A program made the position numbers and the translations under genes. 64,000 nucleotides of DNA, taken from Atractiella rhizophila (lineage: Eukaryota). Position 1 is the first letter of the stretch; each line of letters opens with the position of its first letter. The stretch spans positions 8,473 through 72,472 of the forward strand of contig MU271280.1 of the NCBI GenBank assembly GCA_021432655.1, written 5' to 3'. The notes below the pieces were generated by a model, which was given only the letters and a program-made list of their open reading frames with translations, searched no databases and was not told the DNA's origin. Shown piece after piece: positions 1-64,000 of this stretch.

Positions 1-360
1 TGTCAGCTCCTGCTACCGCACTGCAGTATTATCGCGCCCGTATCCGTAATGCAGTTTGGTGATGCTTGCAAATCGATGTTGTCCACGGTCAGAGTGTCTT
101 AACACCGACCATCTAAAGGCTATCCCAGTCCGAAAATAAGCAGCAAGGTGGGGCATTGCACAATCAACTCCCACCAGAGACGTCCAGATTCACTCTCAAG
201 ATCAACAGGAGCCATCCGCGGATCTACTCTATCGCTCCGATCCCTGCACGATGCGTCCGTAGATGTGTCAGCGCCAGTAATATATTACTTGGACAATTTG
301 GCGGATTGGCACAATCTGGAAACCTTCAAGTTTTTTTGAAAGGGAGCGACGGAGACACAA
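1..360. repeat. Diverged copy of the SDR upstream region (homologous to ~2335-2720)
   Basis: gctcctgctaccgcactgcagtattatcgcgcccgtatccgtaatgcagtttggtg near position 6 aligns with gcttcctgccactgcactgcggtacgatcgcgcccgcatcccgtaatggagtttggtg near 2337; further shared blocks ttaacaccgacca and ggagcc[a/g]tccgcggatc. Confidence 0.7.
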
Positions 361-1198
361 TTGATACAATCTGAAGCTCTAGTCCTGAGTGAAATAAACC
401 TGGTCCTTGTTTTACTTCATATCTTATAAAGCTATTAAAAGCAATAGCAAGAGAGTTTATTCTTCTCAGCTTGGGTCAGCAATTTTCAAGTACTTCCATC
501 CTACACGGTACTACATAGGTACTAAAAGAAGTGAATGGCAAAGTGGAAAGTGTGTTCTCTTCTGAGAAATGGGAGAGCCCATGTACCATTATTATAAATC
601 GCGAGACTTCGTCTTATACGAACAGAGCATTCTCAGCTCATTATGTCTCCGACATGTTTCTGCCGAGTTGCAGCTGCATGATCTATTCCACCGTGACGTG
701 CCGCGATACTTCTGGATAGTGAATTTACCTGCGTACTGTTTGCCGAATGGAAAGTTCGATGGAACAGAGACGGGATCGCAGAAATGATTGAACGCACTGG
801 CATTAGTCGATAGCAAACGGAAGCACCCATGTCATTGTCTTCATCTCAGCACGCTCTGATCCAGCGGAAGAGAGTTGAGCTAGAATCCCCTCGGGCCTGA
901 GGATGAGGGTCTGTCCTTCATCAGGATGTTCCGCTTCACTCGCGAGCCCTATGATCCTTCAGCTGTAGCAGTCACGTAGCTAAGCAGCTTATCTTAAGAG
1001 CTTAGTCATTGATTTCATATATAGAGGGACTTTATTTATACAAGCCTATGTTGCCTCGGGCTCATATCAGGCATGATACGACTTAGAGATACGCTTTCCT
1101 TGACAATGCAATGAGGTAGAGTTCATGGGGCATTTACTGGACAGTTAGTATTGTTAACACAGCACGATGCTTTCATTCCATTCTGATATCCGTTCAAC

Positions 1199-2214
1199 TC
1201 ATAGCCAATCCTTGGAGCCGTGATGAGAAAGAAAATCGCCACTTTGTTCTCGGGTTAAGTGGTGAATAACGTCCAAACAAGCCTCCGCGCTCTCTTTCGT
1301 CGTGATGAGACCGTTAAAAGTGGGCTTCACCTTTCTGAACTCGCCGACAAGGTATGCATCGATAGCCTTCTCCTGATCATTTCCTGGAGAAGAAAGACTT
1401 GATCAGCTTGGAGGAAAGGACAAAGTCCAAGCACTTACGCTCTCGGGTCAAACTGTCCACATATCCAGGGGACAGGGACAAAAACTTGATTTCCGGGTAG
1501 GCATAAGCCCATTTGGCCGTCAACATGTTCGTGGCAGCCTTCGAAATGGAGTACGGAGCGGTGGCCGCGAAACGTGCTGCTCGTGTGAACTCGAGGTCTG
1601 CTAGACCAGTCGACTATTGACAATATTGAGGTGTGAGGTGAGGTAGCGGTGAAATGGAACGAAACCTTACAAGTGTTACCGCCTTGGGATCAGACGATTT
1701 CAGAAGCAAAGGTAGGAAAGTGAATATGGTAATGTTTGCCTGATCTATTGTCAGCTCTGTGCACCAACATGCATTGAGATTCAGGAAACGTACACCCAGA
1801 ACGTTCACCTCCCAGTTCTCATTCATGTCCTTTAAGAACTGTTTTAGCTTTCCGTCACCCTCCACGTACCCCCTGGGCGAATCGCCGTGCATAACGCCAG
1901 CATTGTTGATGAGGACATCAACCTTTCCAGCTTTCGCTTCAACGTCTTTGACCACCTTTTCGAGCGTCGAAGCGTAAGACTCAGAATCTCCAATCTCCCC
2001 GATTTCGACAACGTGTACATTCGATGCGGGTGTGTAGATAAGAGTAGATTTGCTTCGCACCAACGCAAATATCGTGTTCGAAGACTCGGCGGAGAGTTGT
2101 TGAACCATGGCTGCTCCCTATTCACCAAACAACTTCCGTCAGAGAGTCATTTTCTACGTCTGCAGAAGTACGCACAATCCCACGAGCTGCTCCTGTAATC
2201 ACGTAGACAGACAT
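1199..2214 (-). CDS. Short-chain dehydrogenase/reductase (multi-exon)
   Basis: MSVYVITGAARGI Rossmann motif, DVLINNAG, catalytic YSISK (YxxxK); ends SHHGSKDWL* at 1199. Confidence 0.9.
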
Positions 2215-3541
2215 GTTTCCGACTTGTGCAGTACTGATGAATGAATTAATGTAAGTTTTCTGGATGAGGCTTTCCCCCCATGTTACCAGTACTTTTATAT
2301 GGAGGGAGGCATTGGCGTTAGGAACAATTCGATGTAAGCTTCCTGCCACTGCACTGCGGTACGATCGCGCCCGCATCCCGTAATGGAGTTTGGTGCCAGT
2401 ACGCGATGTTTGCAAGCGAACCCATCTTGCGAGACGGCGGCTTACGTGCCAAGTTCCCGCAAATCGATGATGACCACAGACAGGTCGACGGTCAGAATGC
2501 CTTAACACCGACCAGCCTTTCAACAGATGGAGCGATAATCAGGGCTCTCCTCAGGAATAGGAGCCGTCCGCGGATCCATTCCCTCGCTCCGTACTCCATG
2601 TCTGTGGATGTATCATATGCGTCAGCATGGTCCATCCCAGTATTACATCTAATTAGCACATTTTGGAGTCTTTTAGAGAGCTTCAATTATTTCAAAGTAT
2701 GAAATGGAGCGATTGTACTCGGACCTACCAATCAGGCTCCGAGTTAAACATCGTTAACCGGTGTTTTACGACGTACTTGATGGCACATTGCAAAATGAAG
2801 CAGAAACACAAGTCACATTCTTATCAGCTACCTAAAGAAGTGAAGAACGAATCGGAAATCAAGCGACTCCTCCTCCAAAGAAAGAAGAAAGGCTGAAAGA
2901 AACAGAAGCGGGCTACCTTCCCTCGTTCGGCTTCCTCTTATGCGAGCAAAAGGATTCTTCAGGTCATTTGTCTCTCTTTCACGCTTCTGTGGTGTTGCCA
3001 CTGCACGATTTTTCCTGCTGACGGGGAATAATCTTTGCTTGACACCTTGAGCAATAGAAGCAGGCGGCTAGGCAGGCTTCATCCAAAATGTCTGCCTATT
3101 TACTATACCGCATAATGGCCAGACTACCTAAGGATTAACCACTCGTGAGACGGCCAGTGCAACGTATTGTCATTGTCCATGCATTCACGTAAAGTGCTAT
3201 GGTGCATGTGGCAAAGAGCAAAGAGCAACATGCTCTGATTCACCATTTAATAAGACTGACGGACTTCTGTCGAGTTCGAGTACAATAGGAAATACGTAGG
3301 ACGCACAATCTCATCATGGTACCACCTCAGCTCTCCTCTGCTTTGCTTTCATCACAACAACAGTTCTTGATCTGGTGTCACGTGACCTACGCGTCAACTC
3401 CAACGTCCGCTTTCAAATCTTCGCCTATTCTACTAGCGAGTCGATTATACACAGTATCTGCTGCAACTCACAGCCTCTAACGAATACTATCTCCATATCC
3501 AACTGACTGTTGCGTCGAACAACAAGACCCTCCATATTCAA

Positions 3542-4558
3542 ATGCCCACAACGCGCTCATCCTCCACTTCTCTCCCCGCCAAAACCAGCACAACCGGCGT
3601 CACCAAGAAGCGCAAGGCTCCTGTTCCCGTGTCCGAAGGCTCCACGGCCTCCAAACGCCAAAAGCTATCCAAGGTCGCCGAAACCAATGCGCCGTCCCTT
3701 CCATCGTTCCCGACAGCATCCCAACTGTCCGAAGCTGTTTCTAAATACGGGGAAGCCGTAGCGCTTAAGTCGCAATTGAAGGAGAAAGGTGGATCGAAGG
3801 GCAAACGAAAGGGAGGCATTAATGCTGAGGTCACTACGCTGATTGAGCTGGAAGCGGCTATGGAGGAGTTGTATTCTGTCCTTAATGATTCGGATGAAGA
3901 GAAGAGAAAGGATAATTTAACGAAAGAAGATCTTGAAAGAATCCTTACGTGGAAATTGACTGTACGTCGCTCCGTTTCATATCCATTGATATAGCTGTGG
4001 GTCCAAGTGTGGATTGTGGATTGTGCTAATGTTGGTGATTGGGACAGAGAGAGAAATCTCGCCCTTTCCTTCCCAAGCTCGTCAAGTCTAACTCCCCGAA
4101 AGAGATAGAAGAGATCACTAAATCTGCCATCACCACCCTGCGCGCGTCGAAGACCCTAACGGAAGCGTACAAAGGGCTTGACGAAGTGTGTAAGCTCAAA
4201 GGTGTTGGTCCTGCAACAGGAAGCGGTACGTCTCAACCCAGTCCTCCTCTCGTTCTTACTTCTTTTCTTTTCATTGTGGAGTGAATCAAGGGAGATGTCT
4301 AACACTTCGTTTGGTGGTGGAACAGCCGTCCTCTCCCTCATCGCTCCGCACCGTCTGCCTTTCTATTCTGACGAAGCAGCTTCCTTTTTTGGAGATGTGA
4401 AGTACACTGTGGCGGCATATAAGAGGTATGCAGAAGGAATGGCGGAGAAGGTGGAAGGATTGGGAGAGCAATGGGATGGGAGGAAATTGGAGAAAGCTTT
4501 GTGGAGTGTGAAGACGCTGGACATCAATACTCAGGAAGAAGGGAGGCAGGATGCCTGA
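3542..4558 (+). CDS. Amun-like protein with helix-hairpin-helix motif (putative DNA-glycosylase-like)
   Basis: Three ORF blocks separated by introns: LTKEDLERILTWKL, RPFLPKLVKSNS, LKGVGPATGS..VLS..AP...PFYSDEA, KLEKALW. Confidence 0.7.
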
Positions 4559-5617
4559 TATTGTTCCTGCTTGCATGTGTGAGTTTGTTTAACCCTGTTG
4601 TGTCTCCCTTTGTATCATCAGGAAAGAAGTGTCTGGATTGCTGAAACTCCATCACATAAAAGATAGATGGAGTTCCATCTCATCCTACGACAGTTCTCAA
4701 GCTAGCCTGGCATGACCAGGATGAGCATGCGATCGATGTAGAACAGCGCCGCCGCAAGTTAGTCTCGTCAGGACAGTTAACTATTGTATTGTATTTCCAA
4801 ACGACCAAGCCTCTTGTTACTGGATATGTTTTCGGCCGCTGCACTAGGAGCGCTTTGTTCAGCAGCATTTTGCAGTTCCCCTTTCGTTGGATGTGTCGGT
4901 CCAACCTTATTGTAATGTCGGAGTTGGAGCACGGTTCGCGCACCAAGGCGAAGACATCTCCTCCCCAGACTGAACAGTCAATAACGAGAAGACAGTTGAA
5001 GCCCATTTTTATGTGCCTGATTTGTTTCACATTCAGATGCGAGAGTTTGAGCTTGAGCCAGCATTCGCGAAATAATTCTTCCCCAGACTCAAGATGTTTC
5101 TTCCCGTGTTCTCCCGTCCTACTTCGGACTCCAGAGCCTCACTCTGGATTCAATTGATCGATCAATCAACAATCCACCATCATCGACCGGATACTGCTCA
5201 TCGCGGTGGATCGCGTAGCGCTAAGCACCTTCCCCCACACGCCCACATGAGTGCTTATATTGCAACCCCAGTCTTGGCAAAGGTCGTGACGAATGCTTTA
5301 CAGTTTCGTTTTCATCATGCCTTACCCCATAAGAAGCGTATCCTCCTCTTGGTGCGATCGCAGGCTCCCCTGTTCAAGACTCTCAACAGTCTGTCCCGCA
5401 ACATCCCCTTACGGTTCCGTTGCTTTTACTACAGGAGTAAAGTCGAGCGAGCAGGCAAATAATGGTAGACCGCCAAGATTCCTGTGTAAATTCTTAGCTT
5501 CTGACATTATGTCACATTCAAGTTGNNNNNNNNNNNNNNNNNNNNNNNNNGAACGAAAATCTGGAGGAAGAAATAGGAGACTTCAACATCGAAGGAATAG
5601 AAGAAGAAGAACTGAAC

Positions 5618-8600
5618 ATGATCGAAAGTTATCATGTTCAGGCGAATTCATCTCTGCCGACTTTCAGAGGAACGTTCGAAGGGCGACCTATCAAGATTCT
5701 CATCGACTCAGGCGCCTCTTCGATTTATATTAGCGAACGTTTCGTGGAACGACATTCACTCGAAACTATCCAAGTCCCTGCACGAACAATTCGATTGGCC
5801 GCAGGAAAAGGAGGAAAGGTGGATAGGATTGTGGAAGGGATGTTCACGATAGGTCCCCTTTCCCATTCCTTGGCTGCTTACGCTATGCCTCTCGTCTCTT
5901 TCGACCTCATCTTAGGACTACCTTGGCTCAAGAAGATCGCTCCCCTCGTCGACTATCGAACAAACACTTACGAAGTCTTCATCGACAATCACCAGTCCTT
6001 CACACTTACGCCCTATCGAGAAGAAGACGAGGAGTTCTTGGGAGTTACGGATCAGAAGGAAGCTCCAAGGCTAGCATTCTTGCGAAGTTCGGCAAGGCTC
6101 TCAAGGAATTTGCGCGACTTTCGTTTCCCGCTTTATTTCAGACGACGGTGGAACACCTCCTGAACGAGAATGGGCTCACGACATCGATACGCAAGATGCA
6201 ACACCTATCCGAGTTCAAGGACGTCCCACACACCTCTCGAACACGAAGCGATCAGAGAATTCGTGGAAGATGGACTCAAGAAAGGAATTATCTCTCCTTC
6301 GTCCTCTCCCTGGTCGGCTCCGCTCCTTCTCATCAAGAAGACAGATGGATCTCTTCGAGTTTGCGTGGATTATCGACAACTTAACAAGAAGACGGTCAAG
6401 AACGCTTACCCTCTCCCACGAATCGACGACTGCTNNNNNNNNNNNNNNNNNNNNNNNNNTCCCCTCGTCGACTATAGAACAAACACTCATCACCGAAACC
6501 TTCAGCGACAATCACCAGTCCTTCACACTTACGCCCTATCGAGAAGAAGACGAGGAGTTCTTGGGAGTTACGGATCAGAAGGAAGCTCCCAAGGCTAGCA
6601 TTCTTGCGAAGTTCGGCAAGGCTCTCAAGGAATTTGCGCGACTTTCGTTTCCCGCTTTATTTCAGACGACGGTGGAACACCCTCCTGAACGAGAATGGGC
6701 TCACGACATCGATACGCAAGATGCAACACCTATCCGAGTTCAAGGACGACCACACACACCTCTCGAACATGAAGCGATCAGAGAATTCGTGGAAGATGGA
6801 CTCAAGAAAGGAATTATCTCTCCTTCGTCCTCTCCCTGGTCGGCTCCGCTCCTTCTCATCAAGAAGACAGATGGATCTCTTCGAGTTTGCGTGGATTATC
6901 GACAACTTAACAAGAAGACGGTCAAGAACGCTTACCCTCTCCCACGAATCGACGACTGCTATCTTTTCCTTTCAAAGGCCCGACTTTTTACAACATTGGA
7001 TCTCAAGTCAGGCTATTGGCAAGTAAGGCTGACGGATAGATCGAAACCAAAGACCGCCTTCACCTGTCGACATGGACAGTTCGAATTCAACGTGATGCCC
7101 TTTGGTTTAACTGGCGCTCCTGGCACCTTCCAGAGATTCATGAACGATATCATGAAACCCCTCGTAGATCGATGTGTCCTTGTTTATCTGGACGACATTA
7201 TCATCTTCTCGCCTACCACTCAACAGCACAAGAAGGACGTCTTGGAGGCCCTGAAGATTCTCAACGAGCAATCTCTAGTTATTAATGAAGAGAAATGTCA
7301 TTGGGCAAGGGACTCATTGATTTACTTAGGTCATATTGTCGACGGCAGAGGAATACGAACGAATCCCGATAAAGTCGATAAGATCCTCAGTTGGCCAACT
7401 CCTGCCACTATCACTGACGTCCGAGGATTCATCAATCTGGCAACTTATTATAAACGTTTCGTTCCGAAATTCTCTCATATCATGTCGCCCCTCTACGATC
7501 TAACCATGGGAGCTCCAAAGAAACGATCGGCGATTATCTGGACTCAAGATTGTCAACAATCCTTCGAGGCGATAAAACAATGCCTAACGACCACAGCTCT
7601 TCTTCGCCATCCACGCCCGTTCTCCCCATTCGTTATCGACTGCGACGCTTCAGGAAGAAATATAGGAGCGGTCCTACAACAGGATGAAGGTGTCAACTTC
7701 ATAAAAGGACAACCCTTCGACCTTGTCAATTATTCGAAGACGTTCAAGGAGAAGAACCTTCGGCCAGTCGCGTACGATTCAAGACGTCTATCTCCTACGG
7801 AGCAGAAGTATTCGGCACAAGAGAGGGAGTTGTTGGCTATAGTGCATTCGTTAAAGCACTGGAGGGGATATGTGGAAGGGTCGCCTATCTTGGTTCGTAC
7901 AGATCACGAATCTCTTAAATATTTTCGCTCGCAAAGGCACGTCTCGAGAAGACTTGCCAGATTTGTGGACGAAATCGAACACTTCGACGTCGAAATCATT
8001 TACAGGCCCGGAAGAAACCAGCTGGCGGCTGACGCCTTGTCCCGACGAGAAGGACTTCCTGACGTTCCCGACGACGATACGCATACTCCACTCTTTGCAG
8101 CCCCTATCGATTCATCGGAATCACCTCTCACCTTTCCTGAAAAGTTCGCATCGGCAGCAATCTCCCTGAAGAAAATAGAGGAGGATTTGAAGGGAGGAAG
8201 GAGGATCGAGGAATTAACGAATAAGCGTTTCCTCTTGCTCAACGGTGACTTATTTCGTATTGGAATGGATGGGAAACATCTTCGGATTCCTACCACCGTC
8301 GAGGACGCTGTCAAGATCGCTACAGCTATCCACCAAGACTTAGGACATTTAGCCGCCCGTTCGACAGTGGAACAAATTCAATTACGTCTCTGGACGCCTT
8401 TCAATCACGACCTCGCTCAATACGTTGTCGATAGGTGTACCGAATGTCAATTCCTCGACCATCACCGCATTGGCCCTCAACCGCTCCATCCTCTCCGGCC
8501 ATCACTCGCTTTCGACTTCTGGTCTCTCGACTTCGTTGGCCCCCTCCCGCTCTCTCGATCAAAGAACCAGTATCTCATTACCGCTATCGATCATGGCACC

Positions 8601-9786
8601 AACTGGTGCTTTGCGACTGCCCTACCAAGATGCGACGAAGAATCGGCTGTCCAGATGGTCAAGTTAATCGTTCAAGAACGAGGAAAACCCAGTCGAATAC
8701 TCACGGACAACGGACTCCAGTTTCTAGGACTGTACTTCCAAACCACGTTGCGCCGTTTAGGAATTCAGCACCTCAAGACGACCCCTTACCATCCACAGAC
8801 CAACGGACGAATCGAACGGTTCCATCAGACATTCGTTGGAATCCTTGCACGGTTCTGCTCCCCAGGAAATCAGGACAAGTGGGATGAATTTGTTGGAGAC
8901 GCCTTGTTGGCCGTACGAGCTAACAAGACTCGAACGTTTGGACATTCGCCTTTCTTCCTCAACTTCGGTCAGGACCCTGTCCTCCCCTCTGATCGACCCC
9001 TCCAATCTCTCCTGGCTCCACCGAACAATGACGAAGTCAAGCAATATCAATATCGACGAAGCGAATACGTCCACGATCTCACAGACGTTCGGGCTCAAGC
9101 TTCCCAACACGCTTTTGATATTCGAGAACGACGAGCCCAGGATCGAGACGAACTCTACGCTGACCAAGGATTCATCATTGGAGACTTAGTACTGCGATGG
9201 AACGACAGGCGTGCAAACAAGTTGCAGCCTAGATGGGATGGACCGTTCAAGATCAAAGGAATGGCGGATAACGGAACTTACCAGCTGGAGACAACACACG
9301 GTTATGTGTTAAGGACGCTTATCAATGGAGAAAAGCTGAAATTGTTCAGAACAAAACATTCTATTACGAATCCGGAACTCTGGTATTCGACACAACGACT
9401 GCAAGCTCAAGATCGAATGGCCCAGGGATTTCGTCCGCCTCCAATCGTTGGACCTCAACCACCTCGCGTTTGGACTCCTCCTCCAATTCCACGACTACCT
9501 ACTCCTCCTCCACCACATCCGACTCCAAGAGCACCCCCTAGCGCTCCTCCCGTTCCACCCAGGAAAAAAACGACCAGTTCCTTCGACTCGAGTTCTACGA
9601 ACTCGACCTCCTCCACCCCCTCCTCGTCCTTCTCCCGCTCCCCGTCCTCAGACGTCGCGACAACCACGAGCTACTCGCCAGGAGGTACCTGACAACCACC
9701 AGCGCCCTCGAACCTCTGCGAATACTCCTTTACGATCAGGACGTTCCGCCCGTGCACCTCGACATCTAGACGATTTTAGGATCTAA
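5618..9786 (+). CDS. Gypsy Pol polyprotein (interrupted by a gap-associated duplication; probable 1-nt slip near 9564-9570)
   Basis: LIDSGAS protease; [34 protein letters not shown]...ERELLAI...RTDH RNase H; HQDLGH..C..C, DFVGP, TDNG, ERFH integrase; WDGPF motif. Confidence 0.93.
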
Positions 9787-10063
9787 AAGATGCCAACGAC
9801 ATCTGGATTCAATGTATAAAATTGTGTGTATTTCACCTTTCGTCTTGCTTTTGAGGTTTTGTTTCCCGTAAGCTGTATACGAGCGTTTCATATACTAAGA
9901 TCGGGTTTTCCCTCTCTAGCACTTATTGTTTGGTTTCTAATATGTTGTCTTACTCTTACTTCTGTTTTCTTTGGTTTCTGCGTGCCCCGGTTGTGTATCT
10001 GTTTGATTCTATTTCTTTTATCTTTCCATGAGCCTGAGACGGCTCAGGTTGAGAAGGGGATGA

Positions 10064-10435
10064 TGTGGATACGATGACTCCTCCGTTAGAGTCATGGTTC
10101 CCGTCTACTGCTTCGACACCACTTTGGGGAATTCCCTGTCCTTCCAACACCTCTTCTCTCCCCATCATTCTCCCCCTCATTGCAACATTCAGGTCACAAA
10201 TTAGGTGATCCTGTAATGATTGTTAGTATCTCTCCTTACTCCCCTATTCCGTCTCTTATGATTGTTACTTTGCTCTCTTGCATATTCGATGATTGTTTAT
10301 GATATCATTGGTATTTCATGTTTATATAAGGCCTATCGCACAGCTATGTAAATTCAGACTTGTTCCCAGTCTCAACCTCGCATTCCGCACTCTCGCATTT
10401 CTAACCTTAACCTTTCCGTATACGCCGTATTCACA
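10064..10435 (+). repeat. 3' LTR of the gypsy element (~372 bp)
   Basis: Starts TGTGGATACG and ends CGTATTCACA (9/10 terminal inverted match, TG..CA), directly after the PPT. Confidence 0.85.
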
Positions 10436-10499
10436 TGCCGATGGTATCACGTGCCCCAGAAAACACCCGCTCAACTCCAACCACACATCCTAATCTGTT

Positions 10500-12300
10500 G
10501 AAGCAACATCAGCATATGTTGCTAAATCAAAGTGATGAGAAAAGTGTACCTGGGATAGAGAGAATATCTCATGCCATTTGAGACCAAGCAGGAAGCTGCA
10601 GGCCTGCTTGAACACTATACCACTCAAAGATATCTGTGCTGGAATCAAGTTGAGGAAGGGACAGGTAACTTCGCGCATTGCCTCAATTTACATCATTGTG
10701 TGGTGGGATGGTTGCGCAGATGTCTCCTCATCATCACTGTCGATATTTTCAAGATAAGAGTTGCCACTTGAAGATGTGGACGGTTTCTTCATTTGAACAG
10801 AGGCCCCCTTGCTATACTTTGGAAAGTATTTTGTCTTGAAGAGCTCGATGAGATTTGCCTTGTGTTTCTCTATCGCCTCTTTATCCGAATTGAGATGGAT
10901 TTGTCAAAGAACTTTGGGCCAAGACAAGGATCAAGCACTATGTGATGTCGGCAGTTAGCAGGCACACTGTATGATGAATATGGATGACATACAAGCTATA
11001 GACATAATAAGGTGAAATCATCTGAACAATAGTGGTACTCCGCAAGCTTTCGGTGTGCTTTAACAAGCCCACTCCGGTATTCCTTTGGGATGTTGGGAGG
11101 AACTTCCTTAATGATCTTCTTCAAGTGGTTGAGCAAGACGTGTATCAACGGAGGGTAGAGGAGAGACAAGGGACTGAGGTTGCTGACATTTGGACGGTTG
11201 CATCCTGAAAAGCTCGTAACCGGCCATAGACTATGCGAATCCCTTCCCAATCTTGTTCTGACAAGCATTCATCTTCTGGAATCTTGTAGTGGTCCGAATA
11301 GTGTTCGATAGCTGGTCTGCACCAGTCTGCAAGATCCAGCATCTCATGGGTTGAACCCCATTGTGTACGAACATTGAGAATGAGCATTCTTAATGTTGCA
11401 TCAGACATGGTTTTGAGCTCGGCAAGGGCAAGCTCCAGCTCAGCCAGCCAATTGCTACGTCGATTGGGAGAGCTTCGGATGTTTCGGATAAAGGCACGAA
11501 GCTAGAACAGTTGGTTTAACCAACTACCTCGTGTGCATAGAGAAAACATACCTTGGGAATCACCCCCTTCAATGCATCTAGCTCCTCATCACCATAATCC
11601 AACTCTGCTCTTCCATCCTCATGAACAGTGCCAAGCTTCGCAGTGACATACTCCTGGTAATTCAGGGGACGGGTTTTCGTTTGCTTGTCCTCCTGTTCTG
11701 TCTTGCTCCAGACACCAAGAGAATCAAGGAGGGCAAGGGCAGCGAGATGGATGATGTGAGGAAAACACTTAACGCAGCGTTCCTTTGCGTCGAAGTGGAT
11801 GCCTTTGGCAGTGAACTTGCGGGCAAGTGAGGTCATCATGGTGCCTTTATTAGAGGCATTATCAGAGGTAATGCAGCCAATCTATAGCTAATCGTAAGAG
11901 AAAGAAGAACGATGAAGCAGAGGGGAAACAGAATCACCTTGCTAGCAATTCCGAAGAACTCAATGCATCTCCAGACCGCATCGGCCATATTCTCCCAAGT
12001 GTGAGACCCTGGGAGTTCTACAAAATCTAGAACCACCTCATTGACCTCCCAATCTTGATTGATGTAGCCTGCTGCAGTGCAAAGGAAAGGAAACCCATTT
12101 GTGAAGGTCCATGCGTCAAGAGCAAGGTGAATCATTGTGTCCGTTGCCTATTAGCAGAATGCAAATGAATACAAAGATGTGAAAGGAAATATCATACCTT
12201 CAGCTCTTCCAAGATCATATTGCCTTTATTCATTACCTTCCATTTTATCATCTTCCTCTTCGGGATCTTGATTTTCCCCACATCCCCTTTGCCTACAGGC
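10500..12300 (-). pseudogene. Decayed hAT transposase
   Basis: LALDAWT (first catalytic D), GSHTWEN, CFPHIIHLA (CxxH), VRTQWGST (TRWNST-like), C-terminal dimerization block W..QLPAWSQMA*DILSIPG; stops and frameshifts. Confidence 0.85.
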
Positions 12301-12379
12301 TCTTCAACATTGCTTACACCTCCCTCGTCATATCCCACACTGATTCTTCCTCAGGCTTAACAAATGATTTGTTTGAGGT

Positions 12380-12990
12380 CGTGTTGTGGGGAAGGTGTAT
12401 TAAAGGTATTCCAACGAACTCCAAAACAGGCACAAGGCAGGTATGATCTACGTGAAATGCAACTTCTGTCGATGGAATGCCCGCATCACCAAGTCAAGCA
12501 ATGGGAAGCTTACTCATCTCGAGGACCACCTTTTCAGCACTCCAATACACTTCAAATGTACCCTACCCCTCTTCAAACTAATGAACACAAAGGTGAAGGA
12601 GGGCATCCCTATCTCGGAGCAAGAGAAACAAATGGCAGCACATGATATATCAGTATGTTCCTCTTATTGCAGTTTCCATTTCCCAGCCTTTTCTAACAGC
12701 TCTTCATAGATATCTGATGGAGAAGCTGAATCTGCAAAGCAACAAAAAGATCTTGTAGATTTCCTCTGCAACATGCACGTACGCTTTGGTGAACAAGTAT
12801 GTCTTTATGCTCTATGCTTTATCCATTCCTCTGCCGCGCTAGTCGTATTGATTGGCACTATGTACAGATCTTCGATCAGAATAAATTCGAAGATCTTCTG
12901 GACCAGCTTCTTCATTGCAACCGACCAGCCTTTTCTGCTTGATAAAACTTTCAGTTTCGCGAACTTCTATATGCCTCACATTTGGGGATC
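12380..12990 (+). pseudogene. hAT transposase N-terminal fragment (BED-like finger)
   Basis: YVKCNFC...SSNGKLTHLEDHL, followed by ATDQPF; frameshifted. Confidence 0.6.
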
Positions 12991-13130
12991 TCCTTGAAGA
13001 AGAACCAGACCAGATTGCGCTTCTTTGAGGTCGGCTGGGACTGGCTTATCAGTCAGACAAAGAGGGAGTAGGAATCAAACATACATGGTCTTTCCGTCCT
13101 TCTTCTTCGGCCTCATCATCAAGATTGATG

Positions 13131-13438
13131 TGTCAGGTTTGCATCTTACACAAATCGGCGCCCATTCGCCGGATTGTGTGTCCTATTACCCATTTGCGTT
13201 CCCCGTGAATTGGTGCCTGTTTGCCCGTTTGCATTCTATGCAAATCAGTGTCCCGTCGCCACTCTGCATCTCCCAGGCGCCGATTCACACTGCAGTCGCC
13301 CATTTGCCCATTTGCACCTACATCACCACTTAGCCCAAATGTGCCTATCCTCCTCTTATTAACTCCGCGTAATCCCACTGTCACTTCCCCTTTTAGTTCT
13401 CTTACATGTTTCCTCTGCTCATAGTGTTAGCCCTAACA
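13131..13438 (+). repeat. Solo LTR, family A (internally deleted)
   Basis: TGTCAGGTTTGCATC...GCCCTAACA termini; homologous to 15338-15760 and 31391-31819. Confidence 0.8.
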
Positions 13439-13439
13439 C

Positions 13440-14572
13440 GAATGCCGCTATTTGCATTGGGATGTCAGTCAAGGATGCACTTGTTGAAGTGCTTATAAAG
13501 GTTGGTGGTGGTAACGTTGTTGATTGCATGTAGGAGCGAAGGACCTTCTGGTGACCTGTCACAAGTGAATCATTACATTAGCCTCATGATGACAAATGAA
13601 CTAAGGGATATAAATACTTACTCTTTACAATAGTATGCGAGATACAACTCTCCTGAGAGGATATGCCGCTTGTACCCCTTCAAATCCCGTGCAATCTCAA
13701 TGATAATGAGCGTAAAGCTCTTTTGTCTTCTCTGAAACCCAACTGTGCTTGCGGCAGCCTGTCACATAAATGCACATCAACAAAATGAGATCTTATCATC
13801 AAAAGAGCTGAAGGGACGTACAGAAGTCATTTTCATCATCAGAAAGGTCCGAATCAGACTCGAGGGAAGGATCATAAGCCTGCTTTAACATTTGTCGTTC
13901 TGGATTAGGAGCCGTGGGCTTTGATTTGATCTCAGAGCTGGGAATAGCGGGAGATGTAAGAGAGGTGACATGTTCTGAAGCTTGAGTGTCAGTTTCAAGA
14001 GAAGACATTATAGCAGTGTAGAAACACTGATTAAGTTGCAAGTCAGGCACAGCAAGTCGAAGCTTTTACATACCACCACATAACGTACCGGAAGAATCAG
14101 AAATTTCAAGCGAATATCTGTGCTGTCCAACATCACGAACCTTAACGGGACTTGAAGAACTGGTGTAACTTCGAAAGATGAACCACGGAGGGGCTCGAAA
14201 TGCAGCTCGTTGGTGATAAGAGGGAGCGCTGTCAGTGGGAGAAAACTGGAGGTTGAGTTGCTGTGGCCTAAAGTCCTTGGTGACACTCCTTTGTGAAAAT
14301 AATTATGCTTCCATCCTGGCATTGTTGTCTCATGCACAATGGTTGTTCTGCGAAGAAGACTGGAGCTCTGCAAGCTGCAAGAAGGCTGTAAGACTTGAAA
14401 ACTTAACCTTGAGGTGCAGGTACCCGTCACAAGTACCCATACAACGTCGGCCTTGATTTGTGCAGAGCCTTTGCACGGCACAACAAGTATCCATCCCACA
14501 AGATAGCCAAAGATTGCTGCTTCATAACTCGTTGTGTGCAAATACCTGTGGCTCGAGTACCCACGAATACTG
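13440..14572 (-). pseudogene. 5' end and BED-finger region of the hAT element that continues at 15761 (displaced by inversion)
   Basis: AYYCK...TTNLYKHFNKC on the minus strand; gtaccc/gagtac subterminal repeats and a CAGT-starting end near 14400-14572. Confidence 0.6.
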
Positions 14573-15337
14573 AACTGTTGACATCTCTACTTCTGACGTG
14601 AATTAATCTTTGTATAGACACAAGGAGATCCTTGTGTTTGACCAGTTGAAGATTCTGCATGCGGCATCATATTCTTTAAAGGTTGACTACAATGGTGTAT
14701 GCACATTGCTTTCTTGTGTTTACTTTCCAAGACAGAGTTAAATACGGCAACTGGCCTCTCATTACCGTTTGCCGAAATCTCACCAGTCAAGTCGCTTCAG
14801 ATTTGGAGGCTGATGACAAACCAATTCACTGAGCCTTCTCCCATTGGCACCCCACTCTTACTGATATCGGAGGAAGACAAGGACTTGCAGCTTTCCGAGA
14901 CCTGTTGGTCAAGCTGAATGAGGTTGATAACTCTTCTTTCCCCTAATATCTCCTCAAAGCACAAAAGATATCCACTTGTGCCGTGGCCGTGCGAATTCAC
15001 ACCGTTCTTTTTGAGCATGCTCTCATTGATCCTGCTGGCGACAGGAGCATTGACAAGGATTATGACCCTCTGTTCAACGACACTGGATCCATCAGAGGTA
15101 ACGAGCAAGATCCTGCAGTGATGAATATCGACGGAAATGAGTTGGCAGAGTCTCTTGAACAGAACACGAAGCTGTGCACCCGAAGTCCAGAGGGAGATCT
15201 ACCAGAGCTAAGCTATATATTCGCTTTGTTACTTTGCTATTTTAGATGAGACTTACCTTGATTTGTATCCGATAAGGCTTTTGCCACCAACAGAACGGCA
15301 ATATCGACCTTGGACCCGTCACTGAGAGAGGTCATCA

Positions 15338-15760
15338 TGTTAGGGCAGACACTACGTGCGGTCGCTGACAGGCGATGTGTCTGTAGTGGAGATAAACCTA
15401 AGAGCATGATATGACATGAAGACTAACCTGTAGTGGAGATAAACCTAAGAGAATACCCTAAGTTCACCTCCACTACTCTCCGATCTATATATACAAGCGG
15501 AATAACACTCCCACAGAGAGTAGAGGAGAGCAGACGAAACATGTAAGAGAACTAAAAGGGGAAGTGACAGTGGGATTACGCGGAGTTAATAAGGCACATT
15601 TGGGCTAAGTGGTGATGTAGGTGCAAATGGGCAAACGGGCAAACAGGGGCGACAGGAGACGCAGTGGCGAACGGGCACCGATTCGCAGGGAACGCAAATG
15701 GGCGATAGGAGAAGCAATCCGGCGAACGGGTGCCGATTTGCGTAAGATGCAAACCTGACA
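15338..15760 (-). repeat. Solo LTR, family A (~423 bp)
   Basis: Reverse complement runs TGTCAGG...CCCTAACA; highly similar to 31391-31819. Confidence 0.85.
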
Positions 15761-18700
15761 ATTCGATCTGCTCTTAGCTGCACTTATATCCGAGCTGCCT
15801 TCCACATTCTGTCGACTGAATGGATTGTTGAGAGCGGATGGCCCTTTTCAATCCTTCAGGACCGAAAACTTCAAGATATCATGCACATGCTTTACAATGG
15901 TGTCAACATCCATGGCTGGATGACGTCTCTTCAGATATTAAGCGATACTATGAGCTTTCAAAAGAGATTGTTGTAAAGGAACTGCAGGTCTGTTCTCTGT
16001 TCATTTTGCTTCAGGATTGGGTAGGTACTGAATATTGTATGGGGATGGCATAGACTCACCGAGGTGCAATCCACTTGACAACGGACGTATGGACTGCTTC
16101 TAATCGAACAAACCTTCTCGCATTGACCATACACCGGTACAAAGATGGTGTGCTCCAGCAATTCCTCCTTGATCTAATCCCGTGAGTTTTCTCTTCTCCC
16201 ACATCCGCAGCCTGCTCATCGCTTGCACTCTTTCACTCAGTTTGGATGGCCGACACACCGGAGATCTGCTTGTGAGGCGCATCACAGCAACTTGGGATGA
16301 GTTCAAGACATGTGGGAAAGTCGGTCTTTTCCGTCTACTGAGCTGTTGAACTGAATCCATGCTCCTAGGTCATCACTCTCAGCGGTGATAGTGCGTCGAA
16401 CAATCTCTTAGCCGCAGAAAAGCTCGAAGACGAGGTGAAGTGCATCACCGGGAAGAATACCTTCCTAGGCAAGTATGCCTATGCCCGATGCTTAGGACAT
16501 GTTCTGAATCTTTTAATGTTGGTACGCAGTTCTTTTTTCACTTCTTCAGGTTCTACATGGTCTTTCTAACATAGATGTGATTAGGCAATGTATTCCTTAT
16601 TCCTGTATAAACGTGGCAAGGGCAATGATGTTGATGAAGAAGAGGCACTCTTCAGCACAGTTACTGAAAACGAAGTCGACGAAGGGGAGGATGATGCCGA
16701 TGCTGAAGCTCTGCTCAATCAGATGGACGACATTTTGCATGGGATGGATAGTGAAGAGAGTATGGATAGCATCAGTGACATCTTCAAGGTTTTGGCTAAG
16801 TTGACAGAGGAGGAAAGAAAAGCGGCTAAGTTTCTTTGACTAAGGTATGTTTGTCCTCACTAATTCAATTCCTCGTACCGATGCTGAATGATGTCCGCTA
16901 TAGATTGTGTGAATGGCAAAAGCGATCCACTTCTCCACACCGAACGCTGGCTGGTCAAGACGCTAGCAAAGGAGAATAACATTGAATACAAAGGGCTGGT
17001 ACGAACTGTAAGGTATGTCCCACTTGCTCCACTGCCTATTGTCATCGACTCTACTGATTCACCGCTGGAATGCCTATCACCTGTGTCTTACCTCCATTAC
17101 CCATCTTCGTAAAGCCATCAACGAGATTATGGGACGAAAATACGAGGAACATGGTCTTATGAAATGGGACGTCAGGGACGAGGAATGGACGGTCTTAGAT
17201 GATCTGAAGAAGTTGGGAAGGTGAGTAACCTCATTATTTGTCTGATTACAATCTAATATGCTGTGGGGTTGTGAATAGCCATTCTATAACGCAACTCTCT
17301 TTATCTCCCAGAAAGGAGTTCCTCTGCTTGTCATTCTGATCATGGATAAACTGCAAGCACACCTCGACAGGATTTGTTCGGATGAGAAGATCTCGAAGAT
17401 CGTGCGCCATTATTACATGAGTGTGGACCTGGCACGGGTCCAAGCTGGGAGTGAGCCGAAATGGGGGCACGAGGACTGAGAATGAATAATGCTAAAACAT
17501 GGATTTCATGAGATCATAAGAAAGAAAGAGACAATGGCATAAGAGAAGCATACCTAAAACACCCAAACTAGTCGCACATCTAACGGGTGCGAACAGAGTC
17601 AAATAGCAATATCTCTGTGACTAAAATAAGCGACAAGAATGTGGACTAAGAAGGCCTAAGCCTACCTTCTAGTCCGGGTGCTCGTATACGATAATAGGGG
17701 CTCTTGAAAGGGGAGAATGGGTAGTAACCTGAAGAGTGCCCATGGCATAAGTAAGAGAAATAAGAACGTAAAAGCTACTCACCTCGCACACTACAACACT
17801 GCGTAACGATTAAAAAGGACGCTACGAGTGAAAGACGGATGGTGGTTGTGTGCGAGGGAGACAGGACTGAGTCAAATTAGAAAATTGGAATTTGGAACAA
17901 GGAAACAAAAAGATGACTTGGAAAAGAACAATGACCATTAACATGACTATTAATCCGTATTACAGCCATGCTGCGGTTGTTGGCACGAAGGTCCTCAACA
18001 AGTATTACTCGCTCACTGACGATTCCTCTTTTTATTGAATGGCAATGTGTAGGTTCTTCAGTATCTTCATGTACAAGATGCTGATTTAATATGTCTAGAT
18101 GCCGCCCCAAACTTCAAACTCCAGTACTTCAAGTCTCAAAAGTGGCCTGACGAGTGGATCGAAGAAGTCGAACACCTTACGATGGAATACTTGGAGAAGA
18201 ACTATCCGGATGCAGTGAGGGTTTGGAAGACCTTGAACAAAAATAAAAAGAAGTCGGTTCGTGTCTTGATTTCTTATTGAAATGTCATTCTTATTGACCT
18301 TATGTAGACAATCATGGAAAGCATAAGTTTCTTCAATGACCTTATCAACAGCAACGGCGGAGCAGGCTGTAACCAGGACCTTCAAAGAGCCTGAGGGATC
18401 AATACAGGATGGAGCCGGTTGCAGAGGACATTGGCAATCCATCGCTTTATTGGGAGGCATGCATGAAGGCAACAGAGAAGAAGGGTTGTGTGGATTACCT
18501 CCTGGTCTGTTACCTTTCATTTCCATCTTTCACTTCCATCCCTTGCTTAGCTCTGCCTGACAAACATACTAGTAACCTCGGTTGATGTTGAACGAATCTT
18601 CTCTGTGGCAGGCAACACCATTGCTCCATGCCGAATTGCCTCTGCCCTGAAAATTCGCGTGCTGCTGTCATCCTCAGAGCGTGGGGCAAATTTTCTGGAG

Positions 18701-18862
18701 CTGACTTATTGGAAAAGGAAGGAATTCGAGGCGGAGTTGAATGGTGGTTGGGAGGGTGTCAGAAAAGGGAAGGGGAGGAAGAGTGGGAGGTCTGTATTGG
18801 ATGTCAAAGAGGACAAAGAGGAGGAGGGTGGTGGTAAGGTAGTTGTCATCGAAGACAACTAA
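15761..18862 (+). pseudogene. Decayed hAT transposase (with nested solo LTR)
   Basis: EWIVESGWPF, GRHTG, SGDSASNN, CLGHVLNL, HRWNA, KVLNKYYSLTDDS, TSVDVERIFSVAG; many stops and frameshifts. Confidence 0.85.
17411..17964 (-). repeat. 554-bp solo-LTR-like insertion with 5-bp TSD GCCAT
   Basis: GCCAT at 17406-17410 and 17965-17969; removing the insert restores ISKIVRH-AAVVGTKVLNKYY; minus strand begins TGTAATA. Confidence 0.8.
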
Positions 18863-19139
18863 CCGACGGGCCTGTCATTCTGGAAGTGTGGGGTTATTGT
18901 GCGGAAGGGGTTCATCAGCTGCTTTGTTCTTTTCTTTTAATGTGCTGCTTCTTTTCTTTTACTTTTCTTGGGGTCATTGGAAGACAACTGTTTCTTCGGC
19001 CAATATCTCGGTTTCTTTTCAATAACGCATAACTCTGTTCCGAATAGTGATATAGTGAAGTAATGAAATTGAATGATTTATAGTATTATACAGCATACTG
19101 TGGGGATAAAAGCAGAACTGACTCTTGATTTCTGAGAGA

Positions 19140-19392
19140 GCTCTCGCGAGTACCTGTTGAATGACAGGGTACTCATTAGCCTATACTCCTGAGTACTCCT
19201 GAGAGGGTTACAAGTACCTTTAACTACACAAGTCTCCGTACTTGTCAGGACTCGTTTATAGCACAAATACTCGCAAGTCAAGGGTATCTGTGCTGCGGGG
19301 AGTACGACAAGCACTGAGCCATAGCTGTAGTTATAGTTTACTCCTGAGTTCAGATACCCAAACTTGCGAGTAGGACTTGTTGGCAGCCGTAG
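19140..19392. mobile_element. Probable hAT 3' subterminal/terminal region
   Basis: Dense gagtac/tactc/gcgagta short repeats ending caagcactg (~19317); no matching 8-bp TSD identified. Confidence 0.45.
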
Positions 19393-20192
19393 TCAGAAGT
19401 TGGAAGCAAAATAGACACACACTCAGACTCCTCGCCCCTTCTCCTTTTTGACTCGCTAATAGCTGTACCGTCCTCATTGTTCCTCTTCACAAGGTCCACG
19501 GATATTCTGATTCTCTTGCCTAAGATTGACATTTTTGAACAGGTAGGGATGGGTGGCGGTTTAGATAAACTGGGAGAAGCATCGTTGGGCTGCTGAGATT
19601 TATAAGGCTGAAGCTGAAGCTTCAAATTATCAAGTTGGAACAAGTTTGAAGGCAACCCGATGTGCGTACCTTTGATCTGTCCTTGAAACCTGCTGACATC
19701 CATATGAACAGAATCGTATATCGAGTCGTGTCATAAACAGCAACCCAAGAGCACTCGAATCGTGGTCAAACCATCAACTGAAGAAGATTCTTGGCTTTGC
19801 TTGCTTTGCTGCAGGTATCGGAGTCAGTGGCATAAGTACGGTTCCGGTTCGAGAGCCATCCCTAGTTCTTGGCATGAGTCATAAAACGCACTTTTGAGCG
19901 TTCATACCTCCCTCAGCAGGCACGTTAACATAAAACGAATTACACCATCTTATTTCATATGCTTGCGCCTTTCTGAATCTGCAAGGAAATTTTATTCTGC
20001 AGAGGTCAAAAAAATATGTTTCATACTGGACTCGAACCCTTTCAAGTATCACACCAGGGTTCAAGGGGTCATGCCACTTGCGAGTGGGTTGGGGGCCTCA
20101 GGGACGAAGGCTGATGACACACTTGCAACGATTAACGGACAAAACACTTGCAACCAGCGTTAAATTGCACTACCCCGCTTCGAGAATTACGA

Positions 20193-22779
20193 ATGACCAT
20201 GGCGGCGCTCTCTGAACTGATCTACGTTGTTACTGGAGTTAATGCAGGGGGAGAAGAGATTTATGTTGGTCCAACAGCAACCAATGTCGCGTCGATACGA
20301 TTGATATCCGAACTAAGACGACATCTGGAGCGTGACATCAACATCTCTTCACTCACCCTTCCAAGAGACAGTGCAGAAGCTTGCCGACTGAGGCTCTGGA
20401 AGGTGAAAAAGCTACCAGTTACTGCCGGGGAAGAAACCATGCAGCTGGTCCAATCCATCCAATTTTTCTGGAACCGTGATGGAAAGGATATCGCTGAACC
20501 GCCCAAGACAGATTTACCGTTGGAGTTGGACTTTCTTCCACAATTCCACAACCTCAGCTCTTATTGGCCAAATCAGCCCAACATGTCTGAATTGCATGTT
20601 ATCGCTGAAGTTCTACCATTCCTTGACCCTTATCCAGATGGTATGTTTGTTTCCTCATCATTTCACGGACCGCCCCTGACGAATTTCACAGTGGCAGATT
20701 CAAGTGCATGGCTGCAGACGCATACGGATGGAATCTTCCAATTGGCACGATTCAAGGTTGAATCTAAGGCGTCTTTCCCTAGTCTCGTGGATAGCTTGGA
20801 TCTGTTGGAGAAGAACAAAATCCACAATCGCCCCTCCCAAGCGCTACTCGACGCTAAAACTCAACTAGCCAAATTTTTCAATATGCCTTCCGAGTCGAAA
20901 CGAGAAGAACTGAATGGGCTCTTTGAATACGCAGAGCATCTTAAGGCAAATTTTGGTCGAAATGTCGACGCTTCAGACCGGACAGTGAAAGCGGGAGAGC
21001 TGAGTCATTACGCCGCCGTCCTTGAACATGGCTGTCACAGTTCATGCCGCCAGCGCTTTTCACAGAAGAAAAAATTCTACGCTTGCTCGAAATATCTGGA
21101 TCCAGTGGCGATTGGTCTATCACAAGGGATGCAGGGGTGGAGTTTTCACTAGTAAGCTAGATCGCTTGGTTGCTTGGTTGAAGTTGACGGTTGCATTCAG
21201 CGACGAAGATTGGCCGTTTTATTTATTACCTTGGGTGAAACATCGCCATAAGCCCTTGGTCCAGTTCAAATATCTCCCGCGGAGCGATGGCGCCTTTCGT
21301 GACCAGTCAAACACCCCACGACTTCTTGTTGAGGTTCAGTCAGATCCATCTCGATCGGACGAAACCAGAATGCTGCTCCAAGGCGCCACCCTCGTCAGAC
21401 TAGCCCAGGACGTCATCAACTCGGCTGAAGAGACCAAGAACGAACCGTGGCGATTCGTTTTGATTTGTTGTTATGTGACAAACGAACTGATGGTTAAACG
21501 ATATTTGATGTGTTGTGAGGATATGCAAAATCCTAGCGTGCGCAGATTTAGTCGCTCTTTAGAAGTACTCTAAGGGTTTTTCAGGAAAAAGTTGTCTATC
21601 AACATGACGCATTCGATCTCCAAGAGCCAGCCGGAGTGTTCAAGTTCCTCCTTGAGCTATACAACTTCCCCGACATCATGAAACCAATCGACCCCTTCAA
21701 TATTCTAACAAATTTAGAGCGTGCGGTAGTAAAGCCACTCCGATCGTTTTATTCCACTGGTCGCACCAAGAGCGGAAAGCGGAAAGCGACGGACGAGGAC
21801 AAAGGTGACCAGTCACATGGCAGAGCGGCAAAGTCTCAGAGGCTGAATATCCCCGCAGTCACGAAGGCTCTTCTAGATGCAGGTTACTCGATAGTCCGGC
21901 TTGATGCCAGCGGTTGGACCATAGTTGATGAGGTCCGTGCTCTCCAGCTGGATCCTTTCCGCACTGACCACAATACTCCAGACACCATCAATATCTTACC
22001 CGTCAGTAGCAACGGTTTGTCGACGAGACGGGAAGCGGTTCATTGTCAAGATCGTCGAAAGTCCAGAGTTCGAAGAAACAGCGATCCACCGTTCACTGGC
22101 GCGAATCGACGACCGAAGGAACCATACGATAAAGATTGTCGAAGTTTTGGAGTGTGAAGGCGACCAACTCCTCATTCTTCCACTCGGAGTTCCCCTATGC
22201 GATCTCAGCTTCAAACTTGGAAATCGTTTCAACAGCACTCTTGCGATCTCTCTCTGTCACCAACTCATCGATGGTGTTGGATTTATGCATAGTCAAGGCT
22301 TTGCGCACCTGGATCTGAAGCCCGATAACCTTGTTGTCATTGACAAGACTCTCCACATTATTGATTTTGGATTGTCTCGTCGAGTGGCCCCAGATACGAC
22401 ATTGAAAGGCTTCCGAGGGACGAAGACGTGGGTTGCCCCAGAAGTCGGGGAAAATGATGGACCGAAACAGACATATGAAGCTATCCCTGTCGATTTATGG
22501 GCGACCGGCACCATTATCCTTCGTTTCTTTGGTCTATATCTCCCGGACAATCATCAACTTTTGGATATCGCAAGACAATTAACCGCACATGATCCAAAGT
22601 CTCGACCACGCCTGGATGGAATGAATCGAAGCCATAAAAGGAGGAGTCTTGAGCTGGATGTCCCTATTAGTAAACACAGGTTTGTTCATTCTCTTTGCAA
22701 TGTTTGCCCTGAACTTAATTTCGTTTATAGCAGAAAAGACTACCTGGAGCAGTCACCCCGTCCATTGCCAGTTTGTTGA
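20193..22779 (+). CDS. Crinkler/CR-effector-like protein: N-terminal CRN (Ubl-like) header, PD-(D/E)xK REase-like domain, C-terminal protein kinase
   Basis: ISELR...A.RLRLWKV...LSSYW...LHVIAEV header; PRSDGAF...PRLLVEVQS; kinase IVK, HLDLKPDN, DFG, GT..WVAPE, DLW; joined through GT-AG introns. Confidence 0.7.
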
Positions 22780-23959
22780 GTTGAATCTGAGAAGTTTTCG
22801 GTGTACCATAGTCTGTTTTATAAGTGATTGAAGCCATGTCATACTATCTATGCAGGACTGGTTTAGCTTACCTCTCTTTCTGAATCAATAGGACAATTGT
22901 GGATTTTCGCCAGTTCCTAATAAATTGCGTTCTGCCTCTATCCCTGCTCCCCTTCAAAGTTCGCCTGCAACCTGATAATCAATTTGGATTTGTAGGTCGT
23001 AATATTGGACAATATGCAACCACAAAGGCTGTCCCCTTCGCACCTGGTTCGGCCATCCTGTTCAGTATTGGCAGAATGAGCCTTAGGCTTTAGCTTCAAA
23101 GCGTCACCCCAGTCAAGACGGCAGTCGCCTGCTGGTATGGAATCTGACCACAAACCGTGACCAATGTTTAGCGGCCACAAGAATGATGGGTTCGACGCTG
23201 TTTGTGAGATGTTCGCTTTAGGACTACTGTTGGGAACGGACCTTCCTGACGCAAGTGCGGAGCATTGTTGTAAATGTTTTTTTGACTGAGGGACTGGACT
23301 GGCTTGTCATTTGGGAGTAACTTGTCTTCTGAAGCACAGGTAGCCTCGCATTCGTATCGCGAGATCAGTTATGTTGATGTTATAGATGATGTTGGATGTG
23401 CTTGTGCTTTGGCTCCGTCCATATCCCAAATGGATTTGCAGTGGGGCATACATTCTAAGGTGCAATTGAGAAGAGGACTGCAAGTGATGTTATTGTTGAT
23501 TCGTGTCGTTCTTGTATGCCGGGAATAATAATTGCCTCAGCTTTCACACACTCTATATACTTTTAAAGACGTTGCTAGTAAAATCAAGAAAGAGTAAGAT
23601 AGTAAGAAAACAGAAAAAGCGTATCAAATGAGACAGAATTAGGTGAGGTGAAAGCGCGAGACCGCGACATGCACGCTCACAAACAAAAGCGTTCTGATAC
23701 AGAGATGTGTTGGGCAAAATTCACTCAGCTGCGAATGCAGGACTGTATATACCCATGCGGAATTCTTGGTGGTCCACCGGACGTCAGAAGTGAAGCGTCA
23801 GAGTCGAGAGATTAACTCAAACACTGGCACCATCTGGAGCGGGACGAGGTAGAAAATCTCAGCTCAGAACAGACCCACATGATTGGTTATTCTCAATATC
23901 TAAACCCAGACTGCCTCAAGGGTACATCCAACTTGCCCACCAACCAATTCGGGGGTTTC

Positions 23960-24412
23960 AAGTCACTCGCCATCCTCGATACTCCAAACAAGATCCCGAA
24001 CACTGTCTCAGCATAAACCGTTCCCATCCATCCAGTCTCCTCCTCCTTCCACCAGACGTGAGGATGCGGATGCCCGCCGTGGCGTCGTAGACTCCGACGA
24101 GGGTGGCAGTCGTGTAGAGGGATATGGAGGCGAGAGGATATCGGCGTATGGCGTGAGAGACGTAGGTGTATGACATGAGGGAGGACATTCCGAGCTCGAG
24201 TGGGAGGGTTCTATGGCTATAGATGTGATGCAGGGCGAAAGGAATGAGACCGTAACCTGTCAGCGCGTGCAAGGACATCCTTGGAAGATAACTCCACAAA
24301 CTCACAAACTCCTCCTCTCCATCCCCTCCTCTCCTTCCTCGTCCTCCTCAAAAGCCTTCGCCTTCTTCATCTGTCTCCTCCTCTGCCTGTATATCGCCAA
24401 CAGCCTCTTGAT
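23960..24412 (-). pseudogene. 3' fragment of an MCP1/DUF1691-like membrane protein
   Basis: IKRLLAIYR...SLHALTGYGLIPFALHHIYSHRTLP...MSYTYVSHAIRRYPLASISLY...VGVYDATAG; no N-terminal half present. Confidence 0.6.
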
Positions 24413-24774
24413 CTGTGAGCCACACCCAGCCTTGGGCCATGTCAAAAGGCCCATGAGTAGCGAGCCAGCTGCGAGCGATAGGTGAGTGTCGCTTTTGTCC
24501 GATCAATCGTTGAAGCAGCTTACAACGAGAGAACGAAAACATTCCAGCCGTCCAGCGCTGATGCAGCCGGGGGTGCTCCTACATCATGAAGTTCAGAGGA
24601 ACCATGTCGCTCAAATCAATCCATATTACCTTGGTTCGCCCACTTGTCTGAGTACAAGACAAAATGAGGCGGATTCTGCGCGAGTGTCGAAACCGTCTGG
24701 TTTGTAATTGGAAGAGAGAGAGCCCCATGCAGAAGAGAGCCTGCAAGCGTGAGAAGAGCGAGAAGAGCGGCCAT
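24407..24774 (-). pseudogene. GH18 chitinase 5' fragment fused to the MCP1-like fragment
   Basis: MAALLALLTLAG signal peptide, PHFVLYSDKW, APPAASALDGWNVFVLS, WLATHGPFDMAQGWVWLTDQ; chitinase similarity then stops. Confidence 0.8.
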
Positions 24775-25828
24775 TTCGCAACGAGGCAGCTAGCTAACTA
24801 GAGAAAGAAGAGGGTTGGAGGCACCTACATAAATACCATCCTTTGCTCCCCACCTCCATCGTGATGTGGAGGTCTTCATGCTGCAGTCTGAGAAAGCACA
24901 CCATGCTCTGACTGAAAACTTGTAGGAGCACAAGTTAGCACAAGGCATGAAAGGGGTCGGCTAGCCATCACATCTCGCCGACCATTTTGGTCGATATTAT
25001 CCACTGTTCCTTGCAAAGGCCAAGCTCAGGTTAGACCAGAATTGGGAAAGGAAGAGATTGTTGAGAAAGTTGAAGGAATTACAATTGAAGAAGGAGAGCA
25101 GGAAGCGAGCTAGACTGGAAAAGTTTAGTATATGCCACTAAGGTAACGACCCCACTGTTTCAAGGAGTCGTTCATAATTGTACATCCCTCAGTTACTCGT
25201 GATTTTAAATTTACCACATCACTTTTTGGCTGGCCCTGGAGAAGTGACTTGACAGTAGAGTATTAACCCATCGGAACTAGCTCTCGCCACATGATTGTAC
25301 CATAGTTCACAACGCGTGTGCTGACGCTAAGATGTGGTACATGGTCATGTCGTGGGGATGATGGGGGCGATAACGTAGGAAACACACGCGGGATAGAGAA
25401 ACCGATGATTGAGGCACTTTTGTGAGAAGAATTGCAAGGTTTAGCAACAGTGGATAATATCGACCAAAATGGTCGGCGAGATGTGATGGCTAGCCGACCC
25501 CTTTCATGCCTTGTGCTAACTTGTGCTCCTACAAGTTTTCAGTCAGAGCATGGTGTGCTTTCTCAGACTGCAGCATGAAGACCTCCACATCACGATGGAG
25601 GTGGGGAGCAAAGGATGGTATTTATGTAGGTGTCTCCAACCCTCTTCTTTCTCTAGTTAGCTAACTGTCTCGTTGCGAAATGGCCGCTCTTCTCGCTCTT
25701 CTCACGCTTGCAGGCTCTCTCCTGCATGGGACTCTCTCCCTTCCAATTACAAACCAGACGGTTTCGACGCTCGCACAGAATCCGCCTCATTTTGTCTTGT
25801 ACTCGGACAAGTGGGTGAATCAAGGTAA
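24626..25828. repeat. Long inverted repeat: arms ~24626-25008 and ~25446-25828, spacer ~440 bp
   Basis: cgccgaccattttggtcgatattatccactgtt vs aacagtggataatatcgaccaaaatggtcggcg; near identity extends through the promoter and exon 1 of both chitinases. Confidence 0.95.
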
Positions 25829-25995
25829 GTGCTGGCATGCGTGGTGATGGCTTATCTGGACTTCGTGGCGTAGGCGCACCGCCCGCTGCCTCAGCTCTGG
25901 ATGGCTGGAATGTCTTCGTACTCTCTTTGTATGCTAGTTCACTGTTTCACTTGATCAAAGTGGCGCTCACCTTACATTTCTTGTAGTTGGCTGGC
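25680..25995 (+). CDS. GH18 chitinase, 5' exons (continues inside the reversed segment)
   Basis: MAALLALLTLAGSLLHG...PHFVLYSDKWVNQ / APPAASALDGWNVFVLSF / WLA, breaking off at 25995. Confidence 0.9.
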
Positions 25996-26579
25996 ACGTC
26001 TCTCACAAATGACTATATAGCTACTCGTAACCGAATAAGGTGTCCTCAAACTTTTTCCCTCATGATATATTTTATATCTTTCAGTGTAAGGAAGGCTACG
26101 GTATAAAGAAACAACGGAAGATTCAGGGTTGTGCGAAAGAGACGTGATGGAACACTAGAACAAAGAAATTGCTTTTTACACCCTGGCCTTCTGTAAGCCG
26201 TCGTTCCTTTGTTCCGTGTTGTTACGTCATCGAACTTATAGAAAAAGGTTGATAACTGGTCCACGACACACGCGTGACCCTACGTGTTTTTCGCATATTT
26301 CCGCCATTCAGTGTTTGAAATGTAGGGACACGACTTTTCGGGAGACAAGGCGGAAGGGAGAAGGAAGAGGAAACATAGGGGGGCGGCTGGAGGGGGAGAG
26401 GGAAATTTCAGCCGCAGTCGTGGATCCTATAAGTTCAACGGTCAACGGTCATCCTCAGCCCGCCATGCCAAACAAGAGGGACGGGCTCTGTAAGTGAAAC
26501 TTAAGAGTGGAGGAGGATTGCGGTTCGGAGTCTTTGTTATCATAGTATCTACGACAGAGACAAGTTATTGTTGTATGAA

Positions 26580-27978
26580 GACGGAAGAGCTTAGGCCCTT
26601 TACAGCTGTAGAGGGGGCTACTTGTAAGGGTTCTCCTGCTTCTCGCGAGTCACAGTCAATGAGATGCGCAACGCGTTGACACCCGTGGTGAGGCTGGGTT
26701 AGGAGAAGGAAATGTTAATTCCCTCTTCTCTAACAAAGAGTAAATGCTTCTGTAAAGGCGAAAGGTAAAGCTGAAACCAGCTTAAAAACGCCGTCCCCGC
26801 TCGTCGATAACGGTGTATCGCTGCCTCTTGTCGTACAGCTTAGATAGCGAAGAAGAAGCAGCAGGACGAGGACAGTACCGGTAATTCCAGACAGGATTCC
26901 TCTTTTAAGCTCTGCGTGCTAAGTAGTCTCTGCTTAAGGCCTGTGAGGAGACGTAGCCGTTAAGGCCTAGCGTAGGGAACTAACGTGCTGGAAAACCCCG
27001 AAAAGTCCTAATAAGGTTACGGAAAAAGCACAGTCTTAAACACTTACCTCCTCTTGAGAAAGCTGAGTACCTAGTTGTGACCGTTCTTAAGGTTTTGGGC
27101 CTGAAGCGAGCGAAAATGGACCGACTCTAACAACGACAGTGACTTACCAATGTAAGTTCCCCCTAATAGGTAGCGCTATAGTTCGGGCTTTTACAAGAGT
27201 AACGGCGACTACCGGTGTAATTCGAGCATCTAAAACCCTTTCGATGCGTGTAGATGGCTCCCGTCTTTTAACTTAACCTAACACGAAAACCCTGACAACT
27301 TATGTACAGAGGACTTGAGCGGTTGTGCGTAAACCTTGAAGTTCGGAACCTAACCCTGTAGGTCGCTATGCACTAGTTCCTAATGGGAAGTTGCCGACGT
27401 CTAACCACCCGCCAAACCTTGGTACCGCAAACTCTACCGTAAGAGGGTGGCTGGAAAGTAAGGGTTCAAGCAGATATAACTTAACGAGTACAGAATAACT
27501 ACGTAACGTCCAGAAAGCCACCTTCACTTCCAACGTAACGCCGATAGCGCGCGCCCTAGGCCACGGTATGGGCGCGCTTGGAGCTTTTAGAATAAGGCCT
27601 ACGCACAAAGTCCTGTAAATAGGTTAGGGATGAGCAATTTCTGGGGAAAGACGCAGAAAGAAGAGGGTTGGTTCTCAGACGTTGACGTGTGGGGAAGAAG
27701 GCACCAAACCTAACCCGACGACAACAACCCTTTTGTGGAGCTCGGTGGATAGTTGCAGCGGCCATCCGAAGCGAACCTTCTCTTCCTATGCTGAAACAAA
27801 CTGTTACCAGGCCTAATACTTCTTTACCCGTCTCCGTAACATAAACCTCTCGAGCACCTATACCGAATACCGCGACCACTTCTATACTAGCCGCTTCTCA
27901 TGCTCACGCGCAAAGTATATAGGCAGCTGCCCGTTGCAATTGGTAATAAATACATTGTCACTGTAGAAACCTTTAATT
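26580..27978 (-). CDS. AGC-family (PKA-like) Ser/Thr kinase; readable only as the complement left-to-right (minus strand once the segment is un-reversed); start uncertain
   Basis: MAIKVCPKEK, AFQDYSNAFFVSEFVNGGELF, ARFYLAEI, IIHRDIKPENVL, HIKLVDFG, GTVEYMSPE, DWWAV, LLVKDPFLRL, HPFFRGLDW, ends DDIFGN*; two +1 homopolymer slips (~27415, ~27733). Confidence 0.9.
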
Positions 27979-28192
27979 TGCTGGAGCTTTACTTTCCTCC
28001 TTCCTTCTTCATAACAAAACATTAAATTACTAGCAGAAGGTTAGTAAGCGCAGATCGAACTTCTATAGCTGGACCACTATGTAAAACAAGTAAACGTGCA
28101 ATGTTTGTAAGACGGAAACAAATTACTGAAGGCTTCCTTTTCAGCAAGGAACACAGCATTTAAACAAAGGAGGGTTCTTTGGGAAACTAACT

Positions 28193-29389
28193 AGTAGGGG
28201 TTTGACAAAAGTGCATAGGTTGATAACAAATTAGTGCAGTCCTTGCCTTCCGACTTTCACTTACGCCGTATGGACCAACTAGTCGATCTTTACTTCCAGT
28301 CGTGCGTGACGTCCCTCCTCTGCTCTTTTCTTGAATGCTATAACGGTTTGGTAGTTAGGCCGCCGATTGGCTACGACTACATATTTATAGAGAATGAAAC
28401 CTGCCTTAAATCTGAGTGTTATAGGTCTCCGAAACCGAAGTCGTTGCGTCGGAAAGTTATGCCGTCCGCTGTGTATTGGTCTCGACCGTGATGGCCACAA
28501 GCGTCCAAAGGGGTCTTGATTCGGAAAGTAATTCGTTGAGAAGCTGGTCTTTGGTTGCCTGGATGGGTCAAATAAATCTAGATAGGGGGCTCGTCGGTAG
28601 AGCTTTTAGCTTCATGCACCAAGTTATCGTCGTGATCACACATTCTCTCTCAACGTACAACATATTAGCCATGGGACTAACATCTTGACCTACAACAGAA
28701 ACGTTGAAGTAGTCTTGTATACGCCCTTCCTTGCTTCCTCTGAATGTGGTTAGTTACTCTGACGGGTGGAGGACTACATAGGAACATATTGGTGGAGGCC
28801 CCATTTGCTTAAAGGACCTTAAGATACTGTAGCGAGATCCCCACTGTCCGTACTGCTTGGGAGGACTTCCTAGAAACAACAGGCACTTGGTACCCCGACC
28901 CTTTTCGATCATTCTGTTCGGTCAAAAGCCCGCTCTAGTGAAGCGAGTGGTTGACCCCGCACCCACTATTACATTGACGAAGGCTCGACCAAAGCTTCGA
29001 GAGCTCACTTACACTAGTTGGTTCGAAGACGCCATGGAGGTAAGTACCGTGACATTTGGTACCATTTGCTACTGTTGTAAGTACCGAATTTATTTTCGAG
29101 TGAGCTTCAGAAGCATCAGTTACAGCTGTGGTACTTGAAACATAACGAAGCGTTTCAATCGGTTTAAAGATCGTCATCACTGTCCTAGTTCAGGTCTTGA
29201 CCACCCTGCTAGGCAACGTGGAATCGTTCGTTAACAGTCGTTTTCTCCAGTGTCTCTTCACTCTCATTGGTTGGCTTCCGTCGCTGCTACTAAAATCGTG
29301 GCTGTCGTAGCATGACGCGAGACTACAGACACGCAACGACTAGGCACTCGGTATGGGTTGGAACGTGGTATAGTATGCCAGGGTCTCAA
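28193..29389 (+). CDS. GH18 chitinase, 3' exons; readable only by reading the given bases right-to-left
   Basis: TLGPYDMVQGWVWLTDQQR, IIVAAFGATD, HGVDIDYED (catalytic DxDxE), ITHAPVAPWF, IDWYNIQFYNQG, EMAARGIDLNKL, GYVKTVWG*; collinear with the paralog at 32846-33329. Confidence 0.93.
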
Positions 29390-31238
29390 NNNNNNNNNNN
29401 NNNNNNNNNNNNNNGTATTCTGGTCGCACTTGGGCTTCCCTTCCTACCCGTATCGTGTTTCCACACTTCCTCCAGGTATAAAGATACTTACTACACGAGC
29501 CAACGGTTCTTTGCTCCCTCACGCCCCGGTTTCTGGTCGTCACAGAAAGGGGAGGACAGAGGTGACAGAGGGGGGTGAGGATTGATGTAGGACTAGTCCT
29601 ACACTTTGTGTCACCCTCCTAGCTATATCTCCTCCTCCACTTCACCTTCCAGCGGTTCTTATGCCGTCCGTCGCTCCTGACCATCGCAAATGGACCCCAG
29701 ACCATGATAGGAGCGCGGGGTAGTGAGACAGAAGGGGCAGACAGGCGACAGGGATACCAGACGACTTCAGTGCAGCCACCGATGTGCCGTCCGTGCCCCT
29801 CACCATCTCATATCATCGTCCCAGGCCCATCCGGCACCTCCTTCTCACCTTCCGACTTCTCTCGCCATCCAAGGATCCCCTTCCAACGCCGCACGCCTCT
29901 TCGCATTGAAACTGACAGTGAGCTGGGGCACAAAAGTCTGGTTGCCGAAGAAGTGAGAGGATATGAACCACAACAGGGTTGGAGGAGTACCGATTCTAAG
30001 ATACCGTTGTGACAATGTTAGTTTACCTGAACGAGAAGAAAAGGCACCTCTTTCCGCAAACAGCGAGTCTGTCTCGAAGCTTATTTTTCTCATTCTCCTC
30101 TGAATACATCTCAGATCCAACAAAAGAGCACCAATGAATGGCGTCGATGTTCTACGCCAAAACGTTGTTCACCAACTTTGTCTAAATGACTGGCAACAAT
30201 TGAACAACATGAGGAGCTTACTTTGAGAAGTGCATGCTTGCCGCAACATGTATTTCACTCATGTGGATTGATTTTGGGCGACGACGTGGCAGAGGAGACG
30301 AAGAAAGAGAAAAGCGGTGTTGTGAGAAGCAATGAAAGGGGAGATGTTGATGATGATGGCAGGATGTTAAGAGCGAGGGAGAGTTCGAACTTGTGAACGT
30401 TGGGGTGTTGGGGTGGGCGTCTCCATTCTGCTCCGTTGTCCAGTTGGTTGTGGCACTTAGTCCTCTTCAGAGTCTTCACGTGATGTGGATTGCCTTGGAA
30501 CTTTGCCAAGTTCGTTGCGCTCACCGGCTCTTCTCTTTGTTGGCTCGTTTCCACTTCAATACCGCTTCAGTTCTCAAGCAATAGGTTTTAAATGCTCGGG
30601 AAGCTGTATTTGCTATATTTAACCCCTTCTAGCACCGAAGGAAGGAATCACAGAATAAGAGATCCTTTCTGATTTCAAGAACTGAAGAACTGTTTAGTCC
30701 TGTTTTGTTATAGTCCTCTGGGTCTTCTCTATTTTGGATGGTCCTTAAAGCCCCTTAGCCAGCCCCTCAGCCGATCTTAAACAATCGCAGGTTTGCCTGT
30801 AGTTTGCCTTAGTTTGCTCACAAGGAGAACCAGCTGTAACATTTGCACTACAGCCGCACTAACTGCTCTAAGCCTTCCCTATCTCAACACTAACCCAGCC
30901 CTGCAAGGTTCCAGGGTATCACCACCCACAACAGCTCTTTCAGAATCCTGAGCGTACGAACAGAATACCCGTGTCGGCGCCTTTCAAACCGTATACAACA
31001 AAGCTATTTAAAAGACAAAAATACTGGTCTCCATGACCGAGTCAGGTGACTTCTCCCTGAGGGGACCGCTCAGCTTGTAACATAAGATCGAACAGATCTT
31101 GTAAAGACACATTTTCTCTCGCTACAATGATGTGGACATAACTTGCACATCCTGCTCCTTATATCTCTATGCAAGGCCAAAATTCTGAGTAAGAGAAATG
31201 ATACATGGTGCCTCACACGCAAACTCCAATATGACCTA

Positions 31239-32381
31239 GCCAGACCACCCCCCCTTTTTCGGAATCGTCGTGCAAGTATCGGGTGTGGAGAGAATGGTAC
31301 GTTCACGTTTGTTCCCTTTAGCCACCCTTTCACAGTTACTCCTCTCTTTGCATATAACATGTACCATTCTCCCGTTCTTCAGCGCGATTATGTCAGGTTT
31401 GCATCTTACGCAAATCGGCGCCCTTTCGCTGGATTGCATCTCCTATCGCCCATTTGCATTCCCTGGGAATCGGCGCCTGTCGCCACTCTGCGTCTCCCAT
31501 TGCCTGATTTTGCCCATTTGCACCTGCATCACCACTTAGCCCATTTGTGTCTATTCTCCTCTTATTAACTCCGCATAATCCCACTGTCACTTTTCCCTTT
31601 TAGTTCTCTTACATGTTTCATCTGCTCTCCTCTACACCGTGTGGCAGTGTTATTCCGCTTGTAATATATAGATCGGAGAGTAGTGGAGGTGGACCTCAGA
31701 GTATTCTCTTAGGTTTATCTCCACTACAGGTTAGTCTTCACGTCGTACCATGCTCTTAGGTTTACCTCCACTACAGACGCATCGCCTATCGGCGACCGCA
31801 CATAGTGTCAGCCCTAACACACCGACGCTTACAATCATCTTTGAATCGCTGCCAAAGAAATACCAAACTACATTACATAAGGAATGTTTCCGCATATCCC
31901 AGAAAACTAACAAACCATGTTGGCTGAAATGCAGTCCCAAACCTGTCAAAACCATTGGCGACGCCTCAAAATGGCTGGGGGGCATTCGCAACCACTGTGC
32001 AATGTGTCACCTACGGTTTCGAAAAGAGATGCCAATTGTTCCCAACCACCACTCAGGTTGCAGGACCATTCTCAAGGTTGGGCTATGAGACAATCATTGT
32101 GTGAGGGATGTTGGAGATCCGTGGATGTCACTTGTTTGTTCTATTTACATTGCGTTCCGGATGCCGTGCCAAACATGTGCACTTCACCGCTAGTCCGGAC
32201 TTATAAGTATGCTTGATGTGTTTTCTTTCCTTTTCTTTCTCCCCAATCACATATTCGTTTATATCATTTGCACTCACTAATAAGTGATTGGGGATTGTTA
32301 GCGCAAAGTGATAGAAAGTACATTTCTCACTAGGGATGGCTATGATTGCAGGATGGTGCTGAAAAAAGGGGGTGGTCTAGC
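31239..32381. mobile_element. Non-autonomous TIR element (MITE-like, possible TA TSD) carrying a solo LTR
   Basis: ta|gccagaccaccccccctttttc at the left and gaaaaaagggggtggtctagc|ta at the right are imperfect inverted repeats. Confidence 0.55.
31391..31819 (+). repeat. Solo LTR, family A
   Basis: TGTCAGGTTTGCATC...GTCAGCCCTAACA. Confidence 0.85.
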
Positions 32382-32845
32382 TAGGGACTTGTTGCTCACG
32401 AATCCGTTTGAGCAGCATGTCTAGGTCAAGGAATGTACGCACCATCCCCCATATAGGCGGTATTGTATATACCGGCTCCATCACAGCGTCGAAGATGTAT
32501 ATGTCCTTCCAAGCTCTCTTGATCTTGAGCTCCATGCGCAACATTGGGAATCACCTGACGCGCCGCCCAAGGGGTCATGGTTAACCACTCCATCTTCTCC
32601 CTCAATGGACGTTCCTTTGACCAGCAACAGTGATCTTGCCCGCCAATATGAATATACCTTCATATGCCATAAAGGGACGTTCCTTAAATGATTGTCACCA
32701 TATAACACCGTTCGACTAGAAGTATACATTTTTCTTCCATGTTACAAAATATTCTGACATTGCGCAAAGATTGCGCAAAGATTGCTCAAAGGAAAGTCAT
32801 TGCTCGGTCGTAGATTCTTCCTCTTCCAAGCTGCACTTGGATGCC

Positions 32846-33329
32846 TTATCCCCAAACGGTGTTCACGTATCCGACTGTTGATTATCGCATTAGCAGCGCA
32901 AGTTGGGCACAGATGTAGATGAGACTGACCAGGTTGATCGGCTGCGAAGAAAAGTCAGCGTCAAGCAGGTACAAGGAAAGGACAGAACTTACGATATTGC
33001 CAAACCATTAATCCGGCGGCTATCCAATGTGAATGCGTAAACATAGCTCGAGAGGATGGAGCAGAGCGCACAATATCCAGATGCTTTGGCTTCAGCAACG
33101 CAGCCGCTCAATACGTCCGGTGATACGTAGCCCGAGCTCGCACTCCCGGTGCTCGCAGGTTTGCCCAAAACTGTGTTTCGTTTATCAGTAACTATTCGAG
33201 ATGGAAAAGGAAGCTGTACCAAGCTTATTCAGATCTATTCCCCGAGCAGCCATCTCGAATATCGAAGTGTGTGGTTCAATAGCAGCGCTGGTATGTAACA
33301 GGGAGTCGCAGGTTGTGTAATCGGTGCCA
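32846..33329 (-). pseudogene. GH18 chitinase 3' fragment truncated by an LTR
   Basis: GTDYTTCDSLLHTSAAIEPHTSIFEMAARGIDLNKL / VLGKPASTGSASSGYV / GLMVWQY / GYVNTVWG*. Confidence 0.85.
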
Positions 33330-33606
33330 CCATTTGTGTCTATTCTCCTCTTATTAACTCCGCATAATCCCACTGTCACTTTTCCCTTTTAGTTCTCTTA
33401 CATGTTTCATCTGCTCTCCTCTACACCGTGTGGCAGTGTTATTCCGCTTGTATATATAGATCGGAGAGTAGTGGAGGTGACCTCAGAGTATTCTCTTAGG
33501 TTTATCTCCACTACAGGTTAGTCTTCACGTCGTATCATGCTCTTAGGTTTATCTCCACTACAGACGCATCGCCTATCGGCGACCGCACATAGTGTCAGCC
33601 CTAACA
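33330..33606 (+). repeat. 5'-truncated family A LTR
   Basis: Near-identical to 31541-31819. Confidence 0.85.
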
Positions 33607-33999
33607 CACCGACGGTTACCATCACAAGGCTGCCAAAGAATTAGCAAACTACATTACATAAGGAATGTGAAGAGAAAACTGACAAACCATGTTGCTTCAA
33701 GCAGTCCCAGACTCAAATACGCCTCAACCATGGCTGTCAGGCTTGCCCCTACGCATTACCGAAATGCACCATCTGAAGTCACGTGACCTACTTTACCATG
33801 CCATAGTATCATGCGCCTACCCATCGCCGCTTTGCTCACGTTCGCGCTGATCGCCGCCTTCCCCTATCTCACACGAATCGCCGCTCAGCAAACCTTAAAC
33901 ATTTCGCCGGTCTGCACCATCTCCATTATTGCTTTATTGTCCTTTCTCATTTGTACTGCTCAGTATGTCTTATTTCCGAGTTTTCCCTTTATTTCTTTC

Positions 34000-34500
34000 C
34001 TGATCTAGCTATCTTACATGTTTCAAGAAACGTATGATACAGTTGATGGCAGTGCTTTTACATATGTATATATACATCGAGATGTAGTGGTGGTGACCTC
34101 AGAGTATTCTCTTAGGTTTACCTCCACTACAGGTTAGTCTCCTCATGCCATACTATTCTCTTAGGTTTACCTCCACTGCAGACGCATCGCCTATCGGCGA
34201 CCGCACATAGTGTCAGCCCTAACAATGGCCTTGCAATCATCTTTGAATCGTTGCAGCAATACCAAAAGATAGTTGTAATGTTTCCGCATTTCCCAGTGTT
34301 CTAGCAACAGTTGGGAAATGCAGTCCCAACCCTGTCAAAACCATTGGCGACGCCTCAAAATGCGGGGGGCATTCGCAACCACTGTGCAATGTGTCACCTA
34401 CAGTTTCGAAAAGAGATGCCAATTGTTCCCAACCACCACTCAGGTTGCAGGACCATTCTCAAGGTTGGGCTATGAGACAATCATTGTGTGAGGGATGATT
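34000..34500 (+). repeat. Diverged family A LTR 3' end (to 34224) plus a copy of 31830-32105
   Basis: ctcttaggtttacctccactacagg...gtcagccctaaca, then gtcaaaaccattggcgacgcctcaaaatg...gagacaatcattgtgtgagggatg shared with 31945-32110. Confidence 0.8.
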
Positions 34501-35539
34501 CCACATCAGAGGACAGCTCGGAGTACGCGTAGAGGAGCACCTCGGTAGCGAAAGGAATGTCCATGTTGGAGATGCAAGGACGGGAGAGGCCAGGGTCTAC
34601 AAGGCGAGGGAGAAGAGGGAGAGAGAGTTGGCAGAGGAGGAGAGGATGGTCGGAGGAGATAGATAAGGAGGACTGATGAATGAGTGAAAGTGAGTGGACA
34701 GGAGTTGAAGGCGAAGTGAAGATGTGATCGAGGGGATTAAGGAGAGCGGGATGAGTAGACTGAGGAGAAGAGACAAACAGCTGACGCATTGCCATCCAAG
34801 TGACGATGCAGGAAACCCTATCAGAGGGGGTTAAGCCTGAAGGCGATGCATCTTTAGGATGTGGGATGATATTAAATACTGAATGAACAAGGGCTTTCTG
34901 GAATGGAACTAGCCTTGTCTGCATCCATCGACGAACACTCTGCATCTCTCATCTCTCTCTCCCCTCTCACGCTGTCAGGGAGAGCAACCTGGTTCCTGGA
35001 TTTTGCGCGTCGAGTGTCAAGTGCCACCAGTTGGTTGTTGCTACACGATCGGTCAAAGAAAGTCTCGTATGTGATCTTTATTGACTCTTGCCTTGTCGAC
35101 GATGAGATGAGAGATGTGTTCTCTCTTGCCAATTCGATATTCAAGTTGTGCAGCTTTCATATCTCCATTGTCTCAAACTCAAACACATATCCACAACTGC
35201 AATTCTTAGGCAAGAGATCTTGGTTCATCGTGACATCTTTCTTGTTCCTAGGGTTCGTTCATCGGTCTCGCAATTTGACAAATGGTTCAAGTTGCCCTAA
35301 GTTGACCTCCCCTTCTTATCCTCACGTCCTCACGTTCGTAAGGATGTTCTTCCATGCGTGTAGATCTTTGGATCAGAATGCTGCTCTGCTGTATTCCTTG
35401 TTTTTTCTTGCTCTTCTTCAGAGTCAGTTTCACGTATCCTTTCGTCGCTCTGCCTCCTCGTAGCTCTAGTCCAGATCTGACCTATTTCCTCAGTTTCGTA
35501 TCTCACGTTCATAACCGATTTCATCTCGTGCTCTAGGAG

Positions 35540-36204
35540 ATGGACGCCTCGGCCTTCGGAAAGACGCCTAAGCCTTCTTCATCAAATCCCAGCGACAATG
35601 AAGACCCTGGGAATTTATCTGATGACGACAACGAATTCACCGCCGGTTCGCGACAAGTTCCACCGTCTAATGAAGGCGTCAGAGTCCAAAATCTTTCAGT
35701 ACTGCAGCTGTACTCTCAAACCAGCCGTTTCTTGACCACCAAACCGACAATTTTTGGCCCACAGTTTGGCTTCCTATCGCGTATCGCATCGCCGGTTGCC
35801 CCCAGAACTGCAACTCCAACACCTTCCTTATACCCCAGCCCCTCCCAAGTTCAAGCCGTCAAGATTTTCAAAGTCCCCGAGAATGTCAAGAAGACGAACG
35901 AGCAAGGCATCCGAATCCTTGCTATTGACAATGGCGGCATTTGTACCTTTTCCACGCTTTATATGCTTGAAGTCATCATGCTCCAAGTTGGAGATCTCCT
36001 CGGCGTTCCGGAAGGAGAAGAGGTTCGACCCTGCGATGTTTTCGATCTCATCTGTGGCACTTCTACAGGAGGATGGATTGCCCTCATGCTCGGAAGATTG
36101 GGAATGACCGTTCGAGAATGCATCCGTGCGTACGAACAGATCGTGCAGCAAGTCTTCTCCGAAGAAACTCCAATCTCAAAAGGAGGCTGCGTGTACTCTG
36201 CGGA
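35540..36204 (+). CDS. Patatin-like phospholipase domain protein, 5' part (runs into the gap)
   Basis: GIRILAIDNGG oxyanion loop, RPCDVFDLICGTSTGGWIALMLGRL (GxSxG). Confidence 0.85.
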
Positions 36205-36229
36205 NNNNNNNNNNNNNNNNNNNNNNNNN

Positions 36230-36649
36230 AACCATGATTTTAGCTCCAACAGCATCGTACTGAGCTCTGAAGTCTGCACGTTGTTGATCCGTGAGCCACA
36301 CCCAGCCTTGGACCATGTCAAAAAGGTCCTTGAGTAGCGAGCCAGCTGCGAGCGATAGGTGAGTGTTGCTTTTCTCCGATCAATCGTTGAAGCAGCTTAC
36401 AACGAGAGAACGAAAACATTCCAGCCGTCCAGCGCTGATGCAGCCGGGGGTGCTCCTACATCACGAAGTTCAGAGAAACCATCGTCACTCAAATCAATCC
36501 TTACCTTGGTTCGCCCACTTGTCAGAGTACAGGACGAAATGAGGCGGGTTCTGGGCTAGAGTAGAAACCGTCTGATTCGTGATGGGCATGGAGAAGACTC
36601 CATGAAAGAGAGAGCCTGCGAACGTTAGAAGGGCGAGAAGAGCAGCCAT
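36230..36649 (-). CDS. GH18 chitinase, 5' part (runs into the gap; one homopolymer slip)
   Basis: MAALLALLTFAG...PHFVLYSDKWANQ / APPAASALDGWNVFVLS / WLATQGPF-DMVQGWVWLTDQQRADFRAQYDAVGAKIMV. Confidence 0.85.
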
Positions 36650-38059
36650 TTCGATCGTGCGATAAGCGAAGCAAAGAGACAGCCCGTTGAGGGAAAGGTA
36701 AGGTATTTGGAGCACTTAAATATTCACAGTCACCTATCCCCCTCCCCATGGTGATGTGGAGGGACCCGCCGTCATCACAGCAAGTACATCATTTCTCTCA
36801 CTGAAATTCGGTAGGAGCACAAGACATGAAAGGGGATCGTCAAGCTACCACATTCCGGCGACCATTTTAGTCGATACTATCTAGGATTACATGCTATTCA
36901 TCCTGAACCTTCTAATTATCGTCTAAACCAGCATCAATCAGGGTTGCTCCATTCCGCCCTGTTTATCCTGATCCTGGGGGTTATCTTCCCCACGACCTCA
37001 TAGTGCATCACAGCTTAGCGTAACCACGCGCGTTGAGACCTGTGGACAATCACGTGGTGAGGGAACCTAGTGCCCGACGCCACAGCACACACACTTGTCA
37101 CTTCTCTGAGGCTGCAAAGATTGCTTGAGGCTCGAGAGGCTGCGACGATAAATATAAAGCATCAGTGATAGGTAACGCACAAGCTTGTTTGTGTATAACT
37201 CGTGTATAACTCCTTGAAACTGTGGGGTGAATTGCTGGCACGTACATTTGAGTTATTAAACAGTGCGTAAGATGTATAATTATACACTGAGCGGGCTGAA
37301 GAACCGAATTGAAGGCGGCGAGTTGCAAGGCAGTAAAATGGAGGGAATAGTAGAACGTGGCTGCGCATTCATTATATGCATACAGAGCGTTTAACAGATT
37401 AAAATTTGTGGATATCGTTTAATATTCAAAAAACATCGCTGATATGCGGTATATAAAAGAGGCAGAGCAGTGTTAGAAGTTGGAAGTGAGGGCAATGGTT
37501 AACTCCTGCTTACGACTGGGTTATTCCCGTTGTTGGTAAGACTGAGGCTTGAACAACATAAGGAGGTGCATAATCTTTGACCATGGTTCTTCGTGGTATC
37601 AAGCAGTTATCGACGCTGTTTCAAATCATCGTCGCCTCATGGATCGAAAGGTAGGCAAGTTTACTGTCAACCCTTCAAAGCAAGACGCCAGCAGGCGCCA
37701 ACTAATAGTGGTTCTTGCTCCTGCGTACCTCATCTTCAGGGTCATTACTTTGCAGTGAAAGAAACATGCAGAGTTGACTATAGAAAGGTTCAAGTCCACA
37801 TGACAATTGTTGGCACAGACTTTGCTCTCACAGTCGTTTACACTTCCCCAACTCAGGAAACGCACCAATTATCCCTAATAATGGTATAACATAAAATTGA
37901 ATCCTGCTGTTCTCCCAAGCTCTCTATAATCCTGGATGTCCACTCGAAACTCGAACAATAATCAACCCTTGTGGATTGGTCTGCCTTGTCGGATCCGCAT
38001 TTCCGCCCTAACGACGAAACTTCATCACAACTTCTTTGACCACCTCAGCCGCCGCAGTG

Positions 38060-40020
38060 ATGGTTCTTCGTCCACCCCCTGCCCTCCGGCGGGCTTTCTC
38101 CCGCCCTTCCATTGTTCCTTCGCTCCGTGTCCCGGTCCGACGCCTCGCCACGGCCTCGACAGGTACTGCTGAGACTCAGACCCCTCCCAAACCTGAAATA
38201 CCGCCGGTGTTGCTGAAGGAACAGCCGTTGACTGTGGAGGACTTGCACCATTTGACTGCCGAAGAAATTTTAAGGGAGGATGTGGCAACTAGGAAAGGTC
38301 ATAATTTGAGACACTTCACTGTCAACTTTGGGTTCGTCAAGCCTCTCATCTTGTTCATGCTTCAGGATAGGGAACTGTGGAATGCTCATGTTAATTTATA
38401 ATGCTACGTTATGCATTGGAATAGTCCTCAGCATCCTGCTGCTCACGGTGTATTGAGGTTGATCCTGGAGATGAATGGAGAAGAAATTCTTCGCGCCCAC
38501 CCGCACATTGGACTCTTGCACAGGGGAACGGAGAAGCTGATAGAGTACAAGACGTATACTCAGGCACTTCCCTACTTTGATAGGTTAGACTACGTTCGTG
38601 CCTTCCGTTCCTCCCCTTCCTCCCTAACTCTGCCGTCTTGAACAGGTGTCCATGATGACAAACGAGTGGGTCTTCCACATTTCCATTGATTGTCCTTAAT
38701 CCACCTGTCTTCAAGGCTCTGCTTTGCACGTGCCGTCGAAAAGCTCCTCAACATCGACGTCCCAGAAAGGGCTAAATGGATCCGAACCTTGTTTGGAGAG
38801 ATTACTCGCGTTTTAAACCATTTGATGGCTGTTCTAACCCACGCTATGGGTTCGTCCCTCCTCCTCTTTCGCTTCCTTTATATTTGTCTGATAGTCGTGA
38901 TTTTAATCTCCCAGACGTTGGTGCTCTGACACCTTTCCTATGGGGCTTCGAAGAGCGGGAGAAGTTGATGGAGTTCTATGAGCGCGTGTCTGGTGCCCGT
39001 ATGCATGCGAACTACGTGCGACCTGGAGGAGTAGCCAGCGATCTCCCTCATGGATTGTTGGACGATATCTTTCAATGGGCTACACAATTCAGCCAGAGAG
39101 TAGATGAGTTTGAGGAACTGTTGACAGAGAACAGGATTTGGAAAGAGAGGTCTGTGCTCCCTATGGCCCACTTCTATTTGAACGAAGAGAGCCTGATGCG
39201 ACGCTGGAATCTTGGATAGGACGGTGGGAATTGGAGTTGTAACTAAGGAACAGGCTGAATCCTACGGTTTCTCAGGTGTGATGGTGCGAGGGAGTGGGAT
39301 TCAGTGGGACCTTCGGTTTGTCTTGCCTCCATATTCTATGTCGGTCAGTTAACTGATTCACCTGGCTCCATAGTAAAATTGCACCGTATGACGCATACGA
39401 CCAAGTGGAGTTCGATGTACCTATTGGGAAGAATGGCGATTGCTACGACCGATACCTTTGCAGGATCGAGGAGTTCAGGCAGTCGTTACGAATCATTTCA
39501 CAAGTGCGTCTCCCTTTCCATCTCTGATTTTTATTGATGGAATGGGACACAGTGCCTAAACAAAATGCCCGCTGGTGCGATCAAGATAGACGACCATAAG
39601 ATCGTCCCTCCTCCACGGTCAATGATGAAAGAGAATATGGAGTCGCTGATTCACCACTTCAAGCTCTGGTCTGAAGGATACTCTGTACCTCCAGGAGAAA
39701 CCTACTCAGCCATTGAGGCACCGAAGGGAGAGATGGGCGTCTACCTCGTCAGTGACGGGACCAACAGGCCGTATAAGTGCAAGATTCGAGCTCCTGGTTT
39801 CGCCCATTTGGCAGGGGCGGACTTTATGTGCAAACATCATTGTACGTTCCTTACCATTTCCCGTTTTTGTCGTGCTGATATGACGTTCCACAGACCTACC
39901 TGACGTGGTCGCGATCATTGGAACGATGGATTTGGTGAGTGCTCTCTTTTCGTTTTGCGATGTTGACGCGAGCTAACCATGGTGTGATGAATGAAGGTGT
40001 TCGGGGAGGTTGATCGATAA
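38060..40020 (+). CDS. NDUFS2: NADH:ubiquinone oxidoreductase 49 kDa subunit
   Basis: [66 protein letters not shown]. Confidence 0.97.
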
Positions 40021-40389
40021 CCTGCTGGTGGAGGTTGTGGAGTTCTACAATGCCTATCTATCTACCATTGTCCTCACAAAATTTGTGCATAATATCAATG
40101 CTCGTTCCAAACTGCATATTTTTCTTCTCCTGCTTCTGGACGACGCCGTAAATATACCTGGGATCAAAACAGGCGGAGAAAGCCTTATCAGCGGATACAT
40201 CCCCTCTTCCACGCGTCGCAGGCGATTACTGAATTGTTGTGACAATTCGAAATCTGGCGACATCCCAGGTCATATACCACCACCACCTTCCCTCTTTAAG
40301 GCTTCTCTCGTTTGGTATCTGAGAGGTTAAAGTCCAGTGGCTACCAACTTCAAGTAGCACTGGGAGTACGAGTATTGATATACCACATC

Positions 40390-42980
40390 ATGAAGTCCAT
40401 TCTTTTATCGACCGTCTTTACTTTGCTCTCCCTCTCTCGAGGGAGTCAAGCGAGACACGAACCACGGCCCGGACAAGAACATGCACTTCGTCGCTCTGCC
40501 TCTCCACAACCTTTGACATTCCCATGGAATCGTCTCGCTCCTCCCCGCGATGGGTTCGCCCGTGGTGGTCCTCCACCACCAACCATCCATTCTGCTAGTC
40601 ATGGAGCTGGCCGAGTGCTGGAAAGGAGACAAAGCTCCAATGCAAGTGGGGTTTTGGTGAACTTCCAGGTATGCCTTGCTTACTCCCTCATCTGTGCTTT
40701 AGTGGCTGGAAAGAATGCTTCCATTTGATTGATACTCATGGAGAAACGGTATAGGTTCAAAATCCTCCCGTTGTGCCTCATGGAGGATGTGAAGAGACTG
40801 TCACCCTTCTAGTCCACGATTTCGCGTTCTCGTACGGTATTCCTGCTGTCACTGAATACACGCCGCCTTCGAAATGCGAGAATTGGGCCGCTGTCACACT
40901 TAACATCACTGGTATATTCTATTTCTTCCTATACTCTGTGACTGACGTTAATTATTCTGAAAGTAACAAGCAACGGAACTCAGTTTGACAGGTTGGGACT
41001 ACTCTACCTGAACGATGTCGAGAGTGCGCCGTCTCTCCATAGTCTCTACAAAAGTTGACGGACTGATGGGATGGCGACAAACAGTCTGGAGAACTTCGAC
41101 CGCTGAGCCTACGAGGGCGGGCATCATCTGGACCGTGGTCAAAGATGTGTCGAAGTACATTCCACTTTTGAAAAATCCGGGAACGCTACTATTCGATGAA
41201 GGGAACCTGATCGACAACGTGTGTTCCTCTTACAACAGTTTGCCGAAAATCTCTGATTGTGACTGATGGTAGACGTACACTGGAATTTTTCATAGTGCGC
41301 TTAGCATCTTCGCATAGACAGCCAAAACTGATGAGAATCAGCCATTGTGACCGCTACCTTCTACGGCTCTACCAAGACCTTTCCGGTTCCTGAGACGGCA
41401 GATCTCATCCTTCCCCTTTCTCGTCAACAAACGGATGAAGGCCAAGGGAGCGTGTTTTCGACTCCTCCCAGCGGTCAAACGAATGTTACATTCCCTATTG
41501 TGCGTCATCTTTGTCATGCAATACCTCACGAGACTAAGCTATCGGAACAGAATGCAGCAGAAGCATACGTTGAGATCTTTGCCTCTGGGAACTCAAACGA
41601 AGAATTCTGGTACACCAATGCGGTGAATGAAGCGCTGCCTTACTTCCCTGATGGCGCCTTGCTGGGAAATGGCCCCTACCGTGAGGCCCAGCTGTTCATC
41701 GATTCTAAAGTTCGCTTTTCCTCCTCTCATCAGTTAACTCGGCCTGAGGCAAGTGTTAGCTCGCCGGAGTTGCATACGTATTCCCTGTGATCTACACTGG
41801 AGGTATCATCCTTTCAATCTGGCGACCAATGGCAGCATATGGCGCTTTTGACGTAAGTCTTGTCGCCATCTCTTCTCGAACAATGACAGAAGATAACCCG
41901 GAAGGCTCCAACTTATTGGATCGATATTACTCCCTTCCTCCCTCTTCTCACTGACTCCAAACCACATAACTTCACCCTATCCGTCGCCGGTCAAGGACCA
42001 GAACGAACGACCTATGCCAACTGGTTCATCTCCGGGAACATTGTCGTCAAATTAGACAAAAGCCCCAAGAGGACGACTGGGAAGATGCTCTATTATCACG
42101 CGCCGGATTTCATCGATCCGAAGACCACCGTCAAGGCAACAGCAGATAATGCGACTGTGACAGAGGTCGTAACCGCGAAAAGAAATATCAAAATATCTAG
42201 TACTATCGTCACTGGTTCTGGACAGGTCAAGCTGGTAGACTTTGAGCAAGACTTGGAATTTTACAATCAGCAAATATACAAGGACCAAGCGTATTATGAG
42301 GCAAGTGTTTTCTGCATCTTGCATGGACATGTGAATTGACCATCGATGTAGTACGTCCATCAAGAACAGAAAGGAATCACCAAGTCCACTCATAACGGCA
42401 TCGTCACTCTCCTCGACTCTTTCTCATACCCTTTAAATGTTGAAGCCAATTATGGCGACGCAGTAGGATACGTGGGATCGATCAACCACACGTACATGTT
42501 CCACCGTTACTGCCTTTTGCTTTCTACAATTCTAACGTGCTATACAGGTATACGCGCACTCTGAAAGAACCTGACCTCGCAGCGGGAGGTCACCAAACCT
42601 TCATCGATACAACACAAAAAGGTTTCGGAACCCTCTTCATCACCAACGACGTTATTTCCTCGACCATTGGGGACACTCAGGAGGTATTCAAGTACCTTGA
42701 TCTACGAGGCAACAGCTACACCCGAAACGTTCATGTAGCAAACAACACCGTGCTTTATGACAAGGAGGGAGGTTCCTTGGCTGGGAAGGGGAAGCGAGCC
42801 TTAGACTTGGACTTTGAGGACGACGATGAATTTGTGCTCAAGCGAGCCATTGATGCTGTTGGCATCATTGGGACCCTTGACGCTCCCGTCCAAGCAGACG
42901 ATGGTTTCGTACCTACCACCTTTGGAAGGCCTAGATTGTCGATAAATGCGAAGGAGGGCAGGTTGGATACTCAAAATTAG
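40390..42980 (+). CDS. Peptide-N4-(N-acetyl-beta-glucosaminyl)asparagine amidase A (PNGase A family), secreted
   Basis: Signal peptide; HDFAFSYG, SNGTQFDR, VWRTSTAEP, SGNSNEEFWY, GPYRE, PVIYTGGI. Confidence 0.92.
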
Positions 42981-43229
42981 GTAGTAGCGAAATACTGGAA
43001 TGTTGTTGTCGGATGCTTTGTTGCCTACTTCAAATTGAATTCTCTCGTTTCGTCCACTAGTGATAGCAGAACAAAATGACTTGACTGTCTCTCTTGTCAC
43101 GGAGTCGTAGCAGAGACGTTTCTTTGAGGCACATCGAAGCATAGTTGCAATGTAAGACATGGGAAGAACATAGACGGATCGGTGGCATGATGGTAGGTAG
43201 GTAATAGAGGGGAGGGAAGAGTATGTCCC

Positions 43230-44187
43230 TTACTTCTTTTGAGCGGCAGCTTCCTCCTACACAGCAGAAAAATCTGGTTAACATCCCGCTGTCCTGAACG
43301 CAATAAACAGTGAGATGGGAAACGCACCTCCTTCTTGGCGGCCCTGATCTTCCTAACACCGACCAACCTCGCGTCGCTCCTCGCCTTCCTAAGAGTGGCG
43401 AACGCATTGAATTCTTTCTCTTCAGCGGTGATGGCCCTTGGCTGCTCCGGAGTGTAGCCGGTGGGAATGGGGAGGATGGTAGCGAGGTCTCGGGTGGTGT
43501 TATCGGGAGAGACGTCCATCTGCATTCCCTCAGTTTCAAACGAAATCAGGGAAGACAGATGATACATACAGCGTCCTTCTTCTCTCCCTTCTTCTTCGAC
43601 TTCTTAGGCAGAAGCACAAGCTTCTCCTTGTACGTCTTCAGCCTCTGAGTGTTGAGCTCGAGGGAATCTTCGGAGCGGTTGCGCCTCCTGTGATCAACGG
43701 GGATACCAATAGAGAGAGCCTCTTTGCGGCGGATGCCAGCAGCCTAAATTTGCACCATCGATGTCTCAGTCTCGTTGTGCGGAGTGTATGGACGGAAAGC
43801 CAACCTTCAACTCCTCGAGGGTAAAGCCACGGCCTGCACGAAGACGACGGTTGTAACGGATGGTAGGGCAGCGAACGGCGGGGCGAAGGAGCTGTGTTGG
43901 TCTGTCGTAGTAACAATCCAACAAACATCAGTACATATTCCACAAAAACGCTCGCACGCTCCCATTTCAAAGCAAAGGCAAACGCACCGACCACCAAGGG
44001 CAGTAGCCTTCTTCTCCCTTGCGATCCTCCTGGTCACTTTCTTTCCAGGTTGGTCATACCAAGTCTTGACCCGCCTCTGCCAATCCTTGCGGAAGTGGTT
44101 TCGGTGTAAAACGTTGTTGTGTCTGACTGCAACCCATGAAAACTGTCAACACATCATCATCCACAGCGCTAACTACTCACATCCCAT
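43230..44187 (-). CDS. RPL13: 60S ribosomal protein L13 (eL13)
   Basis: [49 protein letters not shown]. Confidence 0.95.
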
Positions 44188-44320
44188 CCTTGCTAAATGT
44201 GCCTCCTGCCCGCTTACCTTGGATAGCAAAAAAACAAAGAGCCAAAACTCTAACCACCAGCGGTTCCGACTGACAGCCTAGATAAGGTTTGAGAGACTTA
44301 TTCTCCCATCCACGACTTCA

Positions 44321-45087
44321 ATGTTCAGGCTGCCACTTAAACGCACATTTGCTACTTTTCGAGCAGCTCACTCAGCAGCAAAAGAGTCAGCAGCACCTTC
44401 CATCAGTGCTCCTTTGCCGAAATGGGAAAGGCCCGGCTGGCTGAAGACTGAGGCGCCTCCCAAAAGCCAGGTGCAAATCCAAGAACCCACTCGCGTCGGC
44501 GAGCCTTTCGTACGTCTTCCATTCCTTTCTTGTAATAGGACAGGTGTAGACGAGAACTTTTTTTGCTCTAGATCCGGGCGCAGACCAACTGGCTTGCTGT
44601 GTCTCCACAAAAGCTCAACGAGTTTTCACGCTTCATGGCCTCCGTCCACAACCTCTCCAAAGCCATCGTGCAAGCCGAACACTCCAAAAAAGGCATCGCC
44701 CGTCCCGTTGCCGACTGTCTCAGAGATGCGCAAATGGCTTACATTCGTCGCTTCCCTCATTCGGACATCCCTCTTCAAGAGCGCATCAACAACCTCGTCA
44801 TCCGTCGTACATGGGTTCAAAAATCGCAAATGGGCAAGGGAATCCGGATACACGGACGCGGTCGTTCTGGGAGGTTGCACCACAGAAGTGCTCTGTTCAG
44901 AGCGGAGATTTGCGAGGTGACACCTTGGAGTGAGGAGAGGAGTTTGGAGGAGAAGATAAGGGAGAAGGAGGAGAAGAAGTTTAGGAAAATGCTCAGGGGT
45001 GGAGTGGGAAAGAACAAGCAGACTGCAGGCGTTGTGAGGGATGACGTGCGGTTGTGGGCCCTGCCAACTAACCATTGGCAGTGGTGA
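44321..45087 (+). CDS. MRPL22: Mitochondrial ribosomal protein uL22m
   Basis: SPQKLNEFSR...AIVQAEHSKK, IRIHGRGRSG; presequence-like N-terminus. Confidence 0.85.
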
Positions 45088-45449
45088 GTACATTATTTTT
45101 AATCGTAATGCAAGCTGGTAGTTCGCCTATCTATCCAACTTATCGCGTTCAAGTGAAATGGTGTTTATGGTGGGAATCCGTATCTTGACTGAAGTCAGAC
45201 GACACTATCGAAGGCAGTGGTGATTGGTCATCTTTTAACCAGGGCTCCTCCTGAAGCGAGCTGACGGTGTCAACAAAAGCGCCAGCCTCAGCATGTTTAC
45301 GAATCTAACATTCCAACATGCAATTTGAAGCAGACGGATTTGAGGTTGCTGATTATATACACAAGTTCAGTCCAGTAGTAATACAACAACGAAGACATGA
45401 AGGAGGATGCAATGGACAAACTTTGTGAAAGTCACGGTGCAAACAGATG

Positions 45450-48401
45450 ACTTGAAGTGACAACATGGTTCTTTTGTGTCGTTTTAAAGCTTGCTGACAT
45501 TGTCAGGCAGTTTTCCGTCTTTGATGATGTAGACCTCTGCAGTGAGAATGCTGAGTCCTACTGTCACTGGTCCATTTTCAGCATTAGATCTTAGGGAGAC
45601 GAAAGAAAACATACTACAGATAGCGATGATGGGGAGATTGATTCGTGCAAAGTCCAGTCGTCGGACATGAATGTATTTTCTCCTAAGAATGTCCCTCCTA
45701 TACCAATTCGTTTAGCGTTGTCGAAAAAGAGTCCAAGAAGGGACGCACCAGAGGAGTCCGGCGAGGGAGGCAGAGAAGACGGCAGAAAATGCGCCATAGT
45801 TGACTCCAAGGGTCAAAGCGTAAATCTGCTTTTCGTCAGCACACCACACTTTAGAGAAACAGTGGACGAACGGCTGCGTCTCTGTTCCTATCTGAAACTT
45901 GGTTTGATGTCAGCCAGCTTTGGAGGATCCTCGAAAGCAGGATACTTGCTCCGATATTCGTGCCCGCAAACTGGATACACCTTAGCAGTGCAGAGACTTT
46001 TGAAGAAAGATGGGGATGAGGGAAGGGGAACATACGTTACATAGGATGACGCTAACGAATCCCATACCGCCGATGATCCCCAACGTTCCTGTTCGATTCG
46101 CCCAACCTTCCCACCACTTGGCCCAAATCTCAACCCATCCCAAATTGGCGAGAGATTGGACGAGGATGAACATACTGAACGAGAACGGTAGGAGGGCGAA
46201 TGGGAGATGGGAGATGACGGCGCAGACGGTAGCAAAAGTGTCGACGAAGGAGGTAGCCATGGAGTTCAGGATAGAATACAAGTTGGATGGTTCCCCCTTC
46301 GCCTTTACCTCCCCATTCGCACCGTATGAATGAGTTCGAGCCTCGTCCGTCCGCTGGCTTGGGAGAGAGGGTGGGTAGATATGAACGGACGCATACTTTT
46401 CGTCGCTCTTCATCGAAGCGATAGAATCACTAAGGGGCTCGACGTGTAAGTTGGTAGGGACTCCAAGATCGGCTTCTGTTTCGGGGTCTGGCGCCTGAGG
46501 AGGAGGATGAGGATGAGAGGTCGCTCCGTTACCATCGATGAGTACTGCATCCTGCTCGGTCGCCGCTCGCGCCTGTTCGACGTCGTTCGATGGGTCCCCT
46601 TCTCCCCTATTCTTCCTCCCCAACTCTCGGGTTTCCTCTCGGTGCATCCAATCGTGGACTAAGTCTCGAGCGAGCATCAAAGTTCCTGCGGGAACGGTGA
46701 CAGCGTACACCTGTCATTCTCCCTGTCAGATTCTACCTTCTCCATCTCTACATGTCCTGTCTACGACCTTGGCGGAGATGGGACGAAGACGGGGACAAAA
46801 CGGACTCACCCCGACCGTGACATGCGCCGCGTTGGTTGCCAACAACACGGCCAAAGTGATGGCGATCAAGACTCCTCCAAACAACGCGCCAGACTTATCG
46901 AGGAAGGGGTTGAAGACCTCGCTGAGCGGTAACACCTCTTCCTCCCCGTCCTTCGCCTGGGCTGATGCGGAGAACCCTGGTCTTGCAACGTTGGAGGCTT
47001 CACGTTCCTCAGCCGTCATTTCGACGATATCGATAGAGAGAGGGATGAGGTCGGTGGAAGGGAAGATGATGTAGAGCAGGAAGGGGAAGAGGATAATGGC
47101 CGTGCACACCACCTGGAATAGCCGTCAGCGTTGGCTTTGTACATAAAATAAAAATAAAACTTGTGAAGCAAGGGAAAGTTGAGGATTGGAAGCGGAAAGA
47201 AGAGAGACGTACAGGTACGACCATGTTCGCAGTATACTCGATGAACGCAATCTGGAAGGCTCCTGAAATGACTAAATTGGTGGGATTGCTAGATACGAGT
47301 ATGGCGCTCGCTACTCCCACCGAACCACCCAACATCAAGACAATAATCAATCCCGAAAAAGTAGGTAAACGAAAGATGAGAGGGACGAACAGATGTTGGC
47401 GACTGCGAATTGCGAGTATATCCACGCTCGAGGATGCTTGATGTTGCTCGATACGCGCGTGAGGTAGGCAAGGAAGGCTGTGCCTGACAGGATGATTGGG
47501 TCCTTTTATTCCGCATCAATCTTCAATACATAGCAGGAAAAGAGTTTGGGACGAACGTTTCCTATGAATGTTCCGAGCACCTGTTGTCGTTTCACCATCA
47601 AATTAATGAGAGCACAGGGGGGAAGAGATGATGGTAAACGCACGAAGAAGAAGCTGTAGAGCGCGAAGAAAAGCTGGTGTCCTACTTTCCCTCCCTTCTT
47701 TACCACCCAGACGACGAGGAAGCGGATGAATCCTGTCATTCCCAATTGTCATCAGTTGTTGATTTGATTCTGAAGAAAGGAAGAGATGTGCGAACCAGTT
47801 GCATCCAGGGATATGGCAAGGTATGCCTGTGTAAATGCGTGGTGAGGATGGGCATAGTAAGAGAGGGATAACAGAAGAACGAACGAGAGAGAAGAAGAAA
47901 GCCATGATGTCATACGGCTTTATACTACAATAATGAGCGACGTAAGCTATGAAACAAGAATAGTAGAGGAGAAGAAGGCAGACTTGTTGGCTCCAATGAT
48001 ACCATCATGGAGCTCCTTCCTGCCGATGGCTTGGACGGCGAGCAGGAAGAGGACGGCGATGATGGGTGCTGTGATGAAGTTGAAGGGGAGGATGAGCTTC
48101 TTCCCCTTGCGCTCCTCTTCCTCTTCCTTAACGCTCTTCTCCGTCCAGCTCGGAGGCAAGAGACGGACGGAGATGCCGGTGGTGAGGAGGAAGTGCGGTA
48201 CTGCGCGTGGGAGTGGCAGCGAAAGTTGGAAGGGGAAGATGACGCATATGTCTATTCCATAACACGAGGTAGTTAATCGTGGTAATAATACGGGGATAGG
48301 TAAAACCCACTGGTGAGGAGGAACACGACTAGAGTGATGATCGAGTCGAAGTTGTCCACTCCGTTTGCATCCGCTCGTGTCGAGAGAGCGTTTGGAGCCA
48401 T
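45450..48401 (-). CDS. ArsB/NhaD (citrate-transporter-like) membrane transporter; 3' end approximate
   Basis: PFNFITAPIIAVLFL, ASAILVSSNPTNLV, HLPFALLPFSFSMFILVQSL...GWVE; many hydrophobic segments. Confidence 0.8.
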
Positions 48402-48546
48402 CCCTTCAGACTTAAGTGGGAAGAGAAGAAGAGAGATCACAAAGGTGACGAACGTGTGGATCACGGGAAGAAGTTAGCCGTAGTGTGCCGTAGCTCAGTG
48501 CACAGCCTTCTGAAGTGTCCTTCCTTAACGAACAGGAGGAGGTAAG

Positions 48547-49593
48547 ATGTCAAACTACCAGCCAATCTACATGACGCCCATTCCCACTCCCACTCCCAAG
48601 TCACCATGGCACGGCTGCAGCGTGCATCTCCACATCCATCCCGTGCGCTTTCTCTTCCGTCATTACCATCCCTTGGACATCTTCATCTTGAACAAATTAA
48701 ATTACAATAAACCACTTGGAAGTCGTGAACCAATTGATCGTGCTCATGTGGAGCAATGCAGGCAACTCATGAAGGCGTCGGTGCCTTCTTCTCTGCCCTG
48801 GGATCCTCCGCACACACCGTCATGGAGGAATGTGTCCACCTAGTCCTGGAGCACCTCTACAAGTACCCAGAGCTCGAACCTGTCGGGAAGGTGCGAAACA
48901 TCCATCTCTACCTCCGCGAAGGTCCTGGGTGCGCTTCTCTTTCTCTCCCCATATTCAGGCCAACAGGAGTTGGAAGGTGCTAATGGATAGATGGATGGCA
49001 GGGTGGCATATACCACAGGAAACATGGTCGATAACACTGACAAGGAGATCCACCTCGATTTCAACCACATCCTGAACACCGATGCCTCACTCCGAGCACA
49101 AGAAATCAAAGGTGTCCTCGTACACGAGATGGTTTGTCCTCCCTTCCCTCCTCACCTCCAAACCAAATCAACACCTGCCAACCTGACTTGACGAAACCAG
49201 GTCCACTGTTTCCAACATAACGGGCGGTCCACTGCGCCAGGCGGGTTAATCGAAGGCATAGCAGACTGGGTCCGTCTCCGCTCCTCGCTCGATCCTCCCC
49301 ACTGGTCCTCTCGCAAACCGGCCAAAGGTACGCGGTGGGATGCGGGGTACGAGCGCACTGCTTTCTTCCTCGACTTCCTCTGCCATCGGTACGGTGGAGA
49401 CCAGGTGGTTAGGGACTTGAATTTGGAGTTGAGCGATAAGGAGTGGGGAAATGAGATTTGGGAGAGGGTCCTGGGCGAGAAGAAGGAGGTGGAAGGGTTG
49501 TGGGAGGAGTATTTGAAGAGCTTCGAGGAATCAGAGAAGGGTGCAGCGGAGGTCGCTTTGCCGACACATACTCCTGCTCCGAAGAAGGAATAG
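48547..49593 (+). CDS. Basic secretory protein (BSP) family zincin-like peptidase
   Basis: GVLVHEM-VHCFQ (HExxH), APGGLIEGIADWVRL, WDAGYERTAFFLD. Confidence 0.88.
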
Positions 49594-49601
49594 ATTCCTT
49601 A

Positions 49602-51217
49602 CTATGTGGCCTTCACCCCCAAATCCCATATTTTGATCGTCGCATCCCGAGCCCTCGGTGTAAATCTCGCCGTCTCCCCTTCTTCAGATTCAGACTCATA
49701 AGTCCCGTCAGGAGAATCAAAATGTCGCGATCCTGAGCATGTGAGTAGCAATGGCAGGGAAGGATGAAAAGCCGTCGCGCCTACCGCATCTGTTCTCACA
49801 TCTCAGTCATTCGTCTAATCTACCCAAAAAAGAGAAAGAAGAAAAGGTTCCTGCCTACCTCCGTGTGCTTTCCAGCTCTGAGGCTCTCCGAATTCCACAG
49901 TTTCTTCCTCTTCTACCGCTTCGGTTGATAAAGGTAAAGACGGCTGTGGAAGCGGATGTATAGATACGCTCCCAAACTACGACACACATATTTCTTCAGT
50001 TTTAGATTCAAGTCGAAAGAAAGAGAGGATAGAGAGATCCCACCTTATTTCCAAAAGCCACACCCCCTCCAGACGCCTGCACCGAAAATCCAAGTCTCTG
50101 ATTCGTCCGTCCCTTCCTCGCCAAACGCGTGAACGGCCCGTCATAAGGGTTCCGGAGGTCCCAGACGTCGACCGTCTCTGTTGTTCTGCTCGTGGAGTAG
50201 AGTATCCAATGTCTGAGAGGATCAAAAGCGACCTGATCAACCATTCAATCAACAGCAAAGTCACCAGTTCAGTTCTGCCCTTTTCTTTGTAGTTGGATGT
50301 GGAAAACGTACATCTGAAACTCCTGCAGCAATTCCCTCTTTCAAGCACCCCACGAGCTCAGGAAGACCAGAAGAGCAATCGTAGAGGCCAATGGAGCCGC
50401 TGTACGATCCGGCGGCGAGATAGGAAGGGGAGAGAGGGGAGAAGGCGAGGGAGGAGATGATGCCTTTTTGTCCTTCCCTACTCTTCTTGCTAGGAGACGT
50501 GAACACTCGCTCCGACGTTGCGCCCGGAGAGGAGAGAGAGAAGACGTCAATGGCGTGAGAGTGGCCGCAGTATAACCTGTATCGTCCCATTTTGTTGGTG
50601 GGTGCGTTCGAGAGTGGATTCGACTCACCTTGTGCCGTCTGGACTGAAGGCGAGACTGTGAGGAGAGACGAACCGTTCGACGTGGTCGATGATGGAATAT
50701 GAGGCTCGTAACTATTCTCCCTCAACACATCAGATAAGAAACTCGAATGGTGGACGTGAAAGAGTAGGAGACGAACAGCGCCAGTGGTACCGTCCCTAAG
50801 TTCGACGCTACTGTTCGCCACACCCCTCGCGTAACAATACGTCCCTGGATCCTCCGCTCTCGCAAATGGATACCATTCGTATGAAGTAACCGGGGACGGC
50901 GCTCGCAAAGTAGAATGAGGGGCTAGCTCGACTATGTTCCTCTTCGCAGAGTCATCGAAGGTAGGCCTAAATAAACACGGATACCTTGAGCCTCGTCTTG
51001 AGTTTGCGCTTTAGGAAGCACTGACAGCTGGAAGAGACAAATGCAGCTGTCTTCTTGTTGTGCGAGAATAGATTGGCCGTCTGGACACCTGCTCAACAGG
51101 AGGTTGATTCAGCGACAGCTCGGAAACAGGAAAGCAGACGGACCATTTTGCCGAACGCCAGAAGTTGCGAGCTGGAGCGCTTGCAGAAGCGAGCAATTTA
51201 GGGCCTGAGGCATCCAT
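49602..51217 (-). CDS. WD40 protein of the WRAP53/TCAB1/Swt21 family
   Basis: FWRSAKW-CPDG, YEWYPFA, KGIISSLAF, VWDLR, TNQRLGF, AFHPSLPLLLTCSGSRHF. Confidence 0.85.
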
Positions 51218-52300
51218 GAGGGTGTGCTTATCTCAGGCTACTCACGAAGAGATGAAGAGATCGCTTGCGCCGCAAAGGAATCAACACCGATGGTAACGCC
51301 GACATGCAACATGACACCAAAATCCAAAATCGATTATATAACCAACAACGGCCACAATGGGGGGAGGGAGGACAATGAGTTTCAGTTCAGATTGATCCAA
51401 TGATTAACGGCGGTTACAGAGTAAACGGTGAGCCATACATGACTTCTGCTACAACTTCCCCGCCTCGATGTCGAGGTGAGAGACCATCTAAATTTGTGAG
51501 ACAACTCCTACTCGGAAGATAAAATTGCCCACCGAAAACGTATGAGCGGCTCTCTGAGTGTCCCTCCGTTTCCCCCTGTTTCCCCTGTTTGATGTTTCGC
51601 GGATGACATCGATTGCTTCCGCGGGAGACCCTTCCCCAGCGAGCAAGAAATCGGGCTGACTTGCCTATATTCGCATAATGGCGCTCTCAACTTCGGTCAG
51701 GTCAGAGGTTGTGGTGCAGACCCAGTTCGGCCAGTTCGGTAGCTGCCCTTTTAGCCCTATCGACACTCAGCTTAGCAATTTCCACGCCAGTCACCTAAGC
51801 GGGAGAGGTTGTACCGAACGTTGTCATCTTCCTTAAGTGAAGAAAGTGGAGCTGACAAGCGTTGACATCTGCTTGAACTATCGGAGACGCGTGGTAGACT
51901 CTCTCTGCGTCGTCCCAGCTCTGCGCCGAGAAAATCTCTTTCCAAAGGAGCGACAGGTCACTGACTAGTCCTGTTCGCTGAATGGTGGCTGCTAGTCTTG
52001 TTTGCACCATTTCTATCTTGAATCTGCCTCGACAATTTCTAGACAGCGATTGACACCACATTTAGCACTCCGTTTGGGGCACAACTGCTACCTTTCGCTT
52101 ATGAAGCGACAACCCGAACAGATCATCTTGCTGATGATGGGTTACAAGTGGAGCAGTCTATACCCTAGTCTATACCCACGACTAAAACGAGTATGTGTTA
52201 GTAACCTGACGATACTGTTCAAGGATTGTTATATAAGAGCCGCGACAGCTTCCTACCATCGTCAAGTACAGATTCCAAAACTCATCTACCATCCAAAGAA

Positions 52301-53744
<1,444 letters not shown>

Positions 53745-54615
53745 ATTCTTTTACTGGCCCTAAAGTTTGAGGAAGTTACGAAGAGGTACAAAAGAAAGTA
53801 GAGCTAGATACACAAAGTTTGAGATGGAAAAAATATGTGAAACTCATTATCATCTCCTCCATTACCTAAATAACGATAGACCATCAACCCATCAAGCAGG
53901 CAGTAGCTGATGTCGTCTAGGTCTCCTGAGGAAATCCAATTTGGAACTGCTTACGATGACGTGGAAACCTGTTTCCGTAATCGAACGAGTAATGGAAATA
54001 AAGAGAAAGCTTTCTGAGAAAATAGTCATTAACGCGTCCGAGTCGTGGGTCATGAACATGAGCATTGAATACAAAGTCCAAATGGCACAAATCATCTCTA
54101 AACAAGAACGTCGACTTCAACTTCCGACATGCGAAATATGCACTTTCAAAGTACGGACAGCTGGGAGAGGCAAATACAGCTGTTTCCTTGTACAAGGAAA
54201 GGCACCGTTCTAGACACTGTGTATAGGTAGGAAGTCGCTGATTCAGTTGCTCAGGGAAATCGGAGAGCAAATGAACTACATTGGCCAATGCCAAAAGCTC
54301 GGGCTGTCACCTCTGCGAACAAGCTAAGGCCAGAGCAATCCTGAGTAAAGATATGGAAAATGTCAGGTGATCTTGGCGGCGGCATTGCTCCAACAAGGAA
54401 AGTGGCCCCGGAAGCGACCACCTCAGCTCTCCTCCTGACGAAACCGATACGGGTACATATAGGGGCCAGTTCTCCTTTTAACCCTCCAAAAATTATAGTG
54501 ACAAGGAAAGTGGGCTGAGTTTAGACGAAAAACGGGATAACATGGTATCCCAAGAGAGGTACGTGTTCGCTTTTTTACTTGCACCTTCACTGACCTTTGT
54601 CTGGTCTCATAAAGC

Positions 54616-55554
54616 ATGCACCTCGACCCTGCCCTTCGCGACTGGGTCCTCTTCCCCATTTTCATTGTCATGTTGCTTGTCGGCATCCTTCGACACTACG
54701 TCACGCTCCTCGTACAGTCTCCTCCCAAAAAGCTTTCTCTCGCCGCTCTACGGGAACAACGAGCGCTCACCCGAGGTAACATCCTTCGTCAAAACGCCAA
54801 TCATCTACCGCCCCCCATGTTCGAAGCGCAGAAAACTTATTTGCAGGATGCGTACCAAGCAGGGACGTATTTGAAGGAACCGCCTAGGGAGGATGGACAG
54901 GTTGCTCCACCACCTAATCCGCTCACAGATCCGGGAGCGATGGATGGGATGTTGGGGGGATTGAAGAGTCAGATGATCATGATGGTCCCCCAACAGATAT
55001 TGATGTATTGGATCAACGCCTTCTTTTCTGGCTTCGTACTAAGTATGCTTTCTTTCTATCTCCCTCTCAAAAATTCTTTCATTCCTGTTCTTGCCTTACC
55101 GTTGCTGACGGATGAAACTCGGCGGTGGTGGCCAGTCAAACTCCCGTTCCCTCTCACCGCCAAATTCAAGGCTATGCTACAACGGGGCATCGACACGCGC
55201 GACATGGATGTAACCTGGGTCTCGTCCCTCAGCTGGTACTTCCTCAATCTGGTCGGCTTGAATAGTATCTACCGTCTCATCCTAGGTGACGAGAACGGTT
55301 CGTCGTCTCCCCTTTTGTGCTGTCGTGAACTTTCACTAATGTTTGTTTGAGCAGCTGCCGACTCCACGAGGGATATGCAAGCCATGGGCCCTATGGGTGG
55401 AATGGCGGCCATGGGGATGCCTGGTCAACAACAGGACTTTCAGAAGCTCTTCAATGCTGAGAGGGAAAATTTGGAGCTTGTGCATCAGAGCTGGGTTTGT
55501 GACGGGGTGGAAGAGAGGGTCTTGGAAATGTTTGGGAAGGGACAGCCTGTTTAG
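54616..55554 (+). CDS. EMC3: ER membrane protein complex subunit 3
   Basis: LDPALRDWVLFPI, WINAFFSGFV, KLPFPLTAKFKAMLQRG, WVSSLSWYFLN. Confidence 0.95.
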
Positions 55555-56638
55555 ATACCTATACCTTCATGCTAATCTGACTCGTGACCGCGAGCCGCTA
55601 CTCCCGTTTTGCGAATGTGACAATGTGACAATAATAACATGCACTTTGCTGCATTCTCCCACTTTGAACTTCAGGCACTGGCAACCACATTCATAAAAGT
55701 CGGGAGGAAGGGGATAACGTGTTGTGATCATCGAAAAAGGAAAAAGGGACATCCAATGATTTTTCAAATTGATGAGGGTAAGTGGATGAATTTTTCGGTC
55801 TGCGACTTTCGACAGATGCCCATTCACGTCCACTTGAATATCAAAAAAGTCAGCGACGGCTGGGACTCGACTAGCTCTATTACGTTAGAATCGCTCATTC
55901 ATTTGTGTAATTTACCGCATTCTGCGGCGAAAACACATTGTGCACTTCCTGTCTCGGTGGAGGCCTGATGACCGTGATATTCCGACTCTGCGAGCGAGAG
56001 TCGGTACCACCCGCGTTCACCGTTGAATTACCTATATTCTCATAATAGCGTTCTCAGCTTAGCAATCTGAGTCCACGTAGGTCAACTTGTGGGAGTTAAT
56101 GAACAGGAACTTTCTTCGCACCGTTTAGCGGAGGGCTGAGGCTCGCCTGAACACTGTAAATGGGCAGGGCAGTTGTCAGTCCGAGGGATGCTTCTTGCGT
56201 GATGGACACTTCGTTGCTCCGAGAAAGCGTTAATTCTGTAGATGCTTGGCTCATACCATCACAGGTTGTATTCGCTAAACACCGACTGTCAATGTGCTGA
56301 CTGGCCAATCCTAGCGATATCGTCCTTTGTGCACCACCTCTACTGAGAAGCATGCGAAGATTTCTCAGACGGAAAGCAGCACCACGTCTTTGGATGCGAT
56401 GAAGACTACCTTTCGCTTATTAAGCGCCAAATGGAGTAGACCATCCTGCTGATCAACACGTAATGAGTTTACCAGTGGAGCAGTAGTCTAGATACACGAC
56501 TGACAAGTGTGTGTTGGTAATCAGAGCAAGGGAGATAAACGCTAAGGGAAAGTATCGTCGTATAAAAGACTAGAGCGTTTACCTCGACAATTCGCTCAAT
56601 TCCATTCTACTGTCACAACTCAGTTGAGATCCAACAAA

Positions 56639-58082
<1,444 letters not shown>

Positions 58083-58616
58083 ATTCTCTTCTTTACTGGT
58101 TAACAAAGCTAGGGCGTGCTGAAAGAGTAGAGTGCATGACGCCAAAGATCTGAAGACGGAAAGTAGATGCAGGAATACAATATCATGATTTTCCCACTAG
58201 CTGAACTTGAAGGCAGGCAGAGAATAGTTCTGCAGCGGGATAGATAATAGTATAGCAACCACTAATCTTATCTCTTTCTCCCTAAATAATGTTCTTAATT
58301 CTAGATTGTTTCTAGTGACAGTAAACTACTAGCCTAGTCCAGGCAGCTGATGTTTTCAAAACATGTTTTCTGGGCGCGCGATATCGACATAAATCAAACA
58401 GGAACAGATCACATATTGTTTGAAAGGCATACTAAGGATACCGTGACGGAAAGAAACATCATGGTAGAAGGATGGCAATAAAATTTAAAAGGTTTTCTTG
58501 GAAAACATGTCATGATGGTCGTGAACGCAAGCGAGGAATACGACAGCACAAACGTTTAAAGCATGAAATATCCATAAACAAGAAATTCGACTCCAATCAG
58601 ACACACGAAATATTCT

Positions 58617-61600
58617 CTACTTCCAGACAGGCAAAGTACTCTCCCTACGGCTCTTCAACGTCCTCATGCTAGTCGCACTTCCAATGCCGCTTGGTCGTTT
58701 GGCCTTGCGCGGGGTAGCCAGCTTTCTTGCAGTTGACCTAGTATTGGGATTTTCATCTTTGGGTTCCTTGTTATTGAAGATGCGTCTTGGAGGAGGAGGC
58801 ATAAGAACGGAAGAACGTCTAATCTTTTTGGCGCTTCTAATGGGACCGATGTTGGAAGTTCTTCTCTCTGTCCTCTCCGCGCGCTTCTTGCGTGGCGTGC
58901 TCGCATTCTTATTCTCGTTGGTACCAGAGGAGGACACGTCTGAGGAAGGCATAACAATGGGAGCGACGAGGCCGTTTGTCGTACCAGCCATCGAGGTGTT
59001 CGCCATACTTATACTTGCCCTCAGTGGTGGACGTTCCAAACTTGAAGGCTTTTGAATGGAGAAACGTTTGCGAGGCACAGGAATGGAAGAAGTAGAAGTA
59101 TCGATGGAGGCTGTAGACTCGTCTTCCTCACCCAACGAACCAAGGACCGTCCCTTTCGAGGCTGGAATCTTTTTGGACCCAGTTCCAAGAGTTGACACTC
59201 TGGCCGCTCTCTGCTGCCTGATGGCTGCCATAGATTCCACCACCGAAGGTGCAGTGAAAGAGAATTCGCCAGAAGGGAAACGTGAAGAAGCAGTCGAAAC
59301 GTCTGCTTCGCTATTCTTTGTAAGGTTTCCATCCGAAGACCAAGAAGTAGAAGAGTTGGCATGCACGCTTTCTAAGTCTTCACCGTTCTGATCTCTCCAG
59401 CCGACGGCTTTGGCTGGAGCGGCGGCTGTCTTCTTTGCAACGGTTGAGTGGGAGGCTCTGAGAATGCCAGGGCCGGAGGAAACGCTGAGCCTGCTAGGTT
59501 TGCGCTGAGCTTTCGGTCGTGTTGACAGGGAGGCACGTCGGGATGCAGGTGGAGAAGCTTGAGCAAGTGATATGCGAGGAGCCTTTCCTGGACGGGAAGG
59601 CGGGTCAACGTCCATGTCCATCTCGCGGTCCGAAGAGGTAGATCGCTTAATACCAGCGAATGTTCCGGGGAAAGCAGAGGTGGCGAATGCAGCCGGAGAA
59701 ATGGTGGGTGAAGTGGACGTCGCGACGCTAGTCGGAGAATTGAAGGCTTCAGAGAGTTTCGATATCAGCTCATTTTGAGTAGCGGGGTCAAGGACGAGAA
59801 CCAGCTTCAGTACCTGAAGCAAGAGTCTTTGTCCATCTACCCTCCCTTCGACCCTCCCCTTCTCCTCTTCCACTTCGATTTCAAGCCTGACGACTCGCTC
59901 TCGTTCTCTCCACTTCTCCGAAGCCTCGTCACCCTCCACTTTGGCCTGATGGAATTTAGCAGTCTCCCAGAATGCGTGACTTGCCTGCGCGAACGGCTCA
60001 ATGTCGTATTTGGTGTTATGAAGGCGGTTGATCATCTCGTCCATAAACCTATTCCAATCCGCATCTTCTGCTTTCACATCCTTAAGCACCTCTGTGCAGG
60101 CCTTGAGCAAGTGTAAAAGTTCCCTTCCAGCTCCAGCTCTCGCCGCTCGCCTCTTCAGATCCCCCACCCTCTCGTCCGAGAATCCTACCACCTTCTCCCA
60201 CTCTCGCTCAAGCACCTTCAATCCCTCTTTTCTCTCCCTCCTCTCCTTCTCCCTACCCGCTTCCTCAGCGGTACGCTCTCCCGCCTTCAGCGCTGCCACC
60301 TCTTGCCTCAACTCCAAGATGACACGGACATATTGAGAGACATGTCTATCCACCGAAACGGTGTTACGAAGCACCTTGGTCTTGATTTCCTTCGCTCGAT
60401 TAGCATATTTGAGCGTATTGTGCGTTTCATCATAATGGGCACTCGAGGGGGAGAGGCAGACAATCATTGACGTGCGACAATTCCCACCAAGGGAGTGTTT
60501 GAGTAGTCTCGTAAGCTTCGAATCGCGATACGGGACATGATTCCTCTTCCTAGGATCGCAAAGAGCATTGATGCAGTTCCCCAGCGCCAACAGAGATCGG
60601 TTGATGTTTGCACCTTCCACCAACCTCTCACCACGGTTCTTCGTAACGCTCGCCCTCTCCGACCCAGCAAGATCAATCACGTTCAACGTGGCGAGGTTGA
60701 ATTCGTCCGTCGTCCCTCCCCTCTGACGAGTCTTGACGTTGATAAACAACACGGCGTGGGAGCGCGATGACGTCGCATTCGCTTCTGTTGGTGAGACGGT
60801 TCTGACGGAATTGCCTCGGTGGATCATGGCTATGACTTCCTCCGGGGAAGTCGGTATGTGCTCCGAAAGCCCAGGTACGCTCATCTTGCTCCCTTCTAGT
60901 TCGCGGAGCTGAAGGACGCCGGAGGGAGAAAGGAGGTCGCGAATCGTCTCGTTGTATACTTCGAGGTAGGAGATGCTTAGTTCCGTTTGGACGTCGGTGT
61001 TTGAGCTGATTTGTTGGAAGAGGTCGCGCATGATTAGGAAGACGAGGCCAGGTTGTTGCGGTGTGCCAGAGATGGTATGCGTCTTTCCACAACCCGTTGC
61101 CTTTATTCCCAAACGATTCAGAAATCTTCTCAGTCATAGAAAAGAGAGAAAGGGTTTGATAGATGCGTACACCGTAAGCAAACACACTCCCATTGAAACC
61201 AGCCATCACTCCTTTAACCAACTCCGCTGCACTGCCTTCATACACCTCTTCCTGTCCAGCATTCTCATCGAAGACCCGATCAAAGCAAAACCTCATATCC
61301 TTGACCTTCTTACCCCTTCCAGCTTGCTCTCCCAACACTTGTCTATTGAACTGCGACAAGGGGTTCGTGTCGGGCGGATCGAACACAAGGACGCGGTCGT
61401 CCAAGACTTTGAGGATCCGACGTAGGCCTGCTCCGCCTTTGGAAATGGAATGGGAGGGCACGGAGGGAACAGACGGAGCAAGAGAGGTAGTGCTGGAGGA
61501 ACCGAAAGGTGTGAAGGAGGGAGAAGGGCAGGATAGAAGGGATGCCTCTTTCGTAGAGAAAGGGCGGATTCGAACTGGATCATCCACATAAGCCTTCCCC

Positions 61601-61667
61601 AATTATACAATTAAAAAGGAGAAGAGGACACACTGGATACTCGTATTGAGGATGTAGGGTTATCCAT
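58617..61667 (-). CDS. Kinesin-8 family motor (Kip3/Klp5/6-like)
   Basis: VRIRPF, FCFDRVF, FAYG-ATGCGKTHT, NATSSRSH, IDLAGSER, HVPYRDSKLTRLLK. Confidence 0.93.
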
Positions 61668-62940
61668 CTGGATATTCACGACAGCGAAACCACAATATCT
61701 CCTTGAGTGTGCGTCCAAGAAATTCGCGTCTAAGTCGTCACAATTTGCACTCCAAACACTGTTTTCCCTATTTTCGTCTAAGAAGGCGACTGCTGGCGTC
61801 TGATGGAGGGACAAGTGGTTCAGGTGCTGGAGGTCAACAATGTCGCGCTAAAGGCGACCGCTGCACGTGATCCAAATAACGTCGGGAACCTAAGCCAAAG
61901 TTCGCAAACGACCACAATCGATTGTTACAGAATGTCACTCGAGGACCCACCAGCATCAGACATCCAACATCCACTCCAAAGCGTCATCCAAGTATCACCC
62001 TCTGATCCACCCCTCGAGTCTCTCTCCGCCACGTGCCATGATCCCCGCTTCCCATCGCTCGCACCGGACCCGTTCAGCACCCATGCTCACGGACGCGGGG
62101 ACTCCCTCTTCACCCTCGTAGACGCTCCACCTGGACCTGAGATCCCAGCCGGGCATGCTGTACCTAAGGAGCTATGGGCGGAACAGAGTTCTTGGAATGT
62201 AGGTGACTTGGTGGGTCCCCAGGGCGATTGGGTGGTGCAGGCGGGATATGGCAGACCGGACTATGCCTGGTGGACAATCATCAGAGCAACAATAGGGTTA
62301 TCCATCTGGATATTCACGACAGCGAAACCACAATATCTCCTTGAGTGTGCGTCCAAGAAATTCGCGTCTAAGTCGTCACAATTTGCACTCCAAACACTGT
62401 TTTCCCTATTTTCGACTAAGAAGGCGACTGCTGGCGTCTGATGGAGGGACAAGTGGTTCAGTTGCTGGAGGTCAACAATGTCGCGCTGAAGGCGACCCTT
62501 GCACGTGATCCAAATAACGCCGGAACCTAGGCCAAAGTTCGCAAACGACCACAATCGATTGTTACAGAATGTCACACGAGGACATCGCACATCCACCAGC
62601 ATCTGACATCCAACATCCACTCCAAAGCGTCATCCAAGTATCCCCCTCCGATCCACCCCTCGAGTCTCTCTCCGCCACGTGCCATGATCCCCGCTTCCCC
62701 TCGCTCGCACCGGACCCGTTCAGCACCCATGCTCACGGACGCGGGGACTCCCTCTTCACCCTCGTAGACGCTCCACCCGGACCTGAGATCCCAGCCGGGC
62801 ATGCTGTACCTAAGGAGCTGTGGGCGGAACAGAGTTCTTGGAACGTAGGTGACTTGGTGGGTCCCCAGGGCGATTGGGTGGTGCAGGCGGGATATGGCAG
62901 ACCGGACTATGCCTGGTGGACAATCATCAGAGCAACAATA
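61655..62940 (+). repeat. Tandem direct duplication, ~640-bp unit (61655-62292, 62293-62940)
   Basis: Both units start tagggttatccatctggatattcacg and end ggacaatcatcagagcaacaa; a few substitutions and one short indel. Confidence 0.97.
61932..62441 (+). pseudogene. Truncated forkhead 5' copy that reads into the duplicated promoter
   Basis: Near-identical to 62569-62940 up to WWTIIRATI, then an unrelated tail. Confidence 0.8.
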
Positions 62941-64000
62941 TTGGGCAATCCCGAGCAGAGAGTCATGCTCAATGATATCTGCGAGCAGATTGGGACGAGA
63001 TATCCGTATTTCAAGCACGATCCCGAAATCTGGAAGGTACGTCTGTTTGCAACTTGCTCTGAAACGACATTGACTTTTGATTCCCGTTGTGTGGAAAATG
63101 AATGAAGATTACGAAAGCTGCGATTCGTCACAACCTCTCGGTCAAATCCTGCTTCGTCTGGTCTCAACAAGCATCCACAAAGGGAGGATACTGGTCCATC
63201 GACATGTCCGTCGATCCTTCCGTCGGTCGAAAACGAAGTCGACCTCGAGACGGGAACGACGAATCCGAACCACCGACAAAGAGACCACCTGGGCGTCCTC
63301 GCCGAGTTCTCGCCCCAGGAGAGACGTCGAAGGAAGAGTTGGCAGCGGAAGCGAAGCGAGAGCGAGCACGGTTGAAGAGGCAGAGAGATAGAGAGGCGGA
63401 GAGACAGTTGAGGATTGAAGAGCGCGCTGGAGGTGGAGCAGGCGTTGATAGGATCATTGTGTCACATCCTGCGTCGGATGCTGAACTGCTTCAACAAATC
63501 GGCGCTGCTTTCAATGGCGCCGGGTCCCTTCCTCCCGCTCCTCCCATCCAATCCGCCTTCCCAACAACAAACGAAATCATTCGTCCCGCGCTCTCGTTTC
63601 CCGAAATGATAGCCATCGTCCTCACCTCATCTCCAGAAGGAAAAGCCTCAATCTCAACCATCTTCTCCACCATCCAAGAACGCTGGCCATTCTTCACGAC
63701 CGCTGCAGCACCTAAATCGTGGCGAAACACTTGCCGAAACGTCTTATCCACACATCGGTGCTTTCGTAAGATCCCTCGCGGCTCCAACGAAACTGGAAAA
63801 GGCGATTTTTGGTGTCTCATTCCAGGAACGGATACGAGCGCAAAGAAGGAGGTCGGCATAGGAAGTGACGGAAGGAAACTCGAGACCGCTGAGCAGATAC
63901 TACGTCGAATGGAACGCGATGACATCGACCATTCTCCACCTGACCACGAAAACAATTCCTCGCTTTCTCTTTCGGTCGGACTGGACAAGCAGTTAGAGGG
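62569..64000 (+). CDS. Forkhead transcription factor with two forkhead domains (runs off the window)
   Basis: FH1 RPDYAWWTIIRATI...RYPYFK...AIRHNLSVKSCF...KGGYW; FH2 RPALSFPEMIAIVL...RWPFF...SWRNTCRNVLSTHRCFRKIPR...GKGDFW. Confidence 0.88.

Follow-up and report, generated by a model that had tools for sequence, protein, structure and literature searches.

The question raised by this locus is why a stretch of sequence beside an assembly gap yields homology, open frames, and splice signals only if its letters are read in the opposite order without a change of strand, and what the DNA of the organism looks like at that place. The stretch lies in contig MU271280.1 of Atractiella rhizophila (GenBank assembly GCA_021432655.1), of which 64,000 nucleotides, referred to here as the window, were analyzed. 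An earlier note on this DNA had claimed that positions 25996-29389 are reversed without being complemented, that they conceal most of a chitinase gene as well as an AGC kinase gene, and that a gap-filling or software error is the most likely cause. The reversal itself, with its exact coordinates, is confirmed by three lines of evidence, namely composition, homology, and the junction: the 3394 nt of 25996-29389 are a letter-for-letter mirror image of normal genomic sequence, assignable as written to neither strand, whose true order runs from 29389 to 25996 after base 25995. As had also been claimed, the block ends exactly at a gap, its last base, 29389, being directly followed by a run of 25 N (29390-29414).

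The compositional evidence was obtained with a k-mer orientation score, defined as log f(x)/f(reverse x), for which strand-symmetric counts were trained outside the block. At k = 3 the block scores -130, whereas the 270 other windows of 3394 nt have a minimum of +52.6, a mean of 109, and a standard deviation of 25, placing the block approximately 9 sd under the background mean. Expressed per base, the mean score is -0.038 within the block versus +0.032 elsewhere, which fits a mirror image. For k from 2 to 5, negative sums are confined to four of the 64 1-kb bins, the four from 26 to 29 kb, and tiles of 400 nt have a negative score in eight of eight cases in the block versus 6% of the background. 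The block has a GC content of 0.47 and a coding content; its TA/AT ratio, which had been proposed as a mark of the artefact, is 1.58, as opposed to 0.67 in the remainder of the window, and the flip extends to all six reversible dinucleotide ratios. The window contains three further runs of exactly 25 N, beginning at 5526, 6435, and 36205, and a scan of their six flanks with the orientation score found each of them normal. The maximal reversed-orientation segment by k-mer score extended to 29661, and a second short reversed extension to the right of the gap (29415-29660, with a borderline score of z -2.4 over 200 nt) was considered as a candidate; it was rejected because contigs cover the bin 29015-29615 in its written form and because the stretch is of low complexity.

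Homology comparisons lead to the same coordinates. As written, the block contains no long open frame related to anything, and it gave no blastn match and no six-frame tblastn match to the rest of the window on either strand. After reversal, blastn against the rest of the window aligned the block to 33328-32789 (553 nt, 74%, E 5.6e-84) and to 36335-36231 (105 nt, 84%, E 2.4e-25). A biological inversion, which would appear as the reverse complement of the ancestral order, is not what was found, as the minus strand of the written letters had no match in the rest of the window. An external protein of 315 aa, P0001, obtained by way of a correctly written paralog exon in the window and named at its source as a glycoside hydrolase family 18 protein of Atractiella rhizophila, likewise had no match to 25996-29389 as written. 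In the corrected window, in which the block is un-reversed in place, its residues 63-302 align with an E-value of 1.3e-76, and against the fully reversed window the mirror block was its sole significant match (E 4.8e-74). A mirror self-comparison of the whole window revealed no other mirrored piece, and the mirror matches of the block itself were restricted to diverged paralog pieces. That the backward reading frames are a chance resemblance can be given only a vanishing probability, as E-values of 1e-76 to 1e-84 arise after reversal with zero matches before it, and the orientation score stands about 9 sd under the background mean.

A comparison with the mirror repeats of H-DNA is also appropriate, since in both cases a sequence is the same-strand reversal of another one. 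Mirror repeats of that type are short, low-complexity, homopurine/homopyrimidine sequences with both arms side by side, whereas the present block consists of 3.4 kb of unique coding sequence without a forward arm. When the block was examined for such a structure, none was found, its mirror matches being only paralog pieces of 74-84% identity located 4-7 kb away.

The left edge of the block can be tested against two other copies of the 5' region of the gene that crosses it. In the corrected text, single blastn alignments pass through 25995/25996 unbroken against both copies, with corrected 25443-26046 aligning to 25011-24409 at 87% over 608 nt and corrected 25283-26100 aligning to 37061-36231 at 70.6%; at the join, zero bases are missing and zero are added. 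The first of these copies, at 24409-25011 on the minus strand, is a partial duplicate of the promoter and exons 1-3 in head-to-head arrangement. The second belongs to the paralog to which P0001 corresponds and which is present in two pieces on the minus strand, a 5' piece (aa 1-105) at 36230-36649 that abuts the 25-N gap at 36205-36229, and a 3' piece (aa 223-315) at 32849-33334, to which the un-reversed block aligns at 74%. The left contig end, 25995, falls in sequence that is present as three nearby copies.

The gene recovered across this junction is a secreted GH18-type gene. Its 5' part is written correctly on the plus strand (25680-25995) and comprises exon 1 (25680-25824), which begins MAALLALL..., exon 2 (25874-25928), and the first 9 nt of exon 3 (25987-25995), with both introns of the GT-AG type. 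Exons 3-12, located by a P0001-guided splice search, occupy 28193-29389, belong to neither strand as written, and are readable only backwards. In written coordinates, from high to low, exons 3-7 lie at 29389-29274, 29220-29103, 29050-28950, 28896-28860, and 28814-28747, and exons 8-12 at 28697-28566, 28517-28419, 28364-28338, 28284-28273, and 28221-28193. Reading 25987-25995 and then 29389 downwards gives ...FWLA|TLGPYDMVQGWVWLTDQQ..., followed by ...HGVDIDYE..., so that exon 3 spans 25995/25996 in frame, and the stop codon lies at written 28195-28193. The un-reversed gene has 12 exons, and all 11 introns, of 45-58 nt each, are GT-AG; the nine introns inside the block are GT-AG once un-reversed and GA...TG as written. 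The coding sequence of 948 nt (315 codons) contains zero frameshifts or indels, while the same exon coordinates translated from the text as written contain 16 stops. Over its full length, the recovered protein is identical to P0001 at 292 of 315 residues, with 63/69 for the part to the left of the junction and 229/246 for the part encoded by the block, and this similar identity on both sides indicates that both belong to the same paralog. The proposal of an in-frame chitinase continuation backwards from 29389, with GT-AG introns, HGVDIDYE, and a stop at 28193, is thus borne out as an intact gene.

Regarding the family of the product, P0001 matches Pfam PF00704 with 35.5 bits (cut-off 29.6), and by its 292/315 identity to this profile-matching protein the recovered protein is predicted to be a GH18 (PF00704) member. 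Pfam searches with the short, correctly written paralog exon fragments reported GH18 in none of six cases, the fragments being too short. The nearest solved chain to P0001 is 6k7z_A, described as 'GH18 chitinase' (E 3.6e-20), and the endo-N-acetylglucosaminidase chain 4ac1 matches as well (E 6.7e-10); judged from these similarities, the substrate of the putative enzyme could be chitin or N-glycan. Like small fungal chitinase-like enzymes of GH18, the recovered protein and P0001 carry a D-I-D-Y-E acid motif. The recovered protein differs from the GH18 catalytic acid motif, which we take to be DxxDxDxE, in having His at the first Asp position (HGVDIDYE).

The second gene hidden in the block is a protein kinase gene at 26601-27941, which emerges when the written letters are complemented and read from left to right, equivalent to the minus strand of the true sequence, with a proposed ATG at 26601 and a stop at 27939-27941. 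This reading contains an open frame of 287 codons (26570-27430) followed by further exonic frames, and a read-through with X at each break amounts to about 433 residues. One GT-AG intron of 44 nt (27467-27510) is present, together with two +1 frameshifts, caused by an extra G in a G run at 27412/27413 and an extra A in an A run at 27731-27734; a C may additionally be missing from the C run at 26613-26617. The motifs VMAIK, ARFYLAE, HRDIKPEN, DFG, SPE, DWWA, HPFFRGLDW, PPINV, and DTTLFD occur in this order, and the catalytic motifs that characterize kinases (the VAIK lysine, the HRD...N loop, DFG, and an APE-like motif) are present. Against the kinase open frame that the window itself contains at 21925-22779, used as a reference and matching Pfam PF00069 with an E-value of 3.6e-23, the catalytic loop of the recovered kinase gives a blastp E-value of 1.3e-6. 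The kinase part of the earlier claim is therefore upheld by the 287-codon frame, the motifs, and the blastp match, and the AGC part is only partly confirmed. Six of the motifs (ARFYLAE, HRDIKPEN, DFG, HPFFRGLDW, PPINV, and DTTLFD), which presumably mark AGC kinases, follow one another in the recovered protein as they would in AGC-group Ser/Thr kinases, and on this basis it may be AGC-like. In contrast to AGC-group kinases, no FxxF[ST][FY] hydrophobic motif is visible in its last 60 residues, and additionally its glycine-rich loop is degenerate and its frame is broken twice. In the corrected text, the GH18 gene and the kinase gene stand tail to tail, and about 250 nt separate the two stop codons. 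The un-reversed block thus returned matches both to GH18 (E 1.3e-76) and to a kinase (E 1.3e-6), and the lack of such matches had been named beforehand as the result that would speak against the reversal.

Read-derived sequence provides evidence of another kind. Parts of the region are represented in the assembled contigs of three runs, namely the public DNA runs X1 and X2, which come from a single sample, and the run X3 from another organism, and these contigs were placed on positions 20000-38000; X1 and X2 may be the source of the assembly itself and hence are not independent of it, and the evidence of the contigs consists of alignment positions only. One X2 contig of 1912 letters (record 11) places its letters 1-936 on 25061-25996 and then runs on. 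X1 and X2 each contain a contig (of depth 349 and 252, respectively) that within 87 letters joins 25996 to the opposite strand at 36320, and contigs of matching depths in both runs join 36234 to 33325. Letters 2-105 of the un-reversed block align to 36335-36231, and its letters from 716 onward align to 33328 downwards. The contigs and the un-reversed block agree in these two places and in their order and strand; the read-derived sequence therefore departs from the written text at the junction and follows the course of the un-reversed one. Read-derived sequence contradicts the written text at the edge of the block. Reads spanning 25995/25996 as written, which would have spoken for the written text and against an artefact, were not seen in any of the three runs.

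Two side observations concern read coverage within the same region. The bins over 26010-29014 have zero cover in all three runs, at a flank word depth of a few hundred, which was not counted as evidence, and the fraction of the words of 21500-31400 that is present amounts to 0.50 in X1 and 0.47 in X2, where the block makes up 34% of that stretch, a figure to be taken as a hint only.

The contigs also bear on the reading that the mirrored sequence is physically present in the organism as written, which we regard as exceedingly unlikely. Any letter order is chemically possible, and nothing positive speaks for this one; at 25996 the contigs of two DNA runs part from the letters as written and proceed as the un-reversed block would. 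No process of replication, recombination, or transposition is known to us by which a strand would be reversed and left uncomplemented. If the mirrored copy were real, it would be non-functional and should therefore have decayed, yet the un-reversed block forms part of an intact gene of 315 codons, with nine of nine GT-AG introns. Because no known biological process reverses without complementing and because the gene is intact after un-reversing, the reversal was almost certainly produced in silico, most likely at a gap-extension step, and is not a biological structure. The software error suggested by the earlier note is in this respect well supported by the extent from contig end to gap, the lossless join, the intact gene, the homopolymer errors, and the contigs that leave the written text.

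The steps by which such a block may have arisen can be outlined as follows. The left contig would have ended at 25995, inside sequence with three nearby copies, and a later step would have extended this end by 3394 nt into the scaffold gap, most likely from a long-read consensus. The extension would have been written reversed and uncomplemented, which is equivalent to a minus-strand consensus that was complemented without being reversed, and the residual gap would have been kept as 25 N. As reads would be unable to map to mirrored text, later short-read polishing would presumably have skipped the block, which would consequently have retained one-base homopolymer errors. The DNA in the organism would be ordinary throughout, with a chitinase-type gene of GH18 lying tail to tail with a gene for a protein kinase.

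The homopolymer errors on which part of this outline draws deserve separate consideration, as homopolymer insertions had been reported for the block. The claim holds for the kinase, with its two +1 frameshifts, and fails for the chitinase coding sequence, in which there are none. Homopolymer runs of at least 3 number 182 in the block versus 158.7 (sd 12; +1.9 sd), a mild excess, and its 1769 single-base runs are fewer than the minimum of 1781 among 109 other windows. With so mild an excess, the run statistics were rejected as proof of a long-read origin, and since the chitinase coding sequence is in addition free of indels, the origin of the block from unpolished long reads is only weakly supported. 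The frameshifts of the kinase could also be real rather than consensus errors.

Whether the fault occurred in automated gap extension or in another in-silico step, such as a manual edit, a format conversion, or submission, is a further question, and the latter origin is considered improbable. Any use of 'reverse' in place of 'reverse complement' would yield an identical text, and only one of the eight gap flanks in the window is affected, so that the fault is not systematic at the scale of the window. The start of the block at 25995/25996 is, on the other hand, unmarked in the text, whereas its end falls exactly at the N run, and its indel errors without counterpart in the flank suggest a piece that was generated separately at the gap. 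Together with the contig end in three-copy sequence, the end at the 25-N run and these indels argue for a separately made piece added at the gap, and gap extension remains the preferred explanation. In regard to the software, PMC6240028 states that the PBSuite/PBJelly gap filler has a default minimum gap of 25, and the gap size of 25 N points to this program as a lead, not as an identification; other literature on PBJelly, including 10.1101/166231, supplies general context only.

Among the known faults of assemblies, misoriented contigs and false inversions at gaps are the closest to the present case, in that a piece beside a gap is misdirected, genes at its edge are broken, and the reads conflict with the text where the piece is joined. 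Ordinary misorientation amounts to reverse complementation, which is possible as real DNA and leaves the genes to be found on the other strand, whereas the mirror block lacks the complement step and neither strand is readable. A literature search judged by titles and abstracts found no printed description of mirrored (reversed, uncomplemented) blocks in assemblies. The locus is biologically ordinary, with one GH18 gene and one kinase gene. As the earlier note anticipated, both escape standard annotation, since the block hides most of the chitinase-type gene and the whole kinase gene; in any annotation of this record they are missing or truncated, and the corrected text restores both.

A mirrored block is not repairable by read polishing and is homology-silent on both strands, and such blocks may consequently persist unnoticed in public records. 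That this block is one case of an undescribed systematic fault of gap extension is conceivable, and we lean against it. Were it true, this assembly would be expected to contain further mirrored blocks beside its gaps, as would other public assemblies that came from its pipeline, each block being invisible to polishing and gene prediction and findable by a k-mer orientation score. In the window, this score separated the block from all 270 other windows of its length, and it could be used to screen whole assemblies cheaply.

Comparison of the window with P0001, an external 315-residue protein of Atractiella rhizophila named as glycoside hydrolase family 18 (GH18), revealed that the locus corresponding to this protein (32849-36649) is itself in pieces. 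Residues 1-105 are matched on the reverse strand at 36649-36230, where the match runs into a 25-N gap (36205-36229), and residues 223-315 are matched on the same strand at 33334-32849, while residues 106-222 have no match anywhere in the window, as written or reversed. The 2.9 kb separating the two pieces contains repeat copies as well as a patatin-like open frame (35537-36204, forward strand), which is truncated by the gap beginning at 36205 and matches the patatin-like phospholipase profile PF01734 (E 1.1e-6) over profile positions 2-67 of 191. The break may mean that the assembly went wrong a second time at a 25-N gap, or that the locus is genuinely rearranged. Direct repeat copies at 31541-32110 and 33330-34497 share 97-100% identity, and the summed contig word depth over them reaches approximately 1.15e5, compared with a few hundred in adjacent genes; they look like a high-copy element present on both sides of the GH18 3' fragment.

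The assembled contigs of X3, a run of organism B, jump over 20640-20690 (51 nt) and 21931-21979 (49 nt), with few or no other differences, and resemble spliced transcripts, either from the same species or from a very near relative. One X3 contig of 2030 letters is placed on 25191-25625, and a joint from 36234 to 33325 is present in an X3 contig with a depth of 42.7, equal to that of the 2030-letter contig, observations that would fit a transcript derived from the recovered GH18 gene.

The GH18 promoter and exons 1-3 form an inverted, head-to-head partial duplication (87% over 608 nt by blastn, in the text with the mirror block un-reversed), with arms at 24409-25011 (reverse strand) and 25443-26046 (forward strand, corrected coordinates). 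Since the 24.4-kb copy departs after ...WVWLTDQ and continues into an acidic tail, it is likely a truncated pseudogene.

To the right of the 29390-29414 gap, the low-complexity, CT-rich stretch 29415-29660 has an orientation score that is marginally negative (z -2.4 across 200 nt), the sign of mirror-like composition; the score was taken as noise because contigs cover this stretch as written. A 284-codon open frame at 21925-22779 (forward strand) contains a PF00069 protein kinase domain (E 3.6e-23) and is related to the hidden kinase, the second gene of the mirror block, at the family level only.
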